In this document: piece by piece, positions 1 through 64,000 of the stretch | Numbering within the stretch: position 1 is the stretch's first letter | How the letters are laid out: each line of letters opens with the position of its first letter | Origin: an uncultured bacterium | GTDB taxonomy: Bacteria > Eisenbacteria > RBG-16-71-46 > CAZHEV01 | Length of the DNA: 64,000 nt | Reading direction: 5' to 3' | NCBI GenBank assembly: GCA_964531335.1 | Contig: CAZHEV010000008.1 | Coordinates: 68,452 to 132,451 of the forward strand | Position numbers and translations under genes: made by a program | Notes under the pieces: model-generated | The model's database searches: none | Told to the model about the DNA's origin: nothing | Seen by the model: only the letters and a program-made list of their open reading frames with translations

Positions 1-954
1 TCGGTCGCCCCGCCGCTAAACATCTCGCCGCTTCAGGTATCGCAGATACTGGGCCTCACCTTCCGAGGCGCCAGGCTCCCGGACCTGCGCACTTCCGACG
101 GTGAGGTGGAAATGAGCGTTGTCCTTCAACCCGAGGACAGAAAGACCGTCGAAGACCTGAAGGACCTGACGGTCACCATGGACAGAGGAATCGACGTCTC
201 GCTCGGCTCAGTCGCGGAGTTCGCCATGGACAAGGGTCCCAGCAGGATATACCGGCAGGACCAGAAGGCGGCCGTGACCGTTTCGGGCGCCTACGAGGGC
301 CCCGAGCAGGCCGAGATAACGGGCAAAGTGGCCGAGGTGATGAACTCGATTTTGATGCCCACCGGGTATTCTTGGACCTTCGGCCGGCGCATGCAAAGGG
401 CCCAGGAGCAGCAGCAGCAGATGCTTGTGAACATACTGCTCGCTCTGGCCTGCGTCTATCTTGTCATGGCGGCGCTATTCGAGTCGCTGACGCACCCGAT
501 AGTCATAATGACCACGCTTCCCTTCGCTTTCATCGGAGTCATATGGACGCTCGTGATCACCGACACTCCACTGAACGTCATGACCATGATCGGCATGGTC
601 ATCCTTGTCGGAATCGTGGTCAACAACGGGATAGTCCTGCTCGATCACATAAACAACTACAGGCGAAAGGGCCTGTCGGTGGAGGATGCCGTGCTGGAGG
701 GCGGAAAGGAGAGGTTCAGGCCCATACTGATGACCGCAGCGACCACGGTGCTGGGCCTCGTTCCGATGGCGCTGGGCGACGCAAACATCGACGGCCTCGG
801 CTATTTTCCCCTGGCCAGATCCGTTATGGGCGGTCTGGCGGCCTCCACGGTGCTGACGTTGCTGGTTCTTCCCACGTTCTATAGCATTTCCGAGGATCTC
901 TCGAGCTGGAACAAGAAGCTCTGGGGGCTGAGCCGACCGGAGAGGCGGAAGTAG
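1..954 (+). CDS. RND-superfamily efflux transporter permease, C-terminal portion (5' end lies outside window)
   Basis: Frame continues from the window edge. Translation has the last transmembrane bundle of AcrB/CzcA-type permeases (LALACVYLVMAALFES...PFAFIGVIWTL, VLGLVPMALG) and ends in a short basic tail. Confidence 0.8.
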   Translation, partial: SVAPPLNISPLQVSQILGLTFRGARLPDLRTSDGEVEMSVVLQPEDRKTVEDLKDLTVTMDRGIDVSLGSVAEFAMDKGPSRIYRQDQKAAVTVSGAYEGPEQAEITGKVAEVMNSILMPTGYSWTFGRRMQRAQEQQQQMLVNILLALACVYLVMAALFESLTHPIVIMTTLPFAFIGVIWTLVITDTPLNVMTMIGMVILVGIVVNNGIVLLDHINNYRRKGLSVEDAVLEGGKERFRPILMTAATTVLGLVPMALGDANIDGLGYFPLARSVMGGLAASTVLTLLVLPTFYSISEDLSSWNKKLWGLSRPERRK

Positions 955-982
955 ATCCCGCCGCCCGATATGGCTCACGCGG

Positions 983-1399
983 CTAGGGCCCGTCCTTTGG
1001 GGCCCTTATGCTCTCGACCAGCCACGGCGGTATGCTGGTCGGGCGCCTGTCGGAGCTGACGCAAATGTGAATGGTCTCACCCTCGGCAAGCCTCGTGCCG
1101 TCGCGCTTTATCGTGTAACCGAACGTGATGGACCGGCTCTTCAGATCCTTGACCCGCGCCACGATCGCAAGCTCCTCGTCGTAACAGGCGGGCGAGGATA
1201 TCCGGCAACTGAACCGCGAGATAGGAAGGTAGCATCCCTTCTTCTCGACCTCGGAATACGGCATTCCTCTGTCTCTGAGGTACGCCGCCCTTCCCAGCTC
1301 GAACCAAACCAGGTAGTTGGCATTGTACGCCACGCCCATCATGTCGGTCTCGGCATAACGCACCCTGGTCTTCACCACCGTCTCGAATCCGCCTGTCAA
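983..1399 (-). CDS. acyl-CoA thioesterase, YbgC/4HBT hotdog-fold family
   Basis: 138 aa. VRYAETDMMGVAYNANYLVWFELGRAAYLRDRG is typical of YbgC/4-hydroxybenzoyl-CoA thioesterase-like proteins. Confidence 0.8.
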   Translation of the reverse strand: MTGGFETVVKTRVRYAETDMMGVAYNANYLVWFELGRAAYLRDRGMPYSEVEKKGCYLPISRFSCRISSPACYDEELAIVARVKDLKSRSITFGYTIKRDGTRLAEGETIHICVSSDRRPTSIPPWLVESIRAPKDGP

Positions 1400-1589
1400 C
1401 TTGTACCCCCGAGGATGTCACGTTGTTGGGTGACCGCGCCGGCCCAAGAACGGGGCGCGACCCCTGTCGCGCCCCGGTTGCCGACTTCCAGCGGGCGGAC
1501 GCCGATCCCCGGCGCCTCCGAATGCCACAGCCCTGCAACCGGGCATGCCGAGGCTTCTCGGCATCCCCCATGCCGGCCGCTTTCGGTGA

Positions 1590-2339
1590 TTACAAGGCCT
1601 TGGGATCGAAGAGATCGTCGGACAGGCCCGCGTTCAGCTCCAGAGACTCCACGGTCATGGTGCCGACGGCATCATCTCCCAAGTAATAGTCCGTCCTGTA
1701 AGGCATCTCTCGGCCCTCGACCTCTCTGAAGTCCGAATGCGCCCATCGCAACTGCCTGCCTTGCACGCCACCCTCTCCGCCGACCATTACGAGGGTTTCC
1801 TTGTCGAGCCACGCGGTGACCGCAGGTTCATTGTCGTACAGTGTTATCTCGACTACGTGGCAGTCCCTTCCACCGTACTCCGCGCTTCCCACTATCTCCG
1901 CGTTGTCCGGGAATTTCTGCCACCACTGGTGCTCCGTCTGGTACGCGCCGGCCTCCTGCGTGCTGAGCTTCTTCTTGGGGACGAAACCTGAAGTGAGCCA
2001 GGTGTCCACGCCGTCGTTCAGGACTATGGTTCTCGCATTGCCCATCTCCATGGCGCTTCCCTCGGCCGCGTTCAACTCCATCTCCGACTCGACCCTGGAC
2101 TTCTGCCCCTTGATATAGGTGGTGGTTGTGGTGGACAGCGTGCCCGCCCTGGTAATCATCCTCATCACCGTTACCATCTCGAGGCCTTCGACCTCCTCCA
2201 TGAACTCGTCGTGGCTCTGTTTGGCTTCCTCGAGTATCTCGGAGGCCTCCTGGCAAGCAGCCGGACCAACGGCGAAAGCGAGCGCCAACACGACCACCGC
2301 AAGCGCGGAAAAGACCCTGCCGATAGTGAATCTCAACAT
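1590..2339 (-). CDS. exported protein, possibly LolA-like lipoprotein-sorting fold (often adjacent to RND transporters)
   Basis: Start trimmed to the internal ATG (MLRFTIGRVFSALAVVVLALAFA signal peptide), preceded by AAAGGAG at spacing 7. About 250 aa and lies next to the RND gene. The fold assignment is only an inference. Confidence 0.4.
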   Translation of the reverse strand: MLRFTIGRVFSALAVVVLALAFAVGPAACQEASEILEEAKQSHDEFMEEVEGLEMVTVMRMITRAGTLSTTTTTYIKGQKSRVESEMELNAAEGSAMEMGNARTIVLNDGVDTWLTSGFVPKKKLSTQEAGAYQTEHQWWQKFPDNAEIVGSAEYGGRDCHVVEITLYDNEPAVTAWLDKETLVMVGGEGGVQGRQLRWAHSDFREVEGREMPYRTDYYLGDDAVGTMTVESLELNAGLSDDLFDPKAL

Positions 2340-2655
2340 CCCATCTCTCCTTTCACGGCGACACTTGCTCGCCCTCCCGGTCCCGAGATGGGTCGGGCGA
2401 GATGCCTGACGATCGAGTTTATCCCCAGTTGAGCGTTTCCCGGCGGTTCCTCGCCGCCGAATAGAAACTCTATTGCCGAAGGCGGCGCCTGTCAACGCCA
2501 ATCAAATCCGGCCCCCACGCCGCGCCCGGCGGGAGAGTTGACGGAACTCCTCGCATCATGCTAAGCTTCATGGTGATGCTCGCAGTGCCCCACACCTTGT
2601 GTGCCGGCTGAGCCCGGCCTCATCTCACTGAAGGGTTCTTAGAACGGAGACGCCC

Positions 2656-3897
2656 GTGCCGTCCATTTCAACGATACTGTTCATGGTCCTTGCGTTAGCC
2701 GCCGCGCCCGCGACGGATGACCCCGCCGCGGACTCGACGTCGGTCCGCGCCGGCGAAGCCCGCGCCGCGCGCGTCACCCAGGTCGATCTCGTACGCGCCG
2801 CTCACGTATCCGACCTTCCGCAGAGACTGGAGCTCCTGGAGAGCTTCTTGGCCAGGCCGATGAGGGAGGAGCTGCGCCCTACGGTCTTTCGAATGATAGT
2901 CTCGACATGCAGGGAATTGGGAGACCTCGAAGCTGCGATGTTCTACGGCGAGGAGGCCTTGAAAATCTCTCCTTCGGACCCCGGTGTGTTGCTCGAGCTG
3001 GCCGCGGCCCACGCCGCGGACGAGGGCTCCGACGTCGACGCCGGCATCGAGTACGCAGAGCGCGCGATGCGCGCGATAGAGTCGGCGGCCGAGCAGATGG
3101 GCGAGGAGGACAGGCGCCGTGTCACCCCCTACATCGCCTCACTGCTCAGCGACTGGGGCTGGATGTTGTTCAGAAAGGGCGACGTGGACCAAGCGGAGTC
3201 AAAGCTGATGGAGGCGGCCGAAACGCTCAAGGTCCCCGCCGTCTTCGTCAGATTGGGCCGTGTGCTGGCGAAAAAGGGCGACCTCGACCAGGCCAAGGAC
3301 CACTATGCGATGGCTCTCGCGCTGTCCTCTGGTAAAGACCAGGACGCGCAAGAGGCGTTACGTGAGATAGTCGAGGCTCAGGGGGGAGGGGAGATCGACG
3401 TCCAGGGACTGGTCGATGAGAAACGGTCGGAGATAGCGAGATTGAAGAAGGAGGCGATGGCGGAGGATAGCAAGCTAAAGCCGGAGCCGGCGCCCGCTTT
3501 CCAGGTGACGACCCTTGAAGGCGATAATGTTTCTCTCGAGGGGCTCCGCGGCAAGGTTGTCGTACTCGACTTCTGGGCCACCTGGTGCGGCCCCTGCCAC
3601 CGGGAGCTGCCTATCATCCAGAAAACCTACGAGACCTTCATGGACGACGACGTCTACGTACTGGCGGTAAGCATCGATGCGGACAGCTCGCTGGTCAGGC
3701 CTTACGTGGAGAAGAAGGGCCTTACCATGCCTGTCGCGATATCGAGGGAAGTAGGCAAGGCCTACGGTGCGGCGTCCATCCCCATGCTGGTGATCGTCGA
3801 CGGACGAGGCCTTCTGCGGTACGTCCACACAGGTTATCACCCGGACATCGAAGAGGTGCTGCCGGAAGAGATCAAGGAGCTTCTGCGAGAGCTGTAG
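2656..3897 (+). CDS. TPR-repeat protein with C-terminal TlpA/ResA-like thioredoxin domain (thiol-disulfide oxidoreductase)
   Basis: GTG start and signal peptide. TPR-like helical region, then VVLDFWATWCGPCHRELP (WCGPC thioredoxin active site). Confidence 0.8.
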   Translation: MPSISTILFMVLALAAAPATDDPAADSTSVRAGEARAARVTQVDLVRAAHVSDLPQRLELLESFLARPMREELRPTVFRMIVSTCRELGDLEAAMFYGEEALKISPSDPGVLLELAAAHAADEGSDVDAGIEYAERAMRAIESAAEQMGEEDRRRVTPYIASLLSDWGWMLFRKGDVDQAESKLMEAAETLKVPAVFVRLGRVLAKKGDLDQAKDHYAMALALSSGKDQDAQEALREIVEAQGGGEIDVQGLVDEKRSEIARLKKEAMAEDSKLKPEPAPAFQVTTLEGDNVSLEGLRGKVVVLDFWATWCGPCHRELPIIQKTYETFMDDDVYVLAVSIDADSSLVRPYVEKKGLTMPVAISREVGKAYGAASIPMLVIVDGRGLLRYVHTGYHPDIEEVLPEEIKELLREL

Positions 3898-4285
3898 GAC
3901 GCGGGGCCCCGTTTCCGCCGCAAAAGAAAAAACCCCATCCTGACCGTGTCAGCGCACCCCAGAAACTCTCTCGAGTAACGGCTCGGCACACTCGGAGCCG
4001 CCGGAGAACCGCTCGATCACGAATCGGACAGGGATTCTCTGGGGCCTAAGCCCCTCAACTATTAGGACGCCGCTATCTAAACGGCGATTCACCCTTTGTC
4101 CATCTGTTAGAGGAGTCAATCAGGTGGGGCTAAATGCCTATACACCGGCGGACCGGGCGGGTTCCAGGAAAACGTCCCCGCCCACAGCAACACTGTATTG
4201 AAATGCGCCTCGGCGGGGGCCTCTCGACCACGGCAGCCCCCATGGACTCGCCTCGGAAAGCCTGCACGCTCAACGCAACGCCTGG

Positions 4286-4663
4286 TCAGCTACCTTCGCG
4301 CGTTCCCGGCTCGTCCGGTCGATCGGCGGACCCACCGCCCCCCACCTGCCCTTCCCCGCCGCCGGCGCGGTCGGGCTCGCCTCGCTTTTCCGGCTCGCCG
4401 GCCGCTCCCGCGCCTGTTTCAGAGCTTTCCCCGCCGGCTTTCTTGGGCCGCGCTCGGGTTGAGGCACCGGGCTTCTTGCCCGTGAGCAGGTCCTGTTGCT
4501 TAGCGACCTCCTGGAACTCGTTTTCTATCTCGCCGGCCGCTCTCTTGAAATCGCGGATGCTCTTGCCGACGGCCCGGGCGACCTCCGGGATCCTGTCGGC
4601 GCCGAAAAGCAGTAGCACGACTAGAAAGAGTATCAGAAGCTCTTGGCTCCCAATGCCGAACAA
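4286..4663 (-). CDS. tatA: twin-arginine translocase subunit TatA/E
   Basis: MFGIGSQELLILFLVVLLLFGADRIPEVARAVGKSIRDFKRA is the canonical TatA TM helix plus amphipathic helix. TTG start with GGAGG at spacing 6. Acidic/Gly-rich tail. Confidence 0.85.
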   Translation of the reverse strand: MFGIGSQELLILFLVVLLLFGADRIPEVARAVGKSIRDFKRAAGEIENEFQEVAKQQDLLTGKKPGASTRARPKKAGGESSETGAGAAGEPEKRGEPDRAGGGEGQVGGGGSADRPDEPGTREGS

Positions 4664-4709
4664 AGTCCGCCTCCATGAGAACGCGACGCGATGCGCGTCT
4701 CGTCACGGT

Positions 4710-6182
4710 CTAAAGCCAACTGCCCAGAGCGCGCTCGGCCTCAGTCACGGCCGACTTCACAGTCGCGGGAACGAGCCCCAGCTCATTCTCAAGCGCCTCG
4801 TGGGTCAATCTGCCCCCTCTCTCCCACAGGGAGACCATCAAAGAGCCGGCATCCGGGTTGAAGCACCAGTCATCTCCAAACCTTGCCCTGAAATAGGACC
4901 GCAGCGAGAAGCCGAGCATCAACCCCCGCAGCCGGTGAAAAGGTCCGAGCAGATCGCCCACACTCCTGAATATCATAGCACCCGCCGACCTGATTCCCAA
5001 AGCCGACCCCAAGACATTCGAAACCGCGGCCCCCAGCCCGGGGCCCCCTCCCTCCTCCACGAAGGCCGCCGCGAAGGCCGCGTCCCTCCTGTACCTCATC
5101 AGCGCCAACATGGCTCCCAGCGGCGGCCATTCCTTGCGCAGCTCGCCCCCATCGAGTCGTTCCAGGAAGGAGCGTTCCAGGAGCAGTCCCTCGAGCAAAT
5201 AGCCCCATGCGTGAGCAACGGCGGGATCGATCAGCCACCTGAGCTCGAAGGGCAACAGCCCGTTCGGATGCGAGTAGTTCAAGGCACGTCCAAGCTCGTG
5301 CACGTACAGCCCCGCATAGTCGAGGGAGTCTCGTCTCTCCCCCAACACAATCACCCGCTTGGGAACGTCCAGCGCCATGCAAAGAGGCGTCCCCAATCTG
5401 CCCTCCGCGCTCTTCAAGTCCATGAGCCGGCGTCGGACCCAACCGACCTCGATTCCGGCCGCTCCGAGCGCGGACAGAACGAGCTCCATTGAGCGCTCGA
5501 ACTCGACCTTGGGCGCCGCGCCCGCGGGACCCGCCAGCCACAGGAGATCGTGCTCCTCGACCAACTCGCGCGGCATATGGCACTTCTTCTTAATAAACCA
5601 TGATAATATATCGCCATAACCATCTGCAGTAGCTTCTAATAGCGACGTCGCAAGCTCGGCTGTTTCCACGACCGGAACGCCCATGCCGCATTCCGCCGCC
5701 ATCGCCGTGGAGTCGAACCCGAGCGCCCCGGACGCTGATGCGGCCTTGGCAAGCGCGTCGGCCGCCGAGCCAGCCAGCGGCAAGCTGGAGCCTCGCCAAA
5801 GCAAGTCCACCTCCGCGCGCACTGACCGATCATCCAGCTCTGCTATGAGTACTGGTGCCCTTCTCAGGCTCGCCTTGCCCACTCCGGGGACGGTCATGAC
5901 GCCTGAGGACTCGGCGGTCAGCAAGGCGTCAAGGGGGCCCGACATCGCGGCGTCTAGGTGGAGCTGGACAAGGTACCGTTCGAGAGGTCCCGGGCCGGCG
6001 CCGGTCACGCTGGGTGTCCAGTTCCCGGGATCCAGTAGGGGTGAAGCTGCGTCGTAGAGATCCCTCACACTGCTGTCGACCTTGACGCCCGAGAGCTGGA
6101 GGAATCTTTCCTCTTCAACAGCCTGGACGAGCTCTTCGAGCTCCATCTTGAAGTCGCGGCTATCTTCGCTTGCCATCGCCAA
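4710..6182 (-). CDS. hypothetical protein (490 aa)
   Basis: Long ORF with consistent GC3 bias. Contains VHELGRALNY, which is not a canonical HEXXH. No family recognised. Confidence 0.5.
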   Translation of the reverse strand: MAMASEDSRDFKMELEELVQAVEEERFLQLSGVKVDSSVRDLYDAASPLLDPGNWTPSVTGAGPGPLERYLVQLHLDAAMSGPLDALLTAESSGVMTVPGVGKASLRRAPVLIAELDDRSVRAEVDLLWRGSSLPLAGSAADALAKAASASGALGFDSTAMAAECGMGVPVVETAELATSLLEATADGYGDILSWFIKKKCHMPRELVEEHDLLWLAGPAGAAPKVEFERSMELVLSALGAAGIEVGWVRRRLMDLKSAEGRLGTPLCMALDVPKRVIVLGERRDSLDYAGLYVHELGRALNYSHPNGLLPFELRWLIDPAVAHAWGYLLEGLLLERSFLERLDGGELRKEWPPLGAMLALMRYRRDAAFAAAFVEEGGGPGLGAAVSNVLGSALGIRSAGAMIFRSVGDLLGPFHRLRGLMLGFSLRSYFRARFGDDWCFNPDAGSLMVSLWERGGRLTHEALENELGLVPATVKSAVTEAERALGSWL

Positions 6183-6310
6183 AGAAAAGAAGAGCCTTCT
6201 CAGAGAAGGCTCTTCCCCTGGTGCAGGTCAATGAGGGCGGGACAGCTTGTCCCGGATCGCAGAAGAACGACGTTTCACACCCCCGACGGAATGGGCAGGA
6301 AACCGGTGGT

Positions 6311-7438
6311 CTATCTGCCACGTCCTCCACGACTGCTTCGACCGGACGCTCGGCTGCCGGAGCTCCGTCCATCGGAGCTTCTGGAGCCGGACGATCTGCC
6401 CGATCTCATGCTGCTTCGCGAGTCGCCGCTCCTGGATCTGGAGGAACGCACGGAGCTGCCCCTGGAATCCCCGCTGCGTCCTGTCCTGGAGCGTTCCACC
6501 CGGCTCTTGCTTCTGGGGCTATCGGTCTTGTCTCTCGACCGGTAGTACCGGCTGTCCCTCGACGGGGCAGTGCGGCCGAGCCTGTCGGGATCGCGCCTGT
6601 AAGGGACTCTCTTCAGGTAGCCGTCCGAGCCCCGCTTGGTCCTGTAGATACCGGTTCTGCTCCTGTAGTCCTTTCCATAGCGCCAGTCTCGGTCTCCGCG
6701 GCCATCCGCGTACAATCCTCTAGGCTTCCCTTCCGGAAAGACGTAGCGGCCGTCGCGGGCCAGGTAACCTCCCCTGGCGCCCTTCTCCGCGTAAGTGTAC
6801 CTCGGCTTCAGCTTGTACCCGGACTTTCCCCTGTAGTGATAGCTGTCCGCCGGGTCTCCGCGCCGCCAGTGATGGCGGATCCCTCGTCCGACGACTATGT
6901 CCCCGCCCGGCCTGTAGGTCCAGCAGTCCCAGGGATAGTAGTAGGCGTAAGGGCTCCAGTGGTAGTAATACGGCCAGTAGTGATTGTAGTAGAACGCGTC
7001 GTAGTAGAAGGGCCTATGCCACCACCAATAAGGGTAGTACCAGCTATCGTAGTAGCCGAAGCTGAAATACAGGTGAACTCTGCTGCGGGGATGCCTGACC
7101 ACTACCACGTCGTCGTCATAGTAAGTGTCGTCTTGGTAGTAGTAGGAATCGTCCTCGTAGTATGTGTCTTGGTCTGGGTAAGCCTCGGCCTTGGGAGCGC
7201 CGGCCGAAGTCGCTATCATGTACTCGATGACCTCGGAGCTTACCCCCGCCTCCCAGAGCTCGATGATCTCCTCGGTTGAAAGGTCGAATGTCTCGCCCGA
7301 CGCCTCAATCTTGGCTATGATTATGGAGTCTTCGACGCCTGCCGAGCTCAGATATATGACGTCGTCCACACTGATAGCCAGAGCCGGGGAGGAAAGGAGG
7401 AAGGTAAACAGTATTGACAGGACGATCTTCTTGACCAT
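6311..7438 (-). CDS. secreted low-complexity protein: Tyr/Trp-rich core with Arg/Ser/Gly-rich C-terminal tail
   Basis: Signal peptide MVKKIVLSILFTFLLSSPALA. Acidic DxYY block, then WYYPYWWWHRPFYYDAFYYNHYWPYYYHWSPYAYYYPW, then RGD/RY repeats and a long RSxS(G) tail. ATG start. Confidence 0.6.
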   Translation of the reverse strand: MVKKIVLSILFTFLLSSPALAISVDDVIYLSSAGVEDSIIIAKIEASGETFDLSTEEIIELWEAGVSSEVIEYMIATSAGAPKAEAYPDQDTYYEDDSYYYQDDTYYDDDVVVVRHPRSRVHLYFSFGYYDSWYYPYWWWHRPFYYDAFYYNHYWPYYYHWSPYAYYYPWDCWTYRPGGDIVVGRGIRHHWRRGDPADSYHYRGKSGYKLKPRYTYAEKGARGGYLARDGRYVFPEGKPRGLYADGRGDRDWRYGKDYRSRTGIYRTKRGSDGYLKRVPYRRDPDRLGRTAPSRDSRYYRSRDKTDSPRSKSRVERSRTGRSGDSRGSSVRSSRSRSGDSRSSMRSGRSSGSRSSDGRSSGSRASGRSSRGGRGR

Positions 7439-7641
7439 TGGGAATCACCAGCCTTCCGTCGGTGGTCGCGCGCGCCGGTCCCTTCTTACATTATTTAGAT
7501 TACTTTCATCTTCATGCGGTGTCAAGGGTTATCTCGGCGGCGGACCGCCGAGCCGCTCTCCAAAACGCCCGTTTCTTGACATATCGCCTCCTTTCCAGCT
7601 AACTTGATTTCCAAGGAGGTAGGATCGAAAGGAGGCATCGC

Positions 7642-8274
7642 ATGAGTACGCGGTTGCGCTTGATGCCGCACGCCGTGGGTTGTAGTCTTCTAATTCTTTT
7701 CCTAGCCGCAACATCCGCCCCCGCCGACACCATCCCCCGCACATACGGCTTCAAGGCCGGGCACTGGATCCCCGGAGAGGAGCTGTTCCGGGATGTCCTG
7801 GGGAGCGGCCTCCTCATAGGCGGATCCTACTCGCTGTCGCTTAGGCCGGACCGATGGATCGACTTCGAGCTGCTTTACTGGAAGGGAGAAGGCGATTTCT
7901 CGCCCGCGCAGAACGAGATCAGGTCATCGAGCGTAACGCTCGTGCCGCTCGCCCTGAGCCTGAGGGCCGACCTGCAGGCGATTCGCGGCGTCCAGCCCTT
8001 CGCGCTGGGCGGGATAGACCTGAACATAGTGAAGGAAGAAGTCGAGATAGTGCAGACCGACATCGACCAGGGCGGGACCAACTCTCTCAGCAACGCCTTC
8101 CTCGGGCTCCACTTCGGAGCAGGCGCGCAGTACGAGATCAGCCCCAAGGCGCTCTTGTATCTGGAAGCAAGGCTGTCGATATCCAGCGCCGACATGGCCG
8201 GCGTCGGCGGGGTGGTGGGCAACGGAACCAGTCTGGGAGGAGTGGGAATACTCGCGGGTGTCAGAACAAGGTAG
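7642..8274 (+). CDS. outer-membrane beta-barrel protein (OmpW/OmpA-like small porin family)
   Basis: AGGAGG RBS and a signal peptide. Alternating amphipathic beta-strands. About 210 aa. Confidence 0.6.
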   Translation: MSTRLRLMPHAVGCSLLILFLAATSAPADTIPRTYGFKAGHWIPGEELFRDVLGSGLLIGGSYSLSLRPDRWIDFELLYWKGEGDFSPAQNEIRSSSVTLVPLALSLRADLQAIRGVQPFALGGIDLNIVKEEVEIVQTDIDQGGTNSLSNAFLGLHFGAGAQYEISPKALLYLEARLSISSADMAGVGGVVGNGTSLGGVGILAGVRTR

Positions 8275-8309
8275 GGGCGATTCGCCTCCCCCGTTGGCGT
8301 TGCCGGGCC

Positions 8310-10547
8310 CTAGCCCACCACGATCTTCGCATCCACTATCTTGCAGAAGTCCTTGTCCGGGTGCGCCATGAACGGATTTATGTCCAGCTCCTTTATCTCC
8401 GGGAAATCCGTTATCAGCTGAGAGACCCTGAGCATGGCCTCCGCGATGCTCCCCTTGTGCACCGCCTTCTCCCCTCTCACCCCTTCGAGCAGCGCGCGGC
8501 CGCGAATGGAATTTATCATCTCCATGGCGTCTACGTTCGTGATGGGATGTATCCTGAACGACACGTCGCGCAGCGTCTCGACGTATATGCCGCCGAGCCC
8601 GAACATTATCAGCGGGCCTAAGGCGGGGTCCTGCGTGACGCCGATAATGACCTCCCTGCCGCTGCCGATCATGGGCTGGATGGCCACTCTCAGCGAGCTA
8701 CGGGCCTTGGGAAATGCGGTACGCATGTTCTTGAAGGCCTTCACCACGTCGTTGGCGGAACGCACGTCCTTGATCACTCCGCCGACGTCCGTCTTGTGCA
8801 TTGTCTTCGGTGAAGAGACCTTCATTACAATGGGATAACCTATCTCCTCGGCGACCTCGACCGCCTCCCCGCTGCTCGACGCCTCCTTGGTCCTGGCCAC
8901 CGGGAGGCCGTAGGCCTCGAGGACCTCCCAAACGCCCTTCGTGTCCAGAGAGCTTCCGGGCTTGCTCTTGGACAAGACTTTCGCGGCGCGGTCCTTGTCC
9001 ACCTCGAACTCCACGATGTCGCCCTGGGGCTTCTCCTTCCACGACTTGTATTTCACCATGGCGGCCAGCGAGCGGGCGGCGGACTCCGGAAAGATGTAGA
9101 AGGGAATCCGCTTCGCCTTCTCTTCCCCTCCCTCGACGCCGAGCCGCACGTTGCCCATGAAGCAGGCAAGCACCGGCTTTGTCGCGCCCCTGGTTCCTTC
9201 TATGACCGCGTCGGCTATGGCCACCGGATCGGTAATGACGGGAGAGACGAATATCGCAATCAGCGCGTCCACCTTCGGATCTTCCAAAACCAGCTTCAAG
9301 CATTTCCGGTATTGATCCGCGCCGGCGCTCGCTATCATGTCCACGGGGTTCTGAACGCTCGCCTGCGGAGGCAGAATGTCCGCCAGCTTGCGCATAGTGG
9401 ACTCGGAAAGCTCTCCCACGTTCAAGCCCAGGTTGACGCAGGCGTCCGTGGCAAGAATCCCCGGGCCCCCGGCGTTGGTGACTATCGCCACCCGATCCCC
9501 CTTGGGCAGCGGCTGGTTGGCCAGCGCGCTCGATACGTCGAACAGCTCCTCGATGGACGTTACCCGTACCACCCCGCACTGCTCGAAGAGCGAGTCGGTC
9601 GCCACCTCCCTGGAGATCAGCGCGCCGGTATGCGACGACGCCGCCCGTGCTCCGGCGTAGGTGGTGCCGGCCTTCACCGCTATGATCGGTTTTTCCCTTG
9701 ATGCCCTGCGGGCGAGCTCCTTGAAGCGGCGAGGATTGCCGAAGCTCTCGAGGTAGAGAAGGATGACCTCCGTATTCGGGTCGTCCTCCCAGTACTCCAG
9801 AAGGTCGTTGCCCGACACGTCCGCCTTGTTTCCAACGGAGGCGAAGGCCGAAAAACCGGCCTCGACCTCCTGAGCGTACTGCAAGATCGCTTCACCCAGC
9901 GCGCCGCTCTGGGACATGAAGCCGATCCTCCCGCGAAGGGCGGGCGTTCTGGCGAAGGTCGCGTTCATGGATACCGAGCTGTCGGTGTTTATCACTCCCA
10001 TGCAGTTGGGACCGACCATCCTCATGCCGTACTTGTGGACCAGATCGACCACCTTGTTCTCCAGCTCACCGCCCTGCTTGCCCGTCTCCTTGAAGCCGGC
10101 GGAGATCACGACGAGCCCCTTCACACCCTTCTTGCCGCACTCGTCCACGACCCCCGGCACCAAAGCGGCCGGGACTACGACGACCGCCATGTCCACTTCG
10201 TCGGGAACCTCGGTGACCGACGGGTAGCACTTGATGCTGTGGATAACCTCGGCCTTGGGGTTTACTGGAAAGACTTTGCCGTTGTAGTCGCCGGACACCA
10301 CGTTGTGCAGGATCTCATAGCCTATGGTGCCCTTCTTCCGCGACGCGCCGATTATCGCGATGGAGCGCGGCCTGAATATGCAATCAAGAGACCCGTTACA
10401 TTTCTTGAGCCCGGCGGCGGTTCGTCCGCCGGCCCCGGCCGCGCCCTTGGGGCGGGCGCCGCTCTTGCCGGGATCGCTCTTTTTCGAGTCGCCGCCTTCA
10501 GCCGGTCTCTCGTCCTTCTTGGTCGTTTCCTTGCCGGTCTTAGCCAT
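8310..10547 (-). CDS. acetate--CoA ligase (ADP-forming), fused alpha/beta domains (CoA-binding + succinyl-CoA-synthetase-like + ATP-grasp)
   Basis: CoA-binding N-domain (IAIIGASRKKGTIGYEIL), ligase-CoA domain and C-terminal ATP-grasp. Start set at MAKTGKE with GGAGG upstream. A further upstream ATG would add a Gly/Ala-rich leader. Confidence 0.85.
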   Translation of the reverse strand: MAKTGKETTKKDERPAEGGDSKKSDPGKSGARPKGAAGAGGRTAAGLKKCNGSLDCIFRPRSIAIIGASRKKGTIGYEILHNVVSGDYNGKVFPVNPKAEVIHSIKCYPSVTEVPDEVDMAVVVVPAALVPGVVDECGKKGVKGLVVISAGFKETGKQGGELENKVVDLVHKYGMRMVGPNCMGVINTDSSVSMNATFARTPALRGRIGFMSQSGALGEAILQYAQEVEAGFSAFASVGNKADVSGNDLLEYWEDDPNTEVILLYLESFGNPRRFKELARRASREKPIIAVKAGTTYAGARAASSHTGALISREVATDSLFEQCGVVRVTSIEELFDVSSALANQPLPKGDRVAIVTNAGGPGILATDACVNLGLNVGELSESTMRKLADILPPQASVQNPVDMIASAGADQYRKCLKLVLEDPKVDALIAIFVSPVITDPVAIADAVIEGTRGATKPVLACFMGNVRLGVEGGEEKAKRIPFYIFPESAARSLAAMVKYKSWKEKPQGDIVEFEVDKDRAAKVLSKSKPGSSLDTKGVWEVLEAYGLPVARTKEASSSGEAVEVAEEIGYPIVMKVSSPKTMHKTDVGGVIKDVRSANDVVKAFKNMRTAFPKARSSLRVAIQPMIGSGREVIIGVTQDPALGPLIMFGLGGIYVETLRDVSFRIHPITNVDAMEMINSIRGRALLEGVRGEKAVHKGSIAEAMLRVSQLITDFPEIKELDINPFMAHPDKDFCKIVDAKIVVG

Positions 10548-10676
10548 TCTTCCCTCACCGCCTCCCGACTGTTTCTCCGTATTCGCGGCGCCCGCGTCCG
10601 CGCGACCGCCACCCCCCGAGCGTATCTTTCGACGGCGATTATAGCCTGCCAAGCCTCAACTTGCCAGAGACGATGC

Positions 10677-13013
10677 TCACCGGTCCGAGGCCTGGGCCCA
10701 GCGGGACTCCCAGGGCGTCTCCAGCTCGAGGACGCCGAGCTTGGCCCGGACCACTATCTCCCCCAGGGAGGCGAGGGCCTCCTGGGACGAGGGTCTCAGC
10801 CTGAACGCCTCCCAGAAGTGGACGGCCGCACCGGCGGGCCTCCCGAATTGATAATCGCTCCTGCCCAGCCACATCCGCGAATCGTAGCTGCCTCGGTCCC
10901 GCCGCATGCTCTCCATCGCCCGCGCCCAATTGGCCAAGCGGCGCGCACGCTCCAGCGCCGGATCGATCTCCAGGGCGGCCAGCGCCGCATCGAGCGCTGC
11001 CGCGTAGTCTCCCTCCCTTGCCATGAGGGAGGCCATGGCCAGCCGCGGAGCCGCCGCCTCCGGATATATCGCCAGGGCCTCCTGCAAGATCTCACGCGCG
11101 CGGTCCGTTCGCTCGCGCGCGACGTAGAAGTCCGCCAGCTCCGCCAAAGCTCCGGGCCCGGCCGCGCCCTTCTCTCGAGCGATCTCCGTCCTCGCCGCCT
11201 CCATGGCGGCTATCGCCTCCTCACCCGCCCCTTTATCCACGGCGGCCGCGAGCGCGTCGCTCGCCTCTGCGTACCTACCGCTCTCCAGCAGCCACCATCC
11301 GGCCGTGTACATGACGTTTCCGCCGCGGCGGGCGGAGGCCGCAGCCGCCTCCCGGGCATGCTCCAGCGCCTCCTCCAAACGGGCCGATTTCTTGAGCGCC
11401 CCCGCCAGCCGGATCTTTCCGATCACAGAGTCGGGCTCCGCGGCGGCGGCGCGCGCGAAGTCCTCCACGTCGAGCTCGTAGACGTACCAAGTGTAGCCCA
11501 GGGTCAGGGACGGCTCGAAGGGGTCGAGCCACCTGTAGGCGGTGTCATCGCCCCTGAATATTCCTCTCAATGAGTTCACATTCACGGCTATCGTTCCCAC
11601 CGACGGAGAGTAGGCGCCGGGGTTGACCAAGACGGTGTCCCCGCGCGTCGATATGAAGGACGAGAGCATGCCGTCGTCCTGCCCCCAATCGACGTTCGAG
11701 TCTATCAGATATCTCGGCCCTCCCCTCGGGCCGCCCGCCGCCTCGTTGAAGTACGCCAGGTAGTGGGGATGCACTTGGAGAGAGCCCCAGGCGTACCACA
11801 GGGCGCCCGCGCCCAATAGCACGAGCCGGGGACCCCTTCCCCTGATAAGCCGCGCCGCCGCGGCCGAGGCGATCACCGCGGCGAAGGGATAGAACAGCAG
11901 GACGTGGCGGACTCCAATGTTTACGCCCGTCCAGGCCATTGCCACCAGGTATACCACAAGCGGGAGAAAGACGAAGAGCGCGTCCACCTTTCTGCGGGTC
12001 CACCCGCCCAGGACGATCGAGGCCGCGAAGAGCGCGAGCAGCGGGACAGGCGTCTTGACCGCCAGGGCTACCGGAAAGTAGTACCACCAGCCCCCCATTG
12101 ATCGCCTCCCCGCCAGATAGGCGAAGTGCCCCCCGGTCGAGTGCCGCAGCTTGCCCAGGGTGCCTTCCACGAACAGGTCGGGCAGAACAGATGAGTCCGC
12201 CATCTCGATCGCGGACTCACCCTCGGGCTCGGCCGGGGGCTGACCCGGCGCAGCGCCTCCTCCGGCCCGGACGGCCCCGCCGCCGGTCTCGGAAGAGCCC
12301 GCTCCGGATCCCACCGGCAGATGATAGACGATGTTCGACAGAGCGACCGTGCACCCGAGCATGAAGGCCAGGGCGAGCGCGCCCCTCGCGAGGCGCTTGA
12401 ACGTGGGGCCGGAGCGACAGACGGATACAAGCAGCAGGGCACAGAAGACGGGAAGAACCAGCAAGGCGGTGAACTTGCTGAGCAGCGCCGCCGTCATCGC
12501 CAGGCACGACGCCACCCAGTAACGGGCGCCGCCTGCCCGGTAGGACTTCCAGAGCAGGAAGAAAGCGGCAAACAAGAAGGCCGTCACTCCCAGGTCGAGC
12601 GTTGCGAGCCCGGAGTGCGCTATCACGTTCGGTTCGAAGCAGTACAGGAAGAGAGCGGCCGTTCCCGCCGCGGCCCCCAGCATGGCCCCGGCCCACGCGT
12701 AGACGAGGAGGGCGAGCGCCAGAGAGAGCGCAAGGACCGGCAGGCGGGCCGCCCAGAGCCCGTCGTCGGAGAAAGGAGAATAGCCCAGCTCTCCCAGGGC
12801 AAGCGGCGCCGCGACCAGGAGCTGCATCAATGGCGGGTTGTTGACGCCGCCGCTGAAGACACCGGTCTGCCAGTAGATGTATCCCGAAGGGAGATGAGCC
12901 CCGTGCTCGTCGCACACCCCCGACTTGGAAAGGATCGGCGGCACCGTCTGCGCCGCGAGGGCGGCGAGCAATAGAATGACCGCTGAATACCTTATCGCCT
13001 TTTCGCCTCTCAC
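10677..13013 (-). CDS. GT39/GT83-like (PMT/ArnT-type) polytopic membrane glycosyltransferase with C-terminal TPR repeats
   Basis: N-terminal multi-TM region like dolichyl-phosphate-mannose/undecaprenyl-phosphate glycosyltransferases. C-terminal TPR helical repeats. Confidence 0.75.
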   Translation of the reverse strand: MRGEKAIRYSAVILLLAALAAQTVPPILSKSGVCDEHGAHLPSGYIYWQTGVFSGGVNNPPLMQLLVAAPLALGELGYSPFSDDGLWAARLPVLALSLALALLVYAWAGAMLGAAAGTAALFLYCFEPNVIAHSGLATLDLGVTAFLFAAFFLLWKSYRAGGARYWVASCLAMTAALLSKFTALLVLPVFCALLLVSVCRSGPTFKRLARGALALAFMLGCTVALSNIVYHLPVGSGAGSSETGGGAVRAGGGAAPGQPPAEPEGESAIEMADSSVLPDLFVEGTLGKLRHSTGGHFAYLAGRRSMGGWWYYFPVALAVKTPVPLLALFAASIVLGGWTRRKVDALFVFLPLVVYLVAMAWTGVNIGVRHVLLFYPFAAVIASAAAARLIRGRGPRLVLLGAGALWYAWGSLQVHPHYLAYFNEAAGGPRGGPRYLIDSNVDWGQDDGMLSSFISTRGDTVLVNPGAYSPSVGTIAVNVNSLRGIFRGDDTAYRWLDPFEPSLTLGYTWYVYELDVEDFARAAAAEPDSVIGKIRLAGALKKSARLEEALEHAREAAAASARRGGNVMYTAGWWLLESGRYAEASDALAAAVDKGAGEEAIAAMEAARTEIAREKGAAGPGALAELADFYVARERTDRAREILQEALAIYPEAAAPRLAMASLMAREGDYAAALDAALAALEIDPALERARRLANWARAMESMRRDRGSYDSRMWLGRSDYQFGRPAGAAVHFWEAFRLRPSSQEALASLGEIVVRAKLGVLELETPWESRWAQASDR

Positions 13014-15133
13014 CGCCCGCTTCCCGCCGTGCCGGCTCCGGCCTCTTTCAGTTGATCGAGCAAGGACTTTACTCTGGCGTCCGAGGAATCCGACATCGCC
13101 GCCGAGCGCGCCTCGGCCAGGGCCTCCTCCAGCCGGCCCAGCACCACCAAGACCCTGGCCTTGGCCAGCCTGGCGTCCACGGAGCCGGGCGATATCGACA
13201 GAGCCCTGTCGAAATGATCGAGCGACTCCTCGTACTCGCCGCCGAGGGCCCTTGCTCTTCCGAGACTCATTGACGAGACCGCTATCTCTTTCCTGTTGCG
13301 CCCGAGCTCCAGAGCCCTCGTGTACACGGCGGCGGCCTCGCCGACCTTTCCCTCATCGACAAGGACGTCCCCGAGCCCCATCGCGGCCTCCCAGTAGTAA
13401 GGATCCGCCTCCAGGGCTTTGCGGTACGCGTCCGCGGCGCGGTCCGGCTCGCCGGAGCGGCTCACGCACAGTCCGAGGTTGTACCAGGACTTCGCGTACA
13501 ACGGCTCGGCCCGCGCGGCCTGTTCGAAGAGCGGGGCCGCCTGCGCGAACGCCCCGCGCCCCGCGAGCAGCACCCCCCACTGAAACAGCGGATCGGGGTC
13601 GCCCGGATTGTTCCGGGCCGCGCGCTCGAACATGGTCAGGGCCTCTTCGGTGGCCCCCTCGCGCCTGAGGATCATGGCCAGCTCGAACTCGGGACGGGAA
13701 TACTTTATGTCCGCTATACCGTACGCATCCACGTTCACCGCGACAGCTCCGAGGGCGGCCACCGACAGATAAGCCGCCGCGGACGCCTTGCGCCGGGAGA
13801 CCATGGCGGCCAGCGAAACCGCGGCGTAGCCGGCGAATATGCAAAGGACCGGAACGGATGTCATCCTGTATCGCGCGCAAACGAAAAACGCGACGGTGGC
13901 GATCACCTGCGAGAACAGGAAAAGGGCCGGAAGCCCCAGCGCGGCCCGGCGGCGGATCGCAAGCGCCATCCCCGCAAGAGCGAAAGGGGCGACCCACCTG
14001 AAGGACACAAGCGGATAGGCCATGAGCGGCGATTCCTCCGCCACGTGCGCGAAGGAGACGTTCCGCTCTATCTCGTGCCCGTTCCAGAAGAGCGCGAGCT
14101 TCTTGAAGAGAAGGCCCAGGTAATCGCCCGTGTTAGACGAGATGTAATCCCAGGCCTTGTCGTAGTAGTACCTCGACCATCCCGCCGGGTCCGTCGTCCT
14201 ATCGGCCTCGGGCTCCGCGGTAAGAAGATCCCACCGTATCCCGGGCCTTATTCCCACCGTACGGTCATAGTCGCCGTTGTTGCCCAGGTAGAAGTTGATT
14301 CCTCCGTTGTAGCTTATGGGGACGAATGACCCGCTTCTCACATAGTTCATGTACGTCACGGAGGCTACGGGCGCGAGCGCGCACGCGAGAAACAACCCGG
14401 CCGCCCCGTACGCCCCTAAGCGCCCCGTCCCGGTGAAGTGGCGCTTGCTCTCCGCCCTTCCGCGCTTGGAGCGACCCTCCCCGTCCGCCGTTCCGGGCTT
14501 TCGGGTTCCACGCCCCGGCGTCCTCGCCCGCCTGAGCATTAAGATCGCCCACAACAACGCCGCCGGGGCAAATACCAGGACCGTCGGCCGCGCGACCGCG
14601 GCAAGCCCCAGGAGAAGCCCGGACGCCCCCCATCGCCGGCGCCCGCCCTTCTCCGCAGCCTCGAGCAGCAGCGTCAGGGACGCCAGGGACAGGAACACGG
14701 CGAGAGAAGGGCGAAGTATCTCGGTGTCGAAGTGAACGGACATCGAGTACAGAGCGTACATGCAGCCCGCGGCGAATGCGGCCGCCCTGCCCGAGCAACG
14801 GCGCCCGATGAGATAGACCAGGATCGCGGAAGCGGATCCCAGGACGGCCTGGACGAGCCTGACCGCCAGCAGGTCATGCCCGAAGATCCTGTAGATGGCC
14901 GATAGAAAAAGAGGATACAGCGGGGCCTGGTAGAACGCGCCCTGCTCCGGCCAGGTCCCGCGCGCAAAGGCGGTGGCCCTGGTGTCGAAGTCGACGCTGT
15001 CCACGAGCAGATGGTCGAAAAACGGGCTGTCGCTCATCCACAGGATATGCAGGGTTCTGGCGCACAACGCCAGCGCGAAGACCGCCGCCGCCGCCATGTC
15101 GATCCGCAATCGAGCTTCCGCCGCCGATCCCAT
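13010..15133 (-). CDS. GT39/GT83-like (PMT/ArnT-type) membrane glycosyltransferase with C-terminal TPR repeats (paralog of downstream gene)
   Basis: Same architecture as 10677..13013. Its stop overlaps the next gene's start by 4 nt (ATGA), suggesting translational coupling. Confidence 0.75.
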   Translation of the reverse strand: MGSAAEARLRIDMAAAAVFALALCARTLHILWMSDSPFFDHLLVDSVDFDTRATAFARGTWPEQGAFYQAPLYPLFLSAIYRIFGHDLLAVRLVQAVLGSASAILVYLIGRRCSGRAAAFAAGCMYALYSMSVHFDTEILRPSLAVFLSLASLTLLLEAAEKGGRRRWGASGLLLGLAAVARPTVLVFAPAALLWAILMLRRARTPGRGTRKPGTADGEGRSKRGRAESKRHFTGTGRLGAYGAAGLFLACALAPVASVTYMNYVRSGSFVPISYNGGINFYLGNNGDYDRTVGIRPGIRWDLLTAEPEADRTTDPAGWSRYYYDKAWDYISSNTGDYLGLLFKKLALFWNGHEIERNVSFAHVAEESPLMAYPLVSFRWVAPFALAGMALAIRRRAALGLPALFLFSQVIATVAFFVCARYRMTSVPVLCIFAGYAAVSLAAMVSRRKASAAAYLSVAALGAVAVNVDAYGIADIKYSRPEFELAMILRREGATEEALTMFERAARNNPGDPDPLFQWGVLLAGRGAFAQAAPLFEQAARAEPLYAKSWYNLGLCVSRSGEPDRAADAYRKALEADPYYWEAAMGLGDVLVDEGKVGEAAAVYTRALELGRNRKEIAVSSMSLGRARALGGEYEESLDHFDRALSISPGSVDARLAKARVLVVLGRLEEALAEARSAAMSDSSDARVKSLLDQLKEAGAGTAGSGR

Positions 15134-15248
15134 ATATGCGTGCCCCGCCCGCGGCGCAACGCCGGTTGACAGGCGCGCCCCTTACGTGCTAAGTTGTTAG
15201 TAAGCGTGACGTTCAGGCAATCACCGTTACATCCGCCCCCAAGACCAC

Positions 15249-18035
15249 ATGAAGACTCTTTCCATACTTTTCCTGAACGCCCTGATGCTCTCTCTTGCCG
15301 CGTGGCCTTCCCAAGCTCAGTTCATCACCTATGGGAAGAACAAGGTGCAGTATACCCGTTTCGACTGGGAGGTACTAGAGGGCGGCCAAGTGGATCTCTA
15401 CTATTACACGGAAGAGGCGGAGCTTGGGAAAATCGCCCTGGAGACGGCCGAGAGCTGGATAACGTACCTTGAGCAGGTCTTCGGCCATCGTCTCTCCGAG
15501 AGAGTGCCCCTGATCATCTTCAGCTCACACCATCATTTCGAGCAGACCAACGTCAGCCCGTACTTTCTCCCCGAGGGCGTAGCGGGAATGACCGAGCACA
15601 TGAAAGGGCGGGTGGTCGTGCCGTTCAACGGGTCGCTCGCGGACTTCAAGCGCACCATACGCCACGAGCTCGTGCACGTGTTTCAACTTTCCGCCATGGA
15701 GGAGGTCTACAGAAGACACCCCACCTCGGACATGCCCATGCTCCCGCTGTGGTTCACCGAGGGACTGGCGGACTACCTGCCGGAGCATTGGAGCACGGAC
15801 GCCGACATGGTGGTCAGGGATCTCGTGACTTCGAACATGCTGCCGCCGATGAGGCACTTGGACCGTCTGGGCTTCAGCTACGTAACCTACAAGGCGGGAC
15901 AATCCGCCGTCGGATACCTGATAGAGAACCACGGCATCGACAAGATCGCCCTGATATACCGGGACATGTGGAAAGGCCGGAACCTGACGGAGATACTCGA
16001 TCGGGCCTGCGGAATCAACATAGACAAGATGGGCGAGAAGTGGGCCTACGGGCTGAAGCTGAAGTACTTCCCCGAGTTCAAGGACTACGGGAGCTTCCTC
16101 CCCTGTTGCTCCGTCCGATCGTCGGACTACTACTGCTTCAAGCCGAGGCTCGTGGAGGGGGCCGGACAGGACTCCCTCAGTATCGTTTACATCTCATTGG
16201 ATACAGGCTACACCACGATACGCAAGAAGAGCCTGGGGAGAGAAGACCACGACGCCCGGACCATACTGCAAGGTCAGAGGAAGGCGCAGTTCGAGTCGCT
16301 CCACCCCTTCAGCAGCCGCATGGATGTGTCCGCCGACGGGCTTCTCGCCTTCGTCTCCAAACACGGGGAGACGGACGCTCTCTTCGTGCACGATCTGGAC
16401 GGCGGCGAGATCCTGGGAAGCGATCGTTTCAGCGGCCTGGTATCCCTGTCTTCGCCGAGCTGGTCACCGGACGGAACGGACGTCGCCTTCTCGGCGATGT
16501 CCGTGGACGGAAAGTCGGACCTCTACGTCTTCGACCGGCAGGCGGGTGATCTGGACAGGCTGACCAACGACTGGTACTTGGACTCGGACCCCGCGTGGTC
16601 TCCCGACGGGAGATGGATAGCCTTCTCCTCGGATCGCACGCACTACGGATCGGATGGGGCGATGAACCTGTTCCTGTTCGATATGGAGTCTAGAGAGATC
16701 CTCTTTCTAACCAGCGGGCCTTGGAAGGACCAGAGCCCGACGTGGTCCCCGGACGGCGACAGAGTGCTGTTCACGTCCGACCGCGAGGGCATCTACAACA
16801 TCTACAGCGCGGATCTCCGGGGATACGGGCGCCGCGAGACCTGTTTCGTGGGCGCCGCCATGGACCCCCAGTGGGGGCCGGGCGAGAACGAGGTAACCTT
16901 CGTCGGCTACAACCAGGGCACTTTCAGGATCTACACCGCGGAGATGGCCCCGAGCGCCTCCAGCGCTTTCGCCCTCGACGCCCCGCCCAGCGAAGCCACG
17001 TGGAGCCCCGAGAGCTCCATCGCCACGGTGGCATACAACGCGGAGGACTACGAGCCCAGCTACGGATTGGATTTCGCTCAGGGAGGCGTGCTCGTCGATC
17101 CTACGCTGGGCGCGGGTCAAGGGCTCCAGTTCGTTATGAGCGACATGATGGGAGACAGGATTCTAGTCCTGCAATTCAGCAATACCGCGCAAACGACCGA
17201 CGAGCTGCTCTCCCACTTCAACGTGGCCGTGGTCCGTTTCAACCTGGGGAACCGGGTAAACTACGGCTACGGCGGCTTCCACCTGGTCGGCGATTTCTAC
17301 GACGAGGCCGGCTTTCCTTTCTTCGAACGGCGCATCGGAGGCGAGTTCATCGCGAGATACCCGTTCTCGAGATACGCGAGAATGGAGGCGTCCGCCGCGC
17401 TGTATCACTCCACGAAGGAAGAGCTGGCGAGAGAGCGCAAGGGATTGATGCTCCAGAACAGCTTCTCCCTGACCCGCGACACTTCCCTCTGGTTGATGAC
17501 GGGCCCCATAGACGGAGAACGCTATTACCTCTCGCTCGGTGTCGCCACCGACTTGTCCAGCGGGACGGCCGAGAACGTGGCCGCGGTCCTGGACCTGCGC
17601 AAGTACCTCAGAGTCGGTCTGCGGTCCGCCTACGCGGTGAGGTTCCTAGGGGAGATGAGCTACGGCTCCGATCCCTACCGTTTCTCCCTCGGAGGACCGT
17701 TCTCCCTGAGGGGTTACCCGCGTTTCGCCCTCACCGGCACCAGGGCTCTTCTGTTGTCTCAGGAGCTGCGGTTTCCCATGATACGGAGGTTCGCGCTCAG
17801 CACGCCCCTCGGCGGGCTTGAGTTTCCGAGCCTGCAAGGTGTAATCTTCTTTGACGCCGCGACGGCATGGGTTTCCGACGATGAGGTCCTCGATCCGTTC
17901 GGGAGTTTCGGGATCGGTCTGCGCCTTGCCCTCGGCCCCTTCGCGGCGATCAAGCTGGATATCGCGAAGCTCACTGATTTCGAGATGGTACAGAAGGAAA
18001 TGGAAGTTGACATATCCCTGGGTTGGAACTTCTAG
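15249..18035 (+). CDS. large exported fusion protein: N-terminal HEXXH zincin-like (peptidase MA-like) domain + TolB-like PD40 beta-propeller repeats + C-terminal Omp85/surface-antigen beta-barrel
   Basis: Signal peptide. IRHELVHVF then FTEGLADY (HExxH plus downstream E). Multiple WSPDG/PD40 repeats. The C-terminus (FDAATAW...GIGLRLALGPFAAIKLDIA...) resembles the bacterial surface antigen (BamA/TamA) barrel terminus. Confidence 0.8.
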   Translation: MKTLSILFLNALMLSLAAWPSQAQFITYGKNKVQYTRFDWEVLEGGQVDLYYYTEEAELGKIALETAESWITYLEQVFGHRLSERVPLIIFSSHHHFEQTNVSPYFLPEGVAGMTEHMKGRVVVPFNGSLADFKRTIRHELVHVFQLSAMEEVYRRHPTSDMPMLPLWFTEGLADYLPEHWSTDADMVVRDLVTSNMLPPMRHLDRLGFSYVTYKAGQSAVGYLIENHGIDKIALIYRDMWKGRNLTEILDRACGINIDKMGEKWAYGLKLKYFPEFKDYGSFLPCCSVRSSDYYCFKPRLVEGAGQDSLSIVYISLDTGYTTIRKKSLGREDHDARTILQGQRKAQFESLHPFSSRMDVSADGLLAFVSKHGETDALFVHDLDGGEILGSDRFSGLVSLSSPSWSPDGTDVAFSAMSVDGKSDLYVFDRQAGDLDRLTNDWYLDSDPAWSPDGRWIAFSSDRTHYGSDGAMNLFLFDMESREILFLTSGPWKDQSPTWSPDGDRVLFTSDREGIYNIYSADLRGYGRRETCFVGAAMDPQWGPGENEVTFVGYNQGTFRIYTAEMAPSASSAFALDAPPSEATWSPESSIATVAYNAEDYEPSYGLDFAQGGVLVDPTLGAGQGLQFVMSDMMGDRILVLQFSNTAQTTDELLSHFNVAVVRFNLGNRVNYGYGGFHLVGDFYDEAGFPFFERRIGGEFIARYPFSRYARMEASAALYHSTKEELARERKGLMLQNSFSLTRDTSLWLMTGPIDGERYYLSLGVATDLSSGTAENVAAVLDLRKYLRVGLRSAYAVRFLGEMSYGSDPYRFSLGGPFSLRGYPRFALTGTRALLLSQELRFPMIRRFALSTPLGGLEFPSLQGVIFFDAATAWVSDDEVLDPFGSFGIGLRLALGPFAAIKLDIAKLTDFEMVQKEMEVDISLGWNF

Positions 18036-19194
18036 CGGGCGCAAGAAGGTTAACGGAGAGACAGCCGCTTCCCTTGCGGTCCTGATTGCGGTTTTGGCCC
18101 TGATCCTGTACTTCGGCGGATGCTCCGGATCGACCATCGGATATACCTACTCCTCGGCCTCGTGGCCCACGCAGGGCGGTGACGTTCAAAGGACGGGAGC
18201 GCTCGGAGCCGAGGCGCATCCTCCATTCTTCCTGAAGTGGAAGGCCGACGCCGGGCTGGCGCCCGTGGGGCACCTGGCCGTTCTAGAGGACGCGATCGCC
18301 GGGTGTTTCCTGCGGCGCACCGTGGCGCTGTACGCTCTGGACTCGGGAAGGACGCTCTGGCGGAGGAACCTGCGAACCGATCCTTCCTCCGGCCCTTCGG
18401 CGTCGGACGGACTCATGTATCTATCAACCGATATACCTGAAGGCAGGATCCAGTGCCTGCACATCAAGGACGGCAAGACGCTTTGGTGGTCCGAGACGGG
18501 CGAGACCGACGGCGCCCCCACCGCCGCCAACGGGTTCGTGTACGCATGCGCCAGGAACGGGCGCTTGCTCCGGCTCGGCCCGCGGGACGGGAAGATACAC
18601 TGGAGAAGCCGCGTAGCACAGCTCGGGGGGGCCTCCCCCGCGGTTGTCTCCGACATCGGGGTGGTCACGACTCTGGGGGACAGCGTGGTGGCGTTCCGCC
18701 CGGACACCGGAGAGACGAGCTGGCGCTACCAGGCGGGCTCGGCGCAGTTCGGCAGTGCCGCCGTCAAGGGCGGGCGCTGTTACCTCTCTGCAAACGAGGG
18801 GTTAGCCGTCTGCCTGGAGCTCGAATCCGGAAAAGAGATCTGGCGCAGGCCCCTGGGAGGCAGGAGCATGTCGAGTCCGGCCGTCCGCGAGGGCAGCGTC
18901 TACTTCACGGACCTGTCCGGGCGACTGAGCTGCTTCGACGCGGCTACCGGGGAGACGACCTGGGAGACGGCCGAAGACGCGCCGTTGAGAGCCGGACCCG
19001 CCGTGACCTCGTACTATGTCTATACCGCCGGAATGGGCGGAAGGGTTTCCTGCTACGACAGGGAGACCGGCGAGCCTCTCTGGACACAGGTCATGGAAGA
19101 ATCGTTCGAAACCCCTCCCGTCATCGCGGAGATGTATCTGGTCGTAGTCTCCTCCGAGGGTACCATCTATTGCTTCAAGGAAGAGATCCGCTGA
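18007..19194 (+). CDS. PQQ-like beta-propeller repeat lipoprotein (BamB-like fold)
   Basis: Probable TTG start overlapping the upstream stop by about 29 nt, with AAGGAA upstream. N-terminal KK then hydrophobic stretch and GGC lipobox-like motif. Repeated G.LWR/W motifs typical of PQQ propellers. Start uncertain. Confidence 0.65.
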   Translation: MTYPWVGTSSGRKKVNGETAASLAVLIAVLALILYFGGCSGSTIGYTYSSASWPTQGGDVQRTGALGAEAHPPFFLKWKADAGLAPVGHLAVLEDAIAGCFLRRTVALYALDSGRTLWRRNLRTDPSSGPSASDGLMYLSTDIPEGRIQCLHIKDGKTLWWSETGETDGAPTAANGFVYACARNGRLLRLGPRDGKIHWRSRVAQLGGASPAVVSDIGVVTTLGDSVVAFRPDTGETSWRYQAGSAQFGSAAVKGGRCYLSANEGLAVCLELESGKEIWRRPLGGRSMSSPAVREGSVYFTDLSGRLSCFDAATGETTWETAEDAPLRAGPAVTSYYVYTAGMGGRVSCYDRETGEPLWTQVMEESFETPPVIAEMYLVVVSSEGTIYCFKEEIR

Positions 19195-20036
19195 CGGCGC
19201 TTCTCGCGGCGGTCCTCGTCGCGGCCTCCGCGTCCCCCGCGGCCGCCGCCGGGGACGCTCCCAACCTCCGGGAATCCTCCGGAGGGAGCGCCTACGGTTA
19301 CATCTCGGTAACATGCGGCGACCATCGCATGTTCGTCACCCTGGACCGCGGTGCTCCAAGGGAATGCCCCATAGACAGCGCCCGCGTCGATCCTGGATAC
19401 CACGTCCTTCGCGCATGGCCGGCCGCGGGCCGCAGGTTCACGGCCGTCTCTTTGAAGCGCGAGGTCTATGTAGGCGGCGGCGTCGAAACAAAAGTGGATC
19501 TCTCCGAGGCACGATGGGTGCGCATAGAGACCGACCCCTTCGGGGCCACCGTCTTGCGCGGGAGCGCGCCCCTGGGCGAGACACCTATCACGGTGGTAGT
19601 GTGCCCCGGCGATCCGCCGCTGACCATAGAGCGCGAGGGTTACAGGATGGTTTTTCTGACGTCCGAATCCGTCCTGAGCGGTCCCTCGCCGAGAAGGGTG
19701 ACCCTGGAGCCGGCCGATCGCGGAGCGGCCTCCACGATAGTGCAAACGGCCGGGGCCGATAAAGGAGGCCGGTCCGGTTGGACCACGCTTCTCACCGGCG
19801 TTACCGTGGTCGGTTCGGCCACCGCCGCCGTCGTATTCAAGAAGCAGGCCGATGACGCATTCGACGAGTATCGAACCACCGGTGACCCAGAGGAGATGAG
19901 GGATCTCTTTGACAGGGCCGAGAGCCTCGACAGTTGGTCCGTCGCGAGCTGGATCGTGAGCGAGGTGGCCCTGGGAGTGCTGTTGTACCGGCTTCTCCAC
20001 GAAGAGGAGAGCGAGAGGAAGGTGGGAAGCCCATGA
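19170..20036 (+). CDS. PEGA-domain protein with C-terminal TM helix
   Basis: Only the 3' two-thirds of track ORF 18453..20036 is taken. TTG/CTG start region overlaps the upstream stop. Signal-like N-terminus, PEGA-like beta segments (YISVTCGD..., ETPITVVVCPGDPPLTIEREGY) and a TM helix near the C-terminus. Start uncertain. Confidence 0.55.
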   Translation: MLQGRDPLTALLAAVLVAASASPAAAAGDAPNLRESSGGSAYGYISVTCGDHRMFVTLDRGAPRECPIDSARVDPGYHVLRAWPAAGRRFTAVSLKREVYVGGGVETKVDLSEARWVRIETDPFGATVLRGSAPLGETPITVVVCPGDPPLTIEREGYRMVFLTSESVLSGPSPRRVTLEPADRGAASTIVQTAGADKGGRSGWTTLLTGVTVVGSATAAVVFKKQADDAFDEYRTTGDPEEMRDLFDRAESLDSWSVASWIVSEVALGVLLYRLLHEEESERKVGSP

Positions 20037-21268
20037 GACCCTTGGCCTTGGTCGCCGCGTTGATGGCAGCGGTCATCGCCGGCGGTTGCGACACAAGGGC
20101 GCCGAACAATCCCTTCGACCCGCGCAATCCCGAGACCGGCGGCAGGCCGAATTTTCTGACGGCCGTCGCCCGAAACGGCTTCGCCGACCTGCGATGGCAG
20201 GACGGCGGCATGCGGGACATCGAGAGCTTCAGCGTTCACAGGGGCACCGATCCCGACACGCTGGAGATGGTGGCCGCCCTGCCCGCGGTACGGCGGACGC
20301 TCCGTGACGGAGGCCTGGCGCCCGGCGTCACCTACTACTACGCGATCGGATTCAACTTCGAAGGAGGCGGGCCGCTTCTGACAGCCCCGGTGCCGGCCAC
20401 GCCCGGCCCCGACGTCCCTTGGGCGCTTGACTCGGCGAGCTCCCCCCTCGTTCTTCTCAGCGCCGACGGCCGCGCCGCCGTATCACGATACGGCGAAGGA
20501 CACGACTTCATCGATCTGTCGGTCGAGTCGTCGTCGTCTTGGGCCTGGTGCGTCGACGCGGCGGCGGGCGTTCTCGTGGCGTACGACGAAGACGGAGCCC
20601 TTCGGGCCGTCCTCGACGACTTCGCCTTTCCGACGCGGGTCTCGGCCGATCCCCGGGACGGCGGCGTATGGATAGTGTCTTACGACGCCGGCACCTTGAC
20701 GCGCGTTGACGTCCGCTTCACCAGAGAGGTGGTAGACGACACGCTCAGCGGGCCGCTCGATGTCGAGGCGGCCCCGACCGGCGGATGCTGGGTGTCCGAC
20801 GACCTCGGACAGATACACAGATATTACCCTTCGGGCTCCAGGACCACCGTCGCCGGCCTTTCGTGGCCGGCGGCGCTTTCCGACGTCGGCCGAGAGGAGG
20901 TCTGGGCCGCCGACCCCGTCGCCCGCGAGGCGGTGCGCGTGTCCCCGGAAGGCGTTCTCGCGCGCACCGGCGGTCTCGACGGACCGTTCGACGTAGCAGC
21001 CCTCCCCCAGGGCGGATGCTGGATAGCGGACCGAAAACGAGTGCTGAAGGTCGACCGCGACGGAGAGGTCCTTCTGACCGTGGGTGGATTCGATGGAGCG
21101 AGAGCGGTGAGCTTCAACCCCAGGACCGGGGAATGCTGGGTGGCCGATCCGCCGGCCGACAAGATAGTGCGAATCGACGCGGAGGGGGAGCGCGTCGTCG
21201 AGATGGAGCAGCTTGTCTCGCCCTTCGCGATAGCCGGCCGATGGAGCGGCACCCCCACCTCCCGCTGA
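20033..21268 (+). CDS. lipoprotein with FN3-like domain and NHL/six-bladed beta-propeller repeats
   Basis: The ATG overlaps the upstream stop (ATGA). Lipobox AGGC. Repeated GGCW(V/I)(S/A)D motifs typical of NHL-type propellers. Confidence 0.7.
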   Translation: MRPLALVAALMAAVIAGGCDTRAPNNPFDPRNPETGGRPNFLTAVARNGFADLRWQDGGMRDIESFSVHRGTDPDTLEMVAALPAVRRTLRDGGLAPGVTYYYAIGFNFEGGGPLLTAPVPATPGPDVPWALDSASSPLVLLSADGRAAVSRYGEGHDFIDLSVESSSSWAWCVDAAAGVLVAYDEDGALRAVLDDFAFPTRVSADPRDGGVWIVSYDAGTLTRVDVRFTREVVDDTLSGPLDVEAAPTGGCWVSDDLGQIHRYYPSGSRTTVAGLSWPAALSDVGREEVWAADPVAREAVRVSPEGVLARTGGLDGPFDVAALPQGGCWIADRKRVLKVDRDGEVLLTVGGFDGARAVSFNPRTGECWVADPPADKIVRIDAEGERVVEMEQLVSPFAIAGRWSGTPTSR

Positions 21269-21435
21269 CATGGCAGGCGGCGCGCCCTGCCCCTTGGATC
21301 AGGGCGCGCTCCCTCGGAAAGCGCCGTCCGGGGCCCGGGTGGTTCCTTGACAGGCCCCGCCCCCCGGTGTTACCGTGCGGGGCTGGTTGAATGTCCGCAG
21401 TCTTGCGGCCGCTGTGTCCCTAAAAGGAGGTCGTC

Positions 21436-22182
21436 ATGGCACAACTAGACTATCCCACAAGCGGTGCGGGAGAGGAAGGAGTTGAGGAAGCGGGCTTCTT
21501 CACCAGGTGGATGTGGGTATACTTCAGCCCGCGTAAAGCTTTCACCGCCGTGTCGCGGCGCCCGAGATGGGTCGTGCCCTTCGTGCTGCTCATCGTCCTG
21601 TCAGCGGCGATGGCCCACGTGACCGCCCCTATCAACAGGGAGCACATGGCCCAGAGAATAGAGAACAGCGACTCCATCCCGGAGGAACAGAAGGACCAGG
21701 TGCTCGAAAGGATGGCGGGCGGTGGTTCCACCATCAGCCAGTTGGTGAGAATCGGGGGAAGCGCGGTGGTTATAGCGGTAATGCTCTCCGCCCTGGGCGG
21801 GATCTTCCTCCTGATCAACAACATGATTTTCGGGGGAAGCGCGCGCTACGCCCAGACGTTGGGGGCGGCGGTTTACACCTGCCTGATATGGATACCGTCA
21901 TGGATAGTCAAAGTGCCGCTCATGTTCGCCCAGAATACGGTGAACGTCACCATAGGGCCCGCCGCGTTCTTGCCGGCCGAGGCCGAGGGCGGCTTTCTGT
22001 GGGCGGCCCTCACCAGGCTGGACGTCTTCGGCATCTGGCATATAATTCTCGCGTGCATAGCGCTTTCCTGCATCGGAGGGTACTCGGCGAAGAAGGCGTC
22101 CGCGGCCGTGATCCCTCTGTGGCTCATCTACTCGGTTATCGTCACGGTATTTACATGGTTCGGCTACAAACAGCTTGGATAG
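21436..22182 (+). CDS. Yip1-domain membrane protein
   Basis: AAAGGAGG RBS. Five predicted TM helices, with a Yip1-like N-terminal cytosolic segment. Confidence 0.7.
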   Translation: MAQLDYPTSGAGEEGVEEAGFFTRWMWVYFSPRKAFTAVSRRPRWVVPFVLLIVLSAAMAHVTAPINREHMAQRIENSDSIPEEQKDQVLERMAGGGSTISQLVRIGGSAVVIAVMLSALGGIFLLINNMIFGGSARYAQTLGAAVYTCLIWIPSWIVKVPLMFAQNTVNVTIGPAAFLPAEAEGGFLWAALTRLDVFGIWHIILACIALSCIGGYSAKKASAAVIPLWLIYSVIVTVFTWFGYKQLG

Positions 22183-22198
22183 CGGAGAGGGAGAAGGC

Positions 22199-23125
22199 GT
22201 GGCGAAAAGGGATTTCCTGGCTATAACGGACTGGGACAGGGACAAGCTCCTCAAGGTGATCGAGAGATCTCTCGACATGAAAAGGGACACCAAGAAGGGC
22301 GTGGAGTACAGGCCGCTGGAGAGGAAGATGATGGCCATGGTGTTCGAGAAGCCCTCTCTGCGGACCAGGGTGTCTTTCGAGATGGCGATGCATCAGCTCG
22401 GCGGCGGGGCCGTCAACCTGCCGCCGACGGAGATCCAGATGGGGACGCGCGAGTCCCTCCCGGACGTGGCGCGCGTGCTGGGCCGTTACGTCGATTGCAT
22501 CATGGCCAGGGTCTTCTCGCACGACAAGGTGACCGGCTTGGGCGTCCACTCGCCGGTGCCCGTGATAAACGGCCTTTCGGATTACAACCACCCCTGTCAG
22601 GTCGTGTGCGACCTGCTGACGATACTCGAGGCCAAGGGGGTGATCGAGGGACTGAAGGTCGCGTACGTCGGAGACGGGAACAACGTCGCCAACTCATGGC
22701 TCAACGCCGCCTCCCGCCTGCGTTTCGATCTCTCGCTCGTGATTCCCAGAGGCTACGAGCCTGACGAGGCCACGCTGAAGCGGGCCGCGTCCGAGGCCAC
22801 CGGGTCGGTGTCGCTGACCCCCTCCGTGGAGGAAGGGCTGAGCGGCGCCGACGTCGTGTACACGGATGTCTGGGCCAGCATGGGCCAGGAGTCCGAAGCC
22901 AAGCGCAAGAGGCGGGATCTGGAGGCATACAGGATCGACGCGAAGCTGATGTCGTTCGCGAAGAAGGACGCCGTCGTCATGCACTGCCTCCCGGCCCATC
23001 GCGGTGAGGAGATCAGCGACGAGGTCATCGACGGGCCGCAGTCGATCGTCTTCGACCAAGCCGAGAATAGACTTCACGGACAAAAAGGCATAGTATGTGA
23101 ATTGATGATGGAGGATTGGACTTAG
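22199..23125 (+). CDS. argF: ornithine carbamoyltransferase
   Basis: SLRTRVSFE carbamoyl-phosphate binding motif, plus HPCQ and HCLPAHRGEE motifs. GTG start after GGAGAGGGAGAAGG. The track ORF begins at an upstream TTG. Confidence 0.85.
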   Translation: MAKRDFLAITDWDRDKLLKVIERSLDMKRDTKKGVEYRPLERKMMAMVFEKPSLRTRVSFEMAMHQLGGGAVNLPPTEIQMGTRESLPDVARVLGRYVDCIMARVFSHDKVTGLGVHSPVPVINGLSDYNHPCQVVCDLLTILEAKGVIEGLKVAYVGDGNNVANSWLNAASRLRFDLSLVIPRGYEPDEATLKRAASEATGSVSLTPSVEEGLSGADVVYTDVWASMGQESEAKRKRRDLEAYRIDAKLMSFAKKDAVVMHCLPAHRGEEISDEVIDGPQSIVFDQAENRLHGQKGIVCELMMEDWT

Positions 23126-23180
23126 GCGTACGCCGCCTCGGCCGGTTGCGTCCGTACGAACCGCCAGAGAGAAGACCCGC

Positions 23181-24416
23181 GTGAAGCAGGACTACAGCGC
23201 ATTCGCTCTCCTCGACCCTGATTTCTCGAAGAAAAACCGAGGCCAGTTCAGAGTGCTTTTGCGGCTCTACAGGGACATGGCCTCCGCGCCCGAGAGATAC
23301 AACTATCATGTCAACAAGCTGTTGAACCCATTCGTGCTCGATTTGCCCCTCAAGGCCAACCTGGAGACCGTCGGGTTCTACCTGCGCGAGGCCGAGGCTT
23401 ACCTGCAGGGCCTTCTGGACTTGTTGCCGGAGGAGGCCCGGGACTCGTTCGGCCACCACCTGGAGGTGGCCTCCTGCGACGATCCGTTGACGCTGATGAA
23501 AATGTCTTTCACGCCCGGAAACAGGCGAAGGGCCTTCGAGGCCCAGCGCAAGCTGTACCTCGCGAAATTGATATTCGACATCGATAGGTGTCGCGACGTT
23601 CAGGATGGCCTGGAACACAAGTCCTACCTCGAGTCGACCCTCGAGGAAAGACTGTGGTCGAGGACCATATCCACGGAACGCCGTGAGATATGGTACAACA
23701 TGAGCACCGACGGCGTCTCGATGGAATACACCGAGGACCAGGCCAGGCCGGACCAGGAGTGCTGGCAGTTCGACGTCAGGAGGATCCTTCCCCTCTCGGG
23801 CGACCAATCATACCCCATCCACGTCTACTACAACCGCACTCGATTCAAGAAAGAGGTGCTTCCGTTCGAGTACTTCGCCGGGCGAAGGGAGTACAAGGTT
23901 CACGAGCAGAGGAAGTGGTACCAACTGAAGGGAAGGCGAAACGGGGGAATCCTGAGCAAGATGATCAGAAAGGGCGAGAACAATCCCAGGAACATAAGCG
24001 ACATATTGGGGTCGATGTTCATCGTCCACGACAAACGTCAGGTCAAGGGCTTGCTCGACCTGCTATACGATATACTGGGTGCGCCCTACAAGTGGTACGA
24101 CGTGGTCGACACCATAAACAGGCCGGAGGACAGGCAGCTTCTGGACAGGCATTCCGCCCCCGGCTACGAAGTGTACAAGGGCGACGTGGATATTCTCTAT
24201 CCCACGGGCTGGAAGCACTCCCTGGCCTACGCGTTCAGAGTGGAGATCCAGATCTACACGCTGGAGGGATACCTGCGCACGATCCACAGCGCGCACTACG
24301 CCAGCCACCAGGAGTTGAAAAGAAGGCAGTTCCTCGACGGCCTCCTGCCGATCATATTTCCGCCCGCCGTCTACGGCGAACGACAGGTGGACGCGGCCGC
24401 CCTGAGTCGAGGGTGA
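23181..24416 (+). CDS. RelA/SpoT-domain (small-alarmone-synthetase-like nucleotidyltransferase) protein with unique N-terminal region
   Basis: The C-terminal third follows the RelA_SpoT synthetase layout: ISDILGSMFIVHD...GYEVYKGDVD...VEIQIYTLEGYLRTIHSAHYASHQELK (compare GlRvi...GYqSlH...EvQIRT...WAe..H..YK). GTG start. Confidence 0.65.
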   Translation: MKQDYSAFALLDPDFSKKNRGQFRVLLRLYRDMASAPERYNYHVNKLLNPFVLDLPLKANLETVGFYLREAEAYLQGLLDLLPEEARDSFGHHLEVASCDDPLTLMKMSFTPGNRRRAFEAQRKLYLAKLIFDIDRCRDVQDGLEHKSYLESTLEERLWSRTISTERREIWYNMSTDGVSMEYTEDQARPDQECWQFDVRRILPLSGDQSYPIHVYYNRTRFKKEVLPFEYFAGRREYKVHEQRKWYQLKGRRNGGILSKMIRKGENNPRNISDILGSMFIVHDKRQVKGLLDLLYDILGAPYKWYDVVDTINRPEDRQLLDRHSAPGYEVYKGDVDILYPTGWKHSLAYAFRVEIQIYTLEGYLRTIHSAHYASHQELKRRQFLDGLLPIIFPPAVYGERQVDAAALSRG

Positions 24417-24476
24417 CGGACATCGGATGCGCCGGAAGCTCCGCCCGAGGCGCGGTCCCGCTACCCGGCCGGAGGC

Positions 24477-24719
24477 CTACAATCCATCCAGGTAGGCTTC
24501 GACCAGCTCCCGGGCCCTGGTCTCGAACTTCTCCGGAACGAGCAGGTTGACACCGAGGATGCTGGTGCCGTAACCCGCGCCGGGGCCGAAGACTCCCACA
24601 TCCTCGCCCTTCAACATGGAGGGGATCCCCTCCTGCTCGAGGATGTCCTTCATTTGCTCGCCGTACAGCCGGGACGGAAGCATGCGCACTTTGACCCATT
24701 TCACGTTGTCGTCAGACAA
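24477..24719 (-). CDS. small DUF2007-like (putative signal-transducing) protein
   Basis: 80 aa. TTG start with GAGGGG RBS. Pattern W.KV..L...YGEQMKDILEQEGIP...VNLLVPE..E.RARELVE. Confidence 0.6.
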   Translation of the reverse strand: MSDDNVKWVKVRMLPSRLYGEQMKDILEQEGIPSMLKGEDVGVFGPGAGYGTSILGVNLLVPEKFETRARELVEAYLDGL

Positions 24720-24890
24720 GATCCCCTCGTATGCTTGGACGTGGAGGCCGATGGGGCACCGGGACTATTGTACCCGCGCTTTAGCGTTCCCGTCAACAAG
24801 ACAGGCCGCGGGGGGCGCCGAGCGCCCCGGTGTTGACGGCGTCGCCGGCGCCGTTCTAATATATTCCGTGCTTGCATCCATGACAGAGGT

Positions 24891-26582
24891 ATGAGGACTA
24901 TGAAACGATTTTCGCTGATCGCCGCCCTTTTAGTCTTGATCGTCCCCTCCGGAACAGGTGGAGCCGTGCCCGAATCACCGGAAGCTATCTTCGTTGCAGA
25001 CAAGGTCTATACACTGGACCCGGAGCATCCCGTCGCCGAGGCCATCGCCGTCAGGGACGGCCTCATCCATGCCGTCGGATCCAAGGAGGAGGTGTCCGCG
25101 CTCGCAGGGAGCGGAACCGCCGTCCATCACCTCGAGGGCGCGGTCATGGTCCCCGGCCTCGTCGACGCCCACTGCCACCTCATGGGGCTGGGTCTCGGAC
25201 TGGACAGGCTTGATTTGACGGGCACCGCGAGCTATCAGGAGATCTTGGACATAGTGGCCGAGAAGGCCTCCTCCACTCCTGCCGGCGAGTGGATACTGGG
25301 ACGCGGATGGGACCAGAACGACTGGGAGGACAAGAGCTGGCCGACTGCCGAGGAGCTCAACCGCGTGAGCCCGGAAAACCCTGTATATCTCACGCGCATC
25401 GACGGGCACGCGGCTCTCGTCAACTCGCCGGCGCTGGATCGCGGCGGGGTCACCGCGGACACCCCTGATCCTCCGGGCGGAAAGATTATAAAGGAGCAGG
25501 GCAGGCCCATCGGGGTGCTCGTGGATGAGGCCATGGAGCTGGTCGGCGACGCCGTCCCCTCCCCCGCCATCGACGCCAGGAGGAGGGCGATCCTCCGCGC
25601 GGCCGATCTTTGCATCTCGGCCGGCCTGGTTGGCGTTCACGAGGCGGGCGTGACCCGGGAGGTTCTCGAGCTGTACCGCGACATGTCGGACTCGGGAGAG
25701 CTGCCCTTTTCCGTGAACGTCATGATAAGCCGAGAGGACACCACCCTCGGCGAGCTGCTCGAGGCCGGGCCGGAGGTGAGGCGGGGCGGCTTGCTGACGC
25801 TCCGAAGCATAAAGGCATTCGCCGACGGCGCGTTGGGCTCCCGTGGCGCGGCTCTTCTCGAGCCCTACGAGGACGACCCGGGGAACAGGGGCCTTTTGAT
25901 GGTGGAGGAAGACGAGCTGGCGGCCTTGACCGAGAACGCGCTGCGGCACGGCTTCCAGGTGTGCACCCACGCCATAGGTGACCGGGCCAACAGGGTGGTG
26001 CTCGACGCCTACGAGACGGCCATGGAGGCGACCGGCGTAAAGGGCGAGGACGCGAGGCTGAGGGTCGAGCACGCCCAGATCCTCTCGGCCGAGGACATCC
26101 TTCGCCTCGCCCTGCTGGGCGTGGTGGCTTCGGTGCAGCCGACCCACTGCACGTCGGACATGCCCTGGGCGCCCAAGAGGCTCGGCTCTCACAGGATGCC
26201 CGGCGCCTACGCTTACCGGACACTGGTCGAGAGCGGGGCCAGGATCGCCTCCGGCAGCGACTTTCCCGTCGAGTCACACGATCCGCTGCTCGGCTTCTAC
26301 GCGGCGGTCACGCGCACCAGGACCAACGGGCTGCCGGTCAACGGATGGAACCCCAGCGAGAAGCTCACCCGCGAACAGGCGCTCGCATCGTTCACGAAGG
26401 GCGCGGCCTATGCGGCCTTCGAGGAGGATATCACCGGCACGCTTTCGCCCGGCAAGAGGGCGGACATTACGGTCCTGAGCGCGGACATTATGGAGGTCCC
26501 GCCTCAAGAAATATTGGACGCGGAAGTGGTGATGACCGTGATAGGCGGAAGGGTCCTGTATCAACTGGAAGACATCAAATAG
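24891..26582 (+). CDS. amidohydrolase-family metallo-dependent hydrolase (Amidohydro_3-like), exported
   Basis: Signal peptide. VPGLVDAHCHLMGLG metal-binding HxH motif. Distal His/Asp positions are conserved. Confidence 0.8.
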   Translation: MRTMKRFSLIAALLVLIVPSGTGGAVPESPEAIFVADKVYTLDPEHPVAEAIAVRDGLIHAVGSKEEVSALAGSGTAVHHLEGAVMVPGLVDAHCHLMGLGLGLDRLDLTGTASYQEILDIVAEKASSTPAGEWILGRGWDQNDWEDKSWPTAEELNRVSPENPVYLTRIDGHAALVNSPALDRGGVTADTPDPPGGKIIKEQGRPIGVLVDEAMELVGDAVPSPAIDARRRAILRAADLCISAGLVGVHEAGVTREVLELYRDMSDSGELPFSVNVMISREDTTLGELLEAGPEVRRGGLLTLRSIKAFADGALGSRGAALLEPYEDDPGNRGLLMVEEDELAALTENALRHGFQVCTHAIGDRANRVVLDAYETAMEATGVKGEDARLRVEHAQILSAEDILRLALLGVVASVQPTHCTSDMPWAPKRLGSHRMPGAYAYRTLVESGARIASGSDFPVESHDPLLGFYAAVTRTRTNGLPVNGWNPSEKLTREQALASFTKGAAYAAFEEDITGTLSPGKRADITVLSADIMEVPPQEILDAEVVMTVIGGRVLYQLEDIK

Positions 26583-26607
26583 GAGACAGTAGGCCGGCTG
26601 AACCTCT

Positions 26608-27531
26608 ATGGCTGACAAGAAAAAGCAGTCCGAACCGATCGCGGTGACTCCAAGCGGCATTCTCCTCGGAACAATCACCTCGTTCGCGTTCGGCGCGAGC
26701 GTCGTGACGAACAAGGCCGGCCTGGACAGCAGCGGTCTCACGGCGCTGGACTACACCGCCCTGAGCGCGCTCGCCGCGGCGGTCATCGCTTTTCCCTTCC
26801 TCCTGCCGCGCGTACTCCGGATCGTGTCCTGCTCCAAGACCTGCCTCGTCAAGGTCCTCGTCATAGCCGTGGGCGCGTCGGGGATCGCGTACCTCCTGCT
26901 CTTTTACGGGCAAAGCCTCACCAGCGCGACAAACGCGGGCTTCATGCTTACGCTCACCGCGTTCTTCACCGTGGTTTTCGCCGCGGCCTTGATCGGCGAG
27001 CGGATCGAGAAGCGCAGGTATCCCGCGATAGGGCTCCTCTTCATCGGACTCTATCTGCTCATAGTCGGAGTTGATAAGATAAAGCTCAACGCCGGAGATC
27101 TCTTCATAGCCGGGACCGCGTTCATATGGGGTTTCACAAACAGCATCGCCCGATCGGTGATGCGCGAGATACCCGCCCAAATCGTGGCGTTGATCAGGCT
27201 CTTCATCGGCGGCCTCTTCCTGGCGGCCGTGTTGCGGGCCGGCCCGGGCTTGGCCGCTGCCACGGTATCATCCGGGGACTACTGGTTTCTGCTCTCCGGC
27301 CTGCTGGGCTTCGCCTCCATATTGCTCTTTTACAGGACCATAGGCGTGTTGGGCGCGGGAATGGCGTCGCTGGTGGTGGTGTCGTCGCCCATCTTTTCGA
27401 CGCTGGGCGCCGTGGTTTTCCTTGGGGAGAGGCTGGCGGCAGAGGATCTGGTAGGCGGCGCGCTGGTTCTGGTTGCCCTTGTCGGAATTACGGGCGCGCT
27501 GGAGCGCGTCAGCCGATCCGCTCGAGAGTGA
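26608..27531 (+). CDS. DMT-superfamily (EamA-like) transporter
   Basis: Ten predicted TM helices in a two-repeat EamA arrangement. Confidence 0.8.
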   Translation: MADKKKQSEPIAVTPSGILLGTITSFAFGASVVTNKAGLDSSGLTALDYTALSALAAAVIAFPFLLPRVLRIVSCSKTCLVKVLVIAVGASGIAYLLLFYGQSLTSATNAGFMLTLTAFFTVVFAAALIGERIEKRRYPAIGLLFIGLYLLIVGVDKIKLNAGDLFIAGTAFIWGFTNSIARSVMREIPAQIVALIRLFIGGLFLAAVLRAGPGLAAATVSSGDYWFLLSGLLGFASILLFYRTIGVLGAGMASLVVVSSPIFSTLGAVVFLGERLAAEDLVGGALVLVALVGITGALERVSRSARE

Positions 27532-29698
27532 CGGTCTTGCGCGGACAGTCCTGGATCTCCCAAGTTCCTTTATCCACCGCCCGCCCGGAGCTGAACACGA
27601 CGTAACCGTACTTGCCGTAGTGGACGATCTTGCCGGAGCAGGCAAGGACCGCCTCCGCGCTCAGCCCTCCCAGCAAGGCCACGGTCTTCCCGCGGTTGAA
27701 GGGATTGCGCCCCACGAAAAGAACGCAGTCACCGGCCGACGCGTAGGTGTTCTCTCCGACCACGAACACCCCCGGCCTGGGGAAGACCTTCTGCGGCCAC
27801 TTACCCCCGAACATCTCGTGCGAGAAGTTCTCCCCGGCCGCGCCGAGAACGAACAAGGAGTGCGACGAGGCCTGCTCTCGCGTCAGCTCGGTGTCCGCGA
27901 CGATGGTCGCCTGGCCCGTCCTCGTCAGCCGCTGCGCGAACTCCGCGTATGCGGCGGCGGCCTTTTCCGAGGCGGCGCTTGGAACCACGAAGATGGTCTC
28001 GTCGTCCGCCAGGACCAGCGCGAGGGCGGGAGCTATCTCATCGTCGGCCATCCGTCGCATCAGATTGTGTCCAGGGTCCAGCTCGACCGCAAGCGGCCTC
28101 TCCTTGCACCTGAACCGGGCCGAAGCGACCGGGCCGTCGATCTCCACGGTCTTCGAGAGGCGCCGGGCGACCGTGCGCACAACAACCGGCACATCCATGC
28201 GGAAAGGACCTCCCTCCTGCTCTATGGTCAAGAACAGCGTATAATCCGGCCACGTGTCCCTGGCGGTGGCGGAGGCTATCTTCAGTCTCGGTGCTCCCGC
28301 GCCCGCCACCCACTGATCGAAGAACCAGCCCAGGTCTCGCCCCTGCGCCCTGGAGAACTCCTCCCGTATCTCCGACCAGCCGATCTGCTCGAACTTGTAT
28401 TTCGAAACGATGGCCCGCAGCGTCTCGAAGAACTTCTCCTCGCCGAGCTCCCGCTCCAGCATGTGGAACACCATCGCGCACTTCCCGTACCCTATCGCCC
28501 TCGTGGCCCGGGTCGTCCTCTCCTCGAACTCGGTCAGCGGCATGTCGTTCTCGGGTGTCACGTACACCGTGAAGTCGCGGTTTATGTTGCGCCTGTACTC
28601 CCTGGCGCTCTCCTCGCTTTCCAACAGCTTGTACCTGTAATCGGCGCAGTATGTCGTCAGCCCCTCGCACCAGTTTCCGCCGGCGGGATCGACGTACACC
28701 CCATTGCCCCACCAATTATGTGCTATCTCGTGGCCGAGCGAAGTGTGGACTATGAAGGGAAGCCTCAACACGCGCCTTCCGAGCAAAGTGTATGAGGGCA
28801 TTCCCAATCCGGTGGGGAAAAAATTCTCGACCACGGCGAACTTGGGGTACGGGTATTCGCCCAGGAGCTCGCCGTACATGTTCAGGTAGCGCACGCACGC
28901 CTGGAGGTAACTCTCCGAAAGATCGGATTCGCTCTCGTAGAAGTAAGTTGATACATCGGTCCCGTCGAGCTCCACGGTCTCGATCTGATAGGGCCCCGCG
29001 ACGAGATAGGCCTCCTCCGAAGGGGCGGACGCTTTCCACACGGTCCTTACCTTCTCACCCACGATCTCCCTCGACGAAAGCCGGCCCTGGGCCACCGAGT
29101 GGTAGCCGGACGGAGTCGCCGTCGTAATGTTGAAGATGCACATCCCGTCCTTCACGCTCGGATACCAATGAGTGGCGGGACTCAAGAAGGTGCCCCGTCG
29201 ATCTATCAACCCCCTCGTCTCCTCGGCCTCGCCTCCCCTCGAATAATCGGGCACCCTGAGGCTGTCGTAGAGGACCCCGGAGTAGCTCACCACCAGGCTG
29301 CGAGGTCCATCGACGGGGACGTTCTCATCGCCGGACGGCAGGTCCAGCACAACGACCGCCGCGTTCGAGTAAAAGTCCTCGTCCTCCTCGGCGGGGTCCC
29401 TGAGATAGCGGGACAGTGCGGGTTCCGCGGACGTCCTGAAGGAGACTATGCCGCCGCCGGTTTCCAGCCGGTCCACCCGCAACGATTCATTGAGAAAAAA
29501 GAAGAACCTGCCGGCCCGTTCCCGCCCGAGATCCACGGACAGAACGTCCTGGCAGGACATGAAGCTGCTGTCCGGATCTATCTCCGCGTAGATCATATGG
29601 GCTTTTACGGGAAGCGGCTCGGGCTCGCCGTTGCGCATCTCGCATGAGACGAAAGCCACCAGCGCGAGGAACGCGCAGATACCGAGGGCTCTGTTCAC
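27509..29698 (-). CDS. M1-family (gluzincin) aminopeptidase-like lipoprotein
   Basis: Lipobox signal MNRALGICAFLALVAFVSC. HEIAHNWWG followed by the downstream Glu (NWCEGL) of the gluzincin motif. Confidence 0.8.
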   Translation of the reverse strand: MNRALGICAFLALVAFVSCEMRNGEPEPLPVKAHMIYAEIDPDSSFMSCQDVLSVDLGRERAGRFFFFLNESLRVDRLETGGGIVSFRTSAEPALSRYLRDPAEEDEDFYSNAAVVVLDLPSGDENVPVDGPRSLVVSYSGVLYDSLRVPDYSRGGEAEETRGLIDRRGTFLSPATHWYPSVKDGMCIFNITTATPSGYHSVAQGRLSSREIVGEKVRTVWKASAPSEEAYLVAGPYQIETVELDGTDVSTYFYESESDLSESYLQACVRYLNMYGELLGEYPYPKFAVVENFFPTGLGMPSYTLLGRRVLRLPFIVHTSLGHEIAHNWWGNGVYVDPAGGNWCEGLTTYCADYRYKLLESEESAREYRRNINRDFTVYVTPENDMPLTEFEERTTRATRAIGYGKCAMVFHMLERELGEEKFFETLRAIVSKYKFEQIGWSEIREEFSRAQGRDLGWFFDQWVAGAGAPRLKIASATARDTWPDYTLFLTIEQEGGPFRMDVPVVVRTVARRLSKTVEIDGPVASARFRCKERPLAVELDPGHNLMRRMADDEIAPALALVLADDETIFVVPSAASEKAAAAYAEFAQRLTRTGQATIVADTELTREQASSHSLFVLGAAGENFSHEMFGGKWPQKVFPRPGVFVVGENTYASAGDCVLFVGRNPFNRGKTVALLGGLSAEAVLACSGKIVHYGKYGYVVFSSGRAVDKGTWEIQDCPRKTVTLERIG

Positions 29699-29940
29699 TA
29701 TACCCTAACTCCTCATGAAGGCGAGCACCCGGCGCAAGCTCCATATCACCGGTATGGCGCCGAGCGCAGAGATGACGACCAGAGTGGCGGTCTCCTGCGA
29801 AACCCCCTGCAAGGACCGCGTGTAGACGGAGCTCAGATCGGCCGCGACTCCCACAAGGCCCGACAGGAGGCCGGAGACCCACTTCAAAGGCCCCCAGGAC
29901 CCTGAGGACACGGCATCGACGGCAGAGGGCCTCGTCGCTA

Positions 29941-30126
29941 TCAATCTCCAGACCCCATGGGGATTTCCATTATCTCCGAGATCTCCTCGTAGCGGGCTTC
30001 GTTCATGTAGAACAGCGTGAGCGCCGTCCTGTAGCCCTCGGGGAGTCGCTCCATCAGCCCCCTCACGCGCCTGGATATGTCCTGCCTTTCTATACGCTCC
30101 TCGAGGCTCTCCGGCGCTCCGTCCAT
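29941..30126 (-). pseudogene. orphan fragment encoding only sigma-70 region 4 (ECF-type) HTH, truncated at both ends
   Basis: LPEGYRTALTLFYMNEARYEEISEIMEIPMG matches region 4.2 but stops before the usual TVKSR. An in-frame stop lies immediately upstream of the ATG. Only 30 nt separate it from the preceding gene. Confidence 0.45.
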
Positions 30127-30156
30127 CGCGTACTGAGCTTTCTCCGGGCCGGACGG

Positions 30157-33100
30157 CTACTTCAGGCGGGGAACCCGCCCCGGAGTGTACGGGGCGCCCG
30201 CGTTCTCCAGCTTCTCTTCCAGTGCCCTGAGATCCTCCTCCACGAGACGTGTAAGCTCCTCGAGCACGGGCTCGAAGCTCTCCTCGGCTATCCTCAGGCT
30301 CTCCCTGTTCGTCTGCGTCGGAGAGGAGGTGGACTCCCAGCTACCGTAGACTATCTCGCTCACCCGCTCCGTTATCGACGGAGGCGTCGGCTCCTGCCTC
30401 TTCCTTATGGTCGGGTCGCCCTGAAGCTCCATCCTCAGGTCGGCTAGGCGAAGCTCCAGAGACCTGGCCTCGTCGATCCAGCTTTGATCGCCCTCCGGCG
30501 CGTCGCGCACCGCGACCTTGATGTGATCGATCCTGCTCTGCGCCTCGTCCGCCAGCTTTATCGCGCCAAGGACCGCACGCTGCAGGGCTCCCGTCTCCTT
30601 CTGGAACTCGACAAGCTCGCCCCAGTCGTCCGCGGGTAAGGTGGCGAGACCTATTGGAACGGCCTCGAAGCTCTGGGGCTCGCCCATGGGGGTAACCTCT
30701 CCCTCCACTCTCTTTGCCATGCTGACCGTATAGGTCCCCGGGGCGACCATCGGCCCGCGCGGCGGCGTGCTCCAGGGGGTACGCCTCACCCAGGGGGTCG
30801 TGGTGGCCGGCCGCGAGGAGGGGTATCTCAGGTCCCAGGCTACGCGGTGGATGCCCTTGCCCACAGGTCCGGTGATCCGCCGCACCACATCCCCGTCGGA
30901 GTCTCTTATCGTGAAGATGATCGCGGGCTCCTCCTCCCTGTCTTCGAGGCGAAGCTCCTCCCAGGAGGGATACTCGATCCGCTCGCCCTCCTCGAGCGCT
31001 ATCTTCTCCTTTTCCCTGCGCATCTGCTCCTTGGTCTTCAGCGTTTCCTTCAAGTAGTACGTGAAGACCGCGCCGTAGGGCGGGTTGGGGGCGAAGTAGA
31101 AGTTGTCGCCGCGATTGGCCTTCTCCTTTCCGCCGAGGGGCGTGCTCTCATGGTAGAGGTAGGTCTTCTTCACCGGGAACAGGACGGCCTCTTGCCGCAG
31201 GCGCTCCTCGTCCATGAACCGCAGCGGCGTGTAGTCGTCGAGTATGTAGATGCCCCGGCCGAATGTGCCAACGGCCAGGTCGTTCTCGCGCCGCTGAATG
31301 TCGAGATCCTTCGCCACTATGGTCGGGAAGCCCCCGGTCAGCTCAACCCAGTGCGCGCCGGCGTCATATGTGAAGTACACCCCGAACTCCGTGCCCGCGA
31401 AGAGCAGGCTCGGATCCACGTGGTCCTGCTCTATCGCGAAGACCGTGCCGCGCTCCGGAAGGTCGCCGGTTATGGAGGTCCAGCCGCGGCCCATGTCGGT
31501 GCTCTTGAAAGCGTACGGCTTGAAGTCGCCGTTCTTGCGATTGTCGAACGCCGCGAAGACCGTGCCCGCCTTGTGCCGCGATGCCGTGAGCTCGCTCACA
31601 TAGGTGTACTGGGGCACGCCCTTGACCTTCTCTATCTTTCTCCAGTTCTCCCCCCCGTCCTCCGTGACCTGGATCAGGCCGTCGTCGGTGCCCACGTAGA
31701 TGAGCCCTTCCTGCATGGGTGACTCGGTCAGCGCGACGCAGTTTCCGTAGTAGGAGGTGGACATGTTCTTCGCCACGGCGTCCACGCTCTGGATTATGCC
31801 CATGACCTCGAGCTGGTTGCGGTCCACCTGTCTCGTAAGGTCCGGGCTCACCGCCTCCCAGGAATTGCCGCGGTCGTCCGTGCGGAATAGTATATTGCCC
31901 GCGTAGTAAAGGCGCGTCGGCGAGTGGGGGCTGAGCAGAAGCGGCGAGTTCCAGTTCCAGCGGATAGCCGGCTCGTCCTTCCCCGGCTGGGGCCGGATCA
32001 TCAGGGCCTCGCCGGCGGCCTTGTCGTAACGCGCCAGGCCGCCGTACTGAAACTGCGAGTACACGATGTTAGAGTTGGTGGGATCGACCTGCGTCTCGTA
32101 GCCGTCTCCGCCGAGGGTGATTACCCAGTCCGCGTTTATTATCCCACTCGCGCTTATGGTCCTCGACGGCGCGCCGAGGCTGTTGTTGTCCTGCGTGCCG
32201 CCGTACACGTTGTAGAAGGGCCTGTCGTAGTCCACGCTCACCCGGTAGAACTGGGTCACGGGCAGGTTCGACTTGAAGTCCCAGGTCGCGCCGCGGTCGT
32301 ACGTCTCGTATATTCCCCCGTCGCAGCCCGCGAGCAGGTGGTCCGTGTTCTCGGGGTCTATCCACAGCGCGTGATCGTCCACGTGCTTGTAGTTTATGCC
32401 CACCCGCTCGAACGTCTTGCCTCCGTCGTGGGTGACCCTCATGAAGGTGTCCATGGAATAGACCCGGTCGACGTTCTTGGGGTCGGCGAAGATCTCGTTG
32501 TAGTACTGGGGGCTGCTGCTCAGGTAGTCGCTCATCTTCCGCCAGTTGGCGCCCCCGTCCGTCGAGCGGAAAAATCCCTGCTCGTCCTGGGCGGCCTCGA
32601 TGATCGCGTAGATCACGTCCGGGTTCGCAGGCGAGACCGCGAGCCCTATCTTGCCCTTGTCCACGCCGGGGATGCCGTTGGTGAGCTTCTTCCAGCTTGC
32701 GCCCGCGTCCGTGGATTTGTAGATGGCCGACTCCGGACCGCCGTCTATAAGCGTCCAGACGCGGCGGCGGCGCTGGTAGGAGGAGGCGTAGAGGACGTCG
32801 GGATCGCGCGGGTCCATGTGCACCTCGTTTACGCCCGTGTCCTCGCTTATCTCGAGGGCCAGGTCCCACGTCTCTCCTCCGTCGCTCGTCTTGTAGAGGC
32901 CGCGGTCGCCTCCCGCCCTCCACAGAGGGCCCTGAGCGGCGACGTAGACCACGTCCGAGTCGCGCGGATCGACCGCGATCATCCCTATGTGCTCGGACTC
33001 CTTGAGCCCCATGTTCTTCCAGGTCTTGCCGCCGTCCAAGGACTTGTAGACGCCGTCCCCGTACGAGACGGAGCGCTGGCTGTTGTTCTCCCCGGTCCCC

Positions 33101-33447
33101 ACCCAGACCGTGAGCGGGTTGTTGGGGTCGAGCGTGATACACCCTATGGAGTAGCTGCCCTGGTCGTCGAAGATGGGCTCCCACGTCGTACCACGGTTTT
33201 CCGTCTTCCACACGTTTCCGGAGCAGACGGCCACGTAGTACTCCCACGGTTTCTCGGGATTGACGGCGAAGTCACCTATCCGGCCCGATGTCGCGGCGGG
33301 CCCCAAGCACCTGAGCTTGAGACCCGAAAAAGTGCCGGAGCTCATCGGCCCCTTGTCCCCGCCGTCTTCCTCCCCTTGCCCGTAAGCCGGTCCGGCCCCG
33401 GCAAAGATCAATAGCGTCACCAACGATATCGCCGCCAACCGCCTCAT
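30157..33447 (-). CDS. BNR/Asp-box repeat protein, sortilin/VPS10-like (xyloglucanase-type) beta-propeller tandem, exported
   Basis: Signal peptide. Many SxDGGxTW Asp-box repeats (SLDGGKTWK, TSDGGETWD, STDAGASWK, STDGGANWR, THDGGKTFE, and others). 1096 aa. Confidence 0.8.
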   Translation of the reverse strand: MRRLAAISLVTLLIFAGAGPAYGQGEEDGGDKGPMSSGTFSGLKLRCLGPAATSGRIGDFAVNPEKPWEYYVAVCSGNVWKTENRGTTWEPIFDDQGSYSIGCITLDPNNPLTVWVGTGENNSQRSVSYGDGVYKSLDGGKTWKNMGLKESEHIGMIAVDPRDSDVVYVAAQGPLWRAGGDRGLYKTSDGGETWDLALEISEDTGVNEVHMDPRDPDVLYASSYQRRRRVWTLIDGGPESAIYKSTDAGASWKKLTNGIPGVDKGKIGLAVSPANPDVIYAIIEAAQDEQGFFRSTDGGANWRKMSDYLSSSPQYYNEIFADPKNVDRVYSMDTFMRVTHDGGKTFERVGINYKHVDDHALWIDPENTDHLLAGCDGGIYETYDRGATWDFKSNLPVTQFYRVSVDYDRPFYNVYGGTQDNNSLGAPSRTISASGIINADWVITLGGDGYETQVDPTNSNIVYSQFQYGGLARYDKAAGEALMIRPQPGKDEPAIRWNWNSPLLLSPHSPTRLYYAGNILFRTDDRGNSWEAVSPDLTRQVDRNQLEVMGIIQSVDAVAKNMSTSYYGNCVALTESPMQEGLIYVGTDDGLIQVTEDGGENWRKIEKVKGVPQYTYVSELTASRHKAGTVFAAFDNRKNGDFKPYAFKSTDMGRGWTSITGDLPERGTVFAIEQDHVDPSLLFAGTEFGVYFTYDAGAHWVELTGGFPTIVAKDLDIQRRENDLAVGTFGRGIYILDDYTPLRFMDEERLRQEAVLFPVKKTYLYHESTPLGGKEKANRGDNFYFAPNPPYGAVFTYYLKETLKTKEQMRREKEKIALEEGERIEYPSWEELRLEDREEEPAIIFTIRDSDGDVVRRITGPVGKGIHRVAWDLRYPSSRPATTTPWVRRTPWSTPPRGPMVAPGTYTVSMAKRVEGEVTPMGEPQSFEAVPIGLATLPADDWGELVEFQKETGALQRAVLGAIKLADEAQSRIDHIKVAVRDAPEGDQSWIDEARSLELRLADLRMELQGDPTIRKRQEPTPPSITERVSEIVYGSWESTSSPTQTNRESLRIAEESFEPVLEELTRLVEEDLRALEEKLENAGAPYTPGRVPRLK

Positions 33448-33471
33448 TTGCCAATCCTCCTTAGGTTAGTC

Positions 33472-35193
33472 TCAAGGTCTGCCGCTCTCGGGCTTGCAGA
33501 TGACCGAGCCCATGACCGGCTCCTCTCCCTCGGCCTCGGCCCTTCTCCACACGATGTGGCCGTCCTCGATCACGCCGGCGCGGCCGGAGAACTTCACGAA
33601 CGCTATAGAGTTGTAATTCCACGACAGGTACTTGGAGTCGCCTCCGCCTATCGTGGTGATAAAAAGCCTGTTGGCCACGTTGCCTATCGACTCCGCCTGA
33701 TCGGCCGGCCACTCCTTGTCCCCCCTGCTCGGATCGACAGGGACCCAGCCGTAGTTGGGCAGGTAGACCTCGACCCACCTGTGGTACGCCTCGTCCACGC
33801 TGGCCTCGTCGCCGCGCATGGCCGTGCCCGCCTCGTATCTCGCGGGAAGGCCCGCCGACCTGACCATCGCTATGTAAAGGAAAGCGTACTCGGAGCAGGA
33901 CCCGGTGCCCCGCTTTATCAAGGTGGCCGGCACGTCCCATCCGCCAACCATCTGATACTCGAGCTTGTCTATCACCCAGTCGAAGGCTTTTCTCGCTATC
34001 CAGTACGGCCTCTCCTCGTCGCCTATCGCCTTTTTGACCGCGGCCTTCAGCACCGGGTCGTCCATCCTGTACCGGGTGCCGTCCACCGTGTACTGCTTTG
34101 AGATATCCCTGGGGACGCTCTTCAGCGGGCCGACCTTTTCGGGTCTCACGAAGTAGCGGAGGTGCCCCACCTTGCCCCGGGCGCTGTAGCTCGCCTCCAC
34201 GCTCTCGCCGGCCTGGACGTCGGTGAAGACGAAAGAGGCCACCTTCTGTCCCCAGCGATCCTCCACGAAATCGGGCATTCCCCCGTCGAAGGCTATGTCC
34301 TCGAGCCGCTGATTCTCGAGGCTGTCGGGCGGTATCGCGACGTTGATCACCCCTTCGGTGACCACGCCCGGGCCGTCGTTTCTTATGACGTGCCTGAAGT
34401 CGAGCATCGTCTCGCGCCAGTCCTTGACCAGGTACGGGTCCGTGTCCATCACCTCGAGGCCGTAGATGTTCTGGGTCTCGAAATCGGAAACCCAGAGCAT
34501 GCCTTGGCCGAACGCCAATCCGTTGGGATACGCGTCGGGGGAGTCCAGCGTGCCCAGCACAAGGCCCCCTTCGCGGGTCTCCATGTGCAGCTCGTCGCGG
34601 ATCCTATCGGAGACCCAAAGATAATAGCCGTCCCAGGCCAGCGCCGTGATGTGCGCCGACGGAGCCTTGAAGTAGGAGAGAATGGTGCCGTCGTCGGGAA
34701 TGAGCTCGTATATCTTGTCCTCCCCGTCGTCGCCCAGCCACAACGACGTGCCGTCGAAGGCGAGCCCCTTGGGAGATCGCCCGGGGGTCTCGTAGCTGGC
34801 CTGCACCTCGCCGGTGGCCGGATCGAGCTTGAAGATCTTCCTCGAGGCGCTGTCGCTGACGAACAGGTGCCCTTCGCCCCACGCCAGCCCTTCCGGCCTG
34901 TAGCCGGGCGCTTTGATCGTGCCAAGCGTGGTCCCGTCCTCGGGCGATACGCGGTACAGCACTCCCTCGCGCCAATCGGCCACCCACAGGCTTTCGCCGT
35001 CCCAGGCCAGATCCGAGGGGCTCGCGCAAGGAGCGGAAAACTCGGCCATGACATGCCCCGGGGGCGCTGCTTGCGCGGGCGCTCCAAGGCCCATGGCAAG
35101 AACCATGGCGGCCGTTGCGGCGACCGACACGATTCCGCGTCCCGAAATGAAGAATCTCCTGATACCATCCGTTGCCGTGAGGAATGTAGCCAT
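33472..35193 (-). CDS. exported protein with N-terminal glutamine-cyclotransferase-like beta-propeller and C-terminal transglutaminase-like cysteine protease core
   Basis: Repeated LAWDG..LWV(S/A)D blades. The C-terminal GTGSCSEYAFLYIAMVRSAGLPAR ... HRWVEVYLPNYGWVPVDPS gives a Cys/His/Asp transglutaminase-core triad pattern. Confidence 0.75.
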   Translation of the reverse strand: MATFLTATDGIRRFFISGRGIVSVAATAAMVLAMGLGAPAQAAPPGHVMAEFSAPCASPSDLAWDGESLWVADWREGVLYRVSPEDGTTLGTIKAPGYRPEGLAWGEGHLFVSDSASRKIFKLDPATGEVQASYETPGRSPKGLAFDGTSLWLGDDGEDKIYELIPDDGTILSYFKAPSAHITALAWDGYYLWVSDRIRDELHMETREGGLVLGTLDSPDAYPNGLAFGQGMLWVSDFETQNIYGLEVMDTDPYLVKDWRETMLDFRHVIRNDGPGVVTEGVINVAIPPDSLENQRLEDIAFDGGMPDFVEDRWGQKVASFVFTDVQAGESVEASYSARGKVGHLRYFVRPEKVGPLKSVPRDISKQYTVDGTRYRMDDPVLKAAVKKAIGDEERPYWIARKAFDWVIDKLEYQMVGGWDVPATLIKRGTGSCSEYAFLYIAMVRSAGLPARYEAGTAMRGDEASVDEAYHRWVEVYLPNYGWVPVDPSRGDKEWPADQAESIGNVANRLFITTIGGGDSKYLSWNYNSIAFVKFSGRAGVIEDGHIVWRRAEAEGEEPVMGSVICKPESGRP

Positions 35194-35265
35194 GACGTTC
35201 TCCTCCTGCTCAACCCACCCACGTTACGCTGCCGGCCACGCCGCGCAGCTCAGGGAAGCGACGGA

Positions 35266-35961
35266 TCACTCTCCCTCTGCGAGCCTCTTTATTAGAAACG
35301 CCTGCTTGCACACGCGCTTTTTTTCACGGGAGATCCTAGCCCCCGAGGAAGGCAGTGTCTCCTCATAAATCATCGCCGTGCCCAGTGGCGCCGGCCCGAA
35401 CCCACTCGCAGCGCCACCCGTCCCGCAGGCGCCTCGCTCGGCAGCCCTGACCTCCCCGGGCGTCGCGCCGTCGGGCGTCGCAGCCGCTCTAGGGACGGCC
35501 TGAAGCGTTATCCTTATGGAACCGGCCTTGCCCCCCGATGCGAGCTCGTGCACGAGACGAAGCTCCCTGCACGGATCGATCCACGTGACAACGGACTTCC
35601 CGGCGAGTGAACGGTCTGAAAAAAACGGGATCGTGTCGCCCAGGGCCTCGAGCTGGCGTAGCATGTCCCGCTCCGGCTCCCAGTGAGGGTACCACATAGA
35701 AAAGGTCCGAACCGTGGCGATGACGTTCCACACGTGTTCGGGCCTTGAGTAAACCAGAAGCGAGCAGCTAAGGGTGACATAACGCCCGCTTTCCACCGAG
35801 GCCGTATCCACACCCGTGGGCCACACCTCGTCCACCGCGGACGCGGAACCGCGCGCCGGTCGCGCCCCTGCCAAGGACCCGGATTCGAACGCGCCATCGC
35901 CCATCGCAACAAAGGCCGCCGCCAGCACGGCGGCAAAGGTGACAGCCTTCGCCTGCTCCAA
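35266..35961 (-). CDS. exported SRPBCC-like (polyketide cyclase/START-fold) protein
   Basis: Signal-like N-terminus. Central region resembles Polyketide_cyc2-type SRPBCC proteins (VTLSCSLLVYSRPEHVWNVIATVRTFSMWYP). 51 bp downstream of the radical SAM gene on the same strand. Confidence 0.45.
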   Translation of the reverse strand: MEQAKAVTFAAVLAAAFVAMGDGAFESGSLAGARPARGSASAVDEVWPTGVDTASVESGRYVTLSCSLLVYSRPEHVWNVIATVRTFSMWYPHWEPERDMLRQLEALGDTIPFFSDRSLAGKSVVTWIDPCRELRLVHELASGGKAGSIRITLQAVPRAAATPDGATPGEVRAAERGACGTGGAASGFGPAPLGTAMIYEETLPSSGARISREKKRVCKQAFLIKRLAEGE

Positions 35962-36012
35962 CTCAACTCCGAATTTCCAGGGAACGCGGCCTCGATCGGA
36001 ACGTACGGCGGC

Positions 36013-37422
36013 CTACCAGCGCCTTATGCCCGATTTCCTGAAGAAGTTCTTGTAGGCTTCCATCCGGGCGCACGATGCCAGGTCGGGGCCGTGGATATTG
36101 CCCCTATCGGCGAAAACGCTGGCCATGCAGCCGGAGCCGCAGTGCTCCAAGAGCTGACATGAAGAGCACTTCTTGACATCAACGGCTTTGAGCTTCCTTA
36201 TCTCCGTCGCCTTCCCCTCAGCCTCAAGCCAGATATCCTCAATGAGCTTATCGCGCACGTTTCCCATGACGAACTTGCGGTGACTCAGCGAAGCGCATGG
36301 GGTCACCGCGCCGTCAGGCCTGATGTTCAAATGGTGAACCGCGGCGCTGCAACGATGCCGCTCATTTACGGGCTTCTGTGCCAGCTCGGCCCGCCCCGCA
36401 TCGTCCGCGCGGGAGGAGACACCGTGGAAAACCGCTTCCTCGACCCCCAGGAAGCGCTCGTAAGCCCTCATATACTCCTTCTGGGATAGCAGCAGGCTCT
36501 TGTTCTCCCGCGCCCTGCCCTGCATCAGCGAGCGGCTGACCGCGTAGGAGGCGTCGTACTTGCGGTAAAGCTCGAGCAGCGCTTTGAGTTCGCCGGTGTT
36601 CAGGCGGTTGAGAACGGTGTAGAGCCTTAGCCTGACGCCCCTTTCCGCCAGGAGCTCGATGCCCCTGATCGTCTTCTGGAAAGCCCCCCTGACCCCCCTG
36701 AAAAGGTCGTGGCTGTCCGAACGCATTCCATCAAGGCTCACCCCAGCCGTCTGGATGCCCGAGTCGGCTATCCTGTCGGCGATCGCGCCGTCTATCAGCG
36801 TCCCGTTCGTCATCAAGGTGATCCCGAGCCCCTGGGACGAAAACGCTTCCACTATCTCGAAGAAATCCTCCCGCGCCAGGGGCTCCCCGCCCGTGAGGCT
36901 GATCTCGTATGCCTGTAGCTTGCTCAACTGCCGGGCGATGTCCTGGAACTCCTCTACCGTCAGCTCCTTGAACCGCTGCGTGCCGAACTTGCCGTAGCAG
37001 TGCACGCACTTGAGGTTGCAATCGGCGGTCACCTCGATGCTGGCCGTGTGAAGAGGATAGTCCGTCTCGAGCACCGGCGGTATCTTAACGCTCTTCTCGG
37101 GACGGTCGCCGTCGAGGATGGAGATGATCTGCTCGGAGTGCAATGTATCCAGGACGTCGATCAGCGGGGCCCTCAGGTCGGCCTTGGGCTCGTGATATTT
37201 CCTGGCAAGGGAGTTCAGAATGGAGGCCACGGTGCGCCGGCCGTTGCAGTAGTCGAGCACCATGGAAAGGTGCTCGTTGATGTGGACCTTCTTACCCGAG
37301 CGAGGAAAGTACACCACACCCAGAAAGCGGCCGTTTGAGCTCGCGCGGTTTAAGAGGACCCTGTCCGATAGGACCGGGCAAGCTTTGTCGTTTAGCGACT
37401 CACTCATCAAAAGAAAAGCCAT
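36013..37422 (-). CDS. radical SAM/SPASM-domain peptide-modifying enzyme with N-terminal PqqD-like RiPP recognition element (RRE)
   Basis: N-terminal ~90 aa follow the PqqD/RRE pattern (VLLNRASSNGRFLGVVYF...NEHLSMVLDYCNGRRTVASILNSLARKY...LIDVLDTLHSEQII). CNLKCVHCYG is a CxxxCxxC radical SAM cluster. The C-terminal seven-Cys SPASM region is CSAAVHH...CASL...CSSCQLLEHCGSGCMA...C. GGGAG lies upstream of the ATG. Confidence 0.85.
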   Translation of the reverse strand: MAFLLMSESLNDKACPVLSDRVLLNRASSNGRFLGVVYFPRSGKKVHINEHLSMVLDYCNGRRTVASILNSLARKYHEPKADLRAPLIDVLDTLHSEQIISILDGDRPEKSVKIPPVLETDYPLHTASIEVTADCNLKCVHCYGKFGTQRFKELTVEEFQDIARQLSKLQAYEISLTGGEPLAREDFFEIVEAFSSQGLGITLMTNGTLIDGAIADRIADSGIQTAGVSLDGMRSDSHDLFRGVRGAFQKTIRGIELLAERGVRLRLYTVLNRLNTGELKALLELYRKYDASYAVSRSLMQGRARENKSLLLSQKEYMRAYERFLGVEEAVFHGVSSRADDAGRAELAQKPVNERHRCSAAVHHLNIRPDGAVTPCASLSHRKFVMGNVRDKLIEDIWLEAEGKATEIRKLKAVDVKKCSSCQLLEHCGSGCMASVFADRGNIHGPDLASCARMEAYKNFFRKSGIRRW

Positions 37423-37713
37423 CCACTCCCGGCAAACTTAGAGCACCCGCGGCTCGTGCGCGCTCGGGACCGTCCGCTCAAGGCCTGACTCCCCACTCAG
37501 GCAGCATCGCCGGGAACGGCTGTCCTATGTCCGCGGTCGCCGCGGCGCATAGCTCTAGTAAGCGGACATCACGGAGGGGTCACACCAGACCCGGCCGTGT
37601 ACCCCACAGCCGGTTAGTGTATATGCTACCCCCCCGTCGGGGCCACGGTCAAGGCAAAAGCCGGAGACCGCGTGGTTCCGCGGCCAGGTGTGCTAAGATG
37701 GCGTTGTGTTTGC

Positions 37714-38601
37714 ATGACCTTTCGAGACACGCCGGTCTACATCACAGGAGCAGTCTTGAGTTCCAAGGACAAAGGTGACCCGCCCCAAGTTACGATCGGA
37801 TACCAGAGCCTTCTGGCCGACGATGGCCCCCTGGGGGCCATCGCTTTCGCCGTCGAGCTGGGCCTCGGAGTCGTCGAGCTAAACGCCAATATGCCCTGGT
37901 ATTTCCCGGAGAGTCTCGACAGGGACCTGCGAGCCAGGGTAAAGGACGAGTCGCTTCGGACCGGCGTCGCCCTGGCCGTACACGCCCCTGAGGAGATCTC
38001 CTTCGTCTCACCTCATCCCTCCCTGCTCCAGGCCGGAGCGGACAGGATGAAGCAGTTCATAGAGATGGCCTCCGATATCGGAGCCACCGTCCTCACGTGC
38101 CACATGGGCGGAGGGCGTCTGGGCTGGTCCACCGGTGACAACAAGGTGCTGCGGCCGCATCAGGTATATCCGGATAGGATGAGAGAGTCGGTGTTGGCTG
38201 GTCTTCCCATGCTCGCAAGGATGGCCGATCAGGTAGGTGTGAAGCTGTCGGTGGAAAACGCCGGCTGTTTTGAGAAATCGTTCATTCAGCCGATCGTGGC
38301 GGAGGTAATGTCCCTATCGCCGCTTCACCTGACCTGGGACGTGGGCCACTCGAATCTCAGAGCCGGACGGCTGGACGAGCACGAGCGGTTCATATTCGCA
38401 AGGCTCGACAGGCTGGCCTTAATACACGTCCACGACAACGACGGCTTCGTGGACACCCACAGCCCCCTGGGAACCGGGACCGTCGATCTGCCCCGCGTGG
38501 TGGAAATATCCCGGAGATCCGGCGCGCCGATGTCCATTGAGATCCGCCCCCGCTCCCTGGTGCCCGCCTGCCTCGCCAGGCTGCGCGAGATTATCTCTTG
38601 A
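37714..38601 (+). CDS. sugar-phosphate isomerase/epimerase (xylose-isomerase-like TIM barrel) family protein
   Basis: AP-endonuclease-2/xylose-isomerase-like TIM signature (LGLGVVEL, VLTCHMGG, KLSVENAG, IHVHDNDG). Start could be GTG at 37672 instead. Confidence 0.7.
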   Translation: MTFRDTPVYITGAVLSSKDKGDPPQVTIGYQSLLADDGPLGAIAFAVELGLGVVELNANMPWYFPESLDRDLRARVKDESLRTGVALAVHAPEEISFVSPHPSLLQAGADRMKQFIEMASDIGATVLTCHMGGGRLGWSTGDNKVLRPHQVYPDRMRESVLAGLPMLARMADQVGVKLSVENAGCFEKSFIQPIVAEVMSLSPLHLTWDVGHSNLRAGRLDEHERFIFARLDRLALIHVHDNDGFVDTHSPLGTGTVDLPRVVEISRRSGAPMSIEIRPRSLVPACLARLREIIS

Positions 38602-38926
38602 CAGCTATACTTACGTTTAGTAATTTGCCCCTGGGTGGCCGAGGGGGCGGCGACCTGGCTCTCCCGCAGAAGGCCACAGGGCGGGCTCCGTCGCGCCACC
38701 CCAGCGCTGTAGCAGGCGCCCGGCTCCGCAAGATCTCAAGGCGCTCGATATTTTATCCTTGATGAGAAGCGCCGGGGCCGGTATAAGCCATCCATGGGAA
38801 CGGACTCGCCCGTGCCGGCCAATGTGGCGCCCGGGTCGAAAGAGTGCCGCGCGTCACCGGAACGGCGTGAGGCGAGCGCGCTCAAATATGCCCGGAAAGC
38901 TTTCTCAGCATCGGAAGGGAGGATCG

Positions 38927-39562
38927 ATGCCCCGCTCCATGGAATTGACCGATAGACAGAGACAGATATACGACTTCCTCGTCAGCCATCTGGAGGGACG
39001 CGGATTCCCGCCGACCGTGAGGGAGATCTGTTCTGCGTTCGGGATCAAGTCCACCAAGGGCGTGACGGACCATCTCACCGCTCTTCAGAAGAAAGGGTAC
39101 ATAAGAAAGCACCCCGAGGCATCGAGAGGGATAGAGATCCTGAAAAGAAAGCCTGCAAACGGCGACGCGGTTGAGATCCCCGTCCTCGGACGGATCGCCG
39201 CCGGCGAGCCTTCCCTGGCAATAGAGAACCCGGAAGGCCATCTCACCGTGGACCGCTCGCTCGTCCCCTCCGGCAAATGCTTCGCGCTCAGGGTAAACGG
39301 CGACAGCATGATCGGGGCGCATATCCTCGACGGCGACTACGTAGTGGTGAGAGTCCAGGGCCAGGCGGACAACGGGCAGATCGTCGCCGTTCAGGTAAAC
39401 GAAGATGAAGCAACCGTCAAGAGGCTGCACAGGACCGAGGACGAGATAGTGCTCAGGCCCGAGAACCCGGCGCTCGAGCCGATGGTATACAGAGGATCCG
39501 AACGCGAAGGAGTGAGAGTAATAGGCCTGGTCACGGCGGTGATCAGACGCTTCGCGAATTGA
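38927..39562 (+). CDS. lexA: LexA repressor (S24 peptidase, SOS regulator)
   Basis: N-terminal winged HTH, Ala-Gly cleavage site (RIAAGEP) and Ser/Lys dyad region (GDSMIGAHILDGD...VKRL). GGGAGG RBS before the ATG. Confidence 0.85.
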   Translation: MPRSMELTDRQRQIYDFLVSHLEGRGFPPTVREICSAFGIKSTKGVTDHLTALQKKGYIRKHPEASRGIEILKRKPANGDAVEIPVLGRIAAGEPSLAIENPEGHLTVDRSLVPSGKCFALRVNGDSMIGAHILDGDYVVVRVQGQADNGQIVAVQVNEDEATVKRLHRTEDEIVLRPENPALEPMVYRGSEREGVRVIGLVTAVIRRFAN

Positions 39563-39740
39563 CGTGAGGCTTGCACCTTCTGCATGCCGCCTCCCCACGT
39601 TCGGAGCGGCCCGGGGGGCGGTCACACTTCCATGGTACGCAGTGTGATTGTCCTTGAGCAGCGGCCCAAGTGCAGGCCCTTCCCCCATCCCCCCACGTCC
39701 CGTCCCGCGTCGGCGCCGGATCTTTGAGAGGGGGCCGAGA

Positions 39741-39770
39741 TTGACAGGCCCGCCGCGGAAGTAGTAGTAT
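39741..39770 (+). promoter_or_regulatory. sigma70-like promoter candidate for tRNA-Glu (TTGACA - 18 bp - TAGTAT)
   Basis: Perfect -35 hexamer and a 4/6 -10 hexamer, about 28 nt upstream of the tRNA 5' end. Confidence 0.35.
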
Positions 39771-39797
39771 CTTCGATTACAGCTATATTACATCTGC

Positions 39798-39874
39798 CAA
39801 ATTGGACGTCCCCATCGTCTAGGCGGCCTAGGACACCGGCCTTTCACGCCGGCAACACGGGTTCGAATCCCGTT
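39798..39874 (+). tRNA. tRNA-Glu (anticodon UUC)
   Basis: Cloverleaf derived by hand: acceptor GTCCCCA/TGGGGAC, D-arm, anticodon stem CCGGC/GCCGG with loop CTTTCAC, T-arm ACGGG-TTCGAAT-CCCGT, discriminator G, and an encoded CCA. Confidence 0.8.
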
Positions 39875-40110
39875 GGGGACGCCACTTTTATTAGGATAAA
39901 TATGGAAGAGGAATGAGTAATGGGGAGATCTGCTATTTCCTGACAAGAAAGGCGTATAAAAAGGACTTCACTTCTTATTGGATTGAAGTCATAATTATAC
40001 AGAACTTCAGTAATGCAATCGCCGTAATTAATTGCGCCACAATCACTAATAGAGATAAATGGATAAAGTTATTGTCTTGGTCATCGCCCCGGGCCCGGAG
40101 GAAGGAGGTT

Positions 40111-40536
40111 GTGTCCGTAAGAAAGAGCGCTCAGGCCGCGATTCGAGCGATACGAGCAGAGGGTGGGATCGTGCGAACCAAGGATGCCCTAGATCTAGGT
40201 ATCGCGCCTCGTACTCTCTACTGGATGCGAGACAATGGAATCCTCGAAACAGTCTCTCGCGGTCTCTATCGTCTTGCCGACCAATCACCCCTGTCGAACC
40301 AAGATCTAACTACGGTGGCTGCCAGGATACCGAACGGTGTCGTGTGCCTCATCTCGGCTCTGGCCTACCACAACATGACTGCCGAGATCCCCTGGACCGT
40401 TGATGTCGCCCTGCCGAGGGGTGCAAAGGTTCCTCGGCTAAGGCATCCACCCGTCAGATTCATCTGGCGTTCAGGGGCGGCATTCCAGCAAGGGGTCCAC
40501 CTCTCGGTTCAGCCTCGAGAGCAGGTGCTATCATGA
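40111..40536 (+). CDS. AbiEi-family (type IV TA antitoxin-like) DNA-binding protein, probably 5'-truncated or decayed
   Basis: Matches the AbiEi_4 N-terminal domain (IVRTKDALDLGIAPRTLYWMRDNGILETVSRGLYRLAD...VVCLISALAYHNMT). GTG start after AGGAAGGAGG. Immediately preceded by an AT-rich segment after the tRNA. Confidence 0.55.
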   Translation: MSVRKSAQAAIRAIRAEGGIVRTKDALDLGIAPRTLYWMRDNGILETVSRGLYRLADQSPLSNQDLTTVAARIPNGVVCLISALAYHNMTAEIPWTVDVALPRGAKVPRLRHPPVRFIWRSGAAFQQGVHLSVQPREQVLS

Positions 40537-41006
40537 TTCCGGTTTGGGTAGTCGATGTAGCACATTGGATACTAACAAATATTGGATTCCCCGGCACGCC
40601 GCCGCCACCCTTCCATCCCTAGAGGTGTGGTGGGAGATTTAAAGGGAGGGTTGTGCCTGAGAAAGTCGGGAGCGACCCCCATATGATTATGCCGTCTCCT
40701 TGTGCCGTTGTCGAGAACGTGCCGATCGAGGTGCAGATAATAGACGCTATAAGCGATGAATTGCCATTGCTGATCAAGCTTGACATGAGGGCCGCTTTAC
40801 GGCAGGTATTTATGTGGGATTTGGGGCTAAAGTCTGTATCCGAGACATTTGTTCTCTGACGGTCTGCGACCAACGGGCTTCCTGTCTAAGACCAGTGATG
40901 AGGCAAGTCCGATGTGTTGCAATTGGAAGGAGGTGTTGCCCGCCACGTAAGATCTAGCCTTGTATTATACCGCATCAGTATTGCACCCATTGCAGAGGAG
41001 AGAGAC

Positions 41007-42884
41007 ATGAAGAAATGCCCGTCCCTTCCGCGTGCCGCTTTTCTCACACTTGCCTGTATCGCGCTCGCAGCCTCCATCGGCTTATGGGGAGGATGCAGTG
41101 AGGAGACAGGCATTACAAATGTCGCCCAACAAGCAAATGACCAACAAGTTGTGCTAGACAAGGCGGCCCCTGGGGTTAAGGCTGTCATGGCGACTCAGGA
41201 CCGTTCCACCAATGCGTTAATGGGCCATCCCGAGGTTGTCGGTACCGGCACCGGGCTTGGTGATAACGGCGAGTTGGCGGTTGTGGTTTATACAATGAGT
41301 CCTGTGCCCCAAAAGGGCGCGTTCACGTCGGCGACCCTGGAAAATGTGCCGGCGCTCGATGCCATTCCCCAGACAATTGACGGCTTGCCCGTCAAGGTCA
41401 AAGTGACCGGCAAGTTCGTAATCCATGCCGATCCTACCGCTCGGTTCGCCCGTCCCGTTCCAATAGGCGTATCCACAGGTCATCCGGACATCACCGCCGG
41501 AACGATCGGCTGCCGTGTAAGGGACGGCCAGGAGAATGTCTACGCGCTGAGCAATAACCACATCTACGCCAATTCAAACGACGCATCCATCGGCGACAAC
41601 GCCCTACAGCCCGGCCCGAGCGACGGCGGCCAGGACCCGGAAGATGCTATCGGCACTCTTTACGACTACGAGCCGATCAAGTTCGACGGCAGCAATAACT
41701 ATATGGACGCGGCCATCGCCGTGACGTCCACCGGAAACGTCGGCACCTCGACTCCCTCAGGAGACGGGTACGGCACGCCGAACTCCACGATTGTGGATGC
41801 TTACCTCGGTCAGCCGGTGCAGAAGTACGGTCGGACAACTGGATGGACGCAGGGTGAAGTAGCCGAACTCAACGTGACCGTGACGGTCTGCTACGAAGGC
41901 TTTATCTGGTGCACGAAATCGGCTACATTCGCGGATCAGATTTCCATCACACCCGGTGAATTCAGTGGCGGTGGCGACTCGGGATCCCTTATTGTAACTG
42001 ACGACAGCAACAAGAACCCGGTCGGTCTGTTGTTCGCCGGCAGCTCAGATCGCACCATCGCCAACCCTATCGGTTATGTGCTGAACCGGTTCAACGTGAC
42101 CATCGATGACGGCAGCGGGGGTACCACCAACAACCCGCCGACCTCCGACTTCACCTATACGACCACGGATCTCACTGTGGACTTCACCGATCAGAGCACC
42201 GATTCGGACGGAAGCGTGGTCGGTTGGAGCTGGGACTTCGGTGACGGAGCCACTTCGACGTCACAGAATCCGTCTCACACGTACGGCGCCGACGGCACCT
42301 ACACAGTGTCTTTGACCGTGACGGACGATGACGGAGCGACCGGCACCTCATCGCAGGACGTCACTGTTTCGGGCGGCGGTACCACCAACAACCCGCCGAG
42401 CTCCGACTTCACCTATACGACCACGGATCTCACTGTGGACTTCACCGATCAGAGCACCGATTCGGACGGAAGCGTGGTCGGTTGGAGCTGGGACTTCGGT
42501 GACGGAGCCACTTCGACGTCACAGAATCCGTCTCACACGTACGGCGCCGACGGCACCTACACAGTGTCTTTGACCGTGACGGACGATGACGGAGCGACCG
42601 GCACCTCATCGCAGGATGTCACGGTCTCGAGCGGCAGCACCGGCGATATCACGCTGACCGCAACCGGATACAAGGTACGCGGGCGCAAGCACGCCGACCT
42701 CGAATGGAGCGGCGCGACGGGAACGCAGGTCGAGATATACCGCGACGGCGCCCTGATCGCCACTACCGATAACGACGGCTTCTACACCGATTCGACGAAC
42801 CAGGTTGGCGGTGGGTCGTTTACCTATCAGGTATGCGAAATAGGCGGTTCGCCTTGCTCCAACGAGGCGACGGTAAGCTACTAG
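41007..42884 (+). CDS. chymotrypsin-fold (S1-like, GDSG) serine peptidase lipoprotein with N-terminal pro-region-like domain, two tandem PKD domains and a C-terminal beta-sandwich domain
   Basis: Lipobox LWGGC. NNHIY (His), YMDAAIAV (Asp) and GGDSGSL (Ser) are arranged as in alpha-lytic-protease-like peptidases. Two 86-aa PKD repeats (WSWDFGDG...HTY...YTVSLTVTDDDG). Confidence 0.75.
   Translation: MKKCPSLPRAAFLTLACIALAASIGLWGGCSEETGITNVAQQANDQQVVLDKAAPGVKAVMATQDRSTNALMGHPEVVGTGTGLGDNGELAVVVYTMSPVPQKGAFTSATLENVPALDAIPQTIDGLPVKVKVTGKFVIHADPTARFARPVPIGVSTGHPDITAGTIGCRVRDGQENVYALSNNHIYANSNDASIGDNALQPGPSDGGQDPEDAIGTLYDYEPIKFDGSNNYMDAAIAVTSTGNVGTSTPSGDGYGTPNSTIVDAYLGQPVQKYGRTTGWTQGEVAELNVTVTVCYEGFIWCTKSATFADQISITPGEFSGGGDSGSLIVTDDSNKNPVGLLFAGSSDRTIANPIGYVLNRFNVTIDDGSGGTTNNPPTSDFTYTTTDLTVDFTDQSTDSDGSVVGWSWDFGDGATSTSQNPSHTYGADGTYTVSLTVTDDDGATGTSSQDVTVSGGGTTNNPPSSDFTYTTTDLTVDFTDQSTDSDGSVVGWSWDFGDGATSTSQNPSHTYGADGTYTVSLTVTDDDGATGTSSQDVTVSSGSTGDITLTATGYKVRGRKHADLEWSGATGTQVEIYRDGALIATTDNDGFYTDSTNQVGGGSFTYQVCEIGGSPCSNEATVSY
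42120..42635 (+). repeat. 2 x 258 bp near-identical direct tandem duplication (encodes two PKD domains)
   Basis: Copy 1 at 42120..42377 and copy 2 at 42378..42635 differ by only a few nucleotides. The ORF track shows identical out-of-frame peptides at 42106..42315 and 42328..42573. Confidence 0.9.
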
Positions 42885-42924
42885 CCGTGTGCCTTTTGGA
42901 TGACTGATCCGTAGGTTCTTTCTG

Positions 42925-42960
42925 GAGACGGGCCCCACCGCTTGGGGCCCGTCTCTTTTC
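42925..42960 (+). terminator. rho-independent terminator (13 bp perfect stem GAGACGGGCCCCA/TGGGGCCCGTCTC, loop CCGCT, then TTTTC)
   Basis: Lies 40 nt after the peptidase stop codon. Confidence 0.7.
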
Positions 42961-43043
42961 AGCGAACCTCCGAGAGGTAATGTCCAACGCAACGGGGGGA
43001 GTCGAGGCGTTGGGTCCGTCTCGGTTGGAGGGCAAATTCCACG

Positions 43044-43388
43044 ATGTGGTGTAAGTACTTACCATCTGTCTTCTCTCGAGTTACAGTTGTATTGCTGTTA
43101 GCCTTCGCCCCGTTGGCCTGTAGCGGCGGCCGCCAGTCCGACGGAGATGGGAAGAAAGATATGCCAGAAAGCGACAAAACCATCGAGCAGGTGCTCAGTG
43201 AGCACACCGATGAGTGGATGTCCATCCCAGGCGTAACTGGGACGGGTCTTGGGAAATGTGGTGAGGAGCTTTGCATTCGCGTGTTTGTAACACGGGAACT
43301 GGATGGAGTTCGGGAAAAGATACCGCAGCGGATTGACGGGTACATCGTTGAAGTAGTCCTGACAGGGAGCTTTCATGCACGCGACTGA
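43044..43388 (+). CDS. small lipoprotein homologous to the N-terminal pro-region of the adjacent S1-like peptidases
   Basis: Lipobox LACSGG. TIEQVLSEHTDEWMSIPGVTGTGLGKCGEELCIRVFV...IDGYIVEV aligns with the peptidase N-terminus (VKAVMATQDRSTNALMGHPEVVGTGTGLGDNGELAVVVY...IDGLPVKV) and with the paralog at 49448..49780. Confidence 0.6.
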   Translation: MWCKYLPSVFSRVTVVLLLAFAPLACSGGRQSDGDGKKDMPESDKTIEQVLSEHTDEWMSIPGVTGTGLGKCGEELCIRVFVTRELDGVREKIPQRIDGYIVEVVLTGSFHARD

Positions 43389-44058
43389 TTTGAAGGTAAC
43401 TGAGTTTTCAGTAGGGTAATTACAGTCAAGCACGGCGAAATGAATCTGCGCAGGCCGTATACGGAATACGTGAAATGCGCGAAATGGCCGCCGCGTTTGG
43501 GTAGATATGCAGCTGACAATCGCCCGTCCCTCCCGAAAATTCCATCCGGGTTCGAACTGACGTGGTCCCCGGAATTCGGACAGTATGTTAAGGTGGACTC
43601 TAAGGATTCTCATGCCCTCATGGTGCGGGTTGGGTTTGGACATCCACCATGCTACGATTCCATCTGGGTTATCATCACCGACATAGTCTTTGTGAGGCAA
43701 CACTCTTCCGTGCGCAAAAAGGCCTTCTTCCATGTTGAGGTCCACCCCTTAAGCGAATCAACAGCTTGCAGCCATTCCCCCAACCGGTTCGAACTCGCCA
43801 TCAAATGAGACGCCAGAGTCACCCCTTTGAATATCCGCTATCCCCGGCAACTTCAGAAATGGTATATTCATGGGGCATCGTCCCGGACGCCGAGACGGAC
43901 ATTGGCATCGTGGAGACCGCCGCTTGCGGCCTGACGGCGATATCGCGCACAATGTGTCAGGCCGTGCCAGCTAATTCTGCCCCAACAAGTTCCGGTTTTA
44001 CAGGGACGAATCCGCCGGTCTTTGGATTCGTCTTACGCCAACCCAGGAGGAAGACAAA

Positions 44059-45243
44059 GTGCTGGTTCAAGAGAAGGTCAAACAGGCCCTCGCCCTGCTC
44101 GATGAGTTCGACATCGACTGCTGGCTCACTTTCACCCGCGAAAGCGCGATCTGCGGTGACCCGACACTGGAGTTACTGCTGGGAAGCAAAGTCACCTGGC
44201 ACAGCTCGTTTATTCTTTCCCGCAAGCTGGACGCGGTGGCGATCGTCGGAAAGTACGAGCGCGCCTCAGTCGAGGATACAGGAGCCTACAGCCGCGTTGA
44301 GAGCTTCGTGAAGGACTACAAGCCGCCGCTGAAGGAAGTGATGAGGGAGATCGACCCGCAACGCATCGCCCTCAACTACTCCGTAACCAGCGAGATCGCC
44401 GACGGGCTCACCCACGGCATGTACCTCACGCTCCAGGACGTGCTCGGGGAGATCGGCATGGCCGATCGTTTCGTATCGGCCGAGCCGCTGGTAAGCGCGC
44501 TTCGCCAGCGAAAGACCGAGGCCGAGCTGACCGCCATACGCGGGGCCATAACCTACACCGAGGAGGTGTACGACATGGTGGCCGGCTTTATGCGCCCCGG
44601 CCGCACCGAGCGCGATGTCGCCGCTTTTGTAGCCGCGGAGTTCGAGCGCCGTGGCGTCGAGACCGCCTGGCCGGCCAGTAGCTGCCCCGCCGTGTTCGCG
44701 GGCCCCAACACCGCTGAGGCCCACTACCCTCCCACCGACCGAGTCATCGAACCTGGAATGGTGGTGAGCATGGACATGGGCACGAAACACGAACACTACT
44801 GCTCGGATCTGCAACGTACGTTCTACGTGCTGGCCGAGGGCGAGACCGAGGCGCCGGCGGAGGTGACAAAGGCCTTCGCCGTGATCACGGAGTCCGTTGA
44901 AAGCGCCCGAAAGGCCATGCGGCCGGGCGTCACCGGAGCGTCCGTGGATGCCGCCTGTAGGGATTACGTTACGGGAAAGGGCTACGACGAATTCCCCTTC
45001 GCAACGGGGCACCAGGTGGGACGCTACGCGCACGACGGCACGGCCCTGCTGGGCCCGGAGTGGGAGAAATACGGCGAGAGGGTTCATCACAAGCTCGAGC
45101 CGGGCATGGTGTTCACCATCGAGCCGCGGATCAGCGTGCCCGGCCGCGGCGTGGTCACCGTGGAAGATATGGTAGTGGTGACCGAGGACGGCGCCGACTA
45201 CATCTCGACCCCGCAGCGCGAGCTGATTCTCATAGGCGGCTAG
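44059..45243 (+). CDS. M24-family metallopeptidase (Xaa-Pro aminopeptidase/creatinase-like)
   Basis: Creatinase-like N-domain plus pita-bread C-domain. Metal ligands in VSMDMG, H..G, EPGMVFTIEP and VTVEDMVVV motifs. GTG start after GGAGGAAG. Confidence 0.85.
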   Translation: MLVQEKVKQALALLDEFDIDCWLTFTRESAICGDPTLELLLGSKVTWHSSFILSRKLDAVAIVGKYERASVEDTGAYSRVESFVKDYKPPLKEVMREIDPQRIALNYSVTSEIADGLTHGMYLTLQDVLGEIGMADRFVSAEPLVSALRQRKTEAELTAIRGAITYTEEVYDMVAGFMRPGRTERDVAAFVAAEFERRGVETAWPASSCPAVFAGPNTAEAHYPPTDRVIEPGMVVSMDMGTKHEHYCSDLQRTFYVLAEGETEAPAEVTKAFAVITESVESARKAMRPGVTGASVDAACRDYVTGKGYDEFPFATGHQVGRYAHDGTALLGPEWEKYGERVHHKLEPGMVFTIEPRISVPGRGVVTVEDMVVVTEDGADYISTPQRELILIGG

Positions 45244-45578
45244 CCGTCCGCTGATTGCCTGGAAGGTCCCGGGACCTGAGGCAATTGTGGCGGAGCTCCT
45301 GCCCTCCACTCGGGGAGCGGATAATACTCCAGAGGCAGCTTCCGGAGGACCTCATCCTTCAGCCGGCCAAGGTGGGCTAGTCCTCAACCAGCAGCTCCTC
45401 TGTCACTGGGCCGAATAGCGCGTAATCTTTCTCGTCGCTGTCGCTGTTGATCGCGAGGGCTATCGTGATGTCGTGCTGGGTCAAGTGATACGCGCCTGTT
45501 CGATAACGGGGGTCGATCAGGCGTCTTCACTATCCGATGGAGCAGGCTTCCGACGAGTTCGGCTTGCCTGAGGCGATA

Positions 45579-46718
45579 TCAGAAAGCTACCTGAACTCTG
45601 GCCCCGAATACGAATACGCCGTTGTTGTGGTTGTCTCCGTTGGGGTTGACCACCCATTGGACATCGGGAGACAGGCTGAGGTTCCGGTTAACGCCTGCGT
45701 TGTAGTATGCCTCAACATGGTGCTCGTTTCCCGTGGCGACACCCGACAACGCGTCCACGTCTCTCCAGTCCTTGCTTATCACTGCGTTTCCATAGGCCAG
45801 GCCGAACACGTCGTCATCCCTGCCTATCGCGCCCATCGACGTGTGAAGCCCCACGCTCCACGAATGTTCTACATGGTAGATGTCTCCCCGCTGCCATCCG
45901 TAGCGGAAGAAAGCAGCGGCCGGCCCTACAGTCCCAGAATCCAATGAGACGCCGAAGCCGTGTCCGTCCTCGCCGGTTGTCGCTTCTTCCCCGACGACCT
46001 GATGGCTTGTACCGTTGTTCCACATGTACGCTCGGTAGTGACCCTTCCTGCCGAGTAGAGTCAGGCTGAGATCGGCCTGCACAATCGTGAAGATGTCCTC
46101 GAAGGTGTCTGAATCGGCGGCGGCGACAGCCATCCCCAAGTCCAGTCGCTCGTGCGGGGCGATCCAAAGCTGGGCCCCGAAGGTGTTATCGGGGAACTCT
46201 ATAGCAAGGCTGTTGACGAATCCTGTCGAGACGAACTGAGAGGTCTCGTCGTTGGCCACGGCGTTTGCATCAAAGGCGAATCCGTGCGGCCCGCACGGTA
46301 CGGTCAGGTCGAGCTTCCCGAGTTTGAGGGCCAGCCGACCCCCTGCGAGACTTTGCTCATACCAGAGCTCCGTCAACCGAAGGTTGTCCTCTCCGTCCGC
46401 GTCATCGTTAAAGCCCGACAGGGTGGCAATGCGCTCATCAATACCCGCTCCTCTTCCGGCCTCGAAGTGAGCGTATATCGTCCCCCTCTCGAAAGCGGTC
46501 GAGCTGAGCTCAAGGTCGACGGATGCGGCAAACCCTCTTCCCGGCGCGTTTCCCAGGACGTCTCTGTCGGCTCCGGCGGAAGCAAGAGCCACTCCGGTTA
46601 TGCCGAACGCAAACTCCACGTGCCGCCAGGTTCGATTCTTCTCCCCAACGTCCTCGCAGAAAGCGGTCCGGCAAGGTAGAAGCAAGACCAAGGTAAGGAC
46701 GAGGATCCTGAAGCACAT
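45579..46718 (-). CDS. carbohydrate-selective porin, OprB family
   Basis: Start at the internal ATG (MCFRILVLTLVLLL signal) with GGAGG upstream. Beta-barrel ending in the aromatic VQVAF. OprB-like length and motifs. Confidence 0.75.
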   Translation of the reverse strand: MCFRILVLTLVLLLPCRTAFCEDVGEKNRTWRHVEFAFGITGVALASAGADRDVLGNAPGRGFAASVDLELSSTAFERGTIYAHFEAGRGAGIDERIATLSGFNDDADGEDNLRLTELWYEQSLAGGRLALKLGKLDLTVPCGPHGFAFDANAVANDETSQFVSTGFVNSLAIEFPDNTFGAQLWIAPHERLDLGMAVAAADSDTFEDIFTIVQADLSLTLLGRKGHYRAYMWNNGTSHQVVGEEATTGEDGHGFGVSLDSGTVGPAAAFFRYGWQRGDIYHVEHSWSVGLHTSMGAIGRDDDVFGLAYGNAVISKDWRDVDALSGVATGNEHHVEAYYNAGVNRNLSLSPDVQWVVNPNGDNHNNGVFVFGARVQVAF

Positions 46719-46817
46719 CCAACCGCCTCCATTCAATTGATCGCCCGCTCTCAACTCGACCGGACCTGCGCAACATCCGGGGCCGGCACAATGCGGCTCC
46801 GCGGCGACTTCAGGGCC

Positions 46818-46855
46818 ATCGCCCTAATGTTAGGCATGCCTAACATTAGGGCGAT
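46818..46855. promoter_or_regulatory. 38 bp perfect palindrome ATCGCCCTAATGTTAGGCATGCCTAACATTAGGGCGAT - candidate DtxR/IdeR-type operator upstream of the porin gene
   Basis: Exact self-complementarity checked base by base. The core TTAGGCATGCCTAA resembles DtxR-box half-sites (TTAGG...CCTAA). Lies about 100 bp upstream of the porin start and about 290 bp from the DtxR-family regulator gene. Confidence 0.5.
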
Positions 46856-47139
46856 AGAAACGGACCCCTTATGAACATGGGCCCTTCGTCTACACCACGT
46901 CGATCTTGAGAGCCGTGCCCCCGCACCGCGCCACAAGCCCATCCGGGAGCTGCGCGGTCACCCGGGCCTGCCAGAGGATTGCGTACGACCTTAAGCTCGG
47001 TCCCCCGCGCAAGCCCCGTCGCCGCAAGACGCGCCCTGAGCGTGTGCCCTCCATACACGTTCGTCGCGCGCACCCCGGCTTCCGGCCCGGCCCTCGCAAA
47101 AGACGTCTTTCCTACGTCCCTTTCGTCAGCCGCAGCGCC

Positions 47140-47907
47140 TCAGTCAGAGCGTAGCGGGTCAACATCGATTGTCTCCGCCTCCTGCTTGCTGAGAGACAGG
47201 TGATAACCCTTTATCTTTATCTGTATCAGGTCCCCTATAGGCGCCACTCTATCGACCTCCAACAAAGTGCCGCGGGTCACACCCATGTCTGTCAGGCGCT
47301 TTCTAGTCTCTCCCTGCCCCTTGATCTTCACCACTCTTGCCTTGGATCCCGGTTTCAGAGCTCTGAGGTTCATGGGGGCGGCTTCGGCGTTTTGCATTCT
47401 TTTCTTGTCCCTCCGGATCTCCGCTAGGACCGAAGACACGCATTTCTCACAGTCGCCTATCTTATCCCCATGCTTGCAGCCGTATCCGAAGTCCTGCACC
47501 CAATCCGCTCCTCCCCACGGGCAGATTTCCACGAAATCAACAAACTGAATGAGTCTCTCGAGGATGTCGGGACGGATCGCATGCTCCATCTTGCACGAAG
47601 CCTCTTCGGCGGCTTCTTCCCCGATGAGCAGGACCTTGGTGAAGAAATCCCGCAGAGCTTCGTGCCTTCGAACCACGTCCTCGGCCGCCGCCTTCCCCCT
47701 CTCGGTGAGCGTGACGACGCCGTACGGCGCATAGTTGACAAGGCCCCTGGCCGCGAGGGATTTGAGCGCCCCTGTAACTGAAGGGCTGCTTACTTTAATC
47801 CGCCGGCAAATGTCCTTGCCCCTTGCGGCCTGCTTCTCCGCGACTATGTGAAAGATAGCCTCCAGATAGTCCTCGAGGCTCGCGCTGAGCACCTCACTTC
47901 CTGCCAT
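47140..47907 (-). CDS. DtxR/IdeR-family metal-dependent transcriptional regulator with C-terminal SH3-like (FeoA) domain and a Cys-rich insertion
   Basis: N-terminal HTH (EDYLEAIFHIVAEKQAARGKDICRRIKVSSPSVTGALKSLAARGLV), a metal-binding/dimerisation region and a C-terminal FeoA-like beta-barrel (ARVVKIKG...LLEV). Unusual insert CPWGGADWVQDFGYGCKHGDKIGDCEKC. Confidence 0.85.
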   Translation of the reverse strand: MAGSEVLSASLEDYLEAIFHIVAEKQAARGKDICRRIKVSSPSVTGALKSLAARGLVNYAPYGVVTLTERGKAAAEDVVRRHEALRDFFTKVLLIGEEAAEEASCKMEHAIRPDILERLIQFVDFVEICPWGGADWVQDFGYGCKHGDKIGDCEKCVSSVLAEIRRDKKRMQNAEAAPMNLRALKPGSKARVVKIKGQGETRKRLTDMGVTRGTLLEVDRVAPIGDLIQIKIKGYHLSLSKQEAETIDVDPLRSD

Positions 47908-48118
47908 GATGCGGCTCCTCCAGAGAATTAGATGTTAGACATCCCTAATATTTTGAGGCGAGCCTAAGGATGTCAAGACGTTTCTTGCGGGCCCCTCGTT
48001 TTGTCGAGTCCCCTCGCTATCTTATTGGTGGTAGGCGGCAGGCGAGGGCACGGAAGCCTGCTGCTATCTTGCCTGTCAGGAGCTATTAACTTTATTGACA
48101 ATAACACTATTAAAATTC

Positions 48119-48147
48119 TTGACAAATGGGCCTGGCCGTGGTAATTT
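48119..48147 (+). promoter_or_regulatory. sigma70-like promoter candidate (TTGACA - 17 bp - TAATTT) with AT-rich UP-like region upstream
   Basis: About 52 nt upstream of the 48199 start. A second TTGACA lies 24 bp further upstream within AT-rich DNA. Confidence 0.4.
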
Positions 48148-48198
48148 ACCTCTCGGCATTTTCAAATCACCCCACCACCCCAACAAAGGAGGTTTGGA

Positions 48199-49349
48199 TG
48201 AAACGTCCATTCACTTCGCTGCGTTGGTCCCTACCCGTCCTGCTCGGAGCCGTAATCGTCGTATCCTTAACGATTTGGGGCTGCTCCGATAAGGGCAATG
48301 ATCTACTGGCACCACAGCAGGATCAGCAGGGCGTGATTTTCGACGCCAGCCACTCTGCGATCCAATCGGTCATGGCGGTCCAGAACCGTCACACCCCAAC
48401 CCTCATGGAGGACCCCGATATCATCGGCACGGCGACGACGCTCGCGGAAGATGGTAGCCCCGCGATCATGGTCCTTGCCCTCACGGACGAGGCGGCCAAG
48501 GCGCTCCCCCGTGAGCTGGACGGCGTGCCCGTCGTTGTTCGCCGCACGGACAAGATCGTCGCCCTGGGGGGACCGCCCAGTGGCGTAGGCCCGCCCGGCG
48601 GCGATGACGGCGGAGGCGTAGACCATAAGGCCAAGCAGGCGCCGCCGATCCAGCTCGGAACGTCTGGTGGCTGGCGCTACGATCTGGCCAACGGATACTG
48701 CTGCGGCGGCACGCTGGGCTCGCTGATCAGCGTCGGCAACGAGCTGAGGATCCTCAGCAACTATCACGTGTTCGAGGCCGATATCGTCAGCGGCGACAAC
48801 AACCGCGTGGCGACCACCGGCGACCCGATCATCCAGCCGGGGCTTATCGACGTGGGCTGTAACGCCGACGACGCGCAGGACGTGGCCTCCCTGGTCGTGA
48901 CGAGCTCGCTTCCGAACTCGAACGTGGACTGCTCTTCGGCGACCATCATCTCCGGCATGGTTTCCGAGGACGGCGCCATCCTCGAGATCGGCACAATCTC
49001 GTCGCAGACGGTTGATGCCTCGGTGGGCCAAAAGGTCAAGAAGAGCGGCCGGACCACGGGGCTCAGCCGGAGCGAGGTTGACGGGCTCAACGCCACCGTC
49101 AGCGTAGCGTACGACGACGAGTGCGCCGGCAGCGAGGCGTTCACCAAGACCTTCACCGGACAGATCATCATCAAGAACCGGGCATCCAAGTTCCTCGCGG
49201 GCGGTGATTCCGGCTCGTTGATGGTAGAGGACGTGGACAGCAGTCCGCGCGCCGTGGGCTTGTTGTTCGCGGGAAGTAGCACGCTCGCGGTGGCGAATCC
49301 GATCGATGAGGTCCTTTCGTTCCTTAACGCCTCAATGGTCGGTAATTAG
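48199..49349 (+). CDS. chymotrypsin-fold (S1-like, GDSG) serine peptidase lipoprotein, paralog of 41007..42884 without PKD domains
   Basis: AAAGGAGG RBS. Lipobox IWGCS. SNYHVF (His) and GGDSGSL (Ser). N-terminal pro-region-like segment (IQSVMAVQNRHTPTLMEDPDIIGTATTLAEDGSPAIMVLAL). Confidence 0.75.
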
Positions 49350-49447
49350 CGTGTAGAACATACGTCTATTATAGTTGACCGGGTGAAAGCCCGCCCTCGG
49401 CACGCACCGGGGGCGGGTTTCACTGTAGCACCTGAGCGGGAGCTATA

Positions 49448-49780
49448 ATGAGAGTCTCTTCGAGGAACATAGTTTGTGTCGCGGCGCTTCTTTGCACAAT
49501 CCTTTCCGGCGCTTGCGGCCATGACGACGGAGACGGGAGCGACATGCCGACCCAGGACATAAAGACCGTGATGGAGGCTCACGCTGACGAGTTGATGGCG
49601 ATAGACGGGGTGACCGCGGTGGCGATCGGCGAGCTCGACGACGGAACGCCGTGCATCAAGGTCTATGTCGTACGGAAGACCGATGAGCTGACGACTCAAA
49701 TACCCAAGGCCCTCGAGGGTCACCCGGTGGTCGTCGAGGAAAGCGGCGTTATCAGGCCGATGCCCGGCGGTGAAGGATAG
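49448..49780 (+). CDS. small lipoprotein homologous to peptidase pro-region (paralog of 43044..43388)
   Basis: Lipobox LSGAC. IKTVMEAHADELMAIDGVTAVAIGELDDGTPCIKVYV...LEGHPVVVEE. Confidence 0.6.
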   Translation: MRVSSRNIVCVAALLCTILSGACGHDDGDGSDMPTQDIKTVMEAHADELMAIDGVTAVAIGELDDGTPCIKVYVVRKTDELTTQIPKALEGHPVVVEESGVIRPMPGGEG

Positions 49781-49781
49781 T

Positions 49782-51365
49782 CTACCAGCTCAGTTCGGCG
49801 TCGAGATGTTCGTGCAGCTTCTTGCGTTGGATCAGCTTGATCCGCTCCGACCAGATATCTACGGGATTGTAGTCATCGGTGAGAACGGGAACGCCGTTTG
49901 GCTCGACCCGGAACCTGTTGTCCCACGCGTGAGCGCGGGTGTAATCACGGCTGAACCGATCCCTGGGAACCGGCGGCTCCTTTTCCGGCTCCAGGGGACG
50001 ATCCGAACCCAGAAGCACAAGGTTCCCAAGCGTGTTGGGCGGTTCCGCCATCGGCAGCACTACTACGTGCTCGAAGACCTCCTGCATGGTCACGGCCAGG
50101 GAGTGGACGAGGACGTCGTCCCAGCCTGTAGCCACGATGTTGATGGCCATGACGCCGTTAGGATCAAGTCGCGAGCGGATCAAGGCGAAGGATTCGCGCG
50201 TGACCAGGTGAAAGGGAATGGAGCTGCTCGCGAAGGCGTCCATGATCACCACGTCGAACGTCTCTTCGGTTGTTGAAAGGAAGCGACGGCCGTCCATGTG
50301 GTGCACGGGGGTCTCGTGTTCATCCAGATAAAAGTAATCGCCCGCCACACGCGTAATGACCGGATCGATCTCCACCGCTTCCACCCGCCATCTTTCCGCC
50401 ACGAACCTCTTGACCAGCGAGCCCCCGCCAAGCCCTACCAGGAGCATTCGTCCCGGCTCCTCGAAGAACAGTCTCGTTAGATCTAGGACGTCCACGTACG
50501 AGAAAAGCGACTCGCCTGTGGCGGCGTCGACGACGTTTTGAATGGCGCCGTCAGTCAACAAGTAGCGCGCCCCGTCGTCCTCCACCACGCGGATCTCGGC
50601 GTACGCGCTGTGCACGACCGCGAGAAGACCGATTTGCGGGTTCTCCTTGGTCCTTACAGACGGCGTCGCCAGAAGCAGGCCCACGGCGGCCACCGGCAGC
50701 AAAAACAGGGCGGTCACTCCACCTTTCGTGTTCCGTGCCGTGGCCAGACCGATTAGGGCGGTCACCACGAGGGCCGCGCCTACCGCGAGTGTTAGCCGGT
50801 TGACACCCAGGCTGGGGATCAGCAGGAAACCGGTAGCAACGGCGGCCGCCACGCCGGCCAACGTCGAGACCGCGTAAAGATTACCCGCCGTTCGTCCAAC
50901 CACGCTGATATTCGACGCCTTGAGACGGATGGCGTATGGGCTCACTATGCCCAGCATTGCGAGCGGAGGGAAGAAAAGCACCGTCGCCGTCAGAAGCACC
51001 GCGGCTCTCAACCCCGCCGACGCCGTCAACGCCAGCACCGGATCTCTCAGCCAAGGGATTACGACGACCCACAGACCGGCGAGCCCGATAACGACGCTGA
51101 AACGTTTGAGCGTCGGCCCGCGGTCGGCCAAGCGACCGCCGATTGCGTACCCCGTGCTCAAAGCGGCCAGCGTGACGCTGATCAGCGCCGACCACAGATA
51201 CACGCTTACCCCGTAGAACGGCCCGAGGATCCGTGTTCCAAGTATCTCGATGGCCAGCACCGAGCCGCCGCTGACAATGACCGCGAGATAGACGAACAGA
51301 TTGACCATGATCACCACCTGTGTGTGTCCGAAGAGCGTTGGCATGAATCGGAGGTACACATTCAA
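49782..51365 (-). CDS. spermidine-synthase-like (polyamine aminopropyltransferase fold) protein fused to an N-terminal polytopic membrane domain
   Basis: About 7 TM helices, then LLVGLGGGSLVKRF...VEIDP...VVIMDAF, the SAM-dependent spermidine-synthase-like fold. Confidence 0.7.
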   Translation of the reverse strand: MNVYLRFMPTLFGHTQVVIMVNLFVYLAVIVSGGSVLAIEILGTRILGPFYGVSVYLWSALISVTLAALSTGYAIGGRLADRGPTLKRFSVVIGLAGLWVVVIPWLRDPVLALTASAGLRAAVLLTATVLFFPPLAMLGIVSPYAIRLKASNISVVGRTAGNLYAVSTLAGVAAAVATGFLLIPSLGVNRLTLAVGAALVVTALIGLATARNTKGGVTALFLLPVAAVGLLLATPSVRTKENPQIGLLAVVHSAYAEIRVVEDDGARYLLTDGAIQNVVDAATGESLFSYVDVLDLTRLFFEEPGRMLLVGLGGGSLVKRFVAERWRVEAVEIDPVITRVAGDYFYLDEHETPVHHMDGRRFLSTTEETFDVVIMDAFASSSIPFHLVTRESFALIRSRLDPNGVMAINIVATGWDDVLVHSLAVTMQEVFEHVVVLPMAEPPNTLGNLVLLGSDRPLEPEKEPPVPRDRFSRDYTRAHAWDNRFRVEPNGVPVLTDDYNPVDIWSERIKLIQRKKLHEHLDAELSW

Positions 51366-51428
51366 TGACCGACGGGCGGATTTTACAGCATAAGACAGAG
51401 GATGTCGACACGGACTTTTGCTTGCCCC

Positions 51429-52784
51429 TCACCTGCTATCGACATATCCAGCCTCGGGTCTTTGCCCCAGCTCTTCCAGCATGAGGGACTCGGGTGTGGG
51501 GATCCGGAGCTCGTCATAAAACTCCGCGCGATCCACGATCTCTGAAAGGGTCACGAAGCCGAAAGTCAGCGCCTGGGGCGCCCCCCACCAGGCGGCCACT
51601 CCCGCCGCCGCAAGCGCGCCCAGCCGAAGGGCACTGACCGGCCCGCGGGCGGGAAGGCCGCGCCTGTGCATGATCAGCTTGCGACGGACGTATAAGGCGC
51701 CCTTGATACCCGCCAGTAGAACCGCCGCAACCCAGGCGCCGCCCCACACGGCGGCAAAAAGAAGCCCCGTTCCCAGGATCCGCGCGCTGTGAAGCGCTCC
51801 TCCCCCGCGGACCCGCACCGACCCGTATGTGCGATCGACAGCGGCCAAAGCTGCAATCCCGAGGGCGGCGGCGAGCCAGCCCAAGGCCGCCCCCCCGTAG
51901 CCGGCGAAAACGACCGAGGTGACTGCTAAGAACGATATGAAGAGCAGAATCTCCCGGCTAAGCCACGAGCGCCCCGCGTTTGCCGGCGCGCGCCAGGCCC
52001 GCGCCTTGCGGCCCAAGTGGCAGGCGCCGACCAGCAGCCCAATGATCCCAACAAGCGCAAAGCCAACCGCGCTCGGCGTGGGCGCACCGAAGCGCGAAGC
52101 AAGGAAGATACCGACGAGAATGGCGGCAAGCATGGTGAAGGCGATCAAAGGCCACTCGCCCGAGGCCGTCGTCTGCGAAACCAGGCGCTTGGCAAGAGCT
52201 TCCCAAGGCGGGATCGAGGCGGCCTCCGCCTGTCTCGGCGCCAACCTGCCCGCTCTTAACGGCACGATGTGGATCGACGGGCGGGCGTCGGTCTCCGCCA
52301 TGCCGTGCACCAGAGGCCCTGATGTAAGCTCTACCTCGTCCAACTCTCCCCACTCCAGCGCCCCAGTCGGACAGGCGGTGACGCACGCCGGATCGCCCGA
52401 CGCACGCTGTCTGTCGACGCAGAAATCGCACTTCGTCGTGACGCCGGAGGCATCGTCGAAGCAAAGCGCCCCATACGGGCATACCCACGAGCAATAGCGA
52501 CATCCGATGCACTTGGCGCCGTCGATCAACACCGCGCCCGTCTCTTCGTCCCTGTAGATCGCACTCGACGGACAGGCCTCCATGCAAGGCGCATCGGCGC
52601 AGTGATTGCAGGCCATCGACAGGTGCGAGACCTCCACGCCGTGGACGTGAAGCTCGTTGAAGGTACGCACGCGACGCCAGCGCCGCTCGCCCGGCACGGC
52701 TTTCGCTATCCGGCATGCGGTTTCACAGGCGTGGCAGCCGATGCATTTGTTCTGATCGAAGATGAAGGCTCTCCGGCGTGTCAT
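51429..52784 (-). CDS. 4Fe-4S ferredoxin-type subunit of a molybdopterin oxidoreductase (DmsB/PsrB-like) fused to a C-terminal polytopic membrane anchor
   Basis: Four CxxCxxCxxxCP-type clusters in the first ~190 aa. Multiple hydrophobic helices in the C-terminal half. Start overlaps the upstream gene's stop by 4 nt. Confidence 0.8.
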   Translation of the reverse strand: MTRRRAFIFDQNKCIGCHACETACRIAKAVPGERRWRRVRTFNELHVHGVEVSHLSMACNHCADAPCMEACPSSAIYRDEETGAVLIDGAKCIGCRYCSWVCPYGALCFDDASGVTTKCDFCVDRQRASGDPACVTACPTGALEWGELDEVELTSGPLVHGMAETDARPSIHIVPLRAGRLAPRQAEAASIPPWEALAKRLVSQTTASGEWPLIAFTMLAAILVGIFLASRFGAPTPSAVGFALVGIIGLLVGACHLGRKARAWRAPANAGRSWLSREILLFISFLAVTSVVFAGYGGAALGWLAAALGIAALAAVDRTYGSVRVRGGGALHSARILGTGLLFAAVWGGAWVAAVLLAGIKGALYVRRKLIMHRRGLPARGPVSALRLGALAAAGVAAWWGAPQALTFGFVTLSEIVDRAEFYDELRIPTPESLMLEELGQRPEAGYVDSR

Positions 52785-54841
52785 GCGCGCTCTACCTCCA
52801 CCAGGTTGTCATGGAACGCCGCCCCGTGCGCTATATCCGTCTCGCGTCCCTCGGACAACAGATTGACCGGGCCTCCCTGCGATCCCCACCATCCGTTCGT
52901 GACGGACACGCAGCCGCGCCTGATGCCGCTGTCTATCCGCACGGGAAGCTGCATCTCGCCGCGGCGGTTGTATATCCGCGCCCTGTCCCCGAAGCTCAGA
53001 CCCCGCGCCGCGGCGTCGTCAGGGTGCATCTGAAGCACAGGCTCGGGGTCGTGGACCTTTATGATGTCCAGGTTTCCGAACTGAGAGTGGATGCGGTTTT
53101 TCGTGTTCGGGGTGAGAAGTTGCATCGGATATCTGGGATCGTGATCGGGCCGTGCCGCGGACTCGATCGGAAGCTCCGCGCGGGGCAAGGGGTCGCAACC
53201 CCACCGGGCGGCGGCCTCGGTCGATACGAGCTCAACCTTGCCGGAGGGAGTTGCAAACACCTTGTCGGCGAAGGCCACCTCCTCATGGCCGGGCGCGAGC
53301 ACGGGGCCGTCGGCGAAATCGGCGAGAGAAAGGCCCAAAGGCGCCAGCCGCCGCTCGAGCCAGGCGCGAATCTCTCCGTGGCCGGGCCCCGGGATGGTCT
53401 CATCCAGCTTCGATGTTTCAAGGTTCAGCCTTCTCGCCAGATCGCGGAATATCTCGGTCTCCGGACGTACCTCGCCCGGCGGATCGAGCGCCTGCGGACG
53501 GAGCTGAAGATAGGGATGCCAGTAAGCCCCGATGACGTCCGTCTGTTCGAACATGCTCTTCGCGGGAAGGACTATGTCCGCCTCCCGCGCCGTGTCCGTC
53601 ATGAACTGGTCGACGACCACCCGGAAGTCCAGCGAGCGGAAGGCCTCCCGCACCTTGCGCGTACCGGGGTTCTGCGAAAGCGGGTTTCCCCGCTCCACCC
53701 ACGCGAATTTGAGCGGCGGATCGCTCTGAGCGATCATGTCGCGGCCGAGACGCGCGGTGGATACGGAAACGCGCACGTCTCCCTCCGGCTTTTCGGGCGG
53801 GAAAAACGCGATGGGGTCCCGAACGCCGCCGAAGACCTGCGTCTGGAGGTTCGCATAGACCCAGCCGCCGCCTGGGATTCCTATGTTGCCGGTCAGCGCC
53901 GCAAGGGCTATCAGCGCGCGCATGGTCGCGCCGCTGTTGGTGTACCTCTGCATCCCGAAGCCCGCGCATATGGTCGCGGGCTTTATAGTCCCGAGAAGCC
54001 CCGCAAGTTCCGCTATGGCTCCGGCCGGCACGCCGCACACGGAGGCTGCCTCCTCAATGCTCCTCTCGCGAACCATGTTCGCGAACTCGTCGAATCCAAG
54101 CACGTGCTCGTCAACGAAAGCCCCGTCGATACTGCCGCTTTCGATGAGCGCCCGCGCCACGGCCAGCGCAAAAAATCCGTCCGTGCCAGGCTTGGGCTGA
54201 ATCAAAAGCTCGGCGCGCTCGGACGTCTCGGTGCGCCGCGGGTCGATGACGACCAGGCGCGCGCCCGCGTCCATGGCCTGGTTTACGAAGCGCATCTGGT
54301 GCGGGTTGGTCTCGGCCGCGTTCTTGCCCCACATCACTATCAGGCGCGCTTTGGCCAGGTCCCACGGCGCGTTGTGTTTGTTTTCGCCCAGGGTCAAACG
54401 CGCCGCCTCGAGGCCTGCGGGCCAGCAAAGATCGCCGTATGCCGTCGTGCATCCGCCGAACATGCGCCAGAAGGCCAGGCTGCACTCGTTCAGGAGTCCT
54501 TTCGTTCCGCTCCCGGCGTAATGAAAGACCGCGCGCGGGCCGAGCTCTCTTCGCACGCGGTTCAATTGCGCCGTTATCTCGTCCAGCGCGTCATCCCACG
54601 ACACGCGGTGAAACGCGCCCCCGTGCCTTCGCCTTAGTGGATAAAGGAGCCGCTCTGGGCTGTGCTGCCTTTCGACGTAGCTCAGCCCCTTCAGGCAGGG
54701 CCCGCCGGGGGTGGCGAGGTTGGGCGACGGGCCTTCCGCGGGCACGGGCTCGACCGCCACGAGCCGGCCGCCTTCGACGGTTACTCGCATCGAACAGGTG
54801 CTGTAGCAGTTTCGGGGGCATGCGGTCAGGAAAGTGGGCAA
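52781..54841 (-). CDS. molybdopterin-dependent oxidoreductase catalytic subunit (DMSO-reductase family), no Tat signal
   Basis: N-terminal CPRNCYSTCS 4Fe-4S motif with no twin-arginine leader, then molybdopterin dinucleotide-binding domains. 686 aa. Confidence 0.85.
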   Translation of the reverse strand: MPTFLTACPRNCYSTCSMRVTVEGGRLVAVEPVPAEGPSPNLATPGGPCLKGLSYVERQHSPERLLYPLRRRHGGAFHRVSWDDALDEITAQLNRVRRELGPRAVFHYAGSGTKGLLNECSLAFWRMFGGCTTAYGDLCWPAGLEAARLTLGENKHNAPWDLAKARLIVMWGKNAAETNPHQMRFVNQAMDAGARLVVIDPRRTETSERAELLIQPKPGTDGFFALAVARALIESGSIDGAFVDEHVLGFDEFANMVRERSIEEAASVCGVPAGAIAELAGLLGTIKPATICAGFGMQRYTNSGATMRALIALAALTGNIGIPGGGWVYANLQTQVFGGVRDPIAFFPPEKPEGDVRVSVSTARLGRDMIAQSDPPLKFAWVERGNPLSQNPGTRKVREAFRSLDFRVVVDQFMTDTAREADIVLPAKSMFEQTDVIGAYWHPYLQLRPQALDPPGEVRPETEIFRDLARRLNLETSKLDETIPGPGHGEIRAWLERRLAPLGLSLADFADGPVLAPGHEEVAFADKVFATPSGKVELVSTEAAARWGCDPLPRAELPIESAARPDHDPRYPMQLLTPNTKNRIHSQFGNLDIIKVHDPEPVLQMHPDDAAARGLSFGDRARIYNRRGEMQLPVRIDSGIRRGCVSVTNGWWGSQGGPVNLLSEGRETDIAHGAAFHDNLVEVERA

Positions 54842-54859
54842 ATTGAGCCTCGCGCTCTG

Positions 54860-55627
54860 CTAATAGCGGTACGAAACGGACGCCACCGCGTAGTGAAGCC
54901 AGGCGAAGTTGTACACCTCGTCCACGTCCGCGCCGCCCTCGAGGGTTCGATATCCGACCGAGACGCTCCAGCACCTGCAAAGATCCGCGCAGAGCTTGAT
55001 GGAGGCGTCCTCGGCACGGCCGGGACCGCCGGCCAGCGCGTCGACGTCGAGGACCAACCGCCGGCTCGGCGAGAGCTTGTACCATCCCCGGACATGGAGC
55101 AGAGGGACGAATCCGACGTCTGTCTTCCCGGCCGATTTGCCGCCTTGGTCCAGCTCGATCTTAGCATCCCTGATCTTGCCGGTGAATCCGATCCACCAGG
55201 CCCAGCGGGCGCTGCTGTGGAACCGGTACGAGTACGTGAGCCGCCAGGAGTTGAAACGATAGGTCGCCTCGGTGGGGACTCCGGGGTCGAAAGTGGCGCC
55301 AAAGAACGAGATCCGCTTTGGGGCAAGCCCGGTCTCCGTAACCGTCAGCGGCGCCGCGAGCGCCCTGAGGCCATGCCGCTCGTTGATATTCCAGGTTAGA
55401 TAGAGGCGCGCGGCCGGCCAGGGCCCATTGTCCACCACGTCCAGGAGTGAGAACCGGGTGCCGTCCTGGTTGTTCGGGATCTGGACGTCGTTCTTGCTCT
55501 GCCATACCGGTCCGGCCTCCAGCTCGAGCACGAAGCTCGACTCCGTGGCCTTTCGCGAAGCGAGGGCGGGATCCGTCACGGCGACCAAGGCCGCGACAAG
55601 GACAGCAACGATAAGGCTATTTCGCAA
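54860..55627 (-). CDS. outer-membrane beta-barrel protein (hypothetical)
   Basis: Start moved to the internal TTG with GGGAGG at spacing 6, giving signal peptide MRNSLIVAVLVAALVAVTDPALA. Amphipathic beta-strands. Ends in aromatic-rich VSYRY. Confidence 0.55.
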   Translation of the reverse strand: MRNSLIVAVLVAALVAVTDPALASRKATESSFVLELEAGPVWQSKNDVQIPNNQDGTRFSLLDVVDNGPWPAARLYLTWNINERHGLRALAAPLTVTETGLAPKRISFFGATFDPGVPTEATYRFNSWRLTYSYRFHSSARWAWWIGFTGKIRDAKIELDQGGKSAGKTDVGFVPLLHVRGWYKLSPSRRLVLDVDALAGGPGRAEDASIKLCADLCRCWSVSVGYRTLEGGADVDEVYNFAWLHYAVASVSYRY

Positions 55628-55759
55628 CGGGAACCTCCCAAGGTGATCGACGCACTCGACCCAGGCTTTCAAGCTCGGCCGAAACTCCGAACCCACCATC
55701 TAATATCCATCAATATTGGACAATATCATCCACCCGCCCCCAGTGGGAATATGATGGCG

Positions 55760-56170
55760 CTACCGTGAGACATCCCCCATCCGAAAATTGAAATGTCCGG
55801 TCGCGCGGTCCTGGAAGTACAGCCTGAGTGTCTCGGTTATCGAAGTGAAAGCCAGATCGTCCCAGGGAATCTCCCTCTCCTCGAACAGCCTGGCTTCCAG
55901 GCTCTCCTCTCCCGCGGCGAACTTGCCGCCGACCAACCGTCCCCTGAACATGAGGTACACTTGAGAGACGAAGGTGAGGTTGAGCAGAACGTACGGCGCG
56001 ATGATCTCGACGTCCGCGCGCGCCTCCTCGAGAGCCTCCCGGCGCGCCCCCTCGGCCACGGTCTCGCCGACCTCCAGGTACCCGGCCGGTACGGTCCACT
56101 TCCCGTATCGCGGCTCGATCGAGCGGCGGCAGAGCCATCTGATTTCGTTTGACAGTGTGAAGGCAGCCAC
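55760..56170 (-). CDS. Nudix hydrolase (short form)
   Basis: Nudix box GKWTVPAGYLEVGETVAEGARREALEEA (G..5..E..7..REUxEExGU). GTG start directly after an in-frame stop. Confidence 0.7.
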   Translation of the reverse strand: MAAFTLSNEIRWLCRRSIEPRYGKWTVPAGYLEVGETVAEGARREALEEARADVEIIAPYVLLNLTFVSQVYLMFRGRLVGGKFAAGEESLEARLFEEREIPWDDLAFTSITETLRLYFQDRATGHFNFRMGDVSR

Positions 56171-56205
56171 CTAGACTGGCCGCATCTCAACAAAAGGAGG
56201 GCGTT

Positions 56206-56718
56206 ATGAGACGTTGGACGGTTCTTCTGGCTGCATCGCTCGTGATTTTGGTCACGCTCGCCCCTCAAGCGCAGGCCGGACATCGCATCGGCGGGGGCAT
56301 CGAATACCTGAGAACGCTCGGTGACATAAAGGACTCGTCCGAGTTCGACGCGAACTCCATCGGCCTGATCGGGTCCTATCAGTACACGATGGCGGCGCTC
56401 AGGATCGAGGGCGACCTCGAGCTGATCCCAGACTTCGGCGGCACCGACGAGCTTCTGTTCGAGCCGCAGGCGTATGTCCTGCTCGGTGGCCTGATCTACG
56501 GGGGCATGGGAATCGGCACCGCGTACTTCGACGGTGATTGGCTGGACGATCCTTTCTTCGCCCTGCGCGCGGGAGTGGACTTCCCTCTCGGCGCTTTCGC
56601 CATCGACGGCTACGCTCTCTACCGGTTCCATGACACGAAGCTGCTCGAAGACCTCGACGAAGAGGACCTGGACTCGATAACCTTCGCCGCGGTGATCCGC
56701 TTTCCCATAGGCAACTAG
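56206..56718 (+). CDS. small outer-membrane beta-barrel protein
   Basis: AAAGGAGGG RBS. Signal peptide ending AQA. Alternating hydrophobic beta-strand pattern. 170 aa. Confidence 0.55.
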   Translation: MRRWTVLLAASLVILVTLAPQAQAGHRIGGGIEYLRTLGDIKDSSEFDANSIGLIGSYQYTMAALRIEGDLELIPDFGGTDELLFEPQAYVLLGGLIYGGMGIGTAYFDGDWLDDPFFALRAGVDFPLGAFAIDGYALYRFHDTKLLEDLDEEDLDSITFAAVIRFPIGN

Positions 56719-56947
56719 CAAGGGGATCCAAGAATCCTTGCCTCGCCGTCGGCCGGTCTGGACCGGCCGCGTTCCGGAGGCTGTGTTGGCGAGCGGGTAC
56801 GTGATCCGGACTGAGACTTGTCGACATGACGCGGGACCGCCCGTGGAAGGGACCGCGTAGCTCCCACAACAAGGGCTATGATTAGGACCCACCACAAGCC
56901 CATCCATCCCCCGTGCCAATCGCTCCGGTGCATTTCCAGCCTTCACA

Positions 56948-57565
56948 CTACTTCTGCAGCGCCCAGCACTCGCCCCTTCGCATCCGTTCGTAGTGCCAGT
57001 GAACGTGTTGCCGCAGGGTCCGGAGCTCCGAGGGATCGACGGGCTTCATCACGATCCTGGCGCCGTTGTTCAATTGCTCGACAGTGGTGTTCATCACGGG
57101 CATCTGTCCCATCCCGGGCACCCGGCCCATCTCGGTGCCGGTCATCCCTGGGTGGCCCATTTCGCCGTGGCCCATCTCCTCGCGGACGACTTCGCCGTGA
57201 CCCACGGCCATGCGCCGCCACATCATTTCTCCTTCACCCCGGTGCATCTCGTACATCCGTCCCAGGTGCTGCACGCGCCTTCGTATGTCGCCGACGTCCT
57301 CCTCCTCCGCCATGAAGGTAAGCGCGACCCCGTCGGACATGTCGTCTATCTCCACCGTGGTGCCCGGCACGGCCATCGGACACACTTCGGCCAGCTTCTC
57401 CATCACGTCCTCGTCCTCGGCGGCCGCAGTCCCGGGAATGGCCTCCTCCTGTTCCTCCATGCGGGCCTCCGATGCGCGTTGCTCATCTTTCGCGCCGCAC
57501 GACCAGAGACCGAAACTCATAGGCGCGACAACCGAGATCAAGAGCGCGGCTTTCATAGCTTTCAT
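56948..57565 (-). CDS. Met/His-rich periplasmic lipoprotein, putative metal (Cu/Ag-type) binding
   Basis: Start at MKAMKAALLISVVAPMSFGLWSCG (lipobox) with AAGGAG RBS. MHRGEGEMMWRRMAVGHGEVVREEMGHGEMGHPGMTGTEMGRVPGMGQMPVM is rich in MxxM/HxxM motifs. The upstream in-frame extension in the track ORF was rejected. Confidence 0.5.
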   Translation of the reverse strand: MKAMKAALLISVVAPMSFGLWSCGAKDEQRASEARMEEQEEAIPGTAAAEDEDVMEKLAEVCPMAVPGTTVEIDDMSDGVALTFMAEEEDVGDIRRRVQHLGRMYEMHRGEGEMMWRRMAVGHGEVVREEMGHGEMGHPGMTGTEMGRVPGMGQMPVMNTTVEQLNNGARIVMKPVDPSELRTLRQHVHWHYERMRRGECWALQK

Positions 57566-58001
57566 CAGCTCATCTCCTTTTCGTGATCTTGCCTCAACCC
57601 GGACCGCCGCGCGCGGCCGTTCAGGCCGACCATCCGCCCGCCGGCCAAGCCCGCCGTCCCCGCCGCTCGTTGCGGCCGGCGCCGCTTGTCCTTCGTCCGT
57701 GACCAGTCCATGCCTCCGTCCCATGCCGCAATCCGCGCACCGATACTGCCTCAGCGCGACGATGGCGCACGGAATCAGGTTTTCGCATCGCCGGCTCGCG
57801 GTGTATCGGGGGGAAACTGATACTACTCTGGGGCGGCCTCCCAACAATGAAGGACGTAAAAACGGGTGACCGAACGCTACGCAATATGTAGACTTCAATT
57901 TTGTCCCGTCGAATTGTGTATTGACGAGACTGCGAGATCGAGCGCTCGGCGGAACTTCCGGCAAGGTCCGCCGATGTCATGCCCGGACCGTCACCCGCGA
58001 A

Positions 58002-59423
58002 TTGGACCAGGCCTTGGATAGACCGGCGAGAACAGAAGACAGGACGGCCAGACGCGCGGCCCTGATCGTGGCCACGTTGGCTTCGTTTCTCGGCCCGTTC
58101 ATGGGCTCCTCGGTGAACGTCGCCTTGCCCAGGATCGGCAATGAGTTCGGCATGAGCGCGGTGCTGATGAGCTGGGTCAACACCGCTTTTCTTCTGTCCG
58201 CCGCCACCTTGACGGTGCCGTTCGGACGCCTGGGCGATATCTACGGCCGCAAGAAGATCTACATGACCGGCGTCTTCATCTTCACCGCGGCCTCCGTCCT
58301 CATCGCGCTGTCCTGGTCGGGAATGACGCTGATCCTGTACAGGGTAGTGCAGGGCGTCGGCGCCTCGATGATCTTCGCCACTGGAATGGCCATCCTTCTA
58401 TCTGTATATCCGGCTCGGGAGCGGGGGAAGGTGCTCGGAATCGCCGTGGCCGCCGTCTACCTCGGCCTCTCCAGCGGGCCGTTCTTCGGAGGCATCATTA
58501 CCCAGCAGCTCGGCTGGCGCTTCATATTCTGGCTGAATCTGCCGACGGGGCTATTGTTGCTGGCGGTGATCTTCTTCATGTTGAAGGGGGACTGGGCCGA
58601 GGCCAAAGGCGCGCGGTTCGACCTGGCGGGCTCGGCGATGCTCGCGCTTTCGCTTCTGGCCACTATGTTCGGCTTCTCCAGATTGCCCGAGCCCTACGCC
58701 TTCTACCTGCTGGCCGCGGGGCTGGCCGGTATCGCCGCGTTCGTCATCTTCGAGTTGCGGTTCGAGGACCCGATAGTCGATGTGAGGCTGTTTCGTTACA
58801 ACACCGTTTTCGCCTTCTCCAATTTGGCCGCCTTGATTAACTACGCCGCCACCTTCGCCGTGACCTTCCTGTTGAGCCTCTACCTCCAGGAGGTGCGCGG
58901 TTTCTCTCCGCAGAAGGCGGGGATGCTGCTCGTCATTCAGCCGCTGGTGCAGGCCGTCCTCTCGCCGTTGGCGGGGAGGCTCTCAGACCGGGTGGAGCCG
59001 CGGACCGTGGCCTCCATCGGGATGACCATGACCTTCACAGGACTGGTGCTGCTGACCTTCATAGACTCCGGCGTCTCCATCTACTATGTCATGGCCTGCC
59101 TCGTGTTCCTCGGGTTCGGGTTCGCGCTTTTTGTATCTCCCAACACAAACGCCATCATGAGCTCCGTCAACCGCCGAATCTACGGGGTGGCCGCCGCCCT
59201 GGTCGGCACCATGCGCCAGCTGGGGATGATGTTCTCCATGGGCATCGTGATGATGATCCTTTCGCTTCAAATGGGCCGGGCCGAGATCCAACCGGGCAAC
59301 GTGGGAGCGTTCCTGGACAGCATGCGAACGGCTTTTGTAATCTTCGCGGTGCTGTGCCTCGGTGGGATATTCGCTTCCCTCGCCAGGGGCAAGGTAAGCC
59401 GCGTCGAACCGGGAGGCCCCTGA
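58002..59423 (+). CDS. MFS transporter, 14-TMS drug:H+ antiporter (DHA2/EmrB-like)
   Basis: MFS motifs (GRLGDIYGRKK) and 14 predicted TM helices. Start uncertain: TTG at 58002, or upstream TTG at 57921. Confidence 0.8.
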   Translation: MDQALDRPARTEDRTARRAALIVATLASFLGPFMGSSVNVALPRIGNEFGMSAVLMSWVNTAFLLSAATLTVPFGRLGDIYGRKKIYMTGVFIFTAASVLIALSWSGMTLILYRVVQGVGASMIFATGMAILLSVYPARERGKVLGIAVAAVYLGLSSGPFFGGIITQQLGWRFIFWLNLPTGLLLLAVIFFMLKGDWAEAKGARFDLAGSAMLALSLLATMFGFSRLPEPYAFYLLAAGLAGIAAFVIFELRFEDPIVDVRLFRYNTVFAFSNLAALINYAATFAVTFLLSLYLQEVRGFSPQKAGMLLVIQPLVQAVLSPLAGRLSDRVEPRTVASIGMTMTFTGLVLLTFIDSGVSIYYVMACLVFLGFGFALFVSPNTNAIMSSVNRRIYGVAAALVGTMRQLGMMFSMGIVMMILSLQMGRAEIQPGNVGAFLDSMRTAFVIFAVLCLGGIFASLARGKVSRVEPGGP

Positions 59424-59849
59424 AGCCGCTCCCCCCAGGCCCGGCTTCGCCTGCACGCCGGCGGGCTCTTCCTCACCAGCATCAGCGACTTCGGTCAGGA
59501 CCGGCGGACCGGCGAGATGTCCCTCCGCGGCGGTCCGTCCAGGTGAGTATCGTGCCGACCGCTGCGTCCCTCGCGGCGCTGGGTGCGAACGAGATCAAAT
59601 TCATCTCACGGCACTTTCCCTTACGTCAGACAAGATCCCCTTTGACGCGCGAGCTCGGCTTGCTCGAGGAAGTACAAGCGTAAAGGGCTGGCGTAAAGGG
59701 TTTCTCTTGACTTGAACCGGTACTTGTGGTAAAGTTCATATTGGCGATTGCATCCGCCCGCCGTTTCACCCGCCGGACCGCAAGCCGGCAGGCGAATCTG
59801 AAATCATCAGTCCCCGGCCACGCCCGCCTGTCCATCCACGAAGGGAGGG

Positions 59850-60983
59850 ATGATTTTGTCTCTAAGAAACAAGACCATGATTTCGCTGCTGGCGGCGCTG
59901 TTTGTGCTCTGCACGGTGTCCTCGGCGTTCGCCCGCCACGCGGTGACCGGAGCCCGCGGCTTCAAGCACACCTACAACAACAGATATTACTCATGGATGC
60001 CCCTTTCGCCGCCGTACGGAGGCAATCCGAATTATCGGTGCCACGTGGTAAGGGTCGTGGACGGCTCTCTATGGGGCGGATGGGGCGGCGCTCAGGCCGA
60101 TTACGGCGCCGGATGGATCGAGCTCAAGCACTGCACGTATATCGAGACGGCCTCCTCGGTCCGCGTCAACTCCTGGAGCAGGCTGGTCGTGCAGGACCCG
60201 CGTGCCGACCAACCGATAGTATCCGGGGCCCAACAGGACGGCGAAGCCTGCAACTGCGAGCTTCAGCCCGGCCAACAGGTCTGGGTCCTCGGCCCGGAGG
60301 AGCCCGGCATGCCCCCGGGAGAGGCACATTCGCCGGCCGCGGCGGTGGTCGCCGATACGACCGGCCAACTGCCGGTGGAGTTCGTCATGGACTACGAGGA
60401 CGGATCGCTTGTAACCAGGATCACCAATTGTCCTTGGAGCGCAGCTCAAATATGGGCTCGCGGCCTCATAGCGGGCGGAGATACGTCCGAGGTCCCCATG
60501 CTACCGGGAGAGTCGCTTCTCTATACCTCTACAGGTGAAATCGACGGCAGTGGCCATGTCCTCGTCAAGTCACTCGGAGACGTTTCGGCGGAGCCGGGCG
60601 ACGAGGTGGTCCTCGAGTTCGAGGTTTGGAACCTGGACGCCTTCGATCATGATTTCGATTTGACAGTGGAGGACGCCCATGGCTGGCAGATCGTAGCGCC
60701 AGGGCCGGTGGTCACCGTCCCCGCCATGGGATCGACGCCCGTCCTCGTGCCGGTGACGGTCCCGCCTTCCCCTGAGGGCCCGGCTGACGGCGTGCATCTC
60801 GAAGCCGTGCGGTCCGACAACCCGCAGCAGTACCACGGCGACACCGGATGGGTCGAAGCCCAGATCCCCGTCCCTTCAGGCTCTGATCGCTCCTACGTTG
60901 TCCTCGCGGTCCTTCTGCTTGGAATGGGGGCCCTGCTTCTGGGCTTGCGGAGGCTTCGCAGACCGGGATCTCGACCGGCGTAG
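59850..60983 (+). CDS. exported hypothetical protein with C-terminal TM helix plus Arg-rich tail (sorting-signal-like)
   Basis: GGGAGGG RBS and a signal peptide. C-terminus PVPSGSDRSYVVLAVLLLGMGALLLGLRRLRRP resembles exosortase-type CTERM anchors but has no PEP motif. Confidence 0.55.
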   Translation: MILSLRNKTMISLLAALFVLCTVSSAFARHAVTGARGFKHTYNNRYYSWMPLSPPYGGNPNYRCHVVRVVDGSLWGGWGGAQADYGAGWIELKHCTYIETASSVRVNSWSRLVVQDPRADQPIVSGAQQDGEACNCELQPGQQVWVLGPEEPGMPPGEAHSPAAAVVADTTGQLPVEFVMDYEDGSLVTRITNCPWSAAQIWARGLIAGGDTSEVPMLPGESLLYTSTGEIDGSGHVLVKSLGDVSAEPGDEVVLEFEVWNLDAFDHDFDLTVEDAHGWQIVAPGPVVTVPAMGSTPVLVPVTVPPSPEGPADGVHLEAVRSDNPQQYHGDTGWVEAQIPVPSGSDRSYVVLAVLLLGMGALLLGLRRLRRPGSRPA

Positions 60984-61142
60984 TCCCAATATCTCGACAC
61001 TTGCCATAGGAGGGGTCCGAGCGAAGCCGCCGGACCCCTTCCCTTTGCCGCCGTCGGGGCCGGCGCCCATGATCCCATATTGGAGTTGACACGGGGCACA
61101 ACTGCAGCTAGAATACTCGGCTGATTGGTGAAATATGCCTAG

Positions 61143-62591
<1,449 letters not shown>

Positions 62592-62623
62592 AGCCGATCC
62601 GGCATCTTAGGCAAGCGGAAGGC

Positions 62624-62651
62624 GGAGTGGAGATTTCCACTCCGTTTTCTG
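62624..62651 (+). terminator. rho-independent terminator (GGAGTGGA-GATT-TCCACTCC followed by GTTTTCT)
   Basis: 8 bp stem, tetraloop and T-tract, 33 nt after the gdhA stop. Confidence 0.6.
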
Positions 62652-62799
62652 CTATATTTCGGATGTGCGCCGGTGCGGTGGGCGCCGGCGTCGAGGTGCC
62701 GCTTGAACGCCGGGGCGCGGCCGCATGGATATCGATCTCGCGGGTGTTGGCGCGGGCGCTGTTCGCTTTGTCTTTGGGATTCCGCAAAGGTGATCGGGT

Positions 62800-64000
62800 T
62801 TGAGAGAGTTTGACATTCAAGAAGTCGAGCACGGGTACGGCTCCCGTTTCCAGCGATTCCAGGATCTGATCCGCAATAGGGTCCGCAATATCCTCCTCGT
62901 TTCCAGCGTCTACGACTCCTTCATCCTTGCGGAGGACGGCCGCCTGTACGAGTCACTGCTCAACGAGTACATCGGACTCAATCTCAGCGACGCCCCCGGC
63001 ATAACGCGCGTGTCCAGCAGCTCTGAAGCGGTCTCCATGCTACAGGGGGACAAGCGCTTCGATCTGATCATCACCTCGCTGTGGGTCGGCGACATGCACG
63101 CCCTCGAGTTCGCCCGTGAGGCGAAGAACATCGTCAAGGACGTGCCCATTGTATTGCTCACCTACGACGCCCGCGCCCTGAACGATCTGCTGGATAAGTA
63201 CGATGTGTCGGATTTCGACAGGGTGTTCATCTGGCAGGGCGATTTTCGCATCCTGCTGGCTATAATAAAGTGCATCGAGGACCACCTGAACGTGGACCAC
63301 GACACCGAGCTGGTCGGAGTGCAGTCCATCATTCTGATCGAGGATGACGTCCGCTTCTACTCCTCGTATCTGCCGCTTATCTACACGGAGTTGATGCGAC
63401 ACACCCAAAGCCTGATTTCGGAGGGCGTAAACCCCGCCCACAGATTGCTAAGGCGCCGGGCCAGGCCGAAGATACTGCTCTGCGACACCTATGAGGAGGC
63501 ATGGTCATACTACGAGCGGTTGCACGCCTACATCCTCGGCGTCATCTCGGACATGGAGTTCCCCAGGGGCGGGCGGAAGGACCCCTGGGCGGGGGTGAGC
63601 TTTGCCGAGGCGGTTCGCGAGTCACATCCCGACATTCCCATATTGTTGCAGTCCCGCGATCCGGCGAACAGGCGGGTCGCCGACAAGCTGGGCGTGTCGT
63701 TCCTGGTGAAGGATTCGCCCACTTTGCTGTCGGATCTCAGCGCGTTCATGAAGACGAACTTCAGCTTCGGGGACTTCGTGTTCCGTCTTCCCGATGGAAC
63801 GGAGGTCGGCCGCGCCTCGGACCTGCGCACCCTGGAGGAGCAGCTCCGCCACGTCCCGAATGAGAGCCTTCTCTACCACGGCGAGCGCAACCATTTCTCC
63901 AATTGGTTCAAGGCAAGGACGGAGTTTCTGCTGGCATACAGGCTTCGTCCCCAGAAGGTCTCGGATTACAGGTCCGTCGGGGACCTGCGCCGGTACTTGA
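62800..64000 (+). CDS. multi-receiver-domain (REC/pseudo-REC) signalling protein, 3' end outside window; not present in the supplied ORF track
   Basis: Uninterrupted 400-codon frame, verified codon by codon. It opens right after a TGA with a TTG, and the first ATG is about 100 codons in. REC-like segments: DLIITSLWVGDMHALEF (phospho-acceptor position is Ser), ILLIEDDVRFY, KILLCDTYEEA...VISDMEFP. Confidence 0.6.
   Translation, partial: MREFDIQEVEHGYGSRFQRFQDLIRNRVRNILLVSSVYDSFILAEDGRLYESLLNEYIGLNLSDAPGITRVSSSSEAVSMLQGDKRFDLIITSLWVGDMHALEFAREAKNIVKDVPIVLLTYDARALNDLLDKYDVSDFDRVFIWQGDFRILLAIIKCIEDHLNVDHDTELVGVQSIILIEDDVRFYSSYLPLIYTELMRHTQSLISEGVNPAHRLLRRRARPKILLCDTYEEAWSYYERLHAYILGVISDMEFPRGGRKDPWAGVSFAEAVRESHPDIPILLQSRDPANRRVADKLGVSFLVKDSPTLLSDLSAFMKTNFSFGDFVFRLPDGTEVGRASDLRTLEEQLRHVPNESLLYHGERNHFSNWFKARTEFLLAYRLRPQKVSDYRSVGDLRRYL

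Follow-up and report, generated by a model that had tools for sequence, protein, structure and literature searches.

An RRE-radical SAM-SPASM maturase-type enzyme without an adjacent precursor gene in an uncultured lineage related to Eisenbacteria

The window, the whole 64-kb stretch of DNA analysed here, encodes a genuine maturase-type enzyme (36013..37407, minus strand) in which a RiPP recognition element (RRE), a radical SAM (rSAM) core and a SPASM domain are fused. Our tentative reading, with a probability of about 0.45, is that this enzyme represents an undescribed, clade-restricted subfamily of RiPP-type maturases, a functional orphan whose precursor is encoded in trans; we give this reading more weight than modification of a protein substrate, which we regard as doubtful. 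The domain architecture, the intact cluster ligands, the purifying selection and the missing cis precursor are all observed at the locus and among its relatives, and the visible neighbour proteins make weak candidates for the sole substrate.

The open reading frame at 36013..37422 (minus strand) was confirmed, with the conserved start at the ATG at 37407 ('MSESLND'). The resulting 464-aa protein is identical to database protein P0001, and the five codons that separate its start from the alternative upstream ATG at 37422 are peculiar to the window among the related proteins and loci compared. The preliminary description had recognised a PqqD-like RRE, a CxxxCxxC site and a seven-Cys SPASM domain in this frame, and Pfam recovered all three (residues in the numbering of the 469-aa ORF): PqqD (PF05402; 29.7 bits against a gathering cut-off of 23.4, residues 36-100), Radical_SAM (PF04055; 94.4 bits, residues 129-285) and SPASM (PF13186; 42.6 bits, residues 358-423). 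The N-terminal PqqD-like domain (37123..37383, minus strand; residues about 9-95) is a complete RRE, a winged helix-turn-helix of three beta-strands followed by three alpha-helices that superposes at 1.9 Å on leader-bound lasso B1 proteins; PF05402 is precomputed for seven of the ten members of the rSAM family. The CxxxCxxC motif that binds the radical SAM [4Fe-4S] cluster (36997..37020, minus strand; C130, C134 and C137) is accompanied by a partial TIM-barrel core, as is characteristic of the radical SAM superfamily. The SPASM domain (36070..36351, minus strand) follows the pattern Cx9-17Gx4C ... Cx2Cx5Cx3C ... C of PF13186 and TIGR04085, with C353, G366-x4-C371, C414-x2-C417-x5-C423-x3-C427 and C446, and is predicted to hold two auxiliary [4Fe-4S] clusters. 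C130, C134, C137 and the seven SPASM Cys are invariant in all 10 family members (alignment A3, 464-aa numbering), the CxxxCxxC motif being invariant in alignment A5 as well. Because every cluster Cys is invariant and dN/dS is 0.06-0.17, at saturated dS, the gene is functional. Among the internal domains of the enzyme, the RRE shows the highest conservation (0.79), which argues for a conserved, sequence-specific ligand.

None of the 25 best-scoring NCBIfam families reached its curated cut-off for the maturase; the non-RiPP models among them thus fell short too, and the N-terminus scored as PqqD/RRE, in line with the class proposed in the preliminary description. The sub-threshold scores were highest for AhbD, NirJ and MftC, with MftC (TIGR03962; 164 bits against a cut-off of 265, residues 129-448) at the top. 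Identity with MftC was rejected on this score and on the lack of mft genes in the neighbourhood. Mycofactocin maturase modifies a ribosomal peptide at its C-terminus, in a pathway that includes a glycosyltransferase, and its RRE is a separate protein, MftB, whereas the enzyme described here is RRE-fused and unaccompanied by mftA, mftB, mftD or mftE. PqqE (TIGR02109; 114 bits against 381, with pqq genes absent nearby) was discarded, as were the sactipeptide and ranthipeptide maturases (StsB, 137 against 625; AlbA, 101 against 850; PapB, 85 against 340), for which a Cys-rich short ORF is also missing at the locus; the fold resemblance to CteB stands. The heme enzymes AhbD (160 against 500), NirJ2 (157 against 500), NirJ (138 against 515) and AhbC were rejected as identities on their scores and on the presence of the RRE. 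Anaerobic sulfatase-maturating enzymes have no RRE, and we found neither a sulfatase gene in the cluster nor a curated model for these enzymes among the 25 best NCBIfam matches, so this identity was set aside as well. QhpD was likewise not represented by a curated model among these 25 matches, and qhpA, qhpB and qhpC are absent from the cluster. The family is narrowly distributed (about 10 clusters), and its clade is a small uncultured bacterial lineage.

Sub-threshold scores of AhbD and NirJ2 about equal to that of MftC could point to an enzyme acting on a small molecule or cofactor, with the PqqD-like domain serving another role and the exported SRPBCC-like protein of the adjacent gene binding a lipophilic product. 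SRPBCC folds typically bind small hydrophobic ligands, and GT4 and AP_endonuc_2 genes neighbour the rSAM gene in most loci. Nevertheless, we consider this improbable: the RRE is complete, superposes closely on leader-bound proteins and is under stronger constraint than any other internal domain; the scanned neighbours showed neither heme d1 nor siroheme genes; and the heme and cofactor rSAM enzymes known to us have no RRE.

Structurally, the maturase is close to SuiB, which forms the Lys-Trp crosslink of streptide, and to CteB, which forms a Cys thioether, both RRE-rSAM-SPASM RiPP maturases with solved structures, but sequence identity to them is only 16-19%. Their precursors, SuiA and CteA, are encoded beside the enzyme, whereas no precursor gene was found at the maturase locus, and their clusters, unlike this locus, do not include exported SRPBCC and transglutaminase genes. 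Identity to SkfB, the thioether synthase of the sporulation killing factor, is 19-20%; in place of a seven-Cys SPASM domain, SkfB has a twitch-like domain with an auxiliary [2Fe-2S] cluster, and its precursor gene skfA is adjacent.

The preliminary description had noted the absence of a precursor from the gaps flanking the rSAM gene, and a wider search bears this out. Neither the 306-bp upstream gap (37408..37713) nor the 51-bp downstream gap contains a plausible or conserved short ORF, and no short precursor gene adjoins the enzyme here or in the eight related loci. Across all intergenic regions of the nine loci, within about 10 kb, conserved small ORFs (at least 15-18 aa) are absent, and the conservation that exists consists of nucleotide-level elements only. 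The 111 intergenic ORFs of the window gave no known precursor family among the matches listed (the 25 most-matched of 47 families), which comprise ECF sigma-factor families and one DUF2007-related family. A search space of 64 kb from this genome and about 20 kb per relative yielded no candidate for a trans-encoded precursor, an observation that counts against a precursor in trans. The same is true of the general rule that the precursor adjoins most RRE-fused rSAM/SPASM enzymes, and of the lack of a dedicated exporter or leader peptidase in the cluster, where ABC or PCAT transporters are absent among the neighbours; the exported transglutaminase core is a speculative candidate for the peptidase.

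The conserved nucleotide elements include a Sigma-70-type promoter of the rSAM operon, TTGACC-18 nt-TAGCAT (37623..37652, minus strand), predicted from its sequence pattern and the sole promoter-like site within 33300..38900. Conservation of the ATTTGCCTTGACCG block and the -10 region extends to all eight aligned loci. Between the promoter and the gene lies a 5' leader, about 210 nt long, in which several sequence blocks are conserved (37408..37622, minus strand). This leader is not coding, because indels between the blocks break the reading frame and one orthologue carries a stop codon. Rfam gave no match for it at E<=1, and support for a structure is weak (covariation term -0.3, folding z-score -1.5).

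Downstream of the rSAM gene, AF2/Foldseek and Pfam confirmed the same-strand genes for SRPBCC-like, propeller/transglutaminase and BNR/sortilin proteins that had been reported in the preliminary description. From the rSAM gene to the transglutaminase gene, all genes are on one strand with short gaps, and matches to terminator patterns are weak and all lie within coding sequence; these co-transcription signals link the rSAM gene with the downstream genes for exported proteins. The neighbours in the window encode the SRPBCC-like, propeller/transglutaminase, BNR, M1 peptidase, AP_endonuc_2 and LexA proteins; in related loci, GT4, M28 and phosphodiesterase genes occur in addition. The divergent AP_endonuc_2 gene (37714..38601, plus strand; PF01261, 83 bits), encoding a xylose-isomerase-like TIM barrel with otherwise only weak matches, to CbiR and MJ1311, is a constant neighbour: it adjoins the rSAM gene in all seven loci with an identifiable upstream gene, a count that leaves aside L006 and L008, where the truncated upstream gene could not be assigned. 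The BNR/Sortilin-Vps10 repeat protein (30157..33447, minus strand; 1096 aa, exported; Pfam, NCBIfam) is encoded by the last gene on the strand; its gene occurs in L001, L002, L005 and L006, with GT4 or other genes lying between it and the rSAM genes, and is absent near L010. The idea of a cluster of exported enzymes therefore holds for gene content and fails for a single co-evolving unit, since the transglutaminase is widespread and the GT4 and BNR genes are variably present among the loci; the SRPBCC-like protein alone is as narrowly distributed as the rSAM enzyme.

The exported 573-aa protein encoded at 33472..35193 (minus strand) combines a beta-propeller with a transglutaminase core, the latter matched by Transglut_core and carrying a Cys433-His471-Asp487 triad (Pfam, alignment A4). 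Its earlier label as a Gln-cyclase propeller is not upheld, Pfam yielding only weak, generic matches to Vgb_lyase, SGL and PQQ_2. All loci long enough to show it have the transglutaminase gene behind the rSAM or SRPBCC gene, whereas the flanking regions rearrange. This arrangement, with the shared strand, short gaps and only weak, intra-coding terminator patterns in between, would fit an rSAM enzyme that installs a crosslink or cofactor in the propeller/transglutaminase protein or, alternatively, in the BNR protein. However, the propeller/transglutaminase family has at least 1,600 homologues with 45-56% identity (Candidatus Eisenbacteria, Latescibacterota, Phycisphaerae), and in three contexts of orthologues outside the clade the rSAM and SRPBCC neighbours are missing; because its orthologues are widespread without an rSAM neighbour, the protein is a weak and unlikely substrate. 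Moreover, the proteins inside and outside the clade have a common architecture, catalytic triad and C-terminus, and no clade-specific motif, which makes a crosslink there unlikely, and the variable presence of the BNR and GT4 genes speaks against the BNR protein. We rate modification of either protein as very improbable, the least likely of the readings considered. Between the two options named in the preliminary description, a protein substrate and a precursor encoded elsewhere, we favour the latter.

The gene directly downstream of the maturase gene (35266..35961, minus strand; TTG start) encodes an exported 231-aa protein with a signal peptide. Pfam gave no match for this protein itself; among 13 family members and relatives, AHSA1 was matched in seven and Polyketide_cyc2 in five. 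Its AF2 model (core pLDDT > 90) retrieved EF2215, MLL2253, PYR/PYL receptors and AHSA1-like proteins in Foldseek searches, and this, with the Pfam matches of the relatives, points to a predicted SRPBCC (helix-grip, START/Bet v 1) fold. The family comprises only nine clusters at E<1e-10 among 1.84 billion representative proteins, as narrow a distribution as that of the rSAM enzyme. Adjacency of the two genes, for which conservation had been raised as a check, is found in seven of eight informative loci, in lineages with saturated dS; the genes lie 51-78 bp apart in five loci and 239 bp apart in L008. In the remaining locus, L004, the SRPBCC gene is absent from the 12-kb contig, and the rSAM gene is intact and under purifying selection (dN/dS 0.11). 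The SRPBCC-like gene itself evolves with a dN/dS of 0.22-0.34. The C-terminal nonapeptide LIKRLAEGE (35269..35295, minus strand) is nearly invariant in the alignment, with a pairwise identity of 0.97 versus 0.50 for the mature protein, and is the top 9-residue window (permutation p = 3.5e-4). Two clade-specific Cys, C66 and C218, occur in every close member but in none of the distant SRPBCC relatives. The narrow distribution of this protein speaks against a precursor in trans, a reading that leaves its invariant tail and these Cys unexplained.

The matching distributions, the persistent adjacency, a tail more conserved than any other segment of a protein that otherwise evolves fast and the clade-specific Cys are all compatible with an enzyme that modifies the SRPBCC-like protein in the cytoplasm before Sec export, with the RRE docking on LIKRLAEGE and a crosslink placed at C66 or C218, akin to the Cys-to-Asp/Glu thioethers made by QhpD in QhpC. 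There is precedent in bufferins and other MNIO RiPPs, the precursors of which carry Sec signal peptides, can be protein-sized and have partners with RRE-type domains (PMC12452194). However, the MNIO enzymes belong to the DUF692/MNIO superfamily and are not radical SAM enzymes, their precursors are Cys-motif proteins rather than SRPBCC folds, and the TIM-barrel neighbour of the maturase is a generic AP_endonuc_2 protein, not DUF692. The Cys pair of an exported protein is more simply explained as a disulfide, and a structural role may account for the tail: a helix ending in 'L..LAE(G)' already occurs in distant relatives, and the AF2 model places the tail within the C-terminal helix of the fold, not in a free peptide. 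The context of one distant relative shows no rSAM gene, on a contig of only 1.2 kb. No RRE-fused rSAM enzyme known to us has a folded domain of about 200 aa as its substrate. As sole substrate the SRPBCC-like protein is weakened because L004 keeps a constrained rSAM gene without the SRPBCC gene on its contig, and its leader fits a nearly invariant RRE poorly because the signal peptide and linker are poorly conserved (0.25). We therefore regard modification of this protein as doubtful, and it is less likely still that the folded, Sec-exported domain is the natural substrate, recognised by its tail and crosslinked at the clade-specific Cys before export.

Under the favoured reading of a precursor encoded in trans, the RRE would capture a conserved recognition sequence of a ribosomally made substrate, by analogy with SuiB, CteB, SkfB and PqqE. 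The cluster bound by CxxxCxxC would cleave SAM to a 5'-deoxyadenosyl radical that abstracts hydrogen from the substrate, and the two auxiliary SPASM clusters may assist in oxidative crosslinking (C-C, C-S or C-O) or in a related two-electron step. The RRE-carrying enzymes structurally closest to the maturase, SuiB, CteB and SkfB, act on short peptides, and here too the substrate would be a short peptide, its gene lying at another place in the genome. In that case the SRPBCC-like protein may have an accessory role, such as binding or carrying the product, and would not itself be the substrate.

RRE-fused rSAM/SPASM enzymes are a main source of new peptide crosslink chemistry, and nearly all the characterised ones, to our knowledge, were found through an adjacent precursor gene. 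The family described here maintains an RRE under strong constraint in lineages whose dS is saturated, yet has no cis precursor, which implies either a new family of trans-encoded precursors or RRE logic turned on an exported folded protein. In the first case, a precursor family not yet seen would exist in an almost unstudied candidate phylum. In the second, a radical SAM enzyme of an uncultured, Eisenbacteria-related lineage would turn the SRPBCC-like protein into a 'protein-sized RiPP', and radical SAM RiPP-type maturation would extend to protein substrates, in parallel to the MNIO enzymes and bufferins.

Sequence comparisons identify the 464-aa protein encoded at 36013..37407 on the minus strand as a functional RRE-radical SAM-SPASM enzyme of an undescribed, clade-restricted subfamily. 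PqqD scored 29.7 bits against the Pfam cut-off of 23.4, Radical_SAM 94.4 bits and SPASM 42.6 bits, so that the protein fits the domain definitions of RRE, radical SAM and SPASM. Within the family, the three cysteines of the CxxxCxxC site and the seven of SPASM (Cx17C with Gx4C, then Cx2Cx5Cx3C and a last C) are invariant. The ATG at 37407 is most likely the true start, given that it is aligned across all homologs and yields the database protein P0001. A confident AlphaFold2 model (pLDDT 88.7, pTM 0.89), computed from an alignment of 30 sequences, contains a three-strand, three-helix N-terminal domain preceding the barrel; full-length Foldseek comparison placed SuiB and CteB at the top ranks, both of them likewise RRE-radical SAM-SPASM maturases. 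The domains, the invariant cysteines and the model bear out in full the preliminary description of this protein, which had reported an RRE, a CxxxCxxC site and a seven-Cys SPASM domain.

The enzyme fits no named subfamily because none of the best 25 NCBIfam families by score reached its curated cut-off (MftC, 164 against 265; AhbD, 160 against 500; NirJ2, 157 against 500; StsB, 137 against 625; PqqE, 114 against 381). Curated cut-offs and genomic context place it outside MftC, PqqE, the sactipeptide and ranthipeptide maturases, the heme radical SAM enzymes and anSME. A defense-system reading was discarded, PADLOC showing just generic similarity to the pVip core.

Of 5.8 billion protein clusters, only about ten belong to this family, at 63-100% identity, all from metagenomes or MAGs; beyond these, identity is 31% or less, and the two next-best scores are those of double-radical SAM fusions. 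Pattern scans detected no family member in 185,579 GTDB species representatives and added a single metagenome locus, L010. The dN/dS values against five relatives are 0.06-0.17 with saturated dS (1.6-1.9), indicating that the gene is functional and that the lineages are not trivially close. The RRE is the best conserved internal domain (mean pairwise identity of 0.79; core, 0.72; SPASM, 0.71), which argues for a conserved, sequence-specific ligand.

The gene layout indicates an operon with exported proteins. A predicted sigma-70-type promoter (TTGACC-18-TAGCAT, 37652..37623, minus strand), kept in eight related loci and the sole such site across 5.6 kb, is followed on the same strand by a non-coding leader of ~210 nt (37408..37622), the radical SAM gene, a 51-bp gap, the gene for a 231-aa SRPBCC-like protein (35266..35961), a 72-bp gap, the gene for a 573-aa propeller/transglutaminase protein (33472..35193), a 24-bp gap, and the gene for a 1096-aa BNR protein (30157..33447), which ends the series running from 37652 to 30157. 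Terminator-pattern matches between the operon genes on the minus strand are weak, all lie within coding sequence and occur no more often than in shuffled sequence. The leader is conserved and non-coding in the window and in L001, L002, L004-L008 and L010, the related loci carrying the radical SAM gene, and includes the blocks CCCCCTCC..., AGCCGTnACCGGC, GCCTGAG..TCAGG and GCCGGGAGTGGACGGCCTTCTTTCCATG; the L002 leader lacks the middle part. It may be a regulatory leader; a riboswitch was rejected in view of the lack of an Rfam match, weak covariation and a folding z-score of -1.5.

Divergent from this operon, on the plus strand, are the AP_endonuc_2 gene (37714..38601), lexA and tRNA-Glu. The AP_endonuc_2 protein was considered as an MNIO-like enzyme and rejected, its match being to generic PF01261, with only weak similarity to CbiR. 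Between the AP_endonuc_2 stop codon and lexA, there is a conserved nucleotide element (38602-38780) with counterparts in L001 (1-110), L002 (1070-1260), L004, L005 and L010 and no match in Rfam. Its sequence on the lexA strand, TTGACAGCTA-nACG-NN-CGTTTAGTA, corresponds to a -35 box that overlaps the palindrome CTAAACG-N2-CGTTTAG. This is a candidate LexA (SOS) box of the lineage, and it is followed by ~90 nt of GC-rich conserved sequence (GGGTGGCCG...CGGCCACCC). The tRNA-Glu(UUC) gene (39808-39884) is followed by a stretch of lower GC content (0.56-0.57 vs ~0.62) that encodes an AbiEi-type antitoxin (39913-40536) and, at 40914-42884, a Nal1-like protease containing tandem PKD domains; the region 39808-44000 has the appearance of a tRNA-integrated island.

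The radical SAM enzyme has no precursor in cis within the 64 kb of this genome and the ~20 kb per relative that were searched, and the adjacent precursor of a canonical radical SAM-RiPP cluster is missing. The gaps flanking the gene, 306 bp upstream and 51 bp downstream, contain nothing plausible as a precursor, and the upstream regions of eight loci, compared by six-frame ORFs of 15 aa or more and by DNA alignment, have no peptide in common. When the intergenic ORFs of 18 aa or more from nine loci, ~10 kb on each side, were all compared with one another, no conserved small ORF emerged, the only clusters being a tRNA, a lexA promoter/leader element and the radical SAM leader. The earlier reading by eye, which had found no Cys-rich short ORF beside the gene, is confirmed. 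An apparent shared upstream peptide, DPLH(D/N)VGF, was discarded as the product of a conserved nucleotide block that is not coding: a 1-nt indel disrupts its frame in the window, and a stop codon interrupts it in L006. Matches to 47 NCBIfam families were obtained for the 111 intergenic ORFs of 28-140 aa in the window; the best 25 of these families, the most-matched, comprised ECF sigma-factor families and one DUF2007-related family and included no precursor family. The ECF matches are due to a truncated ECF sigma fragment: at 29705-30126 (minus strand), a 61-aa ORF matches region 4 alone of ECF sigma factors (best SigW, E 5e-9) and is followed by a 79-aa hydrophobic ORF, so that this region, between the BNR and M1 peptidase genes, is probably a truncated ECF sigma/anti-sigma remnant. 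A putative 35-aa ORF, MTQHDITIALAINSDSDEKDYALFGPVTEELLVED (45377-45484, minus strand), located just downstream of the OprB porin gene, shows coding-like codon-position GC (GC3 0.81, GC2 0.28), a TTG start, no obvious ribosome-binding site and no Cys. For the substrate, we favor a short peptide encoded in trans, tentatively and with a probability of roughly 45%.

The neighbors of the radical SAM gene are not equivalent to one another. The SRPBCC-like protein combines a signal peptide and a variable linker with an SRPBCC/START fold (AlphaFold2 core pLDDT >90; AHSA1-like proteins and PYR/PYL receptors as Foldseek matches), and its relatives match AHSA1 and Polyketide_cyc2 of Pfam. When 1.84 billion representative proteins were scanned exhaustively with HMMER, only nine clusters were retrieved at E<1e-10, a distribution as narrow as that of the radical SAM enzyme. 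Conservation of the gene pair, a check proposed in the preliminary description, was observed in seven of the eight informative loci, where the SRPBCC-like gene follows the radical SAM gene, although synteny in related lineages, taken alone, does not prove a functional link. With a dN/dS of 0.22-0.34, this protein changes more rapidly than the enzyme, and C66 and C218, present in close members, are missing from distant relatives. Its last nine residues, LIKRLAEGE (tail peptide ...VCKQAFLIKRLAEGE), are nearly invariant, with a conservation of 0.97 compared with 0.50 for the mature protein and 0.75 for the next-best window (permutation p = 3.5e-4). The SRPBCC-like protein could itself be the substrate, as suggested by this tail and the striking co-restriction with the enzyme, but we consider this rather unlikely: L004 carries an intact radical SAM gene under purifying selection on a 12-kb contig that lacks an SRPBCC gene, conservation of the signal peptide and linker is low (0.25), and a similar C-terminal L..LAE(G) helix is already present in distant relatives. 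The genomic context of one distant relative, a contig of 1.2 kb, shows no radical SAM gene over that short length. In the window, the protein contains an Ala/Gly/Pro-rich low-complexity insertion of ~30 residues (about 160-192; 35380-35480) that is found in none of the orthologs and for which disorder is predicted (pLDDT ~52). The AEGE motif common to the SRPBCC and transglutaminase C-termini was set aside, as its five occurrences in the six-frame translation are, by a rough estimate, close to chance level.

The transglutaminase protein has an intact Cys-His-Asp triad and is 76-82% identical inside the clade; its family numbers at least 1,600 homologs at 45-56% identity. The named ones, mostly from Candidatus Eisenbacteria and some from Latescibacterota and Phycisphaerae, give the sole taxonomic pointer, and a search for this family in GTDB species representatives yielded no usable match. 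That it or the BNR protein is the substrate appears very improbable. The transglutaminase gene follows the radical SAM or SRPBCC gene wherever the locus reaches far enough, even as the flanks rearrange, but in three contexts outside the clade (two MAG contigs, Eiseniibacteriota CP070702 and Latescibacterota CP070677) it has no radical SAM or SRPBCC neighbor, and its architecture and C-terminus are the same inside and outside the clade, so that it is unlikely to be an obligate substrate. The BNR gene is missing from L010 and, in the relatives that have it, is separated from the radical SAM genes by other genes; a GT4 gene is found in the relatives and is lacking in the window. A Tat motif (RRFFIS) in the transglutaminase protein was dismissed, as the orthologs do not keep it, and lasso-peptide logic (B1 RRE plus B2 transglutaminase-like protease) was rejected because the protein is an exported member of PF01841 that occurs widely with no RRE partner. 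Two of the three outside contexts (L012/L013, L015) have the gene near sulfatase genes (PF00884), and in L012 it overlaps a gene for a 561-aa hypothetical protein that itself follows a YfhO-like gene; these associations may hint at a role of the widespread, uncharacterized family in cell-envelope or glycan processing.

A non-peptide substrate is improbable. Our weighting of the candidates draws on the prior expectation of a peptide substrate for RRE enzymes, on the co-restriction and tail of the SRPBCC-like protein and on the L004 counter-example. By analogy with its closest structures, and in a mode of action likened to that of SuiB-, CteB- and SkfB-type maturases, the RRE would capture a recognition sequence of the substrate, a 5'-deoxyadenosyl radical would abstract a hydrogen from it, and two auxiliary clusters would support formation of an oxidative crosslink. 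To our knowledge, there is no precedent among radical SAM enzymes for protein-sized RiPP substrates bearing a Sec signal. Such substrates with RRE-type recognition partners have a precedent in the MNIO/bufferin field (PMC12452194).

Orphan radical SAM/SPASM genes are common in metagenomes; unlike these, the enzyme described here comes with a specific, testable partner hypothesis.
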